A DNA stretch of 64,000 nucleotides from an uncultured Candidatus Rokubacteria bacterium (lineage in GTDB: Bacteria > Methylomirabilota > Methylomirabilia > Rokubacteriales > DASRDR01). This document shows, piece by piece, positions 1 through 64,000 of this stretch (position 1 is the stretch's first letter; each line of letters begins with the position of its first letter). The notes under the pieces were generated by a model. It did no database searches. It saw nothing but the letters and a program-made list of their open reading frames with translations, and had not been told where the DNA came from. Location: NCBI GenBank assembly GCA_963805625.1, contig CAWDVE010000017.1:64001-128000 (forward strand), given 5' to 3'. The translations under genes and the position numbers were made by a program.

Positions 1-4
1 TCAC

Positions 5-871
5 TTGAAGATGTTCTTCGGGTTTGATCGAGCCATCGCGATCACGTCAGACCGAATCGTGTCTTACATCAGACACCGCCAATCCGAGACAGCGGCCAAT
101 GCGACGATCAACCGGGAACTGGCCGCCCTCAAACGAATGTTCCGACTTGGCGAACGAGCTAGGAAGGTTGCCTATCGACCGTACATCGAGATGCTGCATG
201 AAGCCAATGTTCGAAAAGGCTTTCTGGAGTGGCCGGGATTTCAAGCGATCCTGGCCCACCTGTCCGTGGACCTTCGACCCGTATTCGAAGCCGCTTACAT
301 TACCGGGTGGCGCGTCAGGTCTGAACTGCTGACTCGACAGAAGACTCATGTCGATCTTGTGAACGGGTGGCTGCGATTGGAGCCGGGCGAGGGCAAGACT
401 GGGGAAGGGCGGCAGTTTCCGCTCACACCAGAACTTCGTGCCGTGTTGGAGCAGCAACTCGCCCGTACACGGGAGATGGAGATGGCAACCGGCCAAGTGA
501 CGCCGTGGGTGTTCCACCGCAATGGGGAACCGATCAAGAGTTACCGGAGGGCTTGGCGGAGCGCCTGCAAGAAGGCGGGGTTGCCGGACCGCATTCCCCA
601 TGACTTTCGGCGGACTGCGGTGCGGAATCTGGAGCGGGCTGGGGTCTCTCGCTCCGCGGCCATGAAGATGGTAGGGCATAAGACGCAGTCGATCTATTCA
701 CGGTACGCGATCGCGGACGAATCGATGTTGAAGGACGGCGCGGTGCGACTATCCACCCTCCACGCCCACGAAGTTGAGGCGGCGGAGCGCGCGAGGATGG
801 AGGGGGTGGTCGTGCCGATTACAACGGCGCGGTCACGATCGGGCAAAGTTCGGGCAAAGTCACGGGCCTGA
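5..871 (+). CDS. Tyrosine recombinase/integrase (probably 5'-truncated by window edge)
   Basis: Motifs TGWR (catalytic R), PHDFRRTAVRNL (HxxR), GHKT..IYSRY (H, Y); lower GC than flanks; adjacent to tRNA 3' end. Confidence 0.93.
   Translation: MKMFFGFDRAIAITSDRIVSYIRHRQSETAANATINRELAALKRMFRLGERARKVAYRPYIEMLHEANVRKGFLEWPGFQAILAHLSVDLRPVFEAAYITGWRVRSELLTRQKTHVDLVNGWLRLEPGEGKTGEGRQFPLTPELRAVLEQQLARTREMEMATGQVTPWVFHRNGEPIKSYRRAWRSACKKAGLPDRIPHDFRRTAVRNLERAGVSRSAAMKMVGHKTQSIYSRYAIADESMLKDGAVRLSTLHAHEVEAAERARMEGVVVPITTARSRSGKVRAKSRA
840..860 (+). repeat. Direct repeat CGGGCAAAGT x2, candidate integrase arm-type sites
   Basis: cgggcaaagt at 840-849 and 851-860 (11-bp period) near the presumed att site. 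Confidence 0.5.
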
Positions 872-907
872 CGGAGCGGACGATGGTGCGTAACTACCGA
901 AGAAAAA

Positions 908-983
908 TGGTGGACAGGGGGAGAATTGAACTCCCGACACCGGGATTTTCAGTCCCGTGCTCTACCAACTGAGCTACCTGTCC
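908..983 (-). tRNA. tRNA-Phe (GAA)
   Basis: Reverse complement GGACAGGTAGCTCAGTTGGTAGAGCACGGGACTGAAAATCCCGGTGTCGGGAGTTCAATTCTCCCCCTGTCCACCA: 76 nt cloverleaf, anticodon GAA, encoded CCA. Confidence 0.98.
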
Positions 984-1110
984 ACCGGGCGTGAGGACCC
1001 CCTGAAGCGCCCGTAACGTTACCAGACGGTCCGGCCAGTGTCCAGCAAGGGTGGCCTTGCTGCGGAGGCCTCGCGCCACCGGGTGGCCCGGCGTCCCGGC
1101 GGGCGTCCCG

Positions 1111-1380
1111 TCAGCGGCGCCGGAGCGCCACGTCCACGCGCGCGAGGAGCTCCTTCAGACTGAAGGGCTTCGCGATGTAGTCGGCGGCGCCGCCCTGCAG
1201 GCCCGACGGGATGTCCCGCTCCTGGCCGCACGCCGTGAGCATGATCACCGGGATCGCACGGACGTCGGGCTCGGCCTTGCGCACGCGCCCCGCCGCGTCG
1301 GCGGAGCGTTGGCCGTGCAGGATCTCGGCGTGGCAGCCCGGCCCGGCCTGCGCGCCCGGCCGGCCACGGGTCAGGACCAC
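1111..1380 (-). pseudogene. Degenerate response-regulator receiver domain remnant
   Basis: C-terminal half [27 protein letters not shown] is receiver-like; N-terminal half with the phospho-Asp is not recognisable. Confidence 0.65.
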
Positions 1381-1722
1381 CGCCGCGTCGCGGAACGCGG
1401 GATCGGCGCTCCATCGTGCAAGGAGCGGCGCCGCGTCCCCGTTCGACGAGGAGGCGCGGCCCGTCCTCGACCCTCAGGTAGAGCCGCCTGGCGATCGTGG
1501 CAAAGCGCGCGAGCTGCGCCTCCTGCTCGCCGGGGTCCAGGGATTCGCGCCGTACACGCAGATTGCGGCGTCCGGCGCGGCCGACCGCGTGCGCCCCCCG
1601 GGTGGGAGCGATCGGAACGCAGGCGAGCGCGCGGCCACCGAGCATGAGTGACGCGCCAAGCGCGCCGGGGGTGAGCTGCACGACGGAATACCTCCAGTTC
1701 CTGGAACTGCGAAGCGGGAACG

Positions 1723-1763
1723 GGCGACCAAGGCGGTCAAGGCGACCAAGACGGTCAAGGCGA
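1723..1763 (+). repeat. Short tandem repeat (18-bp unit, about 2.3 copies)
   Basis: ggcgaccaaggcggtcaa / ggcgaccaagacggtcaa / ggcga. Confidence 0.7.
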
Positions 1764-1932
1764 ATTGTGGCAAAGGGGATTCCGGAGACCGCGTTTTCGG
1801 GCGAGCGCCCCCGTCCCGGCTCGTAAGTGACGGTTACCCTCCGGCCCCCCTGGGCGTGTCCAGGCCGGTCGAGTAAGATGGTGCGCGCGGTCGCGAGCCG
1901 CGGGTGGAACGCTGCGAAGGAGGCCAATCTCA

Positions 1933-3729
1933 GTGGGTGAGCGCGTCGATCCGATCACCGTCTCGGTCATCCAGCATCGGCTCGAGGCCATCGTCCAGGA
2001 GATGGGCGAGGCGATGCTCCGCACCTCGTACTCCCAGATCCTCAACTCGAGCCGGGATTTCTCCACGGCTCTCTGTGACGCCGAGGGCCGGCTCGTGGCC
2101 CAGGCCGAGCACGTGCCGATCCACGTCGGCGCGATCCCGTGGGCTGTTCGGTCCGTGCAGGAGTTCTTCGGAGACCGGGTCCGGCCCGGAGACGTCTATC
2201 TCCTGAACGACCCGTATCATGGCAACAACCACCTACCTGACCTCACCGCCTTCGTGCCCGTCTTCGCCCAGCAGCGGCTCGTCTTCTGGTCGATCAACCG
2301 CTCTCACCAGAGCGACATCGGCGGCGCGACCCACGGCGCCTACAATCCCGGCGCGACCGAGATCTGGCAGGAAGGCCTCCGCATCACCCCGCTGTGCTTG
2401 TACGAGGCGGGGGTGGTGCGGGACGACGTGCTCAAGATGATCGCGACCAACGTCCGCCATCCGCGGGACTTTCAGGGGGACCTCGCCGCGATGATCGGCT
2501 CCGCCCGGGTGGGGGAGCGTCGGCTCCTCGCCCTTCTCGAGGACTACGGCGCCCCGACCGTCGGGCCGGCGATCGACACGATCCTCGACGGCGCCGAGCG
2601 CCAGGCGCGCGCCTGCATCGCGGCGTGGAAGGACGGCGTGTACCGGGGCGAAGCGGTGCTCGACGATGACGGCCACGGGTTCCGGGACATCTATATCCGG
2701 GCGAAGGTGACCAAGCGCGGGAGCGATCTCACGGTCGATCTCAGCGATTCCCATCCCCAGGTGATCGGCTTCGTGAACTCGTCCTACCCGAACATGCGGT
2801 CGGCCGTCGCCATGGCCCTCGCGTACCTGATCGACCCCGAGACGCCGAAGAACGACGGGACGTTCCGCCCGCTCACAGTGATCGCCAAGGCCGGCACGGT
2901 CGTGTGGGCGAATCCCCCGGCGCCGCTGACCCTCTGCACGAACCATTGCGCCCAGGAGATCGCCGAGTCGGTGATCAAGGCGCTGGCGCCCGCCTGCCCG
3001 ACGCGCGTCCTGGCGGGCTGGGGCCGGCGCTTCCGCATCGCGATCCAGGGCACGGACCCGCGGAGCGGGCGGCCGTTCATCTGGCACATGTTTCACGCGC
3101 GGCCGGGCGGCGGGGCCTCGCCGGCGGGCGACGGCTGGCCGACCGCAGGGGAGGGCCAGGCAGCCGGCGGCATCAAGTTCGGGAGCGTCGAGGTGACGGA
3201 GGTGCGCTTCCCTCTGTTCTTCGCGCGACACGAGTTCCGGCCGGACTCGGGTGGGGACGGGCAGTACCGTGGCGGCCCCGGTTCGATCCTCGAGCTCCAT
3301 GTGGAGATCGCGGAGCCCGCCCGCGCGAACACCGCGGGCGACGGCACGCGCCACGCGCCGTACGGGATCCTCGGCGGGCGGGACGGCCTGCCGCATCGCT
3401 ACCGGCTGCGCTCGCGCGGGCGCCGAGACCGGGTGCTCCGGACCAAGGAGGTCGGCGTCGTCGTCCGTCCGGGCGACGTGTTCCTCGTCGAGTCGGGGGG
3501 CGGCGGGGGCTACGGCGACCCGCGCCAGCGAGCGCCTGAGGCCCGCGCCTACGACCGGGAGAACGGCTTCGTCACACGCCGATCGGCCGCGACCTCGAAG
3601 GCGTCCCGCGGTGGGCGAGGGGCGTCGGCGAACGGCGCGCGCGCGCGGGTGGCGCCGGCGCGCGGGGCTGGGGCGACGACGGGACCCGCGCGTCGCAGTC
3701 GACGAATCGCCAAGCGAAAGGCGCGCTGA
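1933..3729 (+). CDS. Hydantoinase B/oxoprolinase family protein
   Basis: DPITVSVI..EMGEAMLRTSYS..RDFS, NDPYHGNNHLPD, HQSDIGG, PDSGGDGQYRGG, GGGGYGDP; GAAGGAGG RBS. Confidence 0.93.
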   Translation: MGERVDPITVSVIQHRLEAIVQEMGEAMLRTSYSQILNSSRDFSTALCDAEGRLVAQAEHVPIHVGAIPWAVRSVQEFFGDRVRPGDVYLLNDPYHGNNHLPDLTAFVPVFAQQRLVFWSINRSHQSDIGGATHGAYNPGATEIWQEGLRITPLCLYEAGVVRDDVLKMIATNVRHPRDFQGDLAAMIGSARVGERRLLALLEDYGAPTVGPAIDTILDGAERQARACIAAWKDGVYRGEAVLDDDGHGFRDIYIRAKVTKRGSDLTVDLSDSHPQVIGFVNSSYPNMRSAVAMALAYLIDPETPKNDGTFRPLTVIAKAGTVVWANPPAPLTLCTNHCAQEIAESVIKALAPACPTRVLAGWGRRFRIAIQGTDPRSGRPFIWHMFHARPGGGASPAGDGWPTAGEGQAAGGIKFGSVEVTEVRFPLFFARHEFRPDSGGDGQYRGGPGSILELHVEIAEPARANTAGDGTRHAPYGILGGRDGLPHRYRLRSRGRRDRVLRTKEVGVVVRPGDVFLVESGGGGGYGDPRQRAPEARAYDRENGFVTRRSAATSKASRGGRGASANGARARVAPARGAGATTGPARRSRRIAKRKAR

Positions 3730-3730
3730 C

Positions 3731-5773
3731 GTGTACCGGATCGGGATCGACGTCGGCGGCACCTTCACGGACCTGGTCGCAGTGGACGAGCGTGGACGCG
3801 TGACCCTCGCGAAGGCGGCCTCGACCCCGCAGGACCAGTCCGTCGGCGTCATGGAGGGGCTCAGCCTCCTGGCCGAGGCGCTCGGATGCGACCGGGCGGC
3901 CCTCCTCCGCGACACCGAGCGCATCGTCCACGGGACGACGGTCGCGACCAACGCCCTCCTCGAGCGCAAGGGGGCGCGGGTCGGGCTCCTCACGACCGCC
4001 GGCCACCGCGACGTAATCGAGATGCGGGAGGGGCTGAAGGACGACCGGTACAACCTCCGCATGGCGCCGCCGGAGCCGCTCGTGCCCCGCGCGCGGCGGC
4101 TCGGCATCCGCGAGCGCATGCGCGCCGACGGTCGGGTGGAGACGCCGCTCGATCCCCGCGCCCTCGACCGGGCCATCGCCGACCTCCGGCGCGCCGGTGT
4201 CGAGGCGGTGGCTGTCTGCTACCTGCATGCCTACCGGGACGCGCGGCACGAGCGGGCGACCGAGCGCGCCCTCCGCCGGGCGCTGCCGGGCGCCTACATC
4301 TCGCTCTCCTCGGAGGTCTTGCCCCAGATCAAGGAGTACGAGCGGGTCTGCACGACCGTCGTGAACGCCTACGTCGGGCCCGCGCTCGCGCGCTACCTCT
4401 CGCGGCTGGCCGAGCGTCTCATCCAGACCGGCTACGCTGGGCCCGTCCTCATCATCCAGTCCCACGGTGGCGTGGCCCCGATTGCCGACGCCGTGCGCCT
4501 CGCCGGCGGGGCGGTCCTGTCCGGACCCGCGGGTGGCGTGGCGGGGAGCCGCTACTGCGCGCGCCTCCTCGGCGAAGGTAATCTGATCCCCTTCGACATG
4601 GGTGGGACCAGCACCGACATCTCGCTCGTCGAGCACGGCGAGGCCCACCTCTCGCCGGACCGGGCGGTCGCGGGCCAGAAGGTAGCGCTCCCCAGCCTCG
4701 ACATCGTGTCGATTGGGGCGGGCGGCGGATCGATCGCCCGCGTGGACGCCGGCGGCACGCTCCGCGTCGGGCCGGAGAGCGCGGGCGCGGAGCCTGGCCC
4801 AGCGTGTTACGGCAAGGGCGGCACGGCCGCCACCGTGACGGACGCGAACCTGGTCCTAGGCTATCTCGATCCCGGGAACTTCCTGGGCGGCCGGACACAG
4901 CTCGACCCCGGTGCCGCGCAGCGGGCCGTGGACACGATCGCGGAGCGGCTCGGCACCGAGCGGATGGTTGCGGCCGAGGGCATCCACCGGGTCATCAACA
5001 CGGTGATGGCCGAGGGCATCCGTGTCGTGTCGGTGCGGCGGGGCGTCGATCCCCGGCGGTTCGCGCTGCTCGCCTTCGGCGGGGCCGCTGCCCTCCACGT
5101 GACCGACGTGGCCCGGCGTCTCGAGATCGGGCGCGTCGTCGTGCCGCGGGTCGCGGCCGTGCTCTCGGCCTGGGGGATGCTGGCCACCGACCTCCGGTAC
5201 GAGGCGGTGCGGACCCACATCGGCGACGCGCGCCGGGTCGGCGCGGCGCAGCTCCGCCAGGTGTTCGCCGCGATGGAGACCGAGGGGCGGCGGCGCCTGG
5301 CCGAGGCCTTCTCGGGGCCGGTGCGCATCCAGCGTGCCGTGGACATGCGCTACGGCGAGCAGATCTTCGAGGTCAACGTCTCGCTGGGGGACGTCGACCT
5401 CGAGGCGCCCGACGCGATGGCGGAGATCGTCGGGCGCTTCCACAAGCGTCACGAGGAGCTGTACACCTACGCGGCGCCGGACCAGGAAGTCGTCCTCGTC
5501 AACGCGCGCCTGGCGGTGGTGGGGGAGCTGCCGGCTTTGCCCGAGGAGCCCGCGCTTCCCGCGCGGCCCCCCGCGGCGCCCCGCAGCCGGCGGCGCATCT
5601 ACCTAGACGACTGGCGCGAGGTACCGGTCTATGATCTCGACGCGGTGGCACCGGGGCAGGTGATAGCAGGCCCCGCGATCATCGAGGCGGCGACGACGAC
5701 GGCGCTCCTGCGCGCCGGCGAGCGAGCGACCGTGACCCCCCTCGGCTGGCTCGAGATCCGCGTCGCATCGTGA
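3731..5773 (+). CDS. Hydantoinase A/oxoprolinase family protein
   Basis: GTG start; YRIGIDVGGTFTD, HGTTVATNALLE, SGPAGG, DMGGTSTD, GAGGGS, PGPACYG. Confidence 0.94.
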   Translation: MYRIGIDVGGTFTDLVAVDERGRVTLAKAASTPQDQSVGVMEGLSLLAEALGCDRAALLRDTERIVHGTTVATNALLERKGARVGLLTTAGHRDVIEMREGLKDDRYNLRMAPPEPLVPRARRLGIRERMRADGRVETPLDPRALDRAIADLRRAGVEAVAVCYLHAYRDARHERATERALRRALPGAYISLSSEVLPQIKEYERVCTTVVNAYVGPALARYLSRLAERLIQTGYAGPVLIIQSHGGVAPIADAVRLAGGAVLSGPAGGVAGSRYCARLLGEGNLIPFDMGGTSTDISLVEHGEAHLSPDRAVAGQKVALPSLDIVSIGAGGGSIARVDAGGTLRVGPESAGAEPGPACYGKGGTAATVTDANLVLGYLDPGNFLGGRTQLDPGAAQRAVDTIAERLGTERMVAAEGIHRVINTVMAEGIRVVSVRRGVDPRRFALLAFGGAAALHVTDVARRLEIGRVVVPRVAAVLSAWGMLATDLRYEAVRTHIGDARRVGAAQLRQVFAAMETEGRRRLAEAFSGPVRIQRAVDMRYGEQIFEVNVSLGDVDLEAPDAMAEIVGRFHKRHEELYTYAAPDQEVVLVNARLAVVGELPALPEEPALPARPPAAPRSRRRIYLDDWREVPVYDLDAVAPGQVIAGPAIIEAATTTALLRAGERATVTPLGWLEIRVAS

Positions 5774-5842
5774 TTCCACCGCGGATCCTGTCGCCGGCGC
5801 AGCCCCATGCGCCTCGCCGACCCCCGATGAACGGAGGCTAGG

Positions 5843-7162
5843 ATGGGCACGAAGTTCGACGATCCCGGGTCTCAGTCCCGCGCCTTGTTCGAGCGGGCGC
5901 GGCAGGTCATCCCGGGCGGGACCTCCAAGGCGAACTTCCACGTCCGCCCGCACCCGTTCTACCTTGCCGAGGGGCGTGGCTGCCGCGCGACCGACGTCGA
6001 CGGGGTCGAGCGGATCGACGCCATCAACAACTTCACGGCGCTAATCCACGGTCACGCCTTCCCCCCGCTCGTCGACGCGGTCAGCCGACAGCTCTCGCGC
6101 GGCACGGCCTTCGCTGCATCCACGCCCGAGGAGGTCGCCCTCGCCGAGCTCCTCGTCGAGCGGGTGGCGGGTCTCGAGCGGGTCCGCTTCGGCAACTCCG
6201 GCACCGAGGCGGTGATGATGGCCATCAAGGCGGCGCGGGCCTACACGGGCCGCGACCGCATCGCCAAGTTCGAGGGGGCGTATCACGGCTACTACGACGA
6301 CGTCCAGGTGAGCTACAGCTCGCGGCCGGACGACTGGGGGCCGGACGACGCGCCGGCCAGCGTGCCCTCCTCGGGCGGCGTGCCCAAGCACCGCGTGCTC
6401 GAGACGCTAGTCCTGCCCTGGAACGATCCTGACGCCTGCGAGCGGCTGGTGACGCGCCACGCTTCCGAGCTGGCGGCGGTGCTCGTGGATCCCCTGTCGA
6501 ACCGCATGGGGTTCATCCCCCCCGCGGACGGGTTCCTCGCGTTCCTCCGACAGCTCACCCGGCAGCACGGGGTCCTCCTCGTCTTCGACGAGATCATCTC
6601 GTTCCGCGTCGGCTACCACGGCGCCCAGGGCCGCTACGGCGGGGATCCGGATCTGACCGCCTTTGGCAAGATCATCGGCGGTGGGTTCCCCGTCGGCGCC
6701 ACGGGCGGCCGCGCCAAGGTGATGGAGGTGTTCGATCCCGGAACGCGGGGGCCGCGAATCGCCTCCGGGGGGACGTTCAGCGCCAACCCCGTCAGCATGA
6801 CGGGCGGGCTCGCGACGATGCGGGCGATGACGCCCGCGGCATTCGATCGCCTGGACGCGCTCGGGGCCCGGCTGCGCGCGCGGCTCGGTGAGGTCTTCCG
6901 TGACGCCGGCGTGCCCGGCCAGGTGACCGGCGAGGGCTCCCTGTTCCGGCTCCTCTTCACCGACCGGCCGCTCCGCAGCTACCGCGACCTCGACCAGGCG
7001 GCCGAGGCGCGCATGGAGCGACTCTTCCTCGCGCTTCTCGATGCGGGCGTGCTGGTCCACACGACGGGGCTCGGCTGCCTCTCGACCCCGATGGGCGACC
7101 GCGAGGTCGAGGAGATCGCGGGGGCCGCCGAGCGAGCGCTCGGAGCCGTCGGCCGCGGCTGA
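5843..7162 (+). CDS. Class III PLP aminotransferase (glutamate-1-semialdehyde aminomutase-like)
   Basis: NSGTEAVM, KFEGAYHG, LVFDEII, PDLTAFGKIIGGGFP, GGTFSANP. Confidence 0.9.
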   Translation: MGTKFDDPGSQSRALFERARQVIPGGTSKANFHVRPHPFYLAEGRGCRATDVDGVERIDAINNFTALIHGHAFPPLVDAVSRQLSRGTAFAASTPEEVALAELLVERVAGLERVRFGNSGTEAVMMAIKAARAYTGRDRIAKFEGAYHGYYDDVQVSYSSRPDDWGPDDAPASVPSSGGVPKHRVLETLVLPWNDPDACERLVTRHASELAAVLVDPLSNRMGFIPPADGFLAFLRQLTRQHGVLLVFDEIISFRVGYHGAQGRYGGDPDLTAFGKIIGGGFPVGATGGRAKVMEVFDPGTRGPRIASGGTFSANPVSMTGGLATMRAMTPAAFDRLDALGARLRARLGEVFRDAGVPGQVTGEGSLFRLLFTDRPLRSYRDLDQAAEARMERLFLALLDAGVLVHTTGLGCLSTPMGDREVEEIAGAAERALGAVGRG

Positions 7163-7217
7163 CCGCGGGCCGCCAGACCAGTCCCGCGGGCGCTCGATGC
7201 TGCGGTCCGACGCGACC

Positions 7218-7493
7218 ATGGGGCGCCTGGTGCAATCCCGCCCCGTTCGCCTCGCCGTGATCGTCCTCGTGGGAGCGGTGCTCCGACTCTGGGGCATCCT
7301 CCACGGCCTGGCCGACGGGCTCCTCTATCACGCACGACGCGCACCTCGCGGTCTTCAGCGCCTGGCACCTCTACCTCGGGGGGCCACTCCGGGCTGCCAG
7401 GTTCGGCGCGGCGCACGGGGTCCTCACCTGGCTCGCGCTGGAAGCGACCGACCTCGTGGGGGCGGGGAGTGGCTCCGGGCGCTCGGCAGCTGA
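7218..7493 (+). pseudogene. Truncated, frameshifted membrane glycosyltransferase (GT39/ArnT-like) N-terminus
   Basis: LAVIVLVGAVLRLWGILHGLADGLLYH resembles the LRLWG...YHPDE start of lipid-carrier glycosyltransferases; frame breaks after YH. Confidence 0.5.
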
Positions 7494-8483
<990 letters not shown>

Positions 8484-8511
8484 CGGGCGCCCACCGCCAG
8501 AGGAGCCGGGT

Positions 8512-10277
8512 GTGTGCGGGATCGCGGGTCGCCTGAACTTCCGCACCGGGGCGCCGGTGGACCCCGGCATCCTGGACGGCATGGGCGACCTCCTCGCCCA
8601 CCGGGGCCCCGACGGCGAGGGGTCTGGCACCAGGAGGCCGTCGGCCTCGCCCACCGCCGGCTGGCCATCGTCGACCTCAGCGACGCCGCGCGCCAGCCGA
8701 CGACGGGCGAGGATCCGCGCGTGCGGGTCATCTACAACGGGGAGATCTACAGCTTCCGGGAGCTGCGGATCGAGTTGGAATCGCGGGGACAGCGGTTCCG
8801 CACGCGGTCCGACACCGAGGTACTGCTCGCGGCCTACGCCGCCACCTTCCTTCGAGGCACGGCCGGACGTGACAGCGCTGTCCGACTACCTCACATGCCA
8901 CTACGTGCCCGCTCCCGGGTCGGCGTTCGCCGGCGTCCGGCGGGTCCCGCCGGCCCACTACCTGGTGGCGGAGGACGGCCAGATGCGCTTCGAGCGCTAC
9001 TGGCGCCTCCGCCACCAGCCGAAGCGCCAGCTGTCGGAGGCAGACGCGGCGGCGGAGCTCCTGGCGCGCCTCCGGGACGCCGTGCGCTGCCGGCTCGTCG
9101 CCAACGTCCCGCTCGGGGCGTTCCTGAGTGGAGGGATCGACTCGAGGACCGTCGTGGCGCTCATGTCCCAGGCCGGTGCGGCCTCGGTCAGGACCTTCTC
9201 GATCGGCTTCGAGGAGCGGGAGTACGACGAGCTGCCGTACGCGCGGCTGGTGGCACGCCGATACGGTACGGACCACTACGAGTTCGTCGTCCGGCCGGAG
9301 GCGGTCGACATCCTTCCCCGGCTGGTCTGGCACTACAACGAGCCCTATGCGGACTCGTCGGCGATTCCGACGTTGTACCTGGCCGAGCTCATCCGGCGTC
9401 ACGTGACCGTCGCGCTGAACGGCGACTGCGGAGACGAGAACCTCGCCGGGTCCCCTCGCCACCTGGCGGGTCGGCTCGCCGAGCGCTACGCGGGTCTCGC
9501 CCGCCCCTCCAGCGGCCACTCGCGACGCTGCTCGCAGCCCTTCCCGCGCCGGGGCGCGGGATGACCTACGCGCGCTGGTTCCTCGCAGGGTCCGGCGAGC
9601 CGCCCGCCCGTCGCTACGCGGGCTGGGCGAGCCACCTCGATCCGGCATTGAAGTGGGAGCTCACGACCGAGGAGTTTCGCCGGGCGGCGGGTGACCACGA
9701 CTCTCTCGAGCATCTGACGGAGGCGTTCCGCGAGACCGACGGGGCCGATCTGCTCGATGCCACGCTCGCGGGCGACGTTGAGACCTGCCTGCCCGACGAC
9801 CTGCTCGTCAAGGTCGACATCGCGACCATGGCGCACCGGCTCGAGGGGCGCTCGCCCTTTCTCGACCACGACGTCATGGAGTTCTGCGCCAGCCTGCCGT
9901 CCGATCTGAAGCTCCGGGGGCTCACGACGAAGTACCTCCTGAAGCGAGCGGTGCGCGAGCTCCTGCCGGCCCCGGTGGTCGACCGGCCCAAGCAGGGATT
10001 CGGCGTGCCGATCGACCGCTGGCTCCGCGGGGAGCTTCGCACCATGGTCCACGACGTCTTGCTGGACGCCCGGACGCTTCGGCGTGGCTACTTTCACGAG
10101 CCCGTCGTGCGCCGCCTGCTCGACGAGCACGGGCACGGCGTGCGGGGATGGCACTCCCAGCTGTGGAGCCTCCTCGTGCTGGAGCTCTGGCACCGGATGT
10201 TCGTGGACCGGCTCCCCGAGGCGGGGTCCCCCCTCGCCTCGGCCGCAGCCCGCGGGGCCGCGACCGCGGTGCCCTGA
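8512..10277 (+). pseudogene. asnB: Asparagine synthase (glutamine-hydrolysing) family amidotransferase, disrupted
   Basis: (M)CGIAG, HRGPD, HRRLAIVDLS, YNGEIY, SDTEVLL, FLSGGIDS, EPYADSS, LLVKVDIATMAH, PKQGF are spread over two alternating frames (shifts near 8620, 8845, 9505), with an internal deletion. Confidence 0.88.
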
Positions 10278-10283
10278 CGCCCA

Positions 10284-12047
10284 GTGGGCCCCGTCGGTGT
10301 CGCGTTCGTCGTCTCGCTGGCTGTCGCGCTTGCCGCTACGCTTGCTTGCGAGCGAGTTGCCCCCCGGCTCGGGCTCGTCGTCGCGCCCCGGGCCGACCGC
10401 TGGCACCGCCGGCCCGTGGCGCTCCTTGGCGGCGTGGCGATCATGCTCGGGATCCTGCCGGCGCTGGTGTGGGCCGGCGGTCTCCGGGGTCGCCTCGCGG
10501 AGCTGACGCTCGTCGCCCTCGCGATGGGGACGGTGGGGCTCGTGGACGACGTCCGGCCGCTGCGTCCGCCAGTCAAGCTGGTGGCGCAGATCGTCCTCGC
10601 GGGGCTCCTGGTGGAGCGCGACTTCGTGCTCCGGCTCACCGGGGTGGCCGTCCTCGACGTGGTGCTGACCCTCATCTGGGTGGTCGGCATCACGAACGCG
10701 TTCAACCTGCTCGACAACATGGACGGCCTGGCTGCCGGCATGGCGGTCATTGCAGGAGGATTCCGGCTGGCCCTCTTTCTCCTCGACGGGGACCTGGCCG
10801 CGGCGACGATGACCGCAGGGTTCGTCGGCGCGGTGGTGGGCTTCCTCGTGAGGAACGCCCCGCCGGCCCGGATCTTCATGGGCGACGCGGGGAGCCTCTT
10901 CCTGGGCTTCTTCCTGAGCGGTCTCTGCCTCGTCGTCGACGCCGCGTTCTACTCACGCGGGATCACCGCGGTGCTGGCGGTGCCGGTGCTGCTGGTGCTG
11001 ATCCCCATCTTCGACACCACCTTCGTGACGGTCACGCGGCTCCTCCGCGGGCAGCCGGTCTCGCAGGGTGGGCGCGACCACACGTCGCACCGGCTGGTGG
11101 CGCTCGGGGGCAGCGAGGGGCGGGCCCTGGCCGTACTCTACGGGCTGTCGATCATCGGGGGGGGCGTCGCACTCCTCACGTACCGGGCCGATCTCGGGAC
11201 GGCCGTGGTCCTCCTCCCGCTGCTCCTGGTGGGGCTGACGCTTCTCGGGATCCATCTGAACCAGGTCGAGGTCGTGCGCGCGGGGCCGGCGCCCGCGGGC
11301 CGGGCGGTCGTCCGGCTCGTGCAGGACTTCCCGTACAAGCGGGAGGTGGCGTCGGTCGTCCTCGACTCGATCCTCATCATGGTCGCGTACTACGCGGCGT
11401 ACGTCCTGCGCTTCGAGGAGGCGTTCGCGGCCAACAAGCCCATGCTGATCCAGACACTGGCGCCGGTCCTCGTCTGCCAGCTCTCGGCCCTCGCGTTCTC
11501 GGGGGCGTACCGGGGGATGTGGCGGTACACGGGTTTGTCGGACCTCTTGCGGCTCGGGCGCGGCATCACGCTGGGCACCGTGGCGAGCGTCCTCTACCTC
11601 CTGTTCACGACGCGGTTCGCCGGGCTGTCCCGCGCCGTGTTCGTGCTCGACTGGCTCCTGGTCGCGGTGCTGGTCGGGGCGAGCCGCGCGTCGTTCCGGC
11701 TGCTCGGCGAGGTGCTCCGGACGCCGCACGCGGGGGCGAGGCCGGTGCTCGTCTACGGTGCAGGCGACGGCGGCGAGCTGGCGCTTCGGGAGCTCCGCAA
11801 CAACGCGGGGCTCGCGCGGGACGTGCGGGGGTTCATCGACGACGACCGGGCGAAGGCGGGTACGCGCATCCACGGGGTGCCCGTGCTGGGCCCGCTCCAC
11901 GAGCTGGAGGCGCTGCTGCGGGCGCACCCGGTCGAGGAGGTCGTCGTCGCCTCGCGCAAGATCCCGACCGAGCGGCTGCGCCGCCTGGAGGCGACCTGCG
12001 CCGCGCACGGGGTGGTGGTGCGGCGCGCATCGGTCCAACTCGAGTGA
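10284..12047 (+). CDS. MraY/WecA-type polyprenyl-phosphate sugar-1-P transferase fused to a CoA-binding (CapD/WcaJ-like) domain
   Basis: GLVDD, NAFNLLDNMDGL, IFMGDAGSLFLG, GGRDHTSHRL; C-terminal VLVYGAGDGGE..GFIDDD..GVPVLG. Confidence 0.88.
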   Translation: MGPVGVAFVVSLAVALAATLACERVAPRLGLVVAPRADRWHRRPVALLGGVAIMLGILPALVWAGGLRGRLAELTLVALAMGTVGLVDDVRPLRPPVKLVAQIVLAGLLVERDFVLRLTGVAVLDVVLTLIWVVGITNAFNLLDNMDGLAAGMAVIAGGFRLALFLLDGDLAAATMTAGFVGAVVGFLVRNAPPARIFMGDAGSLFLGFFLSGLCLVVDAAFYSRGITAVLAVPVLLVLIPIFDTTFVTVTRLLRGQPVSQGGRDHTSHRLVALGGSEGRALAVLYGLSIIGGGVALLTYRADLGTAVVLLPLLLVGLTLLGIHLNQVEVVRAGPAPAGRAVVRLVQDFPYKREVASVVLDSILIMVAYYAAYVLRFEEAFAANKPMLIQTLAPVLVCQLSALAFSGAYRGMWRYTGLSDLLRLGRGITLGTVASVLYLLFTTRFAGLSRAVFVLDWLLVAVLVGASRASFRLLGEVLRTPHAGARPVLVYGAGDGGELALRELRNNAGLARDVRGFIDDDRAKAGTRIHGVPVLGPLHELEALLRAHPVEEVVVASRKIPTERLRRLEATCAAHGVVVRRASVQLE

Positions 12048-12299
12048 GCGTGGGGCCGCCGCCCACGCGGCGGGCGCGCGTCCGGGTCACGGGATCGCCC
12101 CGGACACGGAGCGCGTCCAGGCCCTCCTCCATGACCGGCTGCGCGTTCAAGGACCGGCCCGGCGTCACTCGGCGGCCCGAAACAGCTCCTCGCCGCGCTG
12201 AAGACGCAGCGCAATCTGGTACGTCTGACGTAGCGCCCGCGGGGTCGGGCTGTGCGCCGCCTCAAAGCGCGCCAGGGCGACCAGCGCGCGGCGGGCCGC

Positions 12300-12739
12300 T
12301 GCCGGACGCGCGGCCTTGAGCGCCCCATGCTGGCGCAAGGCGGCGCCCTCCAGCTCCTGGTAGTCGTGGAAGCGTCCTCCCGCAGGACGGCGCGGCCCAG
12401 GCTCTCGGTGTTGTGGACGGTGTCCCAGTCGCCGAACTCGTTGCTGGTCGGGAACCGGGCGATCCGGAGGCTGCTGGCCTGCGCCACGGCCTGGCCGTGC
12501 TCCGCAGGCGCGGTTCCTCGTCTCAGGGCAGTCAGGAGTGCGTCGACGATGGACTGGGGCTCGTCACCCAGGAGACACGCCACGAGCTCGTCGAACTCTC
12601 CGGCGCCCAGCAATGCTCCGCGGCGGGACTCGCCGTCGAGACTTGGTAAGATCGCGGGTGCATCGATCCAGCCGAGATGATCCAGGAGCTCGACGAGCGA
12701 CCCGAGCGCCTCGAAGGCGCGCTCCACCAGAGCGGTCAA
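12300..12739 (-). pseudogene. Fragment of a conserved protein (resembles the C-terminal region of large Rieske-domain proteins)
   Basis: ELLDHLGW..ILPSL, LRIARFPTSNEFGDWDTVH, LLRED-like blocks packed together as if deleted between; boundaries approximate. Confidence 0.45.
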
Positions 12740-13048
12740 GTCGATCGGTCGGCGCCAAGCACTCCGTTCCTCGCTCCGCTCGGCGCGACACAGGCCGCCG
12801 CCGACGAAATAGTGATCGGTGACTCCGACAGGACCTCCCTCGGTTCCGCCAGGCCCGCGCGGCGGGGCGCCGCTCCGCGCCGGCCTCCACCCAGCCCCGG
12901 CGCGAGCCGCTGCCCGAACTCGCCACCGAGCGGTCCATCGTCCGGTGCCGGACGGACCCGAAGATCCGTCGCCGCCACGCCGTGGTGGAGCGCGCCTCCG
13001 TGCGCCTCGAGTGAGGAGCCGGCTGCTGACGGCGAGGCCGGCGCTTCC

Positions 13049-13077
13049 TTGACACCCCGCGAGGCGCCGTCAATAAT
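13049..13077 (+). promoter_or_regulatory. Sigma70-type promoter
   Basis: TTGACA-17 bp-AATAAT, 9 bp before ATG 13087. Confidence 0.65.
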
Positions 13078-13086
13078 GACGCGGCG

Positions 13087-13371
13087 ATGACGAACACCGC
13101 GCCCCTGGGGGCGTTGGGAGCGCGCTTAACCGACGGACGTGCGGTGATCGGTGTGGCCGGGCTCGGCTACGTGGGGCTACCCTTGGCCGTGGAGCTTGCG
13201 CGAGCAGGATTCTCGGTCACGGACATCGCTCCGGACACGGAGCGCGTCCGGAGCGCCGGCCGGGATGAGAGCCACGTCGAGTGGCTCGTGATGCACGTCC
13301 GACTCGTGTTCGACACGCGGAACGTCACGCGCGACGTCAGAGTGGACCGGACCAGGGTCGTCCGGCTCTGA
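13087..13371 (+). pseudogene. Nucleotide-sugar (UDP-glucose/GDP-mannose family) dehydrogenase with most of the interior deleted
   Basis: N-terminal IGVAGLGYVGLPLAVELARAGF joined in frame to C-terminal LVFDTRNVT..VVRL; only 94 aa. Confidence 0.8.
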
Positions 13372-13388
13372 CCGGCGCGAGGGCGCGC

Positions 13389-14360
13389 GTGCGAGCGCTG
13401 GTCACGGGCGGGGCCGGGTTCATCGGGTCGCACCTCACGGAGGCGTTGCTCGCGGCCGGCCGCGAGGTGGTCGTCCTGGATGACCTCTCGACGGGGCAGC
13501 TCGGGAACCTGGCGGGCGTGGCGGGTCACCCCCGTCTCGAGGTGGTCGCGGGGTCGGTCACCGACGAGACCCTCGTGCGGAAGCTCGTGACCGGAGCCGA
13601 CCTGGTCTACCACCTCGCGGCCGCGGTCGGCGTGCGGCTGATCCTCGATCGGCCGGTGGCGACGATCGAGACCAACATCATGGGGACCGAGACCATCCTC
13701 CGAGCGGCGCTCGAGGGGCGGCCCCGCGTGGTCCTGGCTTCCACGTCCGAGGTCTATGGCAAGAACGACCGCGTGCCCCTCTCCGAGGACGACGACCGGC
13801 TTCTCGGGCCAACGACGAAGAGCCGCTGGAGCTACGCGTGCTCGAAGGCGATCGATGAGTTCCTAGGGCTCGCGTACCACCGCGAGCACGGACTGCCCGT
13901 CACCATCGTCCGCTTCTTCAACACGATCGGACCCCGCCAGACGGGCCGGTACGGCATGGTGGTCCCGCGCTTCGTGCGCCAGGCGCTCGACGGAGGTCCG
14001 ATCACGGTCTACGGCGACGGCTGCCAGTCCCGGTGCTTCACGGACGTGGAGGACACCGTGCGCGCGACGATCGCGCTCTCGCTGGCCCCCGCGGCGGTCG
14101 GCGGGGTGTTCAACGTGGGGACCACGCACGAGCTGACCATCCGAGCGCTCGCCGAACGCGTGCGCGCGCTGGCAGGCAGTGACTCACCGATCGTGCTCGT
14201 GCCGTACGATGAAGCTTACCAGCCCGGGTTCGAGGACCTGCAGCGGCGCGTGCCGGACATCCGGAAGGCGGAGCGCGTGGTCGGCTACCGGCCCCGCGTG
14301 CCGCTCGACGAGACCCTCCGGCGCGTGATCGGCCATCTCCGCAACACCGGCCACAGCTAG
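13389..14360 (+). CDS. NAD-dependent epimerase/dehydratase (extended SDR)
   Basis: [52 protein letters not shown]. Confidence 0.92.
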   Translation: MRALVTGGAGFIGSHLTEALLAAGREVVVLDDLSTGQLGNLAGVAGHPRLEVVAGSVTDETLVRKLVTGADLVYHLAAAVGVRLILDRPVATIETNIMGTETILRAALEGRPRVVLASTSEVYGKNDRVPLSEDDDRLLGPTTKSRWSYACSKAIDEFLGLAYHREHGLPVTIVRFFNTIGPRQTGRYGMVVPRFVRQALDGGPITVYGDGCQSRCFTDVEDTVRATIALSLAPAAVGGVFNVGTTHELTIRALAERVRALAGSDSPIVLVPYDEAYQPGFEDLQRRVPDIRKAERVVGYRPRVPLDETLRRVIGHLRNTGHS

Positions 14361-14378
14361 GGAGGAGAGCGCCGCCGC

Positions 14379-15254
14379 GTGTTCGGTGCCTTGGTCGCCT
14401 CGCTCAGGCCGCGCCAGTGGACCAAGAACCTCTTAGTCTTCGCGGGCCTGATCTTCTCGCGAGGCCTCCACGAGCCGGCGCTGGTGGCCCGCTCGGGGCT
14501 GGCATTCGCCCTCTTCTGCCTCCTCTCAGGGGGGGTGTACCTGATCAACGACGTGATGGACGCCGAGCGCGACCGGGCGCACCCGCAGAAGCGGCAGCGC
14601 CCCGTCGCCTCGGGCCGCCTGCCCGTGGGGATCGCGCTGGTGGCAGGGGTCGGCGTCCTGATCGGGACCGCGGCGGCCGCCTTCTTCCTGTCGGTCTCCT
14701 TCGGGATGGTGGCCGTCGCGTACGCAGTCCTGCTCACCGCGTACTCGGCAGGGCTCAAGCACGTGGTCATCGTGGACACCCTAATCATCGCGGGCGGGTT
14801 CGTGCTGCGCGCCTTGGCCGGGGTGATCGTGCTCGGGATCGAGCCGTCCTACTGGCTCCTCCTGTGCACGATCCTGCTTGCGTTGTTCCTGACCTTCGGC
14901 AAGCGGCGCCACGAGCTCCTCGCGCTGGAGGCCGGGGCGACCGACCATCGCCCGATCCTGTCGGAGTACACGCCGCAGCTCTTGGACCAGATGATCGCGG
15001 TGGTGACCGCGTCGACCTTGATGGCCTACGCGCTCTACACCATGGCGCCGGATACGCAGGTGCGGCTGGGGACCGCGCGCCTGCCGCTCACGATCCCGTT
15101 CGTTCTCTACGGGATCTTCCGCTACCTCTATGTCCTCTACCGCCACGACCTGGGGGGGAACCCGTCCGAGCACTTCTTGACGGACCGGGCGCTCTTGGTC
15201 GACGTCGCCCTCTGGGGCGCGACGGTCATCGTCGTCCTCTACGTCGCGCCGTAG
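14379..15254 (+). CDS. Decaprenyl-phosphate phosphoribosyltransferase-like UbiA family protein
   Basis: LRPRQWTKNLLVF, YLINDVMDAERDRAHPQKRQRPVASG, FGKRRHEL, YGIFRYL. Confidence 0.9.
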   Translation: MFGALVASLRPRQWTKNLLVFAGLIFSRGLHEPALVARSGLAFALFCLLSGGVYLINDVMDAERDRAHPQKRQRPVASGRLPVGIALVAGVGVLIGTAAAAFFLSVSFGMVAVAYAVLLTAYSAGLKHVVIVDTLIIAGGFVLRALAGVIVLGIEPSYWLLLCTILLALFLTFGKRRHELLALEAGATDHRPILSEYTPQLLDQMIAVVTASTLMAYALYTMAPDTQVRLGTARLPLTIPFVLYGIFRYLYVLYRHDLGGNPSEHFLTDRALLVDVALWGATVIVVLYVAP

Positions 15255-15314
15255 CGCCCAGCCCAACTGCCCCCGATTGATGCCGATCGGCTCATACACC
15301 GCCGTCGTGGGGGC

Positions 15315-15660
15315 CTAAGGCACGGCGGTCCCGAACGCCCGCTCGAAGAGTGACCCGACGAGCCACCCGACCAGGGTGGAGCCGAGCGCGACGGAGGCGA
15401 ACTCGAGGCGGGACCGCAGGAGGGGGCGGCCGGTGAGGACACCTTTCAAGATCCCCACGCTCAGCAGCACCGCGACCGAGAGCGACCAGGAGAGGGGCAG
15501 GGCGAGCCGGCGTCCCATCAACACGAGGGGGCGAGGGGAATGGCCGCGCCGACGCGGGTTCTGCGGCCAGGCGAAGTTCTCCCCGGGCGAGCCCGCCTCG
15601 CCGTCCCGGCCCTCGCCCATGAAGACGACGCGGTGGGCGACCTCGTCGAACAGCATGAGC
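15315..15660 (-). pseudogene. VIT1/CCC1 transporter C-terminal remnant
   Basis: SVAVLLSVGILKGVLTGRPLLRSRLEFASVALGSTLVGWLVG matches the VIT1 family end; upstream part missing; 5' boundary approximate. Confidence 0.55.
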
Positions 15661-15836
15661 TTCGGCTGTATGGGCGAGCGCCCGCGCGGTGGCGACGCGC
15701 TGCTGCCGGCCGCCGACAGCTGCCCCGGGTAGGCGTCCGCGTTCTCGGTGAGGCCGCCGATTCTCGCGCTCGTGATGCCGGGGACGGGCTCCGCCACTTC
15801 GGCCCGGCGCCGGGCGGGCGGTGGTAGACTTCGTTC

Positions 15837-16910
15837 ATGCCCGCCCGGGTCGCGGTCCTGCGTACCAGTCCCGACACCGTCGTCGGCGACTACGGGCGTC
15901 TCATGAGGCTCTCTGGGTACCAGGCGGTTCTGCCGCGGGACGGCGAGCTCCTCCTCAAGCTCAACCTCTCGTGGACCAAGTACTTTCCTGCGTGCTCCAC
16001 GCAGCCGTGGCAGCTCGACGGCGTGGTCCGGACGCTGCTCGAGGACGGGTACCGGCCGGAGCGGATCCACCCGGTCGAGAACAAGACCGTGGTCACCAAC
16101 CCGCGCAAGGGAGTCGTTGCCAACAAGTGGGGGCCGATCCTGGACCGCCACGGCCTGCCCTTCATCCCGCTGCCCGAGGTGGAGTGGATCGTCTACCCCT
16201 TCAAGAGTCCGCTCCTGAAGCTGAACCGCATCTTTCCGGAGGGGATCGAGATTCCCAAGATGTACGTCGGCGCGAGCGTGCTTCACATGCCGACGGTGAA
16301 GACGCACGGGCACTCCGTGACGACCGGCGCGGTCAAGAACGCGTTCGGCGGGCTCCTGAAGGAGGTTCGGCACTACGCGCACGAGTTCATCCACGAGGTC
16401 CTGGTCGATCTGCTCTACATGCAGCGGGAGCTCCACCCGGGTGTGTTCGCCGTCATGGACGGCACCGTGGTGGGGGACGGGGCGGGTCCGCGCACGATGC
16501 TCCCGCGCGAGGGGAACCTCATCCTCGCCTCGGCCGACTCCGTGGCGATCGACGCGATCGCGGCGCGCCTCATGGGCTACGACCCGCTCGCCATCCCGTA
16601 CCTCCGGATGGCCCACGAGCGGGGACTCGGGGTGGCCGATCCGCGGGAGATCGAGCTGGTCGGCGACGACGTGGCCGACGTGAACTTCCGATGTCAGACG
16701 TCCCGGAGTCTGGTCATCTGGGGAGACCAGCTGATTCGGAAGGGCCCCCTCCGACCGCTCAAGCACCTCCTGCTCCACTCGCCCCTGGTGGTCTGGGCGC
16801 CGTTCGCCTCGAACGTCTACCACGATGTCCTGTGGTACCCGACCGTGGGCCGTGGGCGCATCCGGGCCTTCGCGAACACGGGCTGGGGACGGCTCTTCGC
16901 GCGGTACTGA
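15837..16910 (+). CDS. DUF362 domain-containing protein
   Basis: LLKLNLSW, PTVKTHGHSVTTGAVKNAFGG, MDGTVVGDGAGP, DSVAIDA. Confidence 0.85.
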   Translation: MPARVAVLRTSPDTVVGDYGRLMRLSGYQAVLPRDGELLLKLNLSWTKYFPACSTQPWQLDGVVRTLLEDGYRPERIHPVENKTVVTNPRKGVVANKWGPILDRHGLPFIPLPEVEWIVYPFKSPLLKLNRIFPEGIEIPKMYVGASVLHMPTVKTHGHSVTTGAVKNAFGGLLKEVRHYAHEFIHEVLVDLLYMQRELHPGVFAVMDGTVVGDGAGPRTMLPREGNLILASADSVAIDAIAARLMGYDPLAIPYLRMAHERGLGVADPREIELVGDDVADVNFRCQTSRSLVIWGDQLIRKGPLRPLKHLLLHSPLVVWAPFASNVYHDVLWYPTVGRGRIRAFANTGWGRLFARY

Positions 16911-17017
16911 CGCGCCGCCCGGGCGGGCGGGTCCGAGGGGCCTCGGTCGCCTTCTCGCGGGTCCAGGTTCCGCTTTCTTGAGGCCAAGGGCCGACTTCCT
17001 CTAAAATCGTGTCCTCC

Positions 17018-18466
17018 ATGGCAGAATCCGTTCGCGCCCGCTTCGCGCCGAGCCCAACCGGGCACCTTCACGTCGGAGGAGCCCGGACGGCGCTCTTCAA
17101 CTGGCTGTTCGCCCGCCATCACGGCGGGGTCTTCCTTCTCCGGATCGAGGACACCGACCGCGACCGGTCGACCGACGAGGCGATCCAGCAGATCCTCGGC
17201 GCGATGACCTGGCTCGGGCTCGACTGGGACCCGGAGGGCCCGGAGGACGACGGCGCGTACCGCGGGTACTTCCGGCAGACCAGCCGGTTCGAGACCTACC
17301 GGGTCCACGCCGAGCGCCTTCTCGCCGAGGGCCGGGCCTACCGCTGCTACTGCACGCCGGAGGAGCTTGACGCGCGGCGGGAGGCGGCCCAGGCGCGCGG
17401 GGAGACCTTCCGGTACGACGGCCGCTGCCGCGACCTCCCGGCCCGTCCCGGCGTGCCCGCGGCGCTCCGGCTCCGGATCCCGGACGCGGGGACGACGGTC
17501 GTGCCCGATCTGATCCACGGGGACGTGACGTTCGACCGCGCCAGCCTCGACGACTGGATCCTCGTTCGGTCGGACGGCACGCCGACCTACAATTTCTGTG
17601 TGGTGGTCGACGACGTCACCACGAAGATCACCCACGTGATCCGGGGCAACGACCACCTCTCGAACACGCCGAAGCAGATCCTCTGCTACGAGGCGCTCGG
17701 GTATGCGCAGCCGGTGTTCGCCCACATCCCCATGATCCTCGGCCCGGACCGGAAGCGCCTGTCCAAGCGCCACGGCGCGACCTCGGTGCTCGCGTTTCGG
17801 GATGAGGGGTTCCTGCCCGAGGCGATGGTGAACTACTTCGCCCGGCTCGGGTGGGCCCACGGGGACCAGGAGGTGTTCACCCGGGGGGAGCTGATCCGCC
17901 TCTTCGACCTCCGGCAGGTCGGCGCCACGCCGGCGATCTTCGACCGGACCAAGCTCGAGTGGCTCAATCAGGTCTGGGAGAAGCGGCTGGCGGAGGATCC
18001 AGCCGGCCGCGAGGAGCTGGCGAAGGCGTTCGTCCCGCATCTCGAACGGGTCGGAATCGCCAATCCACCGGGGGCGCTGGTCATCTCGGCCGTGGTGAAC
18101 CTCGCCACGCGCGCCACCACGCTTGCCGCCATGGTCCCGAAGGCGCGCTTCTACTTCGAGGACCCGACGGCGTACGACCCGACGGCATTCGGCAAGCTGG
18201 CCATGCCGACCCTCGGCTCGCGCCTGGACCGGCTCCTCGCTCGCCTGGCGGCCCTCGAGCTCTGGACCGAGACCGAGCTCGAGGGCGCGTGTCGGCAGCT
18301 CGCCGGCGAGCTAGGCGTGAAGCTGGTCGACCTCGCGCAGCCGGTGCGCCTCGCGCTGACGGGCGAGACCGCGAGCCCCCCAATCTTTGGCATGATGACC
18401 GACCTGGGACGGGAGACGACGCTGCGTCGCCTCCGCGCGTTCCGGGATCGCGTGCCGCGGTCCTAA
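17018..18466 (+). CDS. gltX: Glutamate--tRNA ligase
   Basis: RFAPSPTGHLHVGG, LRIEDTD, CYC..YDGRC, HVIRGNDH, RLSKRHGA. Confidence 0.97.
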   Translation: MAESVRARFAPSPTGHLHVGGARTALFNWLFARHHGGVFLLRIEDTDRDRSTDEAIQQILGAMTWLGLDWDPEGPEDDGAYRGYFRQTSRFETYRVHAERLLAEGRAYRCYCTPEELDARREAAQARGETFRYDGRCRDLPARPGVPAALRLRIPDAGTTVVPDLIHGDVTFDRASLDDWILVRSDGTPTYNFCVVVDDVTTKITHVIRGNDHLSNTPKQILCYEALGYAQPVFAHIPMILGPDRKRLSKRHGATSVLAFRDEGFLPEAMVNYFARLGWAHGDQEVFTRGELIRLFDLRQVGATPAIFDRTKLEWLNQVWEKRLAEDPAGREELAKAFVPHLERVGIANPPGALVISAVVNLATRATTLAAMVPKARFYFEDPTAYDPTAFGKLAMPTLGSRLDRLLARLAALELWTETELEGACRQLAGELGVKLVDLAQPVRLALTGETASPPIFGMMTDLGRETTLRRLRAFRDRVPRS

Positions 18467-18475
18467 GGCGCCGCG

Positions 18476-19099
18476 ATGGAGTGCTGGCTGGTGCGGCACG
18501 GCGAGTCCACCTGGAACTCGGTCGGGCGCTTTCAGGGCGGGCTCGACGCCCCGCTGTCGCCCCGCGGCCAGGCGCAAGCCGCAGCACTCGCCGCCGGACT
18601 CACCCAGACCCGGTTCGACGCGCTCTACACGAGTCCGCTCCGCCGCGCGCGCGACACGGCCGCGGCGTGCCGACCCGCGCTCGGCCTCGAGCCGGTCGCG
18701 CTGCACGACCTGCGGGAGGTCGGGCTGGGTGCCTGGGAGGGCCTCACCCTCGAGACGGTGCTGGCGCAGGACGGGGAGCGTTACCGGCGCTGGCTCGAGG
18801 CGCCCGTCGACCACCCGCCCCCCGGCGGTGAGCCCATGGCGGGTCTCGCGACGCGGGTGCAGACCGCGCTCGACGGGCTCTGCCGTCGGCACCCCGAGGG
18901 CCGCGTGCTCGTGATCTCGCATGGAGGGGCGATCTCTAGCGCCCTCTGCGGGTGGCTCGGCTGGCCGCTCAACGCGATCTGGTCGCTGCGGCTCGACAAC
19001 GCGTCCATCACCCGTGTCGTGCTGCCGGCGGGCCAGCTACTCGCGCTGAACGAGACCGGTCACCTGACCGACGTCGCCAGGGAGACGGTTGCCCCATGA
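18476..19099 (+). CDS. Histidine phosphatase (phosphoglycerate mutase-like) family protein
   Basis: LVRHGESTWN, SPLRRARDTA, LREVGLGAWEG, ISHGG. Confidence 0.92.
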   Translation: MECWLVRHGESTWNSVGRFQGGLDAPLSPRGQAQAAALAAGLTQTRFDALYTSPLRRARDTAAACRPALGLEPVALHDLREVGLGAWEGLTLETVLAQDGERYRRWLEAPVDHPPPGGEPMAGLATRVQTALDGLCRRHPEGRVLVISHGGAISSALCGWLGWPLNAIWSLRLDNASITRVVLPAGQLLALNETGHLTDVARETVAP

Positions 19100-20702
19100 C
19101 CTCGCGGCTCCTGATCGTCCTCTTCGGCGGGATGGCGCTGCTGCTCTACGGGATGCAGCACACCGGGGACGGGCTCCAGCGAGTCGCGGGCGCTCGCCTG
19201 CGCCAGGTGCTGACCCACCTGACCGCGAACCGGTTCATGGCGCTCCTGACCGGCGCCGCGGCGACCGCCCTGATCCAGTCGTCGACCGCAACCACGATCA
19301 TGGTGATCGGGTTCGTCCAGGCCGGGCTCTTGTCCCTCTACCAGGCGATGGGCATCATCCTGGGCGCGGACATCGGGACGACGTTCACCGTCCAGCTGCT
19401 GGCGTTCCACATCTACGACTACGCGCTCCTCTTCGTCGGGATCGGTTTCGGGATGACCTTCCTCGGCAAGCGGCGGCTCCTCAAGGACCTCGGTCAGGCC
19501 GTCCTCGGGTTCGGACTGATCTTCCTCGGCTTGAAGCTGATGATCGAGGGGATGGAGCCGCTCAAGGACAACGCCATCCTCGCCCAGGCGCTGCTCGCGT
19601 TCGCCGAGACGCCGATCCTCGGCGTCGCCGCGTCCGCGGCCTTCGCGGCTCTGGTCGCGTCCTCGGCGGCCACGATCGGGCTCGTGATCGCGCTGGCCTC
19701 GCACGGGCTCCTCACCCTGCCCGGCGCGCTCCCGCTCGTCCTGGGCGCCAACATCGGCACCTGCGTGACGGCGCTCACCGCATCGCTCGGCTCCTCGACG
19801 GAGGCACGGCGGGTCGCCGCGGCCCACGTGGGCTTCAAGCTCCTCGGGGTGGCGATCGTGCTCCCGTTCCTCGATCCGTTCGTCGGGCTCGTGGCCGCCA
19901 GCGCGGTGGATCCCGCGCGCCAGATCGCCAACGCCCATACCTTCTTCAACGTGGCGATCTCGCTCCTGTTCCTTCCCTTCCAGCCGCTCGCGGCCCGGCT
20001 GATCATCGCGGCCGTGCCGGACCGGCCGGAAGCGGAGCAGCGTTTCGGCACGCGCTACCTGGACGAGCGGTTTATGGAGCAGCCGAGCCTCGCGATCGGC
20101 CAGGCCTCCCGTGAGGCGTCGCGGATGGCGGACATCGTCCAGGGGATGCTCCGAGACGCCGCCGCCGTGTTCCGGAGCGGGAGCCAGGAGCTCCTCGAGG
20201 AGGTGGTGCGTCGCGACGACCAGGTGGACTACCTCGAGCGGGAGGTCAAGCTGTACCTCACCCGGCTGGATCGCCACATCATGACCGAGGACCTCGCGCG
20301 GCGGGAGATCGCGCTCCTCGGATTCATCGGCAATCTCGAGAACATCGGCGACATCATCGACAAGAACCTCATGGAGCTCGCCCGGAAGAAGCTCTACCAG
20401 GGTCGCCGCTTCTCGGAGCCCGGGGAGGCGGAGCTCATGGAGTTTCACGCGCTCGTCTCGAAGAACTTCGAGCGTGCGGTCGTCGCGTTCACGGCCAGCG
20501 ACCGTACGCTGGCCAACGAGGTCCTCGACCAGCGGCCCGTGGTCCGCCAGCGGGAGCGGGAGCTCCGGCAGTCTCACATCGACCGTCTCCGGGCCGGGCT
20601 GGCCGAGTCCGTCGAGACCTCGGAGATCCACCTGGACGTCCTCACGAACCTCAAACGCATCAGCTCCCACGTGACGGCGCTGGTGTATCCGATCGTCGAG
20701 CA

Positions 20703-20706
<4 letters not shown>
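19096..20706 (+). CDS. Na/Pi cotransporter family protein with C-terminal PhoU domains
   Basis: IQSSTAT, ILGADIGTT, LGANIGT, QIANAHT, LENIGD. Confidence 0.92.
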
Positions 20707-22573
<1,867 letters not shown>

Positions 22574-22666
22574 CCCGCCCCTCGCCCCCAGCGTCACGCG
22601 TTGGGTGGAGGCGACGGCGGCGCGGCCCCGGCCTCCCGGCGGGGCCCGCGCGCATGGGGGGGCGAT

Positions 22667-25600
22667 GTGCTGACGGAACACTCGACCCGCGCGGGGCTCC
22701 CGCCGGCCGCCGACTTTCTCGATCCGGCGGTGCCGCCGCCGGCCTGCCTCGCGGCGCTCGGGCATCTGGGCTTCGTCGACCCGGCCGGCGCGCTCGCGAA
22801 CCTCCGCCGGCTCGCCGAGACGCCCGATCTGCGCGACCAGGCGGCGGCACTCCTGCCGCGGCTCCTCCACCACCTGGGGGCCTCGGCCGATCCCGACATG
22901 GCGCTCAACAACCTGGAGCGCCTCGCCGCGGCCGCACTCGACCGGCGCGGCTTCTATGCCCTGCTCGCCGCCCACCCGGAGGCCATCCCGATCCTGACGA
23001 CGCTCGTCGCGACGAGCCAGTTCCTGGCCGACGCGCTGATCCGCTCCCCGCAGACGGTCCCCTGGCTCCTCGATCCTGGCGTGATGCGGACACGCTCTCG
23101 CGAGGCGATGCACGCGGAGGTGGCCGGCGCCTGCCGTCCGTTCCGGACCGACGAGGCACGGCTCAACGCGCTCCGGCGGGTGAAGCGCCGCGAGCTGTGC
23201 CGGATCGGCCTCCGGGACCTGCTCGGGGACGCGGATCTCGTGACGACCACCCAGGAGCTGTCGGAGCTGGCCGACGCGTGTCTGGCGCAGGCCCGGGCGA
23301 TGGTGGAGCCGGCTCTCCACGCGCGCTACGGGCGGCCGGCGCACGTCGCCCCGGACGGCCAGCGGATGCCTACCGGGTTCGCGGTGATCGCGCTCGGCAA
23401 GCACGGGGGCGCCGAGCTCAACTACTCGTCCGACATCGACCTCTGCTTCGTCTACGAGGACGAGGGCGAGACGGACGGGCCGGAGGTCGTGTCGAGCCGG
23501 GCGTACTTCGCGCGCCTGGCCGAGCATCTGGTGGGGGCGCTGACCGCGATGACGGAGGAGGGCACGGCCTACCGGGTCGACCTCCGGCTCCGGCCCGAGG
23601 GGACCGGCGGCCCGCTTGCCCTCCCGCTCGCCGCCTACCGCTCCTACCATGCGGCGCGCGGGGCCCTCTGGGAGCGCCAGGCGCTGATCAAGGCACGGAT
23701 GGCCACCGGGGACGAGCGGGTAGGGCAGGCGTTTCTCGATCTGGCGCGCGAGATCGTCTACCGACCCGGGCTCGAGCGCGAGGCGCTCGGAGAGATCCGG
23801 GCGATGAAGAACCGGATCGATCGGCGGCTGCGCGCGCGGGGGCAGCAGGAGCGGCATGTCAAGCTCGGCGTGGGCGGGATCCGCGATATCGAGTTCCACA
23901 TCCAGGCCCTCCAGCTCCTCTACGGCGGGCAGGATCCCTGGCTCCGCGAGCGCAACAGCTTGCGGGCCCTCCACCGGCTCGCCGAGCGCGGCTACCTGTC
24001 CTGGGAGGAGTCGGGGCGGCTCACGCACGGCTACGTCTTCCTGCGGACGATCGAGCACCGCCTCCAGATCCTCCACGCGCTCCAGACACACACGCTGCCT
24101 GCCGATCCGAACGAGCTCGCGAAGCTGGCGCGGCGCCTCGGCTACACGGGGGACCGGGAGGTCGTCGCGCGCACGTTCCTCCTCGACTACGACCGGACGC
24201 GCCGGACGGCCCGCACCGCGTTCGAGGGATTCTTCGACGCTCCTGGGCGGGAGGTGCCGGAGGCGCCGCCGTGGGACGCGGCGGCCGTCGCCGCGGTCGG
24301 CTTCGCCGATCCCGAGCGCGCGCGTCAGAACCTCCGTCTCCTGTGGGAAGGGCCGGCGCTGGTGGCGGTTCCTGCGGCTGTCCGGACCGCGCTGCGCACG
24401 CTGCTCCCCGCCACGCTCGCCGCGCTCGGGGCGGTGCCGGATCCGGACGCGGCCCTCGATGCGCTTGAGCGCTTCGTCGCCACCGCGGGGCCGCGAACGG
24501 CCTACCTCGCCCGGCTGGCCTCGACCCCGGCGCTGCTCGGCGGGATGCTCACGTTCTTCACGCGGTCGGAGCGGCTCGCGCAGACGCTGATCTCGCGGCC
24601 GGAGCTGCTCGACGCGCTGGGCCCGGCGGCCGGGACCCGGCCCCGGTCCGCGCGCCTGCTCCGGGCGGCGTTCCGCGAGTTCGCCGCCCCGGGGGCGGAC
24701 GCCGCCGACCGGCTCCGGCTCTTCAAGCAGCGGGAGGAACTCGAGATCGCCTGGCGCGACCTCGTCCTCGGCGAGCGGCCAACCCGGGTCGCATGGGCGC
24801 TCGGCGAACTGGCCGAGGCGAGCGTCGCCATCGCCTGGGAGCTGGCCGTCGCCGAGGCTCGAGCCGCCCGGGGCGAGCCCCTGGTCGACGGACGACCCGT
24901 GCCGGCGCTGGTCGTCGGCATGGGCAAGCTCGGGGGCCGTGAGCTCGACTACGGATCCGACCTCGACCTGGTCGTCCTCTATGACGGGCAGCGTGAGACC
25001 GGCCCGGAGGCACACGTCTACTTCGACCGGGTGGTCGACCGCCTCTACACCATCCTGACCGCGATCACGCGGACGGGCCAGGTGTTCCGCGTGGACCTCC
25101 GCCTCCGCCAGGGCGGCAAGGCCACGGCGCTCGCTCACTCCCTGGAGACTCTCGACCGCTACCTCCAGGAGGAGGCGGCCCTCTGGGAGCGCCAGGCGCT
25201 CGTGCGCGCCCGGCCGATCCTCGGCGACCCGCCGCTCGCCCGGCGCTTCATGACGCTCCGCCGCATACGGGTCTTCGGCCCCGGGCTCTCGGAGCAAGAG
25301 CGCGCGGAGATCCACCACGTCCGGATGCGCATGGAGCGGGAGCTCGGGCGGGAGGGGCCTGGGCGCATCCACCTCAAGTTCGGCGCCGGTGGGCTCGTGG
25401 ACGTCGAGTTCCTGGTCCAGGTCCTCCAGCTGACCCACGGTGCGCGTCACGGGACGCTCAGGACACCGTCGACGCGCCTCGCCCTCGCGCGTCTCGGCGC
25501 GCTCGGACTGCTGCCGGATGCCGCCGCCCGCGGGCTCCTGGAAGCCTACGAGTTCCTTCGCCGGCTCCTCCGGTCGCTGCGCCTCGGCCAGGTGCGGCCG

Positions 25601-25750
25601 GCCGACTGTCTCCCGACGACGGGCCACGTGCTCGCGCGGCTCGCGCGGGAGGCGGGCCAGGATGGCGGCCGGGCGCTCCTCGCGCGGCACCGCGAGGTGG
25701 CGGAGTTCGTACGGGCGGAGTATTTTCGGGTCGTGGGAGGGGACGCGTGA
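22667..25750 (+). CDS. glnE: Bifunctional glutamine synthetase adenylyltransferase/adenylyl-removing enzyme
   Basis: Two NTase motifs ALGKHGGAELNYSSDIDL and GMGKLGGRELDYGSDLDL, two RVDLRLR, two WERQAL; start approximate. Confidence 0.93.
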   Translation: MLTEHSTRAGLPPAADFLDPAVPPPACLAALGHLGFVDPAGALANLRRLAETPDLRDQAAALLPRLLHHLGASADPDMALNNLERLAAAALDRRGFYALLAAHPEAIPILTTLVATSQFLADALIRSPQTVPWLLDPGVMRTRSREAMHAEVAGACRPFRTDEARLNALRRVKRRELCRIGLRDLLGDADLVTTTQELSELADACLAQARAMVEPALHARYGRPAHVAPDGQRMPTGFAVIALGKHGGAELNYSSDIDLCFVYEDEGETDGPEVVSSRAYFARLAEHLVGALTAMTEEGTAYRVDLRLRPEGTGGPLALPLAAYRSYHAARGALWERQALIKARMATGDERVGQAFLDLAREIVYRPGLEREALGEIRAMKNRIDRRLRARGQQERHVKLGVGGIRDIEFHIQALQLLYGGQDPWLRERNSLRALHRLAERGYLSWEESGRLTHGYVFLRTIEHRLQILHALQTHTLPADPNELAKLARRLGYTGDREVVARTFLLDYDRTRRTARTAFEGFFDAPGREVPEAPPWDAAAVAAVGFADPERARQNLRLLWEGPALVAVPAAVRTALRTLLPATLAALGAVPDPDAALDALERFVATAGPRTAYLARLASTPALLGGMLTFFTRSERLAQTLISRPELLDALGPAAGTRPRSARLLRAAFREFAAPGADAADRLRLFKQREELEIAWRDLVLGERPTRVAWALGELAEASVAIAWELAVAEARAARGEPLVDGRPVPALVVGMGKLGGRELDYGSDLDLVVLYDGQRETGPEAHVYFDRVVDRLYTILTAITRTGQVFRVDLRLRQGGKATALAHSLETLDRYLQEEAALWERQALVRARPILGDPPLARRFMTLRRIRVFGPGLSEQERAEIHHVRMRMERELGREGPGRIHLKFGAGGLVDVEFLVQVLQLTHGARHGTLRTPSTRLALARLGALGLLPDAAARGLLEAYEFLRRLLRSLRLGQVRPADCLPTTGHVLARLAREAGQDGGRALLARHREVAEFVRAEYFRVVGGDA

Positions 25751-25755
25751 GTCCG

Positions 25756-25793
25756 CAGGCCGAAGGCCGTCCACCTCAGGCCGAAGGCTGTCC
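25756..25793 (+). repeat. Short direct repeat in the glnE-polA spacer
   Basis: caggccgaaggccgtcc / caggccgaaggctgtcc. Confidence 0.6.
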
Positions 25794-25808
25794 GACAAGG
25801 CTGGCCCA

Positions 25809-28418
25809 GTGAGCGAGTCGGGGTCGGAGCGCTTCTACCTCGTGGACGGCCCGTCGTACCTCTATCGCGCCTATCATGCCATCGGCCATCTCTCGACGTC
25901 GCGCGGCCTGCCGACCAACGCGACGCTCGGGATGACCATGATGCTTTGGAAGCTTCTCCGCGAGGACCGGCCGACCTACATGGGGATCGCCTGGGACGCG
26001 CCGGGCCCCACCTTCCGGCACCAGCAGTTCGAGGCCTACAAGCTCCAGCGCCCCGGAATGCCGAAGGACCTGGTCGAGCAGATCCCGTGGGTCCGCCGGT
26101 CGCTGGAGGCGATGGGTCTCCCGCTGCTCGAGGTGCCGGGGTACGAGGCGGACGACATCCTGGCGACCGCCGCCCGCCGGCTCCGCGACACGTCGATCGA
26201 CCTGGTGCTGGTCACGGCCGACAAGGACGCCCTTCAGCTCGTCGACCCGCGCGTCACGGTGCTTTCGGTCCTCGGCCGCACCGGGGAGCGCGTCCTCTAC
26301 GATTCCGCGAAGGTCGAGGAGCGCTGGGGCGTCCCGCCGGCGCGCATCCCCGACATCCTCGCGCTGATGGGCGACTCGATCGACAACATCCCGGGGGTGC
26401 CCGGGGTGGGGGAGGTGACGGCGCAGAAGCTCCTGCGGGAGTTCGGGAGCCTGGAGGCGCTCTACGCAAATCTCGCGGTCGTCACCGGACCGAAGCTCCG
26501 CGAGGCGCTGGCGCGTCACCGCGACCAGGCCTTCCTCTCGCGCCAGCTGGCGGTCCTCGAGGGGACGCTCCCCATCGAGCTCGACCTGGAGAGCTTCCGG
26601 GTCCGGGAGCCCGAGTGGGAGCGCCTGCGCGCGCTCTGGACCGAGCTCGAGTTCTCCGCGCTCCTCCGGCAGATCCCGGCGCGCGCCGTGGCCCTGCCCG
26701 CCGAGACCGTGCCGGTGGTCGACCGGGCGGGGTGGCGCGACTTCCTCGCCCGCGCCGGCGGGCGCCTTGCGGTCGAGCCCGTTCTCGGGGGGAGCGCGCC
26801 CGAGTTCACCCTCCACGGGGTGGCGGCGTACGCGCCGGCGGCCGGCGCGCGCTACCATGTGGGCTGGCCGGAGATCCCCGCCGAGGTGAGGCTGGTGGGG
26901 CACGACACGAAGGCCCTCGTCGGCTGGGCGCGGGGCGCGGAGGTCGCCCTGGGCGCGGGGGGGGTCGACGACACGGCCGTGGCGGCGTATCTCCTCAACT
27001 CCGGCCGGAGCGGGTACCCGCTCGACCAGCTGGCGGCCGAGGCGGGGGGACCCGCCGTGCCTGGCGCACTCGAGATGCTCCTCGCCGGCGCGCCGGTGAG
27101 CGACGCGGATCCGGCGCGGCTCGCTGCGTGGACCGGCGCCCGGGCGGAGGGCGTGTGGCGGCTCGCCGAGTCCCAGGCGCCGTTGCTCCGCGAGCACGGG
27201 CTGGCGCACCTCTACGAGACGCTCGAGGTGCCGCTCGTCCCCATCCTCGCCGACATGGAGCGGCTCGGGATCCGGGCCGATCCCGAGCGCCTGGGTCAGC
27301 TGGCGAAGGAGCTCGACACTCAGCTCGATGCGCTCCTGCGGGAGATCCATCAGCTCGCCGGCGAGGCGGTCAACCCGAACTCGCCGAAACAGCTGGCGGT
27401 CGTGCTCTTCGAGAAGCTGAAGCTGCCGCCGCTCAAACGCACGAAGACCGGCTACTCCACCGACGTGGACGTGCTGGAGGAGCTGGCGCTCGGGCACGCG
27501 CTCCCGGGGAAGATCCTGGAGTACCGCCAGCTCGCCAAGCTCAAGGGCACGTACGCGGACGCGCTCCCGGCGCTCATCCATCCGCGGACGGGGCGCATCC
27601 ACACCTCGTTCAACCAGCTGGTCGCTGCGACGGGGCGGCTGTCGTCGTCGAACCCGAATCTCCAGAACATCCCGATCCGTACCGAGCTCGGCCGGCGCAT
27701 CCGCCAGGCGTTCATCCCGGAGGACGGGTGGCGCTTCGTGGCCGCCGACTACTCGCAGATCGAGCTGCGGATCCTCGCGCACTTCTCGGAGGAGCCGGCC
27801 CTGGTCGAGGCGTTCCGCCGGGGGGAGGACATCCACACGCGCACCGCCGCGCAGATCATGGGCGCGGCGCCCGAAGCGGTCACGTCGGAGATGCGGCGCC
27901 TGGCCAAGGTGGTCAACTTCGGGATCCTCTACGGTCTCTCCGGATTCGGGCTCTCGCAGGCCGTGTCGATCGGCCGGGCCGAGGCCCAGCGCTTCATCGA
28001 CGACTACTTCGCGACGCACCCGCGCGTGCGGGCCTACATCGACCGCGTGGTGGCCGAGGGCCGGGTGCAGGGGTACGTCACGACCCTTCTCGGGCGGCGC
28101 CGCTACCTGCCGGAGCTTGGCGCGCGGAATCCGGTGGCCCGGAACGCCGCCGAGCGGATGGCCGCCAACGCGCCGATCCAGGGCACTGCGTCCGACATCA
28201 TCAAGCTCGCGATGGTGCGCCTCGCGGCAGCGCTCGCCGCGCGGGGACTCCGCAGCCGGATGCTGCTCCAGGTCCACGACGAGCTCCTCCTGGAGGTCCC
28301 GGACGCCGAGACGGCGGCCGTGCGGGAGCTCCTGCCTGAGATCATGGAGGCCATCGTGGCGTTGGCCGTGCCCCTGCGGGTCGATGTCAAGGAGGGCCGC
28401 GACTGGGCGGAGGTCTAG
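25809..28418 (+). CDS. polA: DNA polymerase I
   Basis: LVDGPSYLYRAYHA, GYEADD, GDSIDNIPGVPG, ADYSQIELRILAH, AKVVNFGILYG, LQVHDEL. Confidence 0.97.
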   Translation: MSESGSERFYLVDGPSYLYRAYHAIGHLSTSRGLPTNATLGMTMMLWKLLREDRPTYMGIAWDAPGPTFRHQQFEAYKLQRPGMPKDLVEQIPWVRRSLEAMGLPLLEVPGYEADDILATAARRLRDTSIDLVLVTADKDALQLVDPRVTVLSVLGRTGERVLYDSAKVEERWGVPPARIPDILALMGDSIDNIPGVPGVGEVTAQKLLREFGSLEALYANLAVVTGPKLREALARHRDQAFLSRQLAVLEGTLPIELDLESFRVREPEWERLRALWTELEFSALLRQIPARAVALPAETVPVVDRAGWRDFLARAGGRLAVEPVLGGSAPEFTLHGVAAYAPAAGARYHVGWPEIPAEVRLVGHDTKALVGWARGAEVALGAGGVDDTAVAAYLLNSGRSGYPLDQLAAEAGGPAVPGALEMLLAGAPVSDADPARLAAWTGARAEGVWRLAESQAPLLREHGLAHLYETLEVPLVPILADMERLGIRADPERLGQLAKELDTQLDALLREIHQLAGEAVNPNSPKQLAVVLFEKLKLPPLKRTKTGYSTDVDVLEELALGHALPGKILEYRQLAKLKGTYADALPALIHPRTGRIHTSFNQLVAATGRLSSSNPNLQNIPIRTELGRRIRQAFIPEDGWRFVAADYSQIELRILAHFSEEPALVEAFRRGEDIHTRTAAQIMGAAPEAVTSEMRRLAKVVNFGILYGLSGFGLSQAVSIGRAEAQRFIDDYFATHPRVRAYIDRVVAEGRVQGYVTTLLGRRRYLPELGARNPVARNAAERMAANAPIQGTASDIIKLAMVRLAAALAARGLRSRMLLQVHDELLLEVPDAETAAVRELLPEIMEAIVALAVPLRVDVKEGRDWAEV

Positions 28419-28461
28419 TCCCAGGGCAAGGCGGGATCGAGCCCCCGCCTGCGCCGACCGG

Positions 28462-29697
28462 TCAGATCGCGCCGCGCGCCTTGAGCAGGGCCACGTCGAA
28501 ACCGAGGAGATCGCCCCAGATCGCGTCGTTGTCGCTGCCTACGAGCGGGGCCGGCGTCGCATAGCCGGCCTGCGTCGCGCCGAACTTCAGCGGAAAGCCG
28601 GGCGCCACCACCTCCGGCCGGGGCCCCAGGGTCGGGTGGCGGAGCGGCTCCAGCATGCCGCGCGCCACGAGCTGCGGCCACGCTTTCAGGCCGTCGATAT
28701 CGTGAATCGGGCCGCAGGCCAGCTCTTCGGCGCGCAGGCGGGCGGTCGCCTGCGCCGTCCGGCGCTCCCGTGTCCATGCCGCGACGACGGCATCAACGCG
28801 GTCATTGTTCGCGAGCCGCCACTCGCGAGTCATGAAGTTCGCGTCGCCTTTCAAGTCGGCGCGGTCGATCGCGTCGAGCAGGCGTGACCATTCGGTGTCG
28901 CTGGCGGTGCCGATGGCGATCCACCCGTCCGCCGTGGGATAGACGTTGAACGGGGAGACACGTGGGATGCGGTTGCCTTGGCGTGTCGGCCAGCCCAGCG
29001 TCTGCCACACATCGAGCGACTCGTCCAGCACGAGTGCGAGCAGACAGTCGACCATGCTGACGTCGACGTGCTGCCCCTCTCCGCTCCGAAACCGGTGCAG
29101 CAGTGCCGCCAGGATCCCGGCGAAGGCGAAGGTCCCCGCGACCGTGTCGGCCAGCGGCGAGCCGGCCTTCATCGGCGGTCCCTCGGGGTCGCCCGTGATG
29201 CTCATCAACCCCGCCGCCGCCTGCGCCATCGTGTCGTAGGCCTTCACCGCTGCATCCGGGCCGGTCTGGCCGTAGCCGCTGATCGAGCAGTAGACGATAT
29301 CGGGCTTCACGGCCCTGCAGGCCGCGTAGTCGACGCCGAGCTGGGCCGCCGTTCCGACGCTCCAGTTCTCGACCACCACATCGGCCTTGCGCACGAGCGC
29401 CAGGAACAGCGCCGAACCCTCGAGGTGCTTCAGGTTCAGCGTGATCGCCCGCTTGCCCCGGGCGCGTTTCAGGTAGGGCACGCCGAGGTCCTGCGGTGTC
29501 CGCCGGCGGAGCGACAAGCCTTCCGAGCCCAGATACGGCGGGCTGTCGGCGGTCACGTCGCCGGTCGCCGGGTTGTCGACGTGGATCACCTCGGCGCCGA
29601 GCCCGGCGAGGAACAAGGTCGCCTGCGGCCCCGACAAGTACTGCGTGAGGTCCACCACGCGGATGCCCGAGAGGATCCCCGACATGCCGCGTCTCAC
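28462..29697 (-). CDS. Family III CoA-transferase (CaiB/BaiF)
   Basis: LSGIRVVDLTQYLSGP, ADVVVEN, YCSISGYGQTGP, GLMSITG, SPLADTVAG (catalytic Asp); GTG overlaps the upstream stop. Confidence 0.93.
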   Translation of the reverse strand: MRRGMSGILSGIRVVDLTQYLSGPQATLFLAGLGAEVIHVDNPATGDVTADSPPYLGSEGLSLRRRTPQDLGVPYLKRARGKRAITLNLKHLEGSALFLALVRKADVVVENWSVGTAAQLGVDYAACRAVKPDIVYCSISGYGQTGPDAAVKAYDTMAQAAAGLMSITGDPEGPPMKAGSPLADTVAGTFAFAGILAALLHRFRSGEGQHVDVSMVDCLLALVLDESLDVWQTLGWPTRQGNRIPRVSPFNVYPTADGWIAIGTASDTEWSRLLDAIDRADLKGDANFMTREWRLANNDRVDAVVAAWTRERRTAQATARLRAEELACGPIHDIDGLKAWPQLVARGMLEPLRHPTLGPRPEVVAPGFPLKFGATQAGYATPAPLVGSDNDAIWGDLLGFDVALLKARGAI

Positions 29698-30254
29698 GTG
29701 TGGCTGAAACGGCCGAGCCAGATGTTGATCGCCTGCGTCGCGGCGTCCACCGCTCGCATCTCGATCTCCGCGTCGGTCAAGGTGCTGAGCGGGTGCTGGA
29801 TCACCGCCGGCGCCAGGGCTCCCATCCCCAGGGCCGTGCGCTGCACCTCAGCCTCGTGCAGGAACTCGGTGGTCACCACCACCGCGGTCGGCCGATTCAG
29901 GGTCTCCAGGCGGACGCCGTCGTGCATACAGCACGATGTGCAGGACCCTCAATCGCCGATGGCGGTCAAGACGATGTCGTTGCCCGCGGCGATGTCGTCG
30001 ATGAGCTCGGGCGCCGCCGCCCTCGAGAAGCTCTCCTTGCGGTAGTAGGTCACTGCGCCGAAGGGATGCACGGCGACGAGCTTCTCTGTCACTTTGCGCA
30101 ACAGCTTGCCCGCGTTCCATTTCGTGTTGTCGAGCACGGCGAGGCGGAGGCCATCGAGTCGCTCGACACGCGGCGCGATCGGCTGCGGTGTCGCCGCCAC
30201 GGCGCCGCGCGGGTCGTAGACCGGCAGGCCCTGATTCGGAACCATGTGGTCCAT
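29694..30254 (-). CDS. UGSC-family selenoprotein (186 aa, Sec at TGA 29949-29951)
   Basis: ORFs 29949..30254 and 29694..29927 share a frame and join across one TGA: AIGD-U-GSCTSCCMHD; GAGGAGG RBS; SECIS-like hairpin follows. Confidence 0.88.
29920..29936 (-). promoter_or_regulatory. Candidate bacterial SECIS element
   Basis: TCGTGC-TGTAT-GCACGA hairpin; the GU-containing loop starts 18 nt after the UGA. Confidence 0.65.
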
Positions 30255-30273
30255 GCGTCATGCCTCCTCGAGG

Positions 30274-31359
30274 TCAGAGGTAGCAGGATCCATCGACACA
30301 GATCGGCCCCTTGACCGGCGTCGCCCCGTCGATGCCGCGGAGCACGGGACTGCTCATGTGGCCCCAGCCGGGGATGAAGGCGGAGAAGCGTCCCGCCTCG
30401 CCGCCCGCGACGAACAGATGGATGTGGTCGGGGCTCGGCACGATCGGGATATGCGAGTCGAGCTCGCGCTTGTACCAGACCGGGAGGTTGCGGTTGTACA
30501 CCTTGCCGTAGCGATGCTCGAACGCGAGCGCGCCGAACCGGTTGCCGGCGTTCGTCCAGAGATAATTGCGGATATCCGCGCGCCGCCAGCCGTGCGCAGC
30601 GATGGTGCGCGCGTGCTCGAGACCCAGCACGACCGCGCAGTGGCCAGACGACACCGCGTTGTTGTGGGCGATGGTGGACATTGCGGATACGATCGAATCG
30701 AGAATGCCCTGCGGATCGTTGGCGACGTGGTTGGTCACGCTGTGTGGTGGCTCGGCGGCGAGCACGAAGACGGTCGAGTCGCGCTCATCGAAACCCTTGT
30801 CGACGTGGTAGGGCGCGAATGGGCTCTGCGCCTCGTTCTCAGCGATGCAGTACGTGTATTTCCCGGGATGGCCGAGCGTCGCCTTGTCGAGATCTCCGGG
30901 CCAGGCGCCGCCGACATTGAGCAGGATCAGCCGGATCGCCCGGCCGATCGTGGCGTTTGCCCGGTTGCCGGAGCCGAAGCAGTTGCAGCCGGCGTTCATG
31001 CCGATCTCGCTCCCGAGCGGCCCGTTCACCACGAGCAGCGGTGCCGCCATGTGCGTCGTTGCCTGCACCCCGTTCAGGTTGAATGCCGCAGTGGTGAGCG
31101 CCAGCATCGCCGACCGCACGACGGGTGCGTAGGCCGGCTTGCAGCCGGCCATCACCAGGTTGATCGCCAGCACCTGCCGCGTCAGGTTGCCCCAGCGCGG
31201 CGGGACCCGGCACTCGACCAGGTCCGGCTCGCCGCCGAGCGACCGGAGCATCGCGACGATCTTTTCCGGTGTTGGCGGCGCGACCGGCAGGCCGTCCGAG
31301 AAGCCCTGCTCGTAGTACCACTCGACGAGGTCGACTGATGGATCGACGAGGGTGTCCAT
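30274..31359 (-). CDS. Uncharacterised UGSC-associated protein (DGLP..PPT family) with C-terminal CxxxxC
   Basis: GFSDGLPVAPPT, AINLVMAGC, GNRANATIGRA, HPGKYTYCIAENE; ends PICVDGSCYL. Confidence 0.8.
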   Translation of the reverse strand: MDTLVDPSVDLVEWYYEQGFSDGLPVAPPTPEKIVAMLRSLGGEPDLVECRVPPRWGNLTRQVLAINLVMAGCKPAYAPVVRSAMLALTTAAFNLNGVQATTHMAAPLLVVNGPLGSEIGMNAGCNCFGSGNRANATIGRAIRLILLNVGGAWPGDLDKATLGHPGKYTYCIAENEAQSPFAPYHVDKGFDERDSTVFVLAAEPPHSVTNHVANDPQGILDSIVSAMSTIAHNNAVSSGHCAVVLGLEHARTIAAHGWRRADIRNYLWTNAGNRFGALAFEHRYGKVYNRNLPVWYKRELDSHIPIVPSPDHIHLFVAGGEAGRFSAFIPGWGHMSSPVLRGIDGATPVKGPICVDGSCYL

Positions 31360-31419
31360 GCCCTGTATGGTCCCCGGAACCCGTCGGCCATGCAATCTCT
31401 TTATTGATATGTACTGTCG

Positions 31420-31434
31420 ATGCATAATGTGCAT
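31420..31434. promoter_or_regulatory. LysR-type operator
   Basis: ATGCA-taatg-TGCAT inverted repeat (T-N11-A) in the AT-rich divergent spacer. Confidence 0.7.
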
Positions 31435-31457
31435 GGATGGTGGCGGGGAGAGACGCG

Positions 31458-32411
31458 ATGCGATCCGCGGCGGACGTCTCGTCGCGCCAGCTCCGGGTGG
31501 TCATCGCGCTCGCGCGGTTTCGCAGCTTCGTGGGGGCGGCGGCGTTCCTCGGCTTGAGCCAGCCGGCGCTGTCCCGGGCCGTCCAGCGCCTCGAGCGATC
31601 GCTCGGCGTCACGCTGTTCAGCCGCAGCACGCGCCTGGTATCGCTGACGGCGGCCGGCCGTGATTTCCTCCCGACCGCGGAGCGCCTGCTGAGCGATCTC
31701 GACCGTCACCTTGGGCGCATGCGTGAACTGGCCGGCCAGCAGCGGGGATACGTGGTCGTGGCGAGCCTCATGTCGCTCGCGTACCGCGTCCTGCCAGCCG
31801 CGACGGCGGCGTACCGCCGGCGGTTCCCCGGTATCGACCTGTATCTCCGCGAGGGGGTCCAGGACGCCATCCTCGCCGACGTGCGCGGCTCGGTCGCCGA
31901 TCTCGGGATCGGCAATGTCAATGACGTGACCGCCCCGGTCGTCGCCGAGCCGCTCGGGGACGAGGCGTGTCTTCTCGTCCTGCCACGCAGGCATCCCTTC
32001 GCCGGGCGGCGGGCCGTGTCGATCGCCGATCTCCAGGGCGAGCCCCTCATCTCGATGCCGCCCGAGTCGGGCCTGCGACGCCTGATCGACAGCGCCGCCC
32101 TGTCGGTGGGCGTGCGTCTCCACCACGCGGTTACGCTCCACCAATTCGGTACCCTGTTCAGCTTCGTGCGCTCCGGGCTGGGCGTGGCCATTGTGCCCGC
32201 CTCGGCGCTCCCGCCCCGGGGCGATCGAGCACTGTGCATTCGCCCCCTCGCCGGCCCGGCCGTCACGCGCAGGGTCGGGATCCTGACGCTCGGCGACCGT
32301 GTCCTGTCGCCGGCGGCGTCGTCCTTTCGCGAGATCTTCAGGGCGCACTACGCGGCGACGGCGCAGGGGAGATCCGGGTCCCGGACCCTTTCCCCCCCAG
32401 CGGGACGCTGA
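31458..32411 (+). CDS. LysR family transcriptional regulator
   Basis: SFVGAAAFLGLSQPALSRAVQRLERSLGVTLFSRSTR, VRSGLGVAIVP. Confidence 0.95.
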   Translation: MRSAADVSSRQLRVVIALARFRSFVGAAAFLGLSQPALSRAVQRLERSLGVTLFSRSTRLVSLTAAGRDFLPTAERLLSDLDRHLGRMRELAGQQRGYVVVASLMSLAYRVLPAATAAYRRRFPGIDLYLREGVQDAILADVRGSVADLGIGNVNDVTAPVVAEPLGDEACLLVLPRRHPFAGRRAVSIADLQGEPLISMPPESGLRRLIDSAALSVGVRLHHAVTLHQFGTLFSFVRSGLGVAIVPASALPPRGDRALCIRPLAGPAVTRRVGILTLGDRVLSPAASSFREIFRAHYAATAQGRSGSRTLSPPAGR

Positions 32412-32498
32412 GCCCCCCCGGCTGTGGGTCCGCCACGCTCCGACGTACCGGCGAACCTCGTGTACTGTGTGGCTCACGAGACTCGCTAGGGAGGCAGG

Positions 32499-33350
32499 AT
32501 GCCCGAGTTCCGCTACGTGATCTGCGACGTCTTCACGGATCGCCCGCTCGAGGGCAACCCACTCGCCGTCTTCACGGACGCGCGCGCCATCCCGGAGGCG
32601 CTCCTCCAGCCCCTCGCCCGCGAGATGCACCTGTCGGAAACGGTCTTCTGCTATCCGGCGCGTGCGGGCGGCCATGTGCGCATCCGGATCTTCACTCCTG
32701 GACACGAGCTGCCGTTCGCGGGGCACCCGGTCCTGGGCGCCGCCTTCGTCCTGGCGGCGCCGCTCCAGCTCCCGGAGATCGTCCTCGAGACGGGGGTCGG
32801 ACCCGTGCCCGTCCGGATCGAGCGGGACGGCCCGCGGATCGTCTTCGGCCGGATGGTGCAGCCCGTGCCGCGAATCGAGGCGGTCGCGGACCCGGCCGCC
32901 CTCCTCCGCGCGCTCGGGGTCGCGCGGGCCACGCTTCCCGTGGAGCTCTACGACAACGGCCCGCGCCATGTCTTCGTGGCTCTCGACAACGAGGCTCAGG
33001 TGGCCGCGCTCCAGCCGGATTTCCAGACGCTCGCGCGTCTGCTCCCGCGCGGGACGACGAACTGCTTCGCGGGGGAGGGGCGTCGCTGGAAGACGCGCGC
33101 CTTCGCCCCCGGCGCCGGCGTGCCGGAGGACCCGGCCACCGGCTCCGCCGCCGGGCCGCTCGCCTGCCACCTGGCGCGCCACGGCCGCATCCCCTTCGGC
33201 GAGGAGATCGAGATTCGCCAGGGCGCCGAGATCCACCGTCCGAGCGTCCTCTTCGCCCGCGCCGACGGCACCGCCGCCGTGATCGAGCGTGTCGAGGTGG
33301 GCGGCTCGGCGGTGACCGTCGCCCGCGGCGAGTTCCGGCTCCCCGGCTGA
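32499..33350 (+). CDS. PhzF family isomerase
   Basis: [43 protein letters not shown]. Confidence 0.93.
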
Positions 33351-33376
33351 GCGTGGTCGTCAGTCATGCGGCGGAG

Positions 33377-34039
33377 ATGACCGGGTCCTCGTCGACGCGG
33401 CCGTTCCTCCTCGTGGGGCTCACCGGAGGGATCGCATCGGGGAAGTCCGCCGTGAGCCGGCAGCTGGCGGAGCTGGGGTGCCGGCTGATCGACGCCGACG
33501 TGCTGGCCCGCGAGGTCGTCGCGCCGGGCGAGCGGGCCTGGCGGGCCATCGTCGAGGCATTCGGCTCCGACGTCGTGGGGCCCGACGGTCAACTCGACCG
33601 GAAGCGTCTCGGGGCTCTCGTCTTCACCGATCCCGCGCGCCGCAAGGCCCTCGAGGCGATCACCCATCCGGCGATCATGGCCCGACGGCAGGCGATCCTC
33701 GACGCGTGGGCGGCCGAGGGTTTCGACGGCCTGGTCGTGCTCGACATCCCGCTTCTCATCGAGGTCGGCGCCGCGGCGCACGTGGACCGTGTGGTCTTGG
33801 TCTACGCCGAGCCCGAGGTGCAGCTCGCCCGGCTCATGGGGCGGGACGGCTTCGACCGCGCGGAGGCCGAGCGGCGCGTCGCGAGCCAGATGCCGCTCGC
33901 CGAGAAGGTGCGGCACGCCCACTTCGTCATCGACAATTCCGGCGAGCCTGAAGAGACCGCGGCCCAGGTGCGCGCCGTCCACGCCGCCCTTCTCGCGGAG
34001 CATCGCGCCCGGCGGCCCGCGGACGGCCCGGCCTCGTGA
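33377..34039 (+). CDS. coaE: Dephospho-CoA kinase
   Basis: VGLTGGIASGKS, IDAD, LDRKRLG, ITHP, SQMP, VIDNSG. Confidence 0.95.
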   Translation: MTGSSSTRPFLLVGLTGGIASGKSAVSRQLAELGCRLIDADVLAREVVAPGERAWRAIVEAFGSDVVGPDGQLDRKRLGALVFTDPARRKALEAITHPAIMARRQAILDAWAAEGFDGLVVLDIPLLIEVGAAAHVDRVVLVYAEPEVQLARLMGRDGFDRAEAERRVASQMPLAEKVRHAHFVIDNSGEPEETAAQVRAVHAALLAEHRARRPADGPAS

Positions 34040-34908
34040 CCGGTGGCCCGGACGGCCCGCGCGGGCGCGTGCCCCGGATCACCGGCCGCCGGCGGCGGGC
34101 GCTCGGCCAGCACTTCCTGGTCGATCCGGGCGTCGCGGCGCGGATCGTGGACGCCGTCGGTGCCACCCGGGCCGACATCGTCTGCGAGATCGGCGCCGGT
34201 CCGGGCACCTTGACGTGGGCCCTCGCGGCGCGGGTCGGACGTCTGGTCGCGCTCGAGATCGATCCGGCGCTCCAGGCCCGGCTGGCCGAGGCCGCGCGGA
34301 CCTGGCCGGATGCCGCGCGCGTCGAGATCCTGCTCGCCGACGCGCGTGCCTTCGCGTACGAGGAGCTCGGCGCGCTCCGCCTCGCCCCGGCCGGTCGGGT
34401 GCTCGTCGTCGGCAACCTCCCGTACAGCGTGTCCAAGCCCATCCTGGGACGCCTCCTCGACGCTCGCGCGACGCTCGACGCTGCGGTCCTCATGCTCCAG
34501 CGTGAGGTGGCGGAGCGCATCACCGCGTCCCCGGGGGGGCGTGACTACGGCGCGCTCTCGATCTTCTGGCAGCGCTGGGCCGACGTGACCCAGCTCGAGG
34601 TTGTCCCCCCCGGCGCCTTCCGGCCGCCGCCGGCCGTCGAGTCCGCCGTGATTCGGGTCGGCTTCCGGTCCACGCCGCGGGTCGTGGTCCGCGACGAAGC
34701 CGCGTTCACGAGCGTGGTCCGGGCCGCCTTCGGCCAGCGCCGGAAGACCCTGGGGAACGCCCTTCGTGGGGGGGGTCTGGGAGGCCCCGAGCGTGTCACG
34801 GTCGCCCTGGCCGTGGCGGCGATCGATGGCGGGCGCCGGGCCGAGACCCTCTCGCTCGAGGAGTTCGCCCGGCTGGCCGACGCGCTCGGCCGCGCCCCGG
34901 CTGGCTGA
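34036..34908 (+). CDS. rsmA: 16S rRNA m6,2A dimethyltransferase
   Basis: LGQHFL, EIGAGPGTLT, GNLPY, MLQREVA, FRPPPAVES, FGQRRKTL, RRAETL. Confidence 0.95.
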   Translation: MTGGPDGPRGRVPRITGRRRRALGQHFLVDPGVAARIVDAVGATRADIVCEIGAGPGTLTWALAARVGRLVALEIDPALQARLAEAARTWPDAARVEILLADARAFAYEELGALRLAPAGRVLVVGNLPYSVSKPILGRLLDARATLDAAVLMLQREVAERITASPGGRDYGALSIFWQRWADVTQLEVVPPGAFRPPPAVESAVIRVGFRSTPRVVVRDEAAFTSVVRAAFGQRRKTLGNALRGGGLGGPERVTVALAVAAIDGGRRAETLSLEEFARLADALGRAPAG

Positions 34909-34987
34909 CGTCGCCCGCCCTGGTCGTTTTCCGCCATGGCCCGGTTTTTAGGGGCCTCCGCGGCTGCGTGATACGCTACGCCCAAGT

Positions 34988-36703
34988 ATGACCGACCGCG
35001 TCATCCCGGCCAGCGCTTCGGCCGGGGCTCCGGGCGACCCTGCGATCGAGCCCAGCGTTCGCATCCTCCCGCTCGGCGGCCTCGGGGAGATCGGTCTCAA
35101 CATGATGCTGCTCGAGTCGGGCGAGGATCTCCTGGCCATCGACTGCGGGCTCATGTTCCCGGACGACGAGATGCCCGGGGTGGATTACGTCATCCCGGAC
35201 TTCTCGTACCTTCTCGCGCGGCGCGAGCAGGTGCGCGGGGTTATCCTCACCCACGCTCACGAGGACCACATCGGGGCGCTCCCGTACCTCCTGCGCGAGC
35301 TCGACGTCCCGGTGTACGGGCCCCGGATGGCGCTCGCCCTGGCCGGCGAGCGCCTCCGCGAGCACGGTCTCCTGGACCGCGCCCGGCTCGTCCCGGTCGA
35401 GCCCCGGCGCGCGTTCGACGTCGGCGGCTTCCGGGTGGAGCCGATCCGGGTGACCCACTCGGTCGTCGACGGCCTCGGCTACGGCATCGAGACGCCGGTC
35501 GGCACCCTCGTCCACACGGGGGACTTCAAGTTCGATTCGAACCCGATCGACGGCGAGCGCTCGGACTATCATCGCCTCGCCGAGCTCGGCGAGCGGGGCG
35601 TCCTTTGCCTGATGGCCGACTCCACGAACGTCGACCGGCCGGGCACCACGCCGTCCGAGCACGAGGTCGGGCGCGCGCTGAGCGACCGGTTTCGCCGCGC
35701 CCCCGGGCGCGTCATCGTCGCGACCTTCGCCTCGCACGTCCACCGCATCCAGCAGGTCCTCGACCTTGCGGCCACCTTCGGGCGCAAGGTCGCGCTCCTC
35801 GGGCGGAGCATGGAGACCAACGTGCGCCTGGCCGCGGAGCTCGGTTACCTCCGCGTTCCCGACGGGACGCTCCTGTCGCTCGAGGACCTGTCGGCGCTGC
35901 CGCCCTACCGCCAATTGATCATCTCCACGGGGAGCCAGGGCGAGCCGAACTCGGCCCTGGCCCTCATGGCGGCCGCGGAGCACAAGTACCTACGCGTGGG
36001 CGAGGGTGACCTCGTAATCCTCTCCGCTCGGGTCATTCCGGGCCACGAGCGCACGGTCACGCGCGTGGTCAACCAGCTCCTCCGCCAGGGTGCCGAGGTT
36101 CTGTGGGAGGAGGTGGCGTTCGTCCACGTCTCGGGCCACGCGTCGCAGGACGAGCTCCGGCTCATGCTGAGCCTCGTCCGGCCGCAGTTCTTCATTCCGG
36201 TTCACGGCGAGTACCGGCACCTCCTGGCCCACAGCCGCCTGGCGCAGGAGGTGGGGCTCCCGGCCGAGCACGTCTTCGTCGTCGAGGACGGGCAGGGGCT
36301 CGAGCTCACCAAGACCGGCGCGCGCGCAGTCGAGCGCGTTCCCCTCGCCCGCGTACTGGTCGACGGGAAAGGGGTCGGCGACGTGGGGCCGGTGGTGCTC
36401 CGTGACCGCCAGCTCCTTGCCGAGGACGGGATGGTCGTCGTCGCCGTGACCGTGGATCGCGCGACCGGCGCGCTCGTCGCGGGGCCGGAGATCGTCTCGC
36501 GGGGCTGGGTCTACGAGCGCGAGGCCGAGGCGGTGCTGGAGGAGGCGAAGACGGCTGTCCGGGAGGCCCTCGCCGCGGAGCGGAGCGAGTCGCCGCTCGG
36601 GCGCGAGGCCCTGGTCGCTCTCCTCCGCGGCACGCTCCGCCGCTTCATCACCCAGCGGTACGACCGGAAGCCGATCGTGCTGCCGGTGGTCCTGGACGCC
36701 TGA
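34988..36703 (+). CDS. rnj: Ribonuclease J
   Basis: PLGGLGEIG, THAHEDHIGA, HTGDFK, TGSQGEP, HVSGHA, PVHGEYRH. Confidence 0.96.
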   Translation: MTDRVIPASASAGAPGDPAIEPSVRILPLGGLGEIGLNMMLLESGEDLLAIDCGLMFPDDEMPGVDYVIPDFSYLLARREQVRGVILTHAHEDHIGALPYLLRELDVPVYGPRMALALAGERLREHGLLDRARLVPVEPRRAFDVGGFRVEPIRVTHSVVDGLGYGIETPVGTLVHTGDFKFDSNPIDGERSDYHRLAELGERGVLCLMADSTNVDRPGTTPSEHEVGRALSDRFRRAPGRVIVATFASHVHRIQQVLDLAATFGRKVALLGRSMETNVRLAAELGYLRVPDGTLLSLEDLSALPPYRQLIISTGSQGEPNSALALMAAAEHKYLRVGEGDLVILSARVIPGHERTVTRVVNQLLRQGAEVLWEEVAFVHVSGHASQDELRLMLSLVRPQFFIPVHGEYRHLLAHSRLAQEVGLPAEHVFVVEDGQGLELTKTGARAVERVPLARVLVDGKGVGDVGPVVLRDRQLLAEDGMVVVAVTVDRATGALVAGPEIVSRGWVYEREAEAVLEEAKTAVREALAAERSESPLGREALVALLRGTLRRFITQRYDRKPIVLPVVLDA

Positions 36704-38970
36704 TGGCGAAGACGAAGGCCCGGTCCCCCCAGCCCAAGATCGCCGCGCGGTGGCTCCGCGAGGCCCAGGGCGTCGTCGCCCTCGGGGTCGCCGCGTACCT
36801 GGGCGTCGCGCTCCTATCCTACGACCCGGCGCTCCGCTGGGTGGACCAGGAGGCCCGCGTCGGTGTCGTGGGGCTGTGGGTGGGATGGGCGCTCTTCACG
36901 ACCGTCGGCTACGCCGCCTACCTCGTTCCGGTGATGCTGATGGTGTGGGCGTTCGCGGCGTTCACGCGGCCGCTCGCCGTAGGGACGCTCTCGATCTGCG
37001 TCGGGGCCGCGCTCGGGTTGCTGGCCGTCACGGGGCTCCTGGCCCAGCTCTCGGGGCCGGTGCGCGGCGTCTGGCTCCACCGGGGCGGGTGGCTCGGCTG
37101 GGCGGTGGCGGGGACGTTCCGACGCGCCCTGGGTGACGTGGGCGCGCTGGTGTTGCTCCTCACGCTCATGGCGGTCGCGGGCCTGTGCATCACCCAGGCG
37201 TCCTACGCGGGCATCTCGCGGGCATTGATCACGCGCCTGTCCGGGCTCGCGCGCCTCGGCCGGGGGCGTCCGTTGGCAGCTCGCGCCGCGGCCCCCGCGT
37301 CGCCGGCCCCGGTCGTCGTCGAGCCACGTCCGGCGCCGCCGCCGCCCGCCATCGCGCTGCCCCCCGAGCTGCCGTCGCCGGTGGCCGCGGAGCGCACTCC
37401 GGACCGTGCGCGCGCCCGGAGCGAGGAGCGGCCGCGGCCATCGGCGGACCGGGCGGCGGCGGGCGAGGAGCGGCCCCGCTCGGCGGAGGCCCGCCGCGCG
37501 AAGCAGGAGATCTTCGGGTTCGCCCGCCCCGGCGCCACGTTCCAGCTGCCGCCCGTGTCCCTCCTCAAGGCGCCGGTGGCGGGAGAGCGTCGGCGCACCG
37601 AGAGCGAGGAGGAGCTCCGCCAGAACGCCGAGCACCTCCGGAAGCGGCTCGAGGACTTCGGAGTCAAGGGGCACATCGCGCGGATCAACCCGGGGCCGGT
37701 CATCACGGGGTACGAGTTCGAGCCGGGGCCCGGGATCAAGGTGAACCAGGTGGTGAACCTGGCGGACGACCTCGCGCTCGCGATGAAGGCCGGCGCGGTC
37801 CGGGTCTTCGGACCGGTGCCCGGGCGGGGGAGCGTCGCCATCGAGGTGCCGAATCCCGAACCCTCCACCGTGTCTCTCCGCGAGATCCTCCTCTCGAAGG
37901 AGTTCAAGGAGTCGAAGGCCCCCCTGGCCCTCGCGCTCGGGCGCGACGCGATCGGCCAGCCGGCCGTCGCGGACCTCGCGTCGATGCCGCACCTCCTCGT
38001 CGCCGGGGCGACGGGGGCGGGCAAGTCGGCCGGGCTCAACGCGATGATCTGCTCGATCCTCTTCCGCCGCACCCCCGTCGAGGCGCGCCTCCTCATGATC
38101 GATCCGAAGCGCCTGGAACTCGGGATGTACGAGGGGATCCCGCACCTCCTGGCGCCGGTCGTGACCGATGCCAAGGAAGCCGCCTCCCGCCTCCGGTGGA
38201 TCGTCGGCCGGATGGACGATCGCTACAAGCTTCTCGCGGAGAAGTCGGTCCGGAACATCGAAGGCTACAACCAGGCGGTCGAGCCGGCCGAGCGCCTGCC
38301 CTACTGGATCATCATCGTGGACGAGCTGGCCGACCTGATGATGGTCTCGGCCGGGGAGGTGGAGACCTCGCTCGCGCGGCTGGCGCAGATCGCCCGCGCG
38401 GTGGGGATCCACCTGATCATCGCGACGCAGCGACCCTCTGTCGACGTGATCACGGGTCTCATCAAGGCGAATTTTCCGGCGCGGATCGCCTTCCAGGCGG
38501 CGTCGAAGGTAGACTCGCGTACGATCCTCGACCAGAACGGCGCGGAGCAGCTCATTGGCCGCGGCGACATGCTCTTCGTGCCGCCGGCGACCTCCCGCCC
38601 GGTCCGTATCCACGGGGCGTGGGTCTCGGAACCGGAGGTCCGCGAGGTGGTCCGCTTCCTCAAGGAGCAGGGCCAGGCGGTCTTCGAGGAGGGTCTGGTC
38701 AAGCCCGTCCGCGACGAGCGGGGCGGCAACGGGGGCGGCGGCGAGGACGACCGCGACGACACCTACTGGCGTGCGGTCGAGCTGATCGTGAGCCAGAAGC
38801 AGGCGTCGATCAGCTTCATCCAGCGCCGCATGGGGCTCGGCTACCCGAAGGCGGCACGCTTCATCGACCTCATGGAGCAGGATCGCATCATCGGTCCCGG
38901 CGACGGCGCCAAGCCGCGCCAGATCCTCGTCGGTCCCGAGTACCTGCTCCGCCGCTCCGGCTCCCACTGA
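36703..38970 (+). CDS. ftsK: DNA translocase FtsK
   Basis: N-terminal TMs, PHLLVAGATGAGKS, IDPKRLEL, DELADLMM, ATQRPSVDVITG, gamma domain ASISFIQRR. Confidence 0.96.
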   Translation: MAKTKARSPQPKIAARWLREAQGVVALGVAAYLGVALLSYDPALRWVDQEARVGVVGLWVGWALFTTVGYAAYLVPVMLMVWAFAAFTRPLAVGTLSICVGAALGLLAVTGLLAQLSGPVRGVWLHRGGWLGWAVAGTFRRALGDVGALVLLLTLMAVAGLCITQASYAGISRALITRLSGLARLGRGRPLAARAAAPASPAPVVVEPRPAPPPPAIALPPELPSPVAAERTPDRARARSEERPRPSADRAAAGEERPRSAEARRAKQEIFGFARPGATFQLPPVSLLKAPVAGERRRTESEEELRQNAEHLRKRLEDFGVKGHIARINPGPVITGYEFEPGPGIKVNQVVNLADDLALAMKAGAVRVFGPVPGRGSVAIEVPNPEPSTVSLREILLSKEFKESKAPLALALGRDAIGQPAVADLASMPHLLVAGATGAGKSAGLNAMICSILFRRTPVEARLLMIDPKRLELGMYEGIPHLLAPVVTDAKEAASRLRWIVGRMDDRYKLLAEKSVRNIEGYNQAVEPAERLPYWIIIVDELADLMMVSAGEVETSLARLAQIARAVGIHLIIATQRPSVDVITGLIKANFPARIAFQAASKVDSRTILDQNGAEQLIGRGDMLFVPPATSRPVRIHGAWVSEPEVREVVRFLKEQGQAVFEEGLVKPVRDERGGNGGGGEDDRDDTYWRAVELIVSQKQASISFIQRRMGLGYPKAARFIDLMEQDRIIGPGDGAKPRQILVGPEYLLRRSGSH

Positions 38971-39116
38971 CCGATGCCCAAGACCCACGCGACAGGGGCC
39001 TTCCTTACGCAGAGCCACGACGGGTGGTGTAGCCGGACGAATGCCAGAGTGACACGCCTAGTTCTTCCTCAAGTGGTTGACAGTGCCGGGGCCGCTCGGG
39101 CATCGTATGGAACGCG

Positions 39117-39449
39117 ATGAAGCTCAGTGAGTTTCTGCGACAGAGCACGCGCCCGCAGGCGTTCGGCACGTTGATGGACGGCGATCGCGCGTGCGCCGTC
39201 GCCCAGATGTTCGAGGAGGCCTTCGGCGTGCCGACCCAGCGCGTGGGGGTCCGCCGGGAGAGCCAGCTCCTGCGGTGGGTGATCCAGACCTATCGCATCG
39301 AGATCCCGACCCGTCAGGAGTGGTGCCGGAAGTGCGAGATTCCCTTCCAGCTCCCCGACGGGCTGTCCGGCTACCTCATCCACCTGAACGATGTCCACCT
39401 CGCGTCGAAGGGCGTCATCGTGGAGGCCCTCGAGGAGCTCGGACTCTAG
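39117..39449 (+). CDS. Hypothetical protein (110 aa; CxxC and HLNDxH motifs)
   Basis: ATG-started ORF with host-like codon use; TTGACA at 39077-39082 upstream. Confidence 0.7.
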   Translation: MKLSEFLRQSTRPQAFGTLMDGDRACAVAQMFEEAFGVPTQRVGVRRESQLLRWVIQTYRIEIPTRQEWCRKCEIPFQLPDGLSGYLIHLNDVHLASKGVIVEALEELGL

Positions 39450-39489
39450 GCCGGACGCCGGCCCCGGCCGGCGTCGCCCCGCTGCTGCG

Positions 39490-40158
39490 ATGCGTACGCG
39501 ACCTTCTGCGCTCTGCCTGGTCCTGGTCTTCGCCGGCGTCCTGGCGCTCGCCGCTGGCGCGACCGCCGCGCCGACCCTCGACGAGGCCGTGAGCGCCCTC
39601 GAACAGGCCCAGCGGCGGGTGACCGACCTCAAGGCGCCGTTCCGGCAGGCGGCGCACAACAAGGCACTGAACCAGACCATCGACGCCCGCGGCACGCTCT
39701 ATCTGAAGAAGCCCGGGCGTCTCCGCTGGGAATACCAGACCCCGACGCCCCAGGAGATCGTCTCCGACGGCACGCGGCTCTGGATCTACACGCCCGAGCT
39801 CAAGCAGGTGAACGTGAGCGCTGCCCCGGCGGCCCTCGCCGGTCCCGCCGGGAGCTTCCTCCAGGGGTTCGGGCAGGTGCGGGAACATTTCGAGGCGCGC
39901 TTCCTCAACCCAGCCCAGCCCACCGACGCCGACGGGCTCGTCGTCCTGGACCTCGCGCCGAAGCGCCCCCAGCCGCTCCTCGCGCGCCTGATCGTCTCGG
40001 TCGACTCCCGGAGCTGGCTCGTGCGGCAGGCAATCGTCCACGACGAGCTCGGGAACACCGTCACCGTGCGCTTCGGCGACACGGTGGTGAACTCGGGGCT
40101 CTCCGACGCGCTGTTCGTCTTCGTGCCCCCGCCGGGTGTCGCAGTCGTCCAGCACTAA
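39490..40158 (+). CDS. lolA: Outer-membrane lipoprotein carrier protein
   Basis: Signal peptide, KKPGRLRWEY..P..IVSDG..LWIY, F.F.PPPGV; follows ftsK. Confidence 0.9.
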   Translation: MRTRPSALCLVLVFAGVLALAAGATAAPTLDEAVSALEQAQRRVTDLKAPFRQAAHNKALNQTIDARGTLYLKKPGRLRWEYQTPTPQEIVSDGTRLWIYTPELKQVNVSAAPAALAGPAGSFLQGFGQVREHFEARFLNPAQPTDADGLVVLDLAPKRPQPLLARLIVSVDSRSWLVRQAIVHDELGNTVTVRFGDTVVNSGLSDALFVFVPPPGVAVVQH

Positions 40159-40173
40159 CGCCGGGAGAGGATC

Positions 40174-40674
40174 ATGGCTAAGGCTGAGAACTCCTTCGAC
40201 GTCGCATGCAAGGTTGACCCACAGGCAGTCACCGACGCGGTCCACCAGGCGACCCGCGAGATCCAGACGCGCTACGACCTCAAGCAGACCAAGACCGAGC
40301 TCGGGCTGGAGAAGGACACGATCACCGTCCACACGGACAACGACTACACTCTGAAGCAGGTTCTCGACGTGCTCCAGTCGAAGCTCCACCGCCGGGGCGT
40401 GCCGCTGAAAGCGCTCACCTACGGGAAGGTCGAGCCCGCCGCGAGCGGCACCGTGCGCCAGCGGATCGACGTGCAGCAGGGAATCCCGATGGAGAAGGCG
40501 AAGGAGATCGTCCGCCTGATCAAGGACACGAAACTCAAGGTGCAGGCTCAGATCCAGGAGGACCACGTCCGGGTGTTCGGCAAGAACCGGGACGACCTCC
40601 AGGCGGTGATCAAGACCCTCAGGGAGCAGGATCTGGGCATCGAGATGCAGTTCACGAACTACCGCTCGGAGTAA
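40174..40674 (+). CDS. yajQ: YajQ family nucleotide-binding protein
   Basis: [39 protein letters not shown]. Confidence 0.95.
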
Positions 40675-40743
40675 CCCCTCCCCGCGGGCCAGGCCCTTCG
40701 AGGCCGGCCCCCTTGGGGCGCGGGTCGTTCGCCGGGTGCGTCC

Positions 40744-41112
40744 CTACCGAACAATCACCGCGTTGGGCAGCCCCTGGAAGTCTGCGTCGGCGGTGACCAG
40801 TGTGGCCCCATGGCGCCGTGCCGTGGCGTAGACGAGAGAATCTGCCATCGCGAGACCCTGGGCGAGGGACAGATCGGCCGCCTCGAGTGCCAGGGACTCG
40901 TCCACGGGCGCGATCGTCGCGCGCCGCAGGGCCGCCACTGCCTCCAAGGCCCGTTCCTCCGAGAGATCCCGGCGGATGACCTTGTAGACCTCGTAGATCT
41001 CGATCGCCGACACGAGGAGAGGCTGGGAGCCCTCGAGGTACTTGGCGAATCGGGCGGCCCGGGGCCGGTCGGCGAGGTATTCGATCCAGCCGCTCGAGTC
41101 GACCAGGATCAG
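40744..41112 (-). CDS. vapC: VapC PIN-domain toxin
   Basis: Frame extends upstream to (L)ILVDSSGWIEYL; IYEV, LAMADSLVYATA, LVTADADF; apparent CTG start. Confidence 0.88.
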   Translation of the reverse strand: MILVDSSGWIEYLADRPRAARFAKYLEGSQPLLVSAIEIYEVYKVIRRDLSEERALEAVAALRRATIAPVDESLALEAADLSLAQGLAMADSLVYATARRHGATLVTADADFQGLPNAVIVR

Positions 41113-41318
41113 AGGCGATCCTTCTTCTCGCGTAACCCCCGCTCGCTCGCTCCGCGTGCCACGCCGCGGAACGCTCGCATCGGCCGCTCGGGAACTAGGA
41201 AGATGACGCCTCCCTTGGCGACCACGGTGAGCTTCATCCCGGGCTGGAGCCGGAGTCGCTCGCGGGTGGCGCGAGGCAGCACGAGCTGGTACTTGCTCGA
41301 GAGGGTCACCGTTTCCAT
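41109..41318 (-). CDS. vapB: AbrB/MazE/SpoVT family antitoxin
   Basis: VTLSSKYQLVLPRATRERLRLQPG; overlaps the PIN toxin gene. Confidence 0.9.
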   Translation of the reverse strand: METVTLSSKYQLVLPRATRERLRLQPGMKLTVVAKGGVIFLVPERPMRAFRGVARGASERGLREKKDRL

Positions 41319-41321
41319 CGT

Positions 41322-41359
41322 CTTACGAAGAATCTATCGATTGGCCAAGCGTAAGTCAA
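41322..41359 (-). promoter_or_regulatory. vapBC promoter with inverted-repeat operator
   Basis: TTGACT-17-TAGATT on the minus strand, overlapped by CTTACG..CGTAAG. Confidence 0.65.
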
Positions 41360-41396
41360 GCCGGGGGCCGGTGGAGCGCCGTGCGCTCGCTCGGCC

Positions 41397-42436
41397 TCAG
41401 GCCGGCGGGATCAGGCCCATCCGGCGCTTCATCTCGGCGAGCTTCGGCTCGGCGATCGCGCGGGCGCGCTCCGCGCCGCGGGCCAGGAGCCGGTCGAGCT
41501 CGGCCGGATCCCGCATCAGCGCCGCGTGGCGCTCCCGGATCGGCGTCAGCTCGGCGACGACGGCATCGGCGACCCGACGCTTCAGGTCTCCGTAGCCCCG
41601 GGCGGCGGCGAAGTCGGCCTCCACGGCGGCGGCTGCTTTTCCCGTCACGGTCTGGTAGATGCCGAGGAGGTTACTCACGCCCGCCCGGGCGGGGTCGTCC
41701 GAGAAGCGGATCTCGTTTCCCGAGTCGGTGACCGCCCGGGCGACGGTCCGCCGGATCTCGTCCGGCTCGTCCAGCACGCGGATGGCATGGCCCGGGACGT
41801 GGGCGTGGCTCTTCGACATCTTGACGGCCGGATCGTCGAGGCTCATGACCCGCGCCCCCGCCTCGGGGATGACCGCGGTCGGCAGGACGAAGAGGCTTCC
41901 GTGGAGCCGGTTGAACCGCTCGGCGATGTCGCGGGCCAGCTCGACGTGCTGCTGCTGGTCCTCGCCCACCGGCACCTCGTCCGTGTCGTAGAGGAGGATG
42001 TCGGCCGCCATCAGGACGGGGTAGGCGAGGAGGCCCGCGCCCACCGACTCGTGCCGCGCCGCCCGATCCTTGTACTGCGTCATCCGCTGAAGCCAGCCGA
42101 GCGGGGTGATGCAGGTGAGGAGCCACGCGGCCTCCGCGTGGGCGCGGACATGGCTCTGCAGGAAGAGAGTGCACTGGCCGGGGTCGAGGCCGGCCGCCAG
42201 CAGGAGGGCGGCGAGCGAGCGGGTCTGTCGCCGGAGGTCTTCGGCGTCCTGGGGCACCGTGAGCGAGTGAAAGTCGACGATGCAGAAGTAGTTCTCTTTC
42301 TCCCGCTGCCCGTCGACCCAGCGCTTGATCGCGCCGAGGTAGTTGCCGAGGTGGACGTCCCCGGAGGGCTGGATGCCGCTGAAGACGCGCCGGCGCTGCG
42401 CCGGGCTCCCGCTGCCGGGCCGGCTCCCCGGTGGGA

Positions 42437-42440
<4 letters not shown>
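41397..42440 (-). CDS. trpS: Tryptophan--tRNA ligase
   Basis: [40 protein letters not shown]; GTG overlaps the trpG stop. Confidence 0.96.
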
Positions 42441-43062
<622 letters not shown>

Positions 43063-43063
<1 letters not shown>

Positions 43064-44565
43064 CACGGCCTCCCGCCGGTCCGGCCGGCCCGCTCGATCG
43101 CCGCCATGAGGGCCCGCGCCTTGGCGACGCATTCCTCCTGCTCCCGCTCCGGCACCGAGTCGTAGACGACGCCGGCGCCGGCCTGGACGTAGGCCGTGCC
43201 CCGCCGCACGAGCACGGTCCGGATCGTGATCGCCGTGTTGAGCGACCCGTCGAAGCCGAAGTAGCCGACACACCCGGCGTAGGGCCCCCGGGCCACGGGC
43301 TCCAGGTCGTCGATGATCTCCATCGCCCGCACCTTCGGCGCCCCGCTCACCGTCCCGTGCGGGAACACCGCCTGGAGCACCTCCCACGGCGAGCGGCCCG
43401 GCGCGAGGGCGCCCTCGACGTGCGAGACGAGGTGCATCACGTGGGAGTAGCGCTCGACCGACAGGAGCTCGCTCACCTGGACCGAGCCGTACCGGGCGAC
43501 GCGGCCCACGTCGTTCCGGGTGAGGTCGACGAGCATCACGTGCTCGGCACGCTCCTTCGGGTCGGCAAGGAGCGCGCGGGCGAGCGCCTCGTCCTCCTCG
43601 CGGTCGCGGCCGCGCGGGCGCGTGCCCGCGAGCGGCCGCATCTCGATCCGGCCGTCCTCGAGCCGGACGAGGCGCTCGGGGGAGGACCCCACGAGCGTCG
43701 CCCCGTCCCCGGCGTCGAGGAGGAACATGTACGGCGAGGGATTCACCACGCGGAGGGCGCGGTAGATCGCGAGGGGGTCGAGCCCGGGGACCGGCGTGGC
43801 AAAGCGCTGCGAGAGGATCACCTGGTAGATGTCGCCGGCCCGGATGTGCTCCTGAGCGCGCTCCACGGCCGCGCAGTAGGCGTCGGGGGCCCAGTTCGAC
43901 CGGGGCGCCAGCGTGGTCGCCACCGCCGCCGGCTCGGGCGGCCGGGGGCTCCGGAGCCGTTCGAGGACCTGGTCGATCCGCTCGCGCGCCCGTGCCTCGG
44001 CCGCCTCGGCGCGCCCGTCCTCGTCGAGGAAGGCGTTCGCGACGATGCGCATCGTGTGGCGCCGGTGGTCGAATGCCACGATCGTGTCCATGAGCGCCAG
44101 GCGGAAGACGGGAAGGCCGAGGTCGTCGGCCGGCCGGCCGGGGAGCCGCTCCCACAGGCGCACCGCGTCGTACGCGAGGTAGCCGAGGAAGCCGCCCGTG
44201 AAGGGCGGGAGCTCCGGATCCCGCGCCGCGCGGTAGCGCCCGAGGTACCGCTCGAGCGTCTCGAGGGGGCGCCCCCGCTCGAGCAGGGTGCCGTCGGGCC
44301 GGAGGACCCGTACCTCCGCGCCGTCACACTCCAGCACGAGGCGGGGATCCCCGCCGAGGACCGAGAAGCGCGCGACCTGCTCCGGCCCTTCCACGCTCTC
44401 GAGGAGGAAGCTCGAGGGGAGGTCGCGCAGACGGAGGTACGCGGAGATGGGGGTCTCCAGGTCGGCGAGCAGCTCGCGCGAGACGGGCACCACGTTGGGG
44501 GCGCCCGCCCGCGCGGCGCGCGCGCCCGGGGCGGAGACCGACGGCGGCTCGGCACGGGTCGACAT
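43063..44565 (-). CDS. trpE: Anthranilate synthase component I
   Basis: [52 protein letters not shown]; AAAGGAG RBS. Confidence 0.95.
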
Positions 44566-44593
44566 CGACGGCTCCTTTCGCGTCACAGAAACC

Positions 44594-44635
44594 AAAAAAG
44601 CCGGGCTCGCGGGGACCGTCCCGCTCACCTCGGCT
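44594..44635 (-). terminator. Intrinsic terminator (trp attenuator)
   Basis: AGCCGAGGTGAGCGGGACGGTCCCCGCGAGCCCGGC-TTTTTT, about 30 nt before the trpE start. Confidence 0.85.
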
Positions 44636-44670
44636 CTGAACTGTCCTGCTCTCGCTACGTCCGGTGATCG

Positions 44671-44772
44671 CTACGCGGGTCCTGGTCCCTCCTGGGTAGA
44701 GCGGCGCCACGAGCGCCACGACCACCGGCGCTGCATCGTCGACCGCCCGGTTCTGCGTGCTCCCTGGGACAT
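44671..44772 (-). CDS. trpL: trp operon leader peptide
   Basis: MSQGARRTGRSTMQRRWSWRSWRRSTQEGPGPA* with 3 TGG codons (alternative ATG at 44736), upstream of the terminator. Confidence 0.85.
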   Translation of the reverse strand: MSQGARRTGRSTMQRRWSWRSWRRSTQEGPGPA

Positions 44773-44782
44773 CGTGCCAAGG

Positions 44783-44811
44783 ACCTTATGGGCCTAGACG
44801 CCGCCTGTCAA
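44783..44811 (-). promoter_or_regulatory. trp operon promoter
   Basis: TTGACA-17 bp-TAAGGT. Confidence 0.7.
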
Positions 44812-44978
44812 GCCCGATGTGCTGACGGGAGCCGGGCCGCAGGCCGGCGTCGCGCTCACCCACCGACCGGGCGGCCGCGCGGAGCCCGTCACCCTCCGCC
44901 GCGCCTCCGGCGGCCCCTCGCGACGAACCACACTGCCGTCCCGCCGCCGGAAACACCACACTGGGCATCCCTGGCGCG

Positions 44979-45431
44979 TCACTCCTTGTCCTCTTCGAGC
45001 CTCTCCACGTCCGCGAGGTCCCGGAGTCGACCGGTCGCCCGCTTGTTCCGGATGAGTGTATCCCGGTCGAGGAAGGGGACCTCCAGGGAGCCGACCTGGT
45101 GCACCACGCGGGAGCGCCAGGCGCTCTCGAAGTCGACACCGGTCAGCGCCGTGAGGATGTCGATGCGCCGAGGAGGCAGCCCGATCTGCAGGACCAGACC
45201 GGGGCGCGCGAGATCGCCAGGACCTGCACCCACCGTCTCCATCGGCGCGCCAAACCGGGTGAGCGCCCGCCACACGCGCTCGGCGTTGACCGGATCCGGG
45301 AGAACCCAGATGTCGAGATCCCCCGTCGCCCGGGGCACGCCGTGGACGGCGAGGGCGTGGGCCCCGACCACCAGGAAGCGCGCGCCGCTCGCCAAGAGGG
45401 CTGCGAGCACATCCTGGAAGTCTTCGTTCAC
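44979..45431 (-). CDS. Minimal nucleotidyltransferase-like protein
   Basis: FLVVGAHALAVHGVPRATGDLDIWV, RIDIL, NKRATGRLRDLADVE; GTG overlaps the upstream stop. Confidence 0.85.
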   Translation of the reverse strand: MNEDFQDVLAALLASGARFLVVGAHALAVHGVPRATGDLDIWVLPDPVNAERVWRALTRFGAPMETVGAGPGDLARPGLVLQIGLPPRRIDILTALTGVDFESAWRSRVVHQVGSLEVPFLDRDTLIRNKRATGRLRDLADVERLEEDKE

Positions 45432-45688
45432 GTGGCCGTCCCGGGCCTCCGACGATCGAGCCGACCGAGGCGAACCGGAGCCGCGGTCCGCGCATAAGCG
45501 GGCATCGGTCGGCCGCTCAGCATCCAAGCCTCGACCGTCAGAGACCAGACCATCGCCAGCCGCTCTTCGGGTGTCGTGGAATGGTCGAGGGCATCCCGTG
45601 GCTCGGCGCCGAGGGTGAAGATCCGCACCGGCCAAGTGCGACGGGACGTCGCCCTGGACGCGGTTCCCGAGGCGTCGGCGCTCGGCAT
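45428..45688 (-). CDS. Small hypothetical partner protein of the nucleotidyltransferase
   Basis: TTPEERLAMVWSLTVEAW; TATAAT 6 nt before ATG; GTGA coupling to the NTase. Confidence 0.7.
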   Translation of the reverse strand: MPSADASGTASRATSRRTWPVRIFTLGAEPRDALDHSTTPEERLAMVWSLTVEAWMLSGRPMPAYARTAAPVRLGRLDRRRPGTAT

Positions 45689-45889
45689 GGCGGGATTATA
45701 CCTCCGGGCTGACGGCATGACGGACGGACGTGCGCGCCCGCTCCACGGCTTGGGTCCCGGTCCGCGTCCTCACACCCTGGTTTGACCCGGCGCTATAATG
45801 GCGCGATCTTACGACCCGTCCGAGACCGGGCGCGCCTTCCCGGCTCGGGGTCGTATCAGCAGAATGGACGATCGGAACCGGAGCGGGTG

Positions 45890-51748
<5,859 letters not shown>

Positions 51749-51795
51749 TCGAAGAAACCGAGCGGAGCCACCGCGCGAGCGGCGAGGAACGGAGC

Positions 51796-52161
51796 GTGGC
51801 CAAGCGCATCCTGGTCGTCGAGGATCACGAGGAGAATCGCCAGATCATGCGCGACCTCCTGACGCACGCGGGCTACGAGATGGTCGAGGCCCACACCGGC
51901 GAGGACGGCGTGATCGCGGCCGGCCGGGAGCGCCCGGATCTCATCCTCATGGACATCCAGCTGCCGGGCATCGACGGCTACGAGACGACCCGACGGATCA
52001 AGGCGGACCCCACGCTCCGCGCGATCCCGATCATCGCCGTCACGTCCTACGCGCTCTCCGGCGACGACCAGAAAGCCCTTGCCGCCGGCTGCGACGCCTA
52101 CGTGACGAAGCCCTTCAGCCCGCGTGCGCTGCTGGGAAAGATCCGCGGGTACCTCGGATGA
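51796..52161 (+). CDS. Single-domain response regulator (DivK-like)
   Basis: ILVVEDH, PDLILMDIQLPGIDG, IAVTSYALSGD, AGCDAYVTKP. Confidence 0.94.
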   Translation: MAKRILVVEDHEENRQIMRDLLTHAGYEMVEAHTGEDGVIAAGRERPDLILMDIQLPGIDGYETTRRIKADPTLRAIPIIAVTSYALSGDDQKALAAGCDAYVTKPFSPRALLGKIRGYLG

Positions 52162-52165
52162 CGCG

Positions 52166-53281
52166 GTGAGGACACCGCCGCGCCTCCTGATCGCCGATGA
52201 CAACCCGCTCAACGTCGACATCCTCCGGACCCGGCTCGCCACCCAGGGCTACGAGGTGCTGACGGCGAGCGACGGCGAAGCGGCGCTGGTGCTCGCGCGC
52301 GCGCAGCAGCCCGATCTCCTCCTCCTCGACGTCATGATGCCGGGGCTCGATGGGCTCGAGGTGTGCCGCCGCCTGAAGGGCGACCCCGCGCTCCCGTTCA
52401 TGCCGGTCATTCTCGTCACCGCCAAGGCCGACTCGCGGGACGTCGTGGCCGGCCTCGACGCGGGCGCGGACGAGTACCTGACGAAGCCGGTGGACCAGGC
52501 GGCGCTGGTCTCGCGAGTGAAGTCGATGCTCCGGATCAAGGCGCTTCACGACACGGTCGAGGAGCAGGCGTCGGCCCTCGGCGAGTGGAACCGCACCCTT
52601 GAGAGCCGCGTGCGCCAGCAGGTCGAGGAGCTCGAACGGCTCGGGCGCCTCAAGCGCTTCTTCTCGCCGCACCTCGCCGACGCGATCGTCCAGGGCGGTG
52701 CCGAGGACCCCCTCCGGACGCACCGGCGCGAGGTGACGGTGGTCTTCGCCGACTTGCGGGGGTTCACGGCGTTCGCCGAGGCGGCCGAGCCCGAGGAGGT
52801 CATGGCGGTCCTCCGCGAGTACCACGGCGAGATGGGCCGGCTCATCCTGGCCCACGAGGGGACGCTCGAGCGGTTCACGGGCGACGGGCTCATGGTGTTC
52901 TTCAACGATCCGATTCCCGTGCCCGACGCCCCGGAGCGGGCGGTGCGCATGGCGGTCGCCATGCGCGATCGCGTCGCCGAGCTCGCCGCGAAGTGGCGAC
53001 GCGAGGGCTACGAGCTCGACCTGGGTCTCGGCATCGCCCGGGGCTACGCGACACTCGGCGCGATCGGCTTCGAGGGACGCTGGGACTACGCGGCGCTCGG
53101 GACGGTGACGAACCTGGCGGCGCGGCTCTGCGGCGAGGCCCGGCCGGGGCAGATCCTCGTGGCCCACCGCGTCCTGGCGGCGCTCGACGAGCTGGTGGAC
53201 GTGGAGCCGCTGGGGGAGATCGCGCTCAGGGGCTTCCTGCGACCTGTCCCCGTCTTTAGGGTGGCGCGGCTGCGGCGGTAG
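52166..53281 (+). CDS. Receiver-domain class III adenylate/guanylate cyclase
   Basis: LIADDN, LLDVMMP; VVFADLRGFT, FTGDGLM, GTVTNLAARL. Confidence 0.93.
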   Translation: MRTPPRLLIADDNPLNVDILRTRLATQGYEVLTASDGEAALVLARAQQPDLLLLDVMMPGLDGLEVCRRLKGDPALPFMPVILVTAKADSRDVVAGLDAGADEYLTKPVDQAALVSRVKSMLRIKALHDTVEEQASALGEWNRTLESRVRQQVEELERLGRLKRFFSPHLADAIVQGGAEDPLRTHRREVTVVFADLRGFTAFAEAAEPEEVMAVLREYHGEMGRLILAHEGTLERFTGDGLMVFFNDPIPVPDAPERAVRMAVAMRDRVAELAAKWRREGYELDLGLGIARGYATLGAIGFEGRWDYAALGTVTNLAARLCGEARPGQILVAHRVLAALDELVDVEPLGEIALRGFLRPVPVFRVARLRR

Positions 53282-53384
53282 GGCCGCAGGTCCATCAGAG
53301 ACGAGCGGGCCGCGCCTCGCGCGCCTTGCGAGGCGCTGGGCCGTGGCGCGGGCGAGCGCGGTAGAATCGCAGCAGGAGGAGTCC

Positions 53385-53582
53385 ATGAAATACAAGATCG
53401 CGTTGCGTAAGAGCGAGGAGGGCTATAGCGTTTCAGTTCCCGGATTGCCGGGCTGCTGGTCGCAGGGGGCCACGGAGGAAGAGGCAATCCGGAATATTCA
53501 GGATGCCATTCAGGAGTATCTTGTCGCGCGCGACGAGCTTCTGGAAGGGGCCGTGGTCCGCGAGGTCGAGGTCGCCTCGTAG
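53385..53582 (+). CDS. hicB: HicB family antitoxin (short form)
   Basis: GYSVSVPGLPGCWSQGATEEEAIRNIQDAI; AGGAGGAG RBS. Confidence 0.92.
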   Translation: MKYKIALRKSEEGYSVSVPGLPGCWSQGATEEEAIRNIQDAIQEYLVARDELLEGAVVREVEVAS

Positions 53583-53585
53583 AAC

Positions 53586-53798
53586 GTGCCGAGAATGCCG
53601 GGAGTCAACCATCAGGACGCAGTGCGAGCTCTGGAGAAGGCAGGCTTCCGAATCGTCCGGCAGGAGAAGCACATCGTGATGAGCGACGCCGTCCGGATCC
53701 TCACCATTCCAAGGCACAATCCCGTGAACGCCTTCACGATGGGTGGCATTGTGCGAGATGCGGGGCTCAGCGAAGACGAGTTTCGCGCGCTGCTGTAA
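53586..53798 (+). CDS. hicA: HicA family toxin
   Basis: VRALEKAGFRIVRQEKHIVM, TIPRHNP, GIVRDAGLS. Confidence 0.9.
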   Translation: MPRMPGVNHQDAVRALEKAGFRIVRQEKHIVMSDAVRILTIPRHNPVNAFTMGGIVRDAGLSEDEFRALL

Positions 53799-53867
53799 CT
53801 ACGCTTCGCTGGGGCGCCGTAAAGGGGGGCTCGCGGCGTTTCGCCGCCTGTGGCATGGTATGGCGTC

Positions 53868-54650
53868 ATGCCGCAGGCCGCCGATCCCTTGTCCTCTTTC
53901 TGGGACGATGTCGGCGCGAACTTTCCGTCGCTGAAGGGCGCGCCGTCCACGGCCTACTACTTCGATTGTGAGCGCTGGCTCTTCGAGACGTACCTCCCCA
54001 AGCTCCGAGACCTCGTCGTCTTCAAGACCGACCTCTGGGACGAGGCGAAGAACACCGAGATCCTGCGGTGGGCGGCCGATCGCGGCGCCCGTCCGATGGG
54101 CGTCGACGTGTCGATCGACGTCGTGCGGGAAGCGGGCAAGGTGCTGCACGCCCATCGCCCGGGTTTCATTGTCGGCGACGTGCGGGCGATCCCGTTCCGG
54201 GACGGCGCGGTTGACGCGGTCTACTCGATGGGAACGATCGAGCACTTCCAGGAATACGCCCAGGCGGTCCGGGAGATCTTCCGGGTCCTCAAGCCGGGCG
54301 GGACGGCCATCGTCGGCGTGCCCAACAAGCTCGATCCGTTCCTCAGGCCGCTCCTGGTCCACGTGCTGAACCTCGTGGGGCTGTACGGCTACGGGATGGA
54401 GAAGTCGTTCACGCCCGCCGCGCTCCAGCGCCTGCTGGAGTCGGCCGGCTTCCGCGTCACCGCGCGGACGGGCATCCTCTTCATCCCCGGCTGGCTCCGG
54501 ATGCTGGAGTTGTGGCTCTACACGCGGCACTCCCGGCTCACCGGCGCCACGACCCCGCCCGTCCGCTTGTTCGCCTGGCTGTACCGGCGGTTCCCCGCCG
54601 TCCGGCGCCACGGCTACCTGACCGTCTGCGTGGCGGAGCGCCCGGCCTGA
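53868..54650 (+). CDS. Class I SAM-dependent methyltransferase
   Basis: GVDVS, VGDVRAIPFRDG, TIEH, RVLKPGG. Confidence 0.85.
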   Translation: MPQAADPLSSFWDDVGANFPSLKGAPSTAYYFDCERWLFETYLPKLRDLVVFKTDLWDEAKNTEILRWAADRGARPMGVDVSIDVVREAGKVLHAHRPGFIVGDVRAIPFRDGAVDAVYSMGTIEHFQEYAQAVREIFRVLKPGGTAIVGVPNKLDPFLRPLLVHVLNLVGLYGYGMEKSFTPAALQRLLESAGFRVTARTGILFIPGWLRMLELWLYTRHSRLTGATTPPVRLFAWLYRRFPAVRRHGYLTVCVAERPA

Positions 54651-54743
54651 CGCACCCCGGGGCCCCGCGGCGCGCTCGCGCGACGTGATCGCGGGCCCGC
54701 GCGGCCGGGCGCGCGGGGCCCGATGCTATACTCGATTCCTGCC

Positions 54744-56078
54744 ATGAACGTCCACCTCGTGAGCCTCGGCTGCCCCAAGAACCAGGTCGACGGTGAGCTG
54801 ATGCTCGGGCTGCTCGCCAGGGACGGGGTGGCCCCTGTGGCCGCGGCCGAGGCCGCCGACTGCGTCGTCGTGAACACCTGCGCGTTCATCGACCGGGCCA
54901 AGCAGGAATCGATCGAGACGATCCTCGAGCTGGCGGCGTGGAAGGCCCGGGTCCCGGGCCGGCGCCTCGTCGTCACCGGGTGCCTCCCCCAGCGTTACGG
55001 CGCCGAGCTCCTGTCCGAGATGCCGGAGATCGACGCGCTCGTCGGGACCGGGGAGCTGCCGCGCATCGTGGACGTGGTCCGCCGGCTGGACACGCGCGAC
55101 GCCTGGGTCGCGGGCGCCCCTCCGGGATACGTGTACCGGGCCGATGCCCCGCGGGTGCGTCTCGGCCAGGTGCCGTACGCCTACGTGAAGATCGCCGAGG
55201 GCTGCAACATGGGCTGCACCTTCTGCGCGATCCCACTCATGCGCGGACGTCACCGGAGCCGTCCGCTCGCCGACGTCGTGGCCGAGGTGGCGGCGCTCGC
55301 GCGGGACGGCGTCCAGGAGGTGGTGCTGGTCTCCCAGGATACCCTCGCGTGGGGGAAGGACCTGCCCGGCGGGCCGGGGCGATCGGACTTCGGCGACCTG
55401 CTCCTCGCGCTCTCCGAGACGGCGGTCCCGTGGCTCCGCTATCTCTATCTCCACCCGGCGCACGTGACGGACGGGCTCGTCCGGAAGCTCGCACGGGCCC
55501 GGGCGCTCCCGTACGTGGACATGCCGATCCAGCACGCCGACGACGGCGTGCTGCGCGCCATGCGGCGCGGGGTGACGCAGCGGCGCATGGCGGAGATCGT
55601 CGCGACGCTCCGGGACGCGATCCCGGACGCGACGCTCCGGACGACCGTGCTCGTCGGCTTCCCGGGCGAGACCGAGGCGGCCTTCGAGACGCTTCTCGCG
55701 TTTCTCGACGACACGCGCTTCGATCGCGTCGGGAGCTTCGTCTACTCCGCCGAGGAGGGCACGCCGGCGGCCGTGCTGCCGGCTCCGGTGCCGGTGGAGG
55801 TTGCCGAGGAGCGGGCGCGGCTGGTCCAGGAGAGCCAGGACCGCCTGGCCTGGGAGCGCCAGGCTGTGCTGGTGGGCTCGGTCCACGAGGTGCTGATCGA
55901 CGGCCCGAGCGAGGATCCAGCCTTCGCGTGGGAGGGTCGGACGGCCGCCCAGGCGCCGGAGATCGACGGGGTGGTGTATCTCCGGGATCGGGACCTCGCC
56001 CCCGGCCGTCGCGTCCCCGTGGAGATCGTCGAGGCCGACGGCTACGATCTTGTCGGGACCCTCGTCCGCCACCGCTGA
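54744..56078 (+). CDS. rimO: Ribosomal protein S12 methylthiotransferase
   Basis: SLGCPKNQVDGE, NTCAFI..AKQES, KIAEGCNMGCTFCAIP, APEIDG. Confidence 0.95.
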   Translation: MNVHLVSLGCPKNQVDGELMLGLLARDGVAPVAAAEAADCVVVNTCAFIDRAKQESIETILELAAWKARVPGRRLVVTGCLPQRYGAELLSEMPEIDALVGTGELPRIVDVVRRLDTRDAWVAGAPPGYVYRADAPRVRLGQVPYAYVKIAEGCNMGCTFCAIPLMRGRHRSRPLADVVAEVAALARDGVQEVVLVSQDTLAWGKDLPGGPGRSDFGDLLLALSETAVPWLRYLYLHPAHVTDGLVRKLARARALPYVDMPIQHADDGVLRAMRRGVTQRRMAEIVATLRDAIPDATLRTTVLVGFPGETEAAFETLLAFLDDTRFDRVGSFVYSAEEGTPAAVLPAPVPVEVAEERARLVQESQDRLAWERQAVLVGSVHEVLIDGPSEDPAFAWEGRTAAQAPEIDGVVYLRDRDLAPGRRVPVEIVEADGYDLVGTLVRHR

Positions 56079-56541
56079 GGGGCCCGCGCCGGCGGGCCTC
56101 GGTTCGCAGCTGGCCCGCTGGATCGCGACCGTCGGAGGGCTCGGTTACGCGCCCTTCGCTCCCGGCACCGTCACCAGTCTCCCCGTCGCCCTCGCCGTCT
56201 GGTGGTTCCGGCCCGGCGATGTGGCCCTGCTCGGGGCGACGGCAGTGGTGTCGGTGATCGGGATCTGGGCGGCCAGCCGGGAGGAGGCACGCGTCGGGTC
56301 GAAGGATCCCCGGGCCATCGTCATCGACGAGGTCGCCGGGATGCTGATCGCGTGCTACGGGCACCCGCGCACCTTGCCCTGGGTCCTCGGGCTGTTTCTG
56401 GCCTTCCGGGTCTTCGACGTCGTGAAGCCGCTCGGCATCGCCAAGCTGCAGGATCTGCCCGGTGGGCTCGGCGTGGTGGCGGACGACCTGCTCGCCGGTG
56501 TCTATGTGAGCCTCCTCGGTCAGCTGCGCCATCTCGTCTGA
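56050..56541 (+). CDS. pgpA: Phosphatidylglycerophosphatase A
   Basis: APGTVTS, KDPRAIVIDEVAG, FRVFDVVKP, GVVADDLLAG; start uncertain. Confidence 0.92.
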   Translation: MSGPSSATAEGPAPAGLGSQLARWIATVGGLGYAPFAPGTVTSLPVALAVWWFRPGDVALLGATAVVSVIGIWAASREEARVGSKDPRAIVIDEVAGMLIACYGHPRTLPWVLGLFLAFRVFDVVKPLGIAKLQDLPGGLGVVADDLLAGVYVSLLGQLRHLV

Positions 56542-56544
56542 CCC

Positions 56545-57768
56545 GTGCTGACCGCCGAGCTGGTGACCGTGTCGGCCGATCCTGCGGGAACGGGCGCTGA
56601 CGCGGCGCAGGCGGTCGGCCGCGTCCTCGAGCGCGCGGGGTGCCCCGTCCGTGCCCGCCGCGCCGTGCCTGCCGAGGAAGACGCGGTCGAGCGCGCGCTC
56701 CGCCAGGCTGCGGCCGAGGGCGGTTTCGTCGTGGCGGTGGGCGAGGGCGACGGCGCCGGGACACTCCGGCAGGCCCTCGCGCAGTGCCTTGGGAGCCGCC
56801 TCGTCCTGAGCAGTCGCGCCCTCGAGGCCCTCACGAGCGCCTACGCGGTGCGCGGGCAGGCCGTGCCCGGGCGGGCGGAACAGCTGGCCCTCGTGCCTCA
56901 GGGGGCAACGGTCCTTATCCCGGCTGAGGCCGGTGAGCCCGGGCTCCTCGCGGAGCTGGGGAGCACCGTGGTTCTCGTGCTGCCCGCCACCCCGGCGGCC
57001 GCCGTGGCGCTGGCACGGACTCACCTCCTCCCGCGACTCACGCAGGGGCCGGTCGTTCTGGTCCGGACGCTCCGGCTCGTCGGGCTCGACGTGGGTGCTG
57101 CGGAGGCCCAGCTCCAGGCGGCGCTTCGCGGCGCGGAGGGCGTGAGCGGCCACGTGGTCGACACCGGGGAGGAGTGCTGGGCGCGCGTCAGGCTCCGCGC
57201 GGACTCGCCGGTCCGGGCCGATGCGGCGTTCGCCGCGCTCGAGCCTGCTCTCCGCGGGGCCTTCGGCGCTGCCTGGTACGGTGTCGACGACGAGGCGCTC
57301 GAGGTCGTGGTCGGCCGCCTCCTCCGTGCGCGGGGCTTCACCGTCGCCCTCGCCGAGTCCTGCACCGGCGGCCTCGTGGGCCACCGGCTGACCCAGGTTG
57401 CCGGCAGCTCCGCCTACTTCGAGCGGGGGTTCGTCGTCTACTCGAACGAGGCGAAGCAGACGCTCCTGGGCGTGCCGGCGGCGATGCTGCGGGAGCACGG
57501 TGCGGTCTCGGCGGCCTGCGCCGAGGCGATGGCGCGCGGGGCGCGCGAGCGCGCGGGCACCGACATCGGGGTCTCCGTCACCGGGATCGCCGGCCCCGAC
57601 GGCGGCACGCCGACGAAGCCGGTCGGCACCGTGTTCGTCGGCCTCGCGGACCAGCAGGGCGCCGTCGTCGAGCGCTACCGCTTCGACCGCGACCGGGAAG
57701 GCAACAAGGCGCTCTCCGCCGTGCGGGCCCTGGATCTTCTCCGTCGCCGTTGTCTCGAGGCGACCTGA
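56545..57768 (+). CDS. cinA: CinA/PncC nicotinamide-nucleotide amidohydrolase
   Basis: C-terminal AESCTGG, GSSAYF, YSNEAK, GAVS, TGIAGPDGG, KPVGTV; N-terminal domain degenerate. Confidence 0.9.
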   Translation: MLTAELVTVSADPAGTGADAAQAVGRVLERAGCPVRARRAVPAEEDAVERALRQAAAEGGFVVAVGEGDGAGTLRQALAQCLGSRLVLSSRALEALTSAYAVRGQAVPGRAEQLALVPQGATVLIPAEAGEPGLLAELGSTVVLVLPATPAAAVALARTHLLPRLTQGPVVLVRTLRLVGLDVGAAEAQLQAALRGAEGVSGHVVDTGEECWARVRLRADSPVRADAAFAALEPALRGAFGAAWYGVDDEALEVVVGRLLRARGFTVALAESCTGGLVGHRLTQVAGSSAYFERGFVVYSNEAKQTLLGVPAAMLREHGAVSAACAEAMARGARERAGTDIGVSVTGIAGPDGGTPTKPVGTVFVGLADQQGAVVERYRFDRDREGNKALSAVRALDLLRRRCLEAT

Positions 57769-57987
57769 GCTGATCGCGCCTCCGCCCGCCCCCGGCGTCT
57801 CTCTCCGGTGTCATCCCGTATGCGCACGGTGCCGGCCCGGAATGCGGTGTCGCTGTCGTAGCCGCCTGAACGTGCCAGCACACCGCGTCCCCGTGGCCCA
57901 GAGGGCGATCCGCGGCTGGTGGCACCACGGTTGCTCCGATCCTGAGGCGAATGGGAGCCAGCGAGCCCACGACGTGGGGATGCCTCG

Positions 57988-58572
57988 ATGAGCGAGGGGG
58001 CGGTCCGAAGTTTTGTAGCGGTGCTGTTGCCGGATCGCGTCCGGGCTGGTCTGGCTGCGGTGAGTGCGGAGCTTCGCGGACAGAGGCGGGGGCTCGCGTG
58101 GGTGCGGGCGGGCAATCTCCATCTCACGCTCCGGTTCCTGGGCGAGATCGAGCCGATGATGCTCGAGCCGGTCCGGGAGGCGGTGGCGGCCGCCGCGGCG
58201 GCCGTCCCGCCGTTCACGGTCAGTCTCGGGGGGCTCGGAGGCTTTCCGTCGGGGCGGGCGCTGCGGGTGCTGTGGGCCAGCGTTGCTGCCGGGGGCGAGG
58301 AGCTCGGGACGCTCTACGCCGCGCTCGAAGCCGCGCTGGTCGCGCGGGGCATGCCGAGGGAGAGCCGGCCTTTCCATCCCCACGTCACGCTCGCCCGGGC
58401 ACGGGATCCACGCGGAACTGGCGACCTGGCGAGCGTTCTGGGAGTGGGGCCCGCATTCGGCGAGGTCCGGGTGGGGGCGCTCCACCTGATGCGGTCGGAC
58501 CTCGGTCCGGGGGGGTCGAGATACAGCGTCCTGGCGGAGGCCCCCCTGGGCGATCCATCGGGGATCAAATGA
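57988..58572 (+). CDS. thpR: RNA 2',3'-cyclic phosphodiesterase
   Basis: RSFVAV, NLHLTLRFLG, FHPHVTLAR (2H motifs). Confidence 0.93.
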   Translation: MSEGAVRSFVAVLLPDRVRAGLAAVSAELRGQRRGLAWVRAGNLHLTLRFLGEIEPMMLEPVREAVAAAAAAVPPFTVSLGGLGGFPSGRALRVLWASVAAGGEELGTLYAALEAALVARGMPRESRPFHPHVTLARARDPRGTGDLASVLGVGPAFGEVRVGALHLMRSDLGPGGSRYSVLAEAPLGDPSGIK

Positions 58573-58607
58573 CTGGTGACCCCAACATATGGCGTACTCA
58601 TCTTCTG

Positions 58608-58637
58608 TTGACATGTCGAGCGCGCCCCCTCTAGAAT
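58608..58637 (+). promoter_or_regulatory. recA promoter
   Basis: TTGACA-18 bp-TAGAAT. Confidence 0.7.
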
Positions 58638-58712
58638 GGCGCCGACATGCAGCGACACCCGCGACCAAGCCCGGCGACCCGGAAATCGCGCGGAGACGAA
58701 CGGAGGGACGTG

Positions 58713-59762
58713 ATGGCAGAGTCCAAGGCTGAATCTAAGTCCGAATCGAAGGCCGACAAGGACCGGCGGCAAGCGCTCGAGCTGGCCCTCTCCCAGATCG
58801 AGCGCCAGTTCGGCAAGGGCGCCGTGATGAAGCTCGGCGCGTCGGGCGCGCTCGAGGAGACGGCAGTCGTCCCGACCGGCGCGCTCACCATCGACGTGGC
58901 GCTCGGCATCGGCGGGATCCCCCGCGGGCGGGTCACGGAGATCTACGGGCCGGAGTCCTCCGGGAAGACCACGCTCGCCCTCCACGTGATCGCGGAGGCC
59001 CAGCGCTCGGGCGGCTACGCGGCGTTCGTCGACGCCGAGCACGCCCTCGACGCGGCCTACGCCAAGCGGCTCGGCGTGAACATCGACGAGCTCCTGATCT
59101 CGCAGCCCGACACGGGCGAGCAGGCGCTCGAGATCACCGAGCACCTGGTCCGCTCGGGCGCGATCGACGTCATCGTGATCGACTCCGTCGCGGCGCTCGT
59201 GCCGAAGGCCGAGCTCGAGGGCGAGATGGGAGAGTCGCTGCCCGGGCTCCAGGCGCGGCTCATGTCGCAGGCCCTCCGGAAGCTCACCGCCGCGATCGCG
59301 CGCTCCGGCACCGCCGTGATCTTCATCAACCAGATCCGCGAGAAGATCGGCGTCATGTTCGGTAGCCCCGAGACGACGTCGGGGGGCCGCGCGCTCAAGT
59401 TCTACGCCTCGATTCGCCTGGACATCCGACGGATGGACGCCCTCAAGCAGGGGACGGAATCGGTCGGCGTCCACACGAAGGTCAAGGTGGTGAAGAATAA
59501 GCTCGCGCCGCCATTCCGCGAGGCGGAGTTCGACGTGATGTACGGCGAGGGGATCTCTCGCGAGGCCAACGTGCTCGACCTCGCGGTGGAGCAGGGGATC
59601 GTCGAGAAGAGCGGCACGTGGTTCTCGTACCGCGACCAGCGGATCGGCCAGGGTCGGGACAACGCCCGGAAGTTCCTCAAGGAGAACCCGAAGATGCTGG
59701 CCGAGATGGAGACGGCGGTCCGCCACGCCGTTGGGCTCAAGCCCGTCGGGAACGGGGACTGA
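58713..59762 (+). CDS. recA: Recombinase A
   Basis: [53 protein letters not shown]. Confidence 0.99.
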
Positions 59763-59797
59763 CGGCCCGCGCCGGGTTACCGCTCGGAATCACTCCG

Positions 59798-60331
59798 GTG
59801 ACCGCGTTCCGGCGAGCTTCGCCGGCGGGGGCCCGGCTCGCGCTCGACGCGCATCGCGCGCGGACCGTGGCCCTCGACCTGCTCGCCCGGAAGCCCTGGA
59901 CGCGGCAGGAGCTCACGGGCCGTCTCCGCCGCCGGGGTGCGCCCCCCGACGTGGCCGAAGTCGTGGTGGCCGAGCTCGAGGCGCGCGGCTACGTGGACGA
60001 TCGCGCCTTCGCCGCCGCCTGGGCCGAGTCCCGGGCGCGGGGCCGATCGCTCGGGCGCCAGCGTCTGCGCGAGGAGCTCCTCGCGCGCGGCGTGGCGCGC
60101 CCCCTCGTGGAGGCCGCGATCGACCGCGCGTTCGAGGACACGAGTGAGCTGGCCCGGGCGCAGGTCGCCGCGGTGCGGCGTCTGGCGATCCTCCGGCGCC
60201 AGGCTCCCGACCAGGTCGCGCGACGGCTCCATGACTATCTCCGGCGCCGAGGGTATCCTGAGGACGTCGTGCGGCAAGTGCTCCGGGCGCTCTGTCGCGA
60301 CACCGTCCCGGAGGCGGCCGTCGAGGCGTAG
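59798..60331 (+). CDS. recX: Regulatory protein RecX
   Basis: ALDLLA..TRQEL..RLRRRG, GYVDDRAFA, ELLARGV, YLRRRGY; follows recA. Confidence 0.9.
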   Translation: MTAFRRASPAGARLALDAHRARTVALDLLARKPWTRQELTGRLRRRGAPPDVAEVVVAELEARGYVDDRAFAAAWAESRARGRSLGRQRLREELLARGVARPLVEAAIDRAFEDTSELARAQVAAVRRLAILRRQAPDQVARRLHDYLRRRGYPEDVVRQVLRALCRDTVPEAAVEA

Positions 60332-60439
60332 CGAGGGAGGGACAGGGCTGGATCCTCGACCCGGCGGGCCTGCGTGACGGCGCTACCCGGGCGCGAGACG
60401 ACCGGGACGCGCGCATCCCCACCCACTCAGGAGGCGCTC

Positions 60440-60925
60440 ATGACCCCCGCGGAACGACAGAGCCTGATCGCGACGTACAAGGCGGGCTACGACGAAGTGG
60501 TGCGAGCGCTGGCGGGGATCGCCCCCGACGAGCGGGACTGGCGCCCCGCGCCGGGCGAGTGGAGCGCGCGCGAGGTCGTGCATCACCTCGCGGACAGCGA
60601 GACGATCTCCGGCATCCGGCTCCGGCGGCTCCTGATCGAGGACAACCCGGTCATCCAGGGCTACGACGAGGCCGACTACGCGCGTCGCTTCCGCTACCAG
60701 GAGCGCCCGTGGGAGCCTGCCCTCCGCGCGTTCGAGGCCGCCCGGGCGACGACGGCGCAGCTCCTCGAGTCCATGACGGACGCGGACTGGCGTCGCACGG
60801 GGACGCACTCGGAGAGTGGTGCGTACTCCACCGAGAAGTGGCTCCGCATCTACGCCGACCACGGCAATGTCCACGCCGACCAGATCCGGAAGAACCGGGC
60901 GGGCTGGGCGGCTCGGCCGCGCTGA
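60440..60925 (+). CDS. DinB family protein
   Basis: PAPGEWSAREVVHHLADSE, GTHSE, DHGNVHADQI. Confidence 0.9.
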   Translation: MTPAERQSLIATYKAGYDEVVRALAGIAPDERDWRPAPGEWSAREVVHHLADSETISGIRLRRLLIEDNPVIQGYDEADYARRFRYQERPWEPALRAFEAARATTAQLLESMTDADWRRTGTHSESGAYSTEKWLRIYADHGNVHADQIRKNRAGWAARPR

Positions 60926-60927
60926 CC

Positions 60928-61479
60928 GTGTCGCGGGCTGACGCCGTGTCGGATGGTGGGCGGACCGAGCTGCTGGCGCGGTACCGGGCGGGCTACGGGG
61001 GGCTCCTCGCGGCGCTGGACGGGCTCACGCCCGACGAGCTCGACTGGCGGCCGAGCCCGGAGGCGTGGAGCGTGCGAGACGTGGTCCACCACCTGGAGGA
61101 CGCGGAGCTGACGGGGGCGGTCCGGCTGCGGCGCCTTCTCACGGAGGACGCGCCCTTCCTCCCGGCTTTCGACGGGGAGGTCTACCGCCAGCGTCTCGCG
61201 TACGCGGCGCGGCCCGTGGAGCCTGCCCTCGACGCCATCCGCGCGGCCCACGGGACGACGGCCGAGCTGCTCGACCGGCTGGCCGCGGACGACTGGGCGC
61301 GGGCGGGAACCCATAGCGAGGAAGGCCCGTACTCGCTCGCGCGCTGGCTCGCCTTCCACGCGGCCCACACGCACGAGCACGCCGCGCAGATCCGCCAGCT
61401 GCGCCTCGCCCGGGTCGGCGGCGCGCCACCGCCGGCCACGCCGTCCGGTGCCCACGGCGCCAGGACCGCGGCGCGCTGA
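60928..61479 (+). CDS. DinB family protein (tandem paralog)
   Basis: PSPEAWSVRDVVHHLEDAE, GTHSE, HTHEHAAQI. Confidence 0.88.
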   Translation: MSRADAVSDGGRTELLARYRAGYGGLLAALDGLTPDELDWRPSPEAWSVRDVVHHLEDAELTGAVRLRRLLTEDAPFLPAFDGEVYRQRLAYAARPVEPALDAIRAAHGTTAELLDRLAADDWARAGTHSEEGPYSLARWLAFHAAHTHEHAAQIRQLRLARVGGAPPPATPSGAHGARTAAR

Positions 61480-62790
61480 GCGTCTCGGGCGCCCGCCTCC
61501 GGCGGGCCGCTCCCCCCGAAAGCCGCGCGTGACGAGCCCGGCCCGCCCCGCTCCGCGAGCGTGGCTCATGTGGGGCATCCCCGCCTTCCTGTTTCTCTTC
61601 GCCTTCTTCCACCGTGCCGCGCCGGGGGTGTTTGCCAAGGAGCTGATGCAGGACTTCGGCGCGACGGGCGCGATCATCGGCCTCCTCTCGGCCACCTACT
61701 TCTACGCCTACGCCGGCCTGATGATCCCGGCGGGCGTCCTCTTGGACCGGCTGGGCGTCCGGTGGGTGGTGGCCGCCGGCGGCCTGGTGATGGGGGCAGG
61801 GACGATTCTCATGGCGCTCGCGCCGGGCGCGGCCCTCTTGTTCACCGGTCGGTTCCTCGTCGGCGCCGGCGCCTCCGTCATGTTCGTCGGAGCGCTCAAG
61901 ATCGCGGCGGCCTGGTTTCCGCCCTCATACTTCGCCACGCTCTCCGCCGCGACGGCCGCGACGGGGGTGCTCGGCGGGCTGGTGGGCACAGCGCCGGTCG
62001 CCTGGCTTGCAACCCGTCTCGGTTGGCGCGGGGCGCTGGCGGCCGTCGGAATCGTCACGCTGGGCGGCGCCGGCCTCTGTCTGGCGCTCGTTCAGGACGA
62101 GCCTCCCGGGCATCGCGGCGCCGCGGTCCCGGCGCCGGGATGGGCCGCGGTCCTCGCGGGGCTGGGGCGGGTACTGGGCAATCCCCATACCTGGCCGCCC
62201 TTCCTCGCGTTCTTCTTCCTCTACTCGGCGGCGAACAACCTCTTCTTCTGGATCGTCCCCTGCCTCCGCGACCTTTACGGCCTCGGCATGACGGACGCGG
62301 GACTTTACGCCACCGCGACGTCCCTGGCGCTCCTCGTCGCCGGACCGCTGACCGGCTTCGTCTCCGACCGCGTGCTTCGCCGCCGGCGGCTCCCCTACAC
62401 GGTCCTGACGGCCGCGCAAGTCGTCGGCTGGCTCGTGTTCGTCCTCACGCTCGGCCGCCTGCCGTTGGGGGGGCTCTACGCGCTCCTGTTCGGGATGGGC
62501 CTGGTGGGAGCGGCGTTCGTGCTGACCTGGCCGCTCGGTCGCGAGGTCAACCCCCCCGAGCTCGCCGGCATCGCCGTGGCGGCCGTGAACCTCGGTGGGT
62601 TCGTCGGGGCCGCGCTGACGCAGGGTTTCCTCGGCTCCCTGCTCGACGCCCGCTGGGCCGGGGAGATGGTCGGGGGCGCGCGCGTCTACCCGGTCGAGGC
62701 GTACCGGGCGAGCTTCACGGCGTCCGCGATCCTGATCCTCTGCGCGCTCCTGGTCTCGCTCTTCCTTCGCGAGACCCGTGCCGGCAACGT

Positions 62791-64000
<1,210 letters not shown>

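Follow-up and report, generated by a model that had tools for sequence, protein, structure and literature searches.

A UGSC-family gene with a predicted selenocysteine codon and a conserved, unnamed partner gene in a Rokubacteriales bacterium

The window, the 64,000-nucleotide stretch of DNA that was analysed, contains on its minus strand a UGSC-family gene (29694–30254) that is predicted to encode a selenoprotein, comprising 186 codons followed by a TGA stop. It consists of two open reading frames in the same frame, one of 101 residues (29949–30254, TGA included) and one of 77 residues (29694–29927), and the TGA at 29949–29951, the predicted selenocysteine (Sec) codon, is the sole stop between them. 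With this TGA read as U, the product has 186 residues, contains ...LTAIGD-U(102)-GSCTSCCMHDG... (the stretch across residue 102 reads ...LTAIGD-U-GSCTSCCMHDGVR...) and ends at a second TGA (29694–29696). The preliminary description had noted two ORFs in one frame parted by a single TGA, and the product AIGD-U-GSCTSCCMHDG with a UxxC motif and two more cysteines; the layout was confirmed on the minus strand and the translation agrees. The ATG start codon (30254–30252) lies 8 nt after a GAGGAGG sequence (30269–30263).

The gene is the middle member of a three-gene operon on the minus strand. Upstream is an unnamed partner gene, P0122 (30274–31359), which encodes a 361-residue protein with the motifs DGLP, AGC and AENE, ends in TGA (30274–30276) and has a possible alternative start at 31434. 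Downstream is a gene for a family III CoA-transferase of the CaiB/BaiF type (28462–29685; PF02515, 370.7 bits), whose ATG at 29685 lies 8 nt past the UGSC stop; the gap between the partner and UGSC is 19 nt. The CoA-transferase scores below every NCBIfam equivalog cut-off, the best model being that of succinate–glutarate CoA-transferase (268.7 against a cut-off of 750). A gene for a LysR-family regulator (31437–32411, plus strand) lies divergently alongside. A scan for promoters and terminators found none, and the 20 sequencing runs listed as containing the UGSC locus include no RNA run.

The read-through protein belongs to a family that has already been described and modelled by NCBI and Pfam. 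It matches NF041046 of NCBIfam with 135.3 bits (cut-off 125) over profile positions 2–145 of 147, and PF24696 of Pfam with 177.6 bits (cut-off 25) over positions 2–171 of 172, as one domain across both ORF halves. With this family it shares the full-length HMM match, the U-G-S-C motif, the Sec/Cys pair, a length of about 185 residues and a SECIS element directly after the UGA. Nothing defining sets it apart, and its subfamily has two extra cysteines (U-G-S-C-x-S-C-C). The family was described in print by Zhang and Gladyshev (PMC1976440, 2007; PMC2398784, 2008); in the part of the latter that deals with Global Ocean Sampling (GOS) data, 255 Sec forms stand against 21 Cys forms, and UGSC is among the most abundant selenoprotein families of aquatic metagenomes. 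A 2026 review, in its list of selenoproteins with largely uncharacterized functions, includes UGSC (PMC13188914). A PDB sequence search with the UGSC protein or the UGSC profile returned nothing meaningful.

A hairpin with the features of a core bacterial SECIS element (29920–29936, minus strand) follows the UGA. Its 6-bp stem is formed by a 5′ arm UCGUGC (29936–29931) and a 3′ arm GCACGA (29925–29920), which enclose the loop UGUAU (29930–29926). The UGA is separated by 12 nt from the stem and by 18 nt from the loop, the hairpin as a whole spans 12–34 nt downstream of it, and the element folded alone has a free energy of −8.4 kcal/mol. The limits of bSECISearch, as given in PMC13188914 (Fig. 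2 legend), are a loop of 3–9 nt, an upper stem of 4–16 bp, a G at loop position 1 or 2 with a U after it, a UGA–loop distance of 16–37 nt and a minimum free energy of at most −7.5 kcal/mol. With a 5-nt loop, a 6-bp stem, G at loop position 2 followed by U, a spacing of 18 nt and −8.4 kcal/mol, the hairpin lies within every limit given there, so that both the hairpin with its GU loop and the bacterial SECIS geometry claimed for it earlier hold. The five inner pairs form in all 24 distinct relatives, with the loop G and U invariant, and two pairs vary on both sides (C-G to G-C in six relatives, U-A to G-U in three). Loop positions 1 and 5 are U and U in the window and unpairable, whereas most relatives have A and U there, which could pair. 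Covariation in the hairpin is 0.155 against 0.029 in shuffles, a value reached by none of 500 shuffles, although the covarying pairs number only two of eight, a count that is not above that of shuffles (190 of 500). Because the hairpin lies inside coding sequence, part of its conservation is owed to the protein (GSCxSC...). Rfam gave no match at E-values up to 1.

The position of residue 102 is occupied by a TGA or a Cys codon in relatives. The window's genome has four UGSC copies with one in-frame TGA each. UGSC matches are present in 38 of 41 related genomes, and the rows listed from that search carry exactly one in-frame TGA, except for the orthologue of genome G003 and the two pieces of a copy in genome G009. 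The G003 row shows two TGA codons; the second is taken as the gene's own stop, because the frame closes 80 codons after U. At loci L027–L060, the motif expression D-U-[GDA]-S-C left L059 unmatched, and D-U-G-S-C with TGA is found in 33 of 33 motif matches. Across the phylum, matches occur in 124 of 151 genomes, and all 150 listed rows carry one TGA. In Pseudomonadota, Actinomycetota and other phyla, 80 orthologues were fetched with a pattern requiring D-C-G-S-C, and the column is TGC or TGT in all 80; given that pattern, they say nothing on the frequency of Sec outside the phylum. Close homologues always have C105 and nearly always C108 and C109. A comparison with the G003 orthologue gives dN/dS values of 0.26 upstream and 0.24 downstream of the TGA, and the reading frame beyond the TGA is under purifying selection. 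A genome-wide recoding of TGA was rejected, since TGA is the stop codon of both the partner and the UGSC gene and since the Cys forms have Cys, rather than Trp or Gly, at the column.

The genome also encodes the machinery for selenocysteine insertion: selA (576 bits) with selB adjoining it, a tRNA-Sec (76.9 bits, anticodon tca) and selD (395 bits), which has a TGA of its own. Because one Pfam domain spans both halves, the TGA column is kept and dN/dS is low, the split ORFs represent more than chance. We therefore consider it probable that 29694–30254 is one UGSC gene, in which SelB and tRNA-Sec, directed by the downstream hairpin, decode the UGA as selenocysteine. The preliminary description had reached the same reading, that of a single 186-residue Sec protein of the UGSC family that gene callers would split, and it is borne out by both family models, each above its curated cut-off, and by checks it had named: the hairpin lies within the published SECIS limits, TGA or Cys is present at the column in the relatives examined, and selA, selB, selC (tRNA-Sec) and selD are all present in the genome. 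For annotation, one selenoprotein of 186 codons should be called here in place of two fragments, and likewise for the three further copies in the genome.

The partner gene accompanies UGSC at every locus examined, beside it or fused to it, and this association and the operon are additions to the preliminary description. At all 33 loci, UGSC has a partner homologue no more than 1.5 kb away, in some cases fused to it. A UGSC fusion with a domain called 'Unknown_1', reported in the 2008 account of the family (PMC2398784), probably corresponds to these partner–UGSC fusions. Among the 80 Cys loci, the partner is immediately upstream in 79, the remaining locus being truncated where its contig ends; a CoA-transferase gene is present in 54, and a LysR homologue, as in the window, within 3 kb in 60. 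On the same strand and within 3 kb, these loci further include homologues of thioredoxin reductase (at least 29 of 80), TctC (36 of 80) and thioredoxin (6 of 80), and both cassette thioredoxin reductases tested exceed the TIGR01292 cut-off. The window's own operon contains no thioredoxin reductase gene. Acyl-CoA dehydrogenase genes are frequent beside the Cys-type loci. Conserved residues of the partner include Cys73, Arg140, Cys171 and Glu174, and the partner matches no Pfam family (E-values up to 10) and no NCBIfam family.

The structure model of the UGSC protein (pLDDT 91.3) places U102 between a strand (residues 94–100) and a helix (residues 103–118) and resembles flavodoxin/Rossmann-like sandwiches (Foldseek TM 0.4–0.5; VIA Z 9–10.7). 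In a profile comparison, hhalign aligned UGSC with GrdB-like selenoproteins with a probability of 95.0% and an E-value of 3.9e-8 over 92 columns, Sec column on Sec column. By this alignment, the half of UGSC that carries Sec and the Sec module in selenoprotein B of glycine reductase are homologous. The C-terminal Sec module of GrdB/PrdB (PF07355) shares with UGSC the pattern ...LT..-U-G-[ST]-C...ELE..G.PT...HPL..., and the GrdB-like genes in relatives follow a gene for a catalytic subunit, in the same order as partner and UGSC. The thioredoxin-system genes of the UGSC cassettes are a further likeness to the glycine/sarcosine/betaine and D-proline reductases; grd operons carry trxB and trxA. 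However, selenoprotein B has about 434 residues and UGSC about 185, the homology is limited to the roughly 92 columns, and none of 44 UGSC sequences matches PF07355 (GRDB) at E-values up to 10. Nor is the partner detectably related to the pyruvoyl proenzymes GrdE/PrdA (PF09338), hhalign giving a probability of 0.2% against GrdE-like proteins.

The chances are roughly even that UGSC forms a two-part enzyme with the upstream partner, in which it serves as the redox subunit. In the mechanism that we propose, the 361-residue partner would hold the substrate, and Sec102, capping the N-terminus of a helix in the flavodoxin/Rossmann-like domain, would attack it and end as a selenenyl-sulfide with Cys105, which thioredoxin and thioredoxin reductase would reduce again. 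The logic would be that of selenoprotein B in the glycine and D-proline reductases, and the pair would act on a carboxylic acid that the downstream family III CoA-transferase handles in the form of its CoA thioester. More specifically, and only tentatively, the operon may encode a new thioredoxin-driven selenoenzyme, in which UGSC acts as a mini 'selenoprotein B' docked on a catalytic subunit of a large unnamed family and converts a CoA-activated carboxylic acid reductively. If true, this would be the first function for the ocean-abundant UGSC family. Cys-type orthologues from the subfamily of the window's copy occupy partner–UGSC–CoA-transferase cassettes, often with a thioredoxin reductase of their own, in cultivable bacteria that include Rhodococcus, Cupriavidus, Bradyrhizobium, Advenella and Saccharopolyspora, so that the function is testable by ordinary genetics and enzymology.

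The fold of the partner bears on an alternative in which the pair isomerizes or epimerizes an acyl-CoA or dicarboxylate without net redox change, Sec or Cys acting in acid–base catalysis or as a transient nucleophile. The partner model is weakly similar to class I fumarate hydratase (VIA-align Z 5.2 with 7xky; Foldseek E-value 3e-5, TM 0.25) and to proteins of the 2-methylcitrate dehydratase/iminodisuccinate epimerase kind (Z 4.5–5.2), and CoA-transferase and acyl-CoA dehydrogenase genes often adjoin UGSC. On the scale of the tool, however, matches at Z below 8 are common arrangements, and among 48,161 chains VIA-align found none at Z of 8 or above (best Z 6.3), which leaves the partner with no clear match to a solved fold. 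Foldseek also gave weak matches to Toblerone-fold amidohydrolases (TM below 0.2), a PDB sequence search with the partner returned nothing meaningful, and the ESM Atlas search returned hypothetical clusters only. At least 29 of the 80 cassettes have a trxB of their own, which points to a net input of electrons; an isomerase or epimerase appears unlikely.

The density of cysteines could instead suggest a carrier or maturase, whose U-x-x-C-x-x-C-C helix would bind a metal, an Fe–S cluster or a selenium species and deliver it to the partner. In the subfamily of the window, four Sec/Cys residues fall within eight positions, three of them the invariant or nearly invariant cysteines, and the partner has conserved cysteines of its own, Cys73 and Cys171. 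Across the family, however, only U/C102 and C105 are retained, other paralogues reading UGSCSSGS or UGSCTSWS, and the cassette thioredoxin reductase fits disulfide cycling better, which makes a role in delivery quite unlikely.

UGSC as a free-standing thiol/selenol oxidoreductase of general antioxidant defence, with incidental neighbours, is very unlikely. The model does place the UxxC motif at a predicted helix N-cap, and PMC2398784, in its remarks on the family, suggested a thioredoxin-like fold and a redox role. However, the predicted fold resembles the flavodoxin/Rossmann-like sandwich, with no thioredoxin-fold entry among the Foldseek and VIA matches listed, the partner is adjacent or fused at all 33 loci and directly upstream at 79 of the 80 Cys loci, and the operon is metabolic and LysR-controlled.

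A broken gene, with an ordinary Cys-type UGSC gene split by a nonsense mutation and at most a truncated product of 101 residues made, is most improbable: the G009 copy, split over two frames (one piece with one TGA and one TAG, the other without a stop), indicates that decay of a UGSC gene does occur in the genus, and selB reads as frameshifted in the assembly, but the TGA stands at one column in the four paralogues, the 33 motif matches and all 150 listed phylum matches, the frame after it remains constrained (dN/dS 0.24) and the SECIS hairpin is conserved. The selB frameshift, at a C7G5 run near 224970–224997 of contig 21 of the genome, is probably an assembly error: two independent, otherwise identical contigs of low depth (4–5), from two runs of two studies, carry one extra base at this run, which restores the selB frame.

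The UGSC gene lies on the minus strand at positions 29694–30254 and encodes a predicted selenoprotein of 186 residues. Its 101-aa N-terminal ORF (29949–30254) and 77-aa C-terminal ORF (29694–29927) share a single frame, in which the sole intervening stop is the TGA at 29949–29951. Read as U, this codon yields ...DIVLTAIGD-U-GSCTSCCMHDGVRLE..., in agreement with every detail of the preliminary description, which had joined the two ORFs across an in-frame UGA as a hidden selenoprotein. The start ATG at 30254 is positioned 8 nt after GAGGAGG (30269–30263) and 19 nt past the TGA that ends the preceding gene; the UGSC stop, TGA at 29694–29696, is followed 8 nt beyond by the ATG of the next gene. 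With the TGA read through, the protein scores 135.3 bits with the NCBIfam model NF041046, 'UGSC family (seleno)protein', above its curated cut-off of 125. Pfam PF24696 aligns over its full length (177.6 bits, profile positions 2–171 of 172), so that a single domain runs across the TGA. The observation is real, and the first reading of it holds, including the family assignment; the family already has curated models.

A 'UGSC-containing protein' whose function was unknown was mentioned in 2007, from unpublished data (PMC1976440). The GOS study reports 255 Sec and 21 Cys forms, places UGSC among the major families, conjectures a fold like that of thioredoxin and describes fusion to a domain named Unknown_1 (PMC2398784). 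A 2026 review lists UGSC under NF041046 among selenoproteins with largely uncharacterized functions (PMC13188914). The passages returned by full-text searches on family names and accessions give no function for UGSC, and their only trace of the protein encoded next to it is the 2008 Unknown_1 fusion.

A hairpin with stem UCGUGC/GCACGA and loop UGUAU (29920–29936, minus strand) begins after 12 nt past the UGA. The bacterial SECIS model, as set out in the Fig. 2 legend of the review, has a loop of 3–9 nt, a stem of 4–16 bp, a G at loop position 1 or 2 (frequently with G or U next), a UGA-to-loop distance of 16–37 nt and a minimum free energy of at most −7.5 kcal/mol (PMC13188914). The window hairpin lies within all of these bounds, in support of the proposed SECIS geometry; its folding energy is −8.4 kcal/mol alone, and that of its 81-nt context is −37.2 kcal/mol (z −2.5). 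When 24 distinct sequences drawn from the four paralogue groups were aligned without gaps, the five inner pairs were present in 24/24, and the G and U of the loop never varied. Compensatory switches occur at two pairs, C-G becoming G-C in 6 sequences at one and U-A becoming G-U in 3 at the other. Covariation was 0.155, compared with 0.029 in shuffles (0/500 reach the observed value) and no more than 0.039 in slid controls; the number of pairs that covary (2) was not above shuffles (190/500). Since the hairpin also encodes a conserved peptide, this support for a SECIS is real but partly confounded. No matching Rfam family was found for the hairpin.

The genome holding the window contains the selenocysteine machinery: selA (576 bits), directly adjoined by selB, a tRNA-Sec (76.9 bits; called SeC by ARAGORN, anticodon tca) and selD (395 bits; contig 10: 162221–163141, locus L012). 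Because the selD gene has one in-frame TGA of its own, this genome's selenophosphate synthetase is predicted to be a selenoprotein too. In the assembly selB is split into two overlapping frames that switch within a C7G5 run (contig 21, approximately 224970–224997; L004:1474–1501). The frame was checked with contigs of four public metagenome runs; one contig from X1 (study P1) and one from X4 (study P4) have one extra base in the run, which restores the frame, and are otherwise identical over selB. Their depths are only 4–5, so the frameshift is probably, rather than provably, an assembly error.

The same genome has four UGSC genes with exactly one in-frame TGA apiece, the further copies being on contigs 25, 21 and 1 (L027, L029 and L030), each adjoined by a homologue of the upstream protein. 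With the window protein as query, matches were found in 38 of 41 related genomes, and every row listed for those 38 has one in-frame TGA, bar three. One exception, the orthologue in the related genome G003, has two TGA codons; its frame closes 80 codons past U, and the second is thus taken as its own stop. The others are the two pieces, in two frames, of a copy in G009, from the same genus as the window genome (L033, contig 12: 156971–157517), one with one TGA and one TAG, the other stop-free; this copy is either decaying or another assembly error. A pattern D-U-[GDA]-S-C gave 33 matches in 33 loci among L027–L060, all D-U-G-S-C with TGA (L059 is without a match; L028 and L031 both represent the window). 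The Pfam model found matches in 124 of 151 phylum genomes, with one TGA in all 150 matches listed (484 further matches lie beyond these).

Scanning a single genome for each species yielded 247 relatives; the 80 loci retained come mostly from Bordetella, Achromobacter, Mycobacterium, Rhodococcus, Bradyrhizobium, Cupriavidus and Saccharopolyspora. The column codon is Cys in 80/80 (TGC 73, TGT 7); the scan pattern, ...D-C-G-S-C, can find only Cys forms, so these loci show that such forms exist and say nothing on their frequency. Homologues carry TGA or Cys at the residue read as Sec. In a quick tree, the window UGSC, the G003 orthologue and the closest database homologue, P0002, fall in a clade with 49 Cys-type rows (support 99). 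P0002 (65% identity) has W at the Sec column, indicating that its source translated TGA by another table, and is a public example of TGA mis-annotation in UGSC. Relative to the G003 orthologue, dN/dS is 0.24 downstream of the TGA (80 codons) and 0.26 upstream of it (95 codons), values that speak against the very unlikely rival reading of the gene as a pseudogene.

The gene directly upstream (30274–31359) encodes a partner of 361 aa for which no Pfam or NCBIfam family was found even at E 10, and no PDB relative by sequence. Its family is very large (4743 cluster representatives at E ≤ 0.001; 1193 at ≤ 1e-30), and close homologues, 76–99% identical, are all named 'hypothetical protein' in their sources. 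In relatives, 33/33 loci have a partner homologue no more than 1.5 kb from UGSC, sometimes fused with it in one frame (as in L030, a 563-aa frame); in 79/80 Cys loci the homologue is directly upstream, the exception being truncated by a contig end. This constancy argues against the unlikely rival in which UGSC is a free antioxidant oxidoreductase. Conserved partner residues include DGLP (22–25), G72-C73, G139-R140, C171 and E174; Cys73 and Cys171 would also suit a further, unlikely rival, in which UGSC is a metal or cluster carrier. The partner model is confident (pLDDT 92.7, pTM 0.92), and structure comparisons gave no clear solved relative. Its C-terminal tail, ...PICVDGSCYL (window 30277–30306), has low model confidence; Cys 354 and 359 are invariant in the 30 sequences of an alignment of the partner with close homologues, not across the wider family, and the tail is possibly a mobile redox tail.

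The UGSC model (pLDDT 91.3, pTM 0.85) takes the form of a parallel α/β sandwich, and U102 falls between strand 94–100 and helix 103–118. It matches generic flavodoxin/Rossmann-like domains (Foldseek TM 0.4–0.5; VIA Z 9–10.7, across many unrelated families); no thioredoxin-fold entry is among the structural matches listed. Profile–profile comparison aligned UGSC 82–180 with GrdB-like 328–423, Sec on Sec (probability 95.0%, E 3.9e-8, 92 columns), from which it follows that the Sec module of selenoprotein B is present in UGSC. UGSC gives no PF07355 match and so does not belong to the GRDB family, genes of which are found in 75 of 201 phylum genomes, including one in the window genome (contig 10: 1703724–1704755, 372 bits). 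Six from the phylum read ...VILTST-U-GT[CSG]TRCGA...ELERAGLPT...HPLG..., and a GrdE-type gene (PF09338) precedes the gene in 4/4 scanned loci of those six. The UGSC partner family, compared with GrdE-like proteins, has no relation to them (probability 0.2%).

The Sec-encoding UGSC gene belongs to a closely spaced operon that also encodes its obligate partner and, downstream, a family III CoA-transferase (28462–29685). The proposed mechanism follows the logic of glycine/proline reductase component B with another catalytic subunit: the partner would bind and activate a carboxylate or acyl-CoA substrate, Sec102 would attack it, a selenenyl-sulfide would form between Sec102 and Cys105, and the thioredoxin system would reduce this bond. 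We infer this mechanism in its entirety, and give it roughly an even chance.

The CoA-transferase reaches no equivalog cut-off; the NCBIfam models that score it highest are those for succinate--glutarate, succinyl-CoA:mesaconate and CoA:oxalate CoA-transferases. A CoA-transferase also precedes the L029 UGSC. Within 3 kb in the 80 Cys loci, a CoA-transferase homologue is found in 54 and LysR in 60; on the same strand there are thioredoxin-reductase homologues in at least 29, TctC-type receptors in at least 36, acyl-CoA dehydrogenase in at least 16 and thioredoxin in at least 6, lower bounds because many neighbours lie at the edge of the fetched flank. Two reductases tested exceed the TIGR01292 cut-off (372.6 and 375.5 bits; cut-off 343.45), and a Pfam scan of eight Cys loci gave the order LysR, partner, UGSC, CoA-transferase, TctC, trxB, or variants. 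The thioredoxin-reductase genes argue against the rival, also unlikely, in which UGSC and its partner form a redox-neutral isomerase. With Cys orthologues and a cassette trxB in cultivable hosts, the window UGSC subfamily makes the family's function testable.

A 992-aa ORF (25440–28418) that looks like DNA polymerase I is convergent with the end of the operon, limiting the latter to three genes. At the other end are a divergent LysR gene (31437–32411) and, beyond it, a PhzF-family isomerase gene (32499–33350). LysR regulators bind sites of the T-N11-A dyad kind, and the AT-rich divergent intergenic region (31360–31436) contains one, TGCATAATGTGCA, just before the LysR start.
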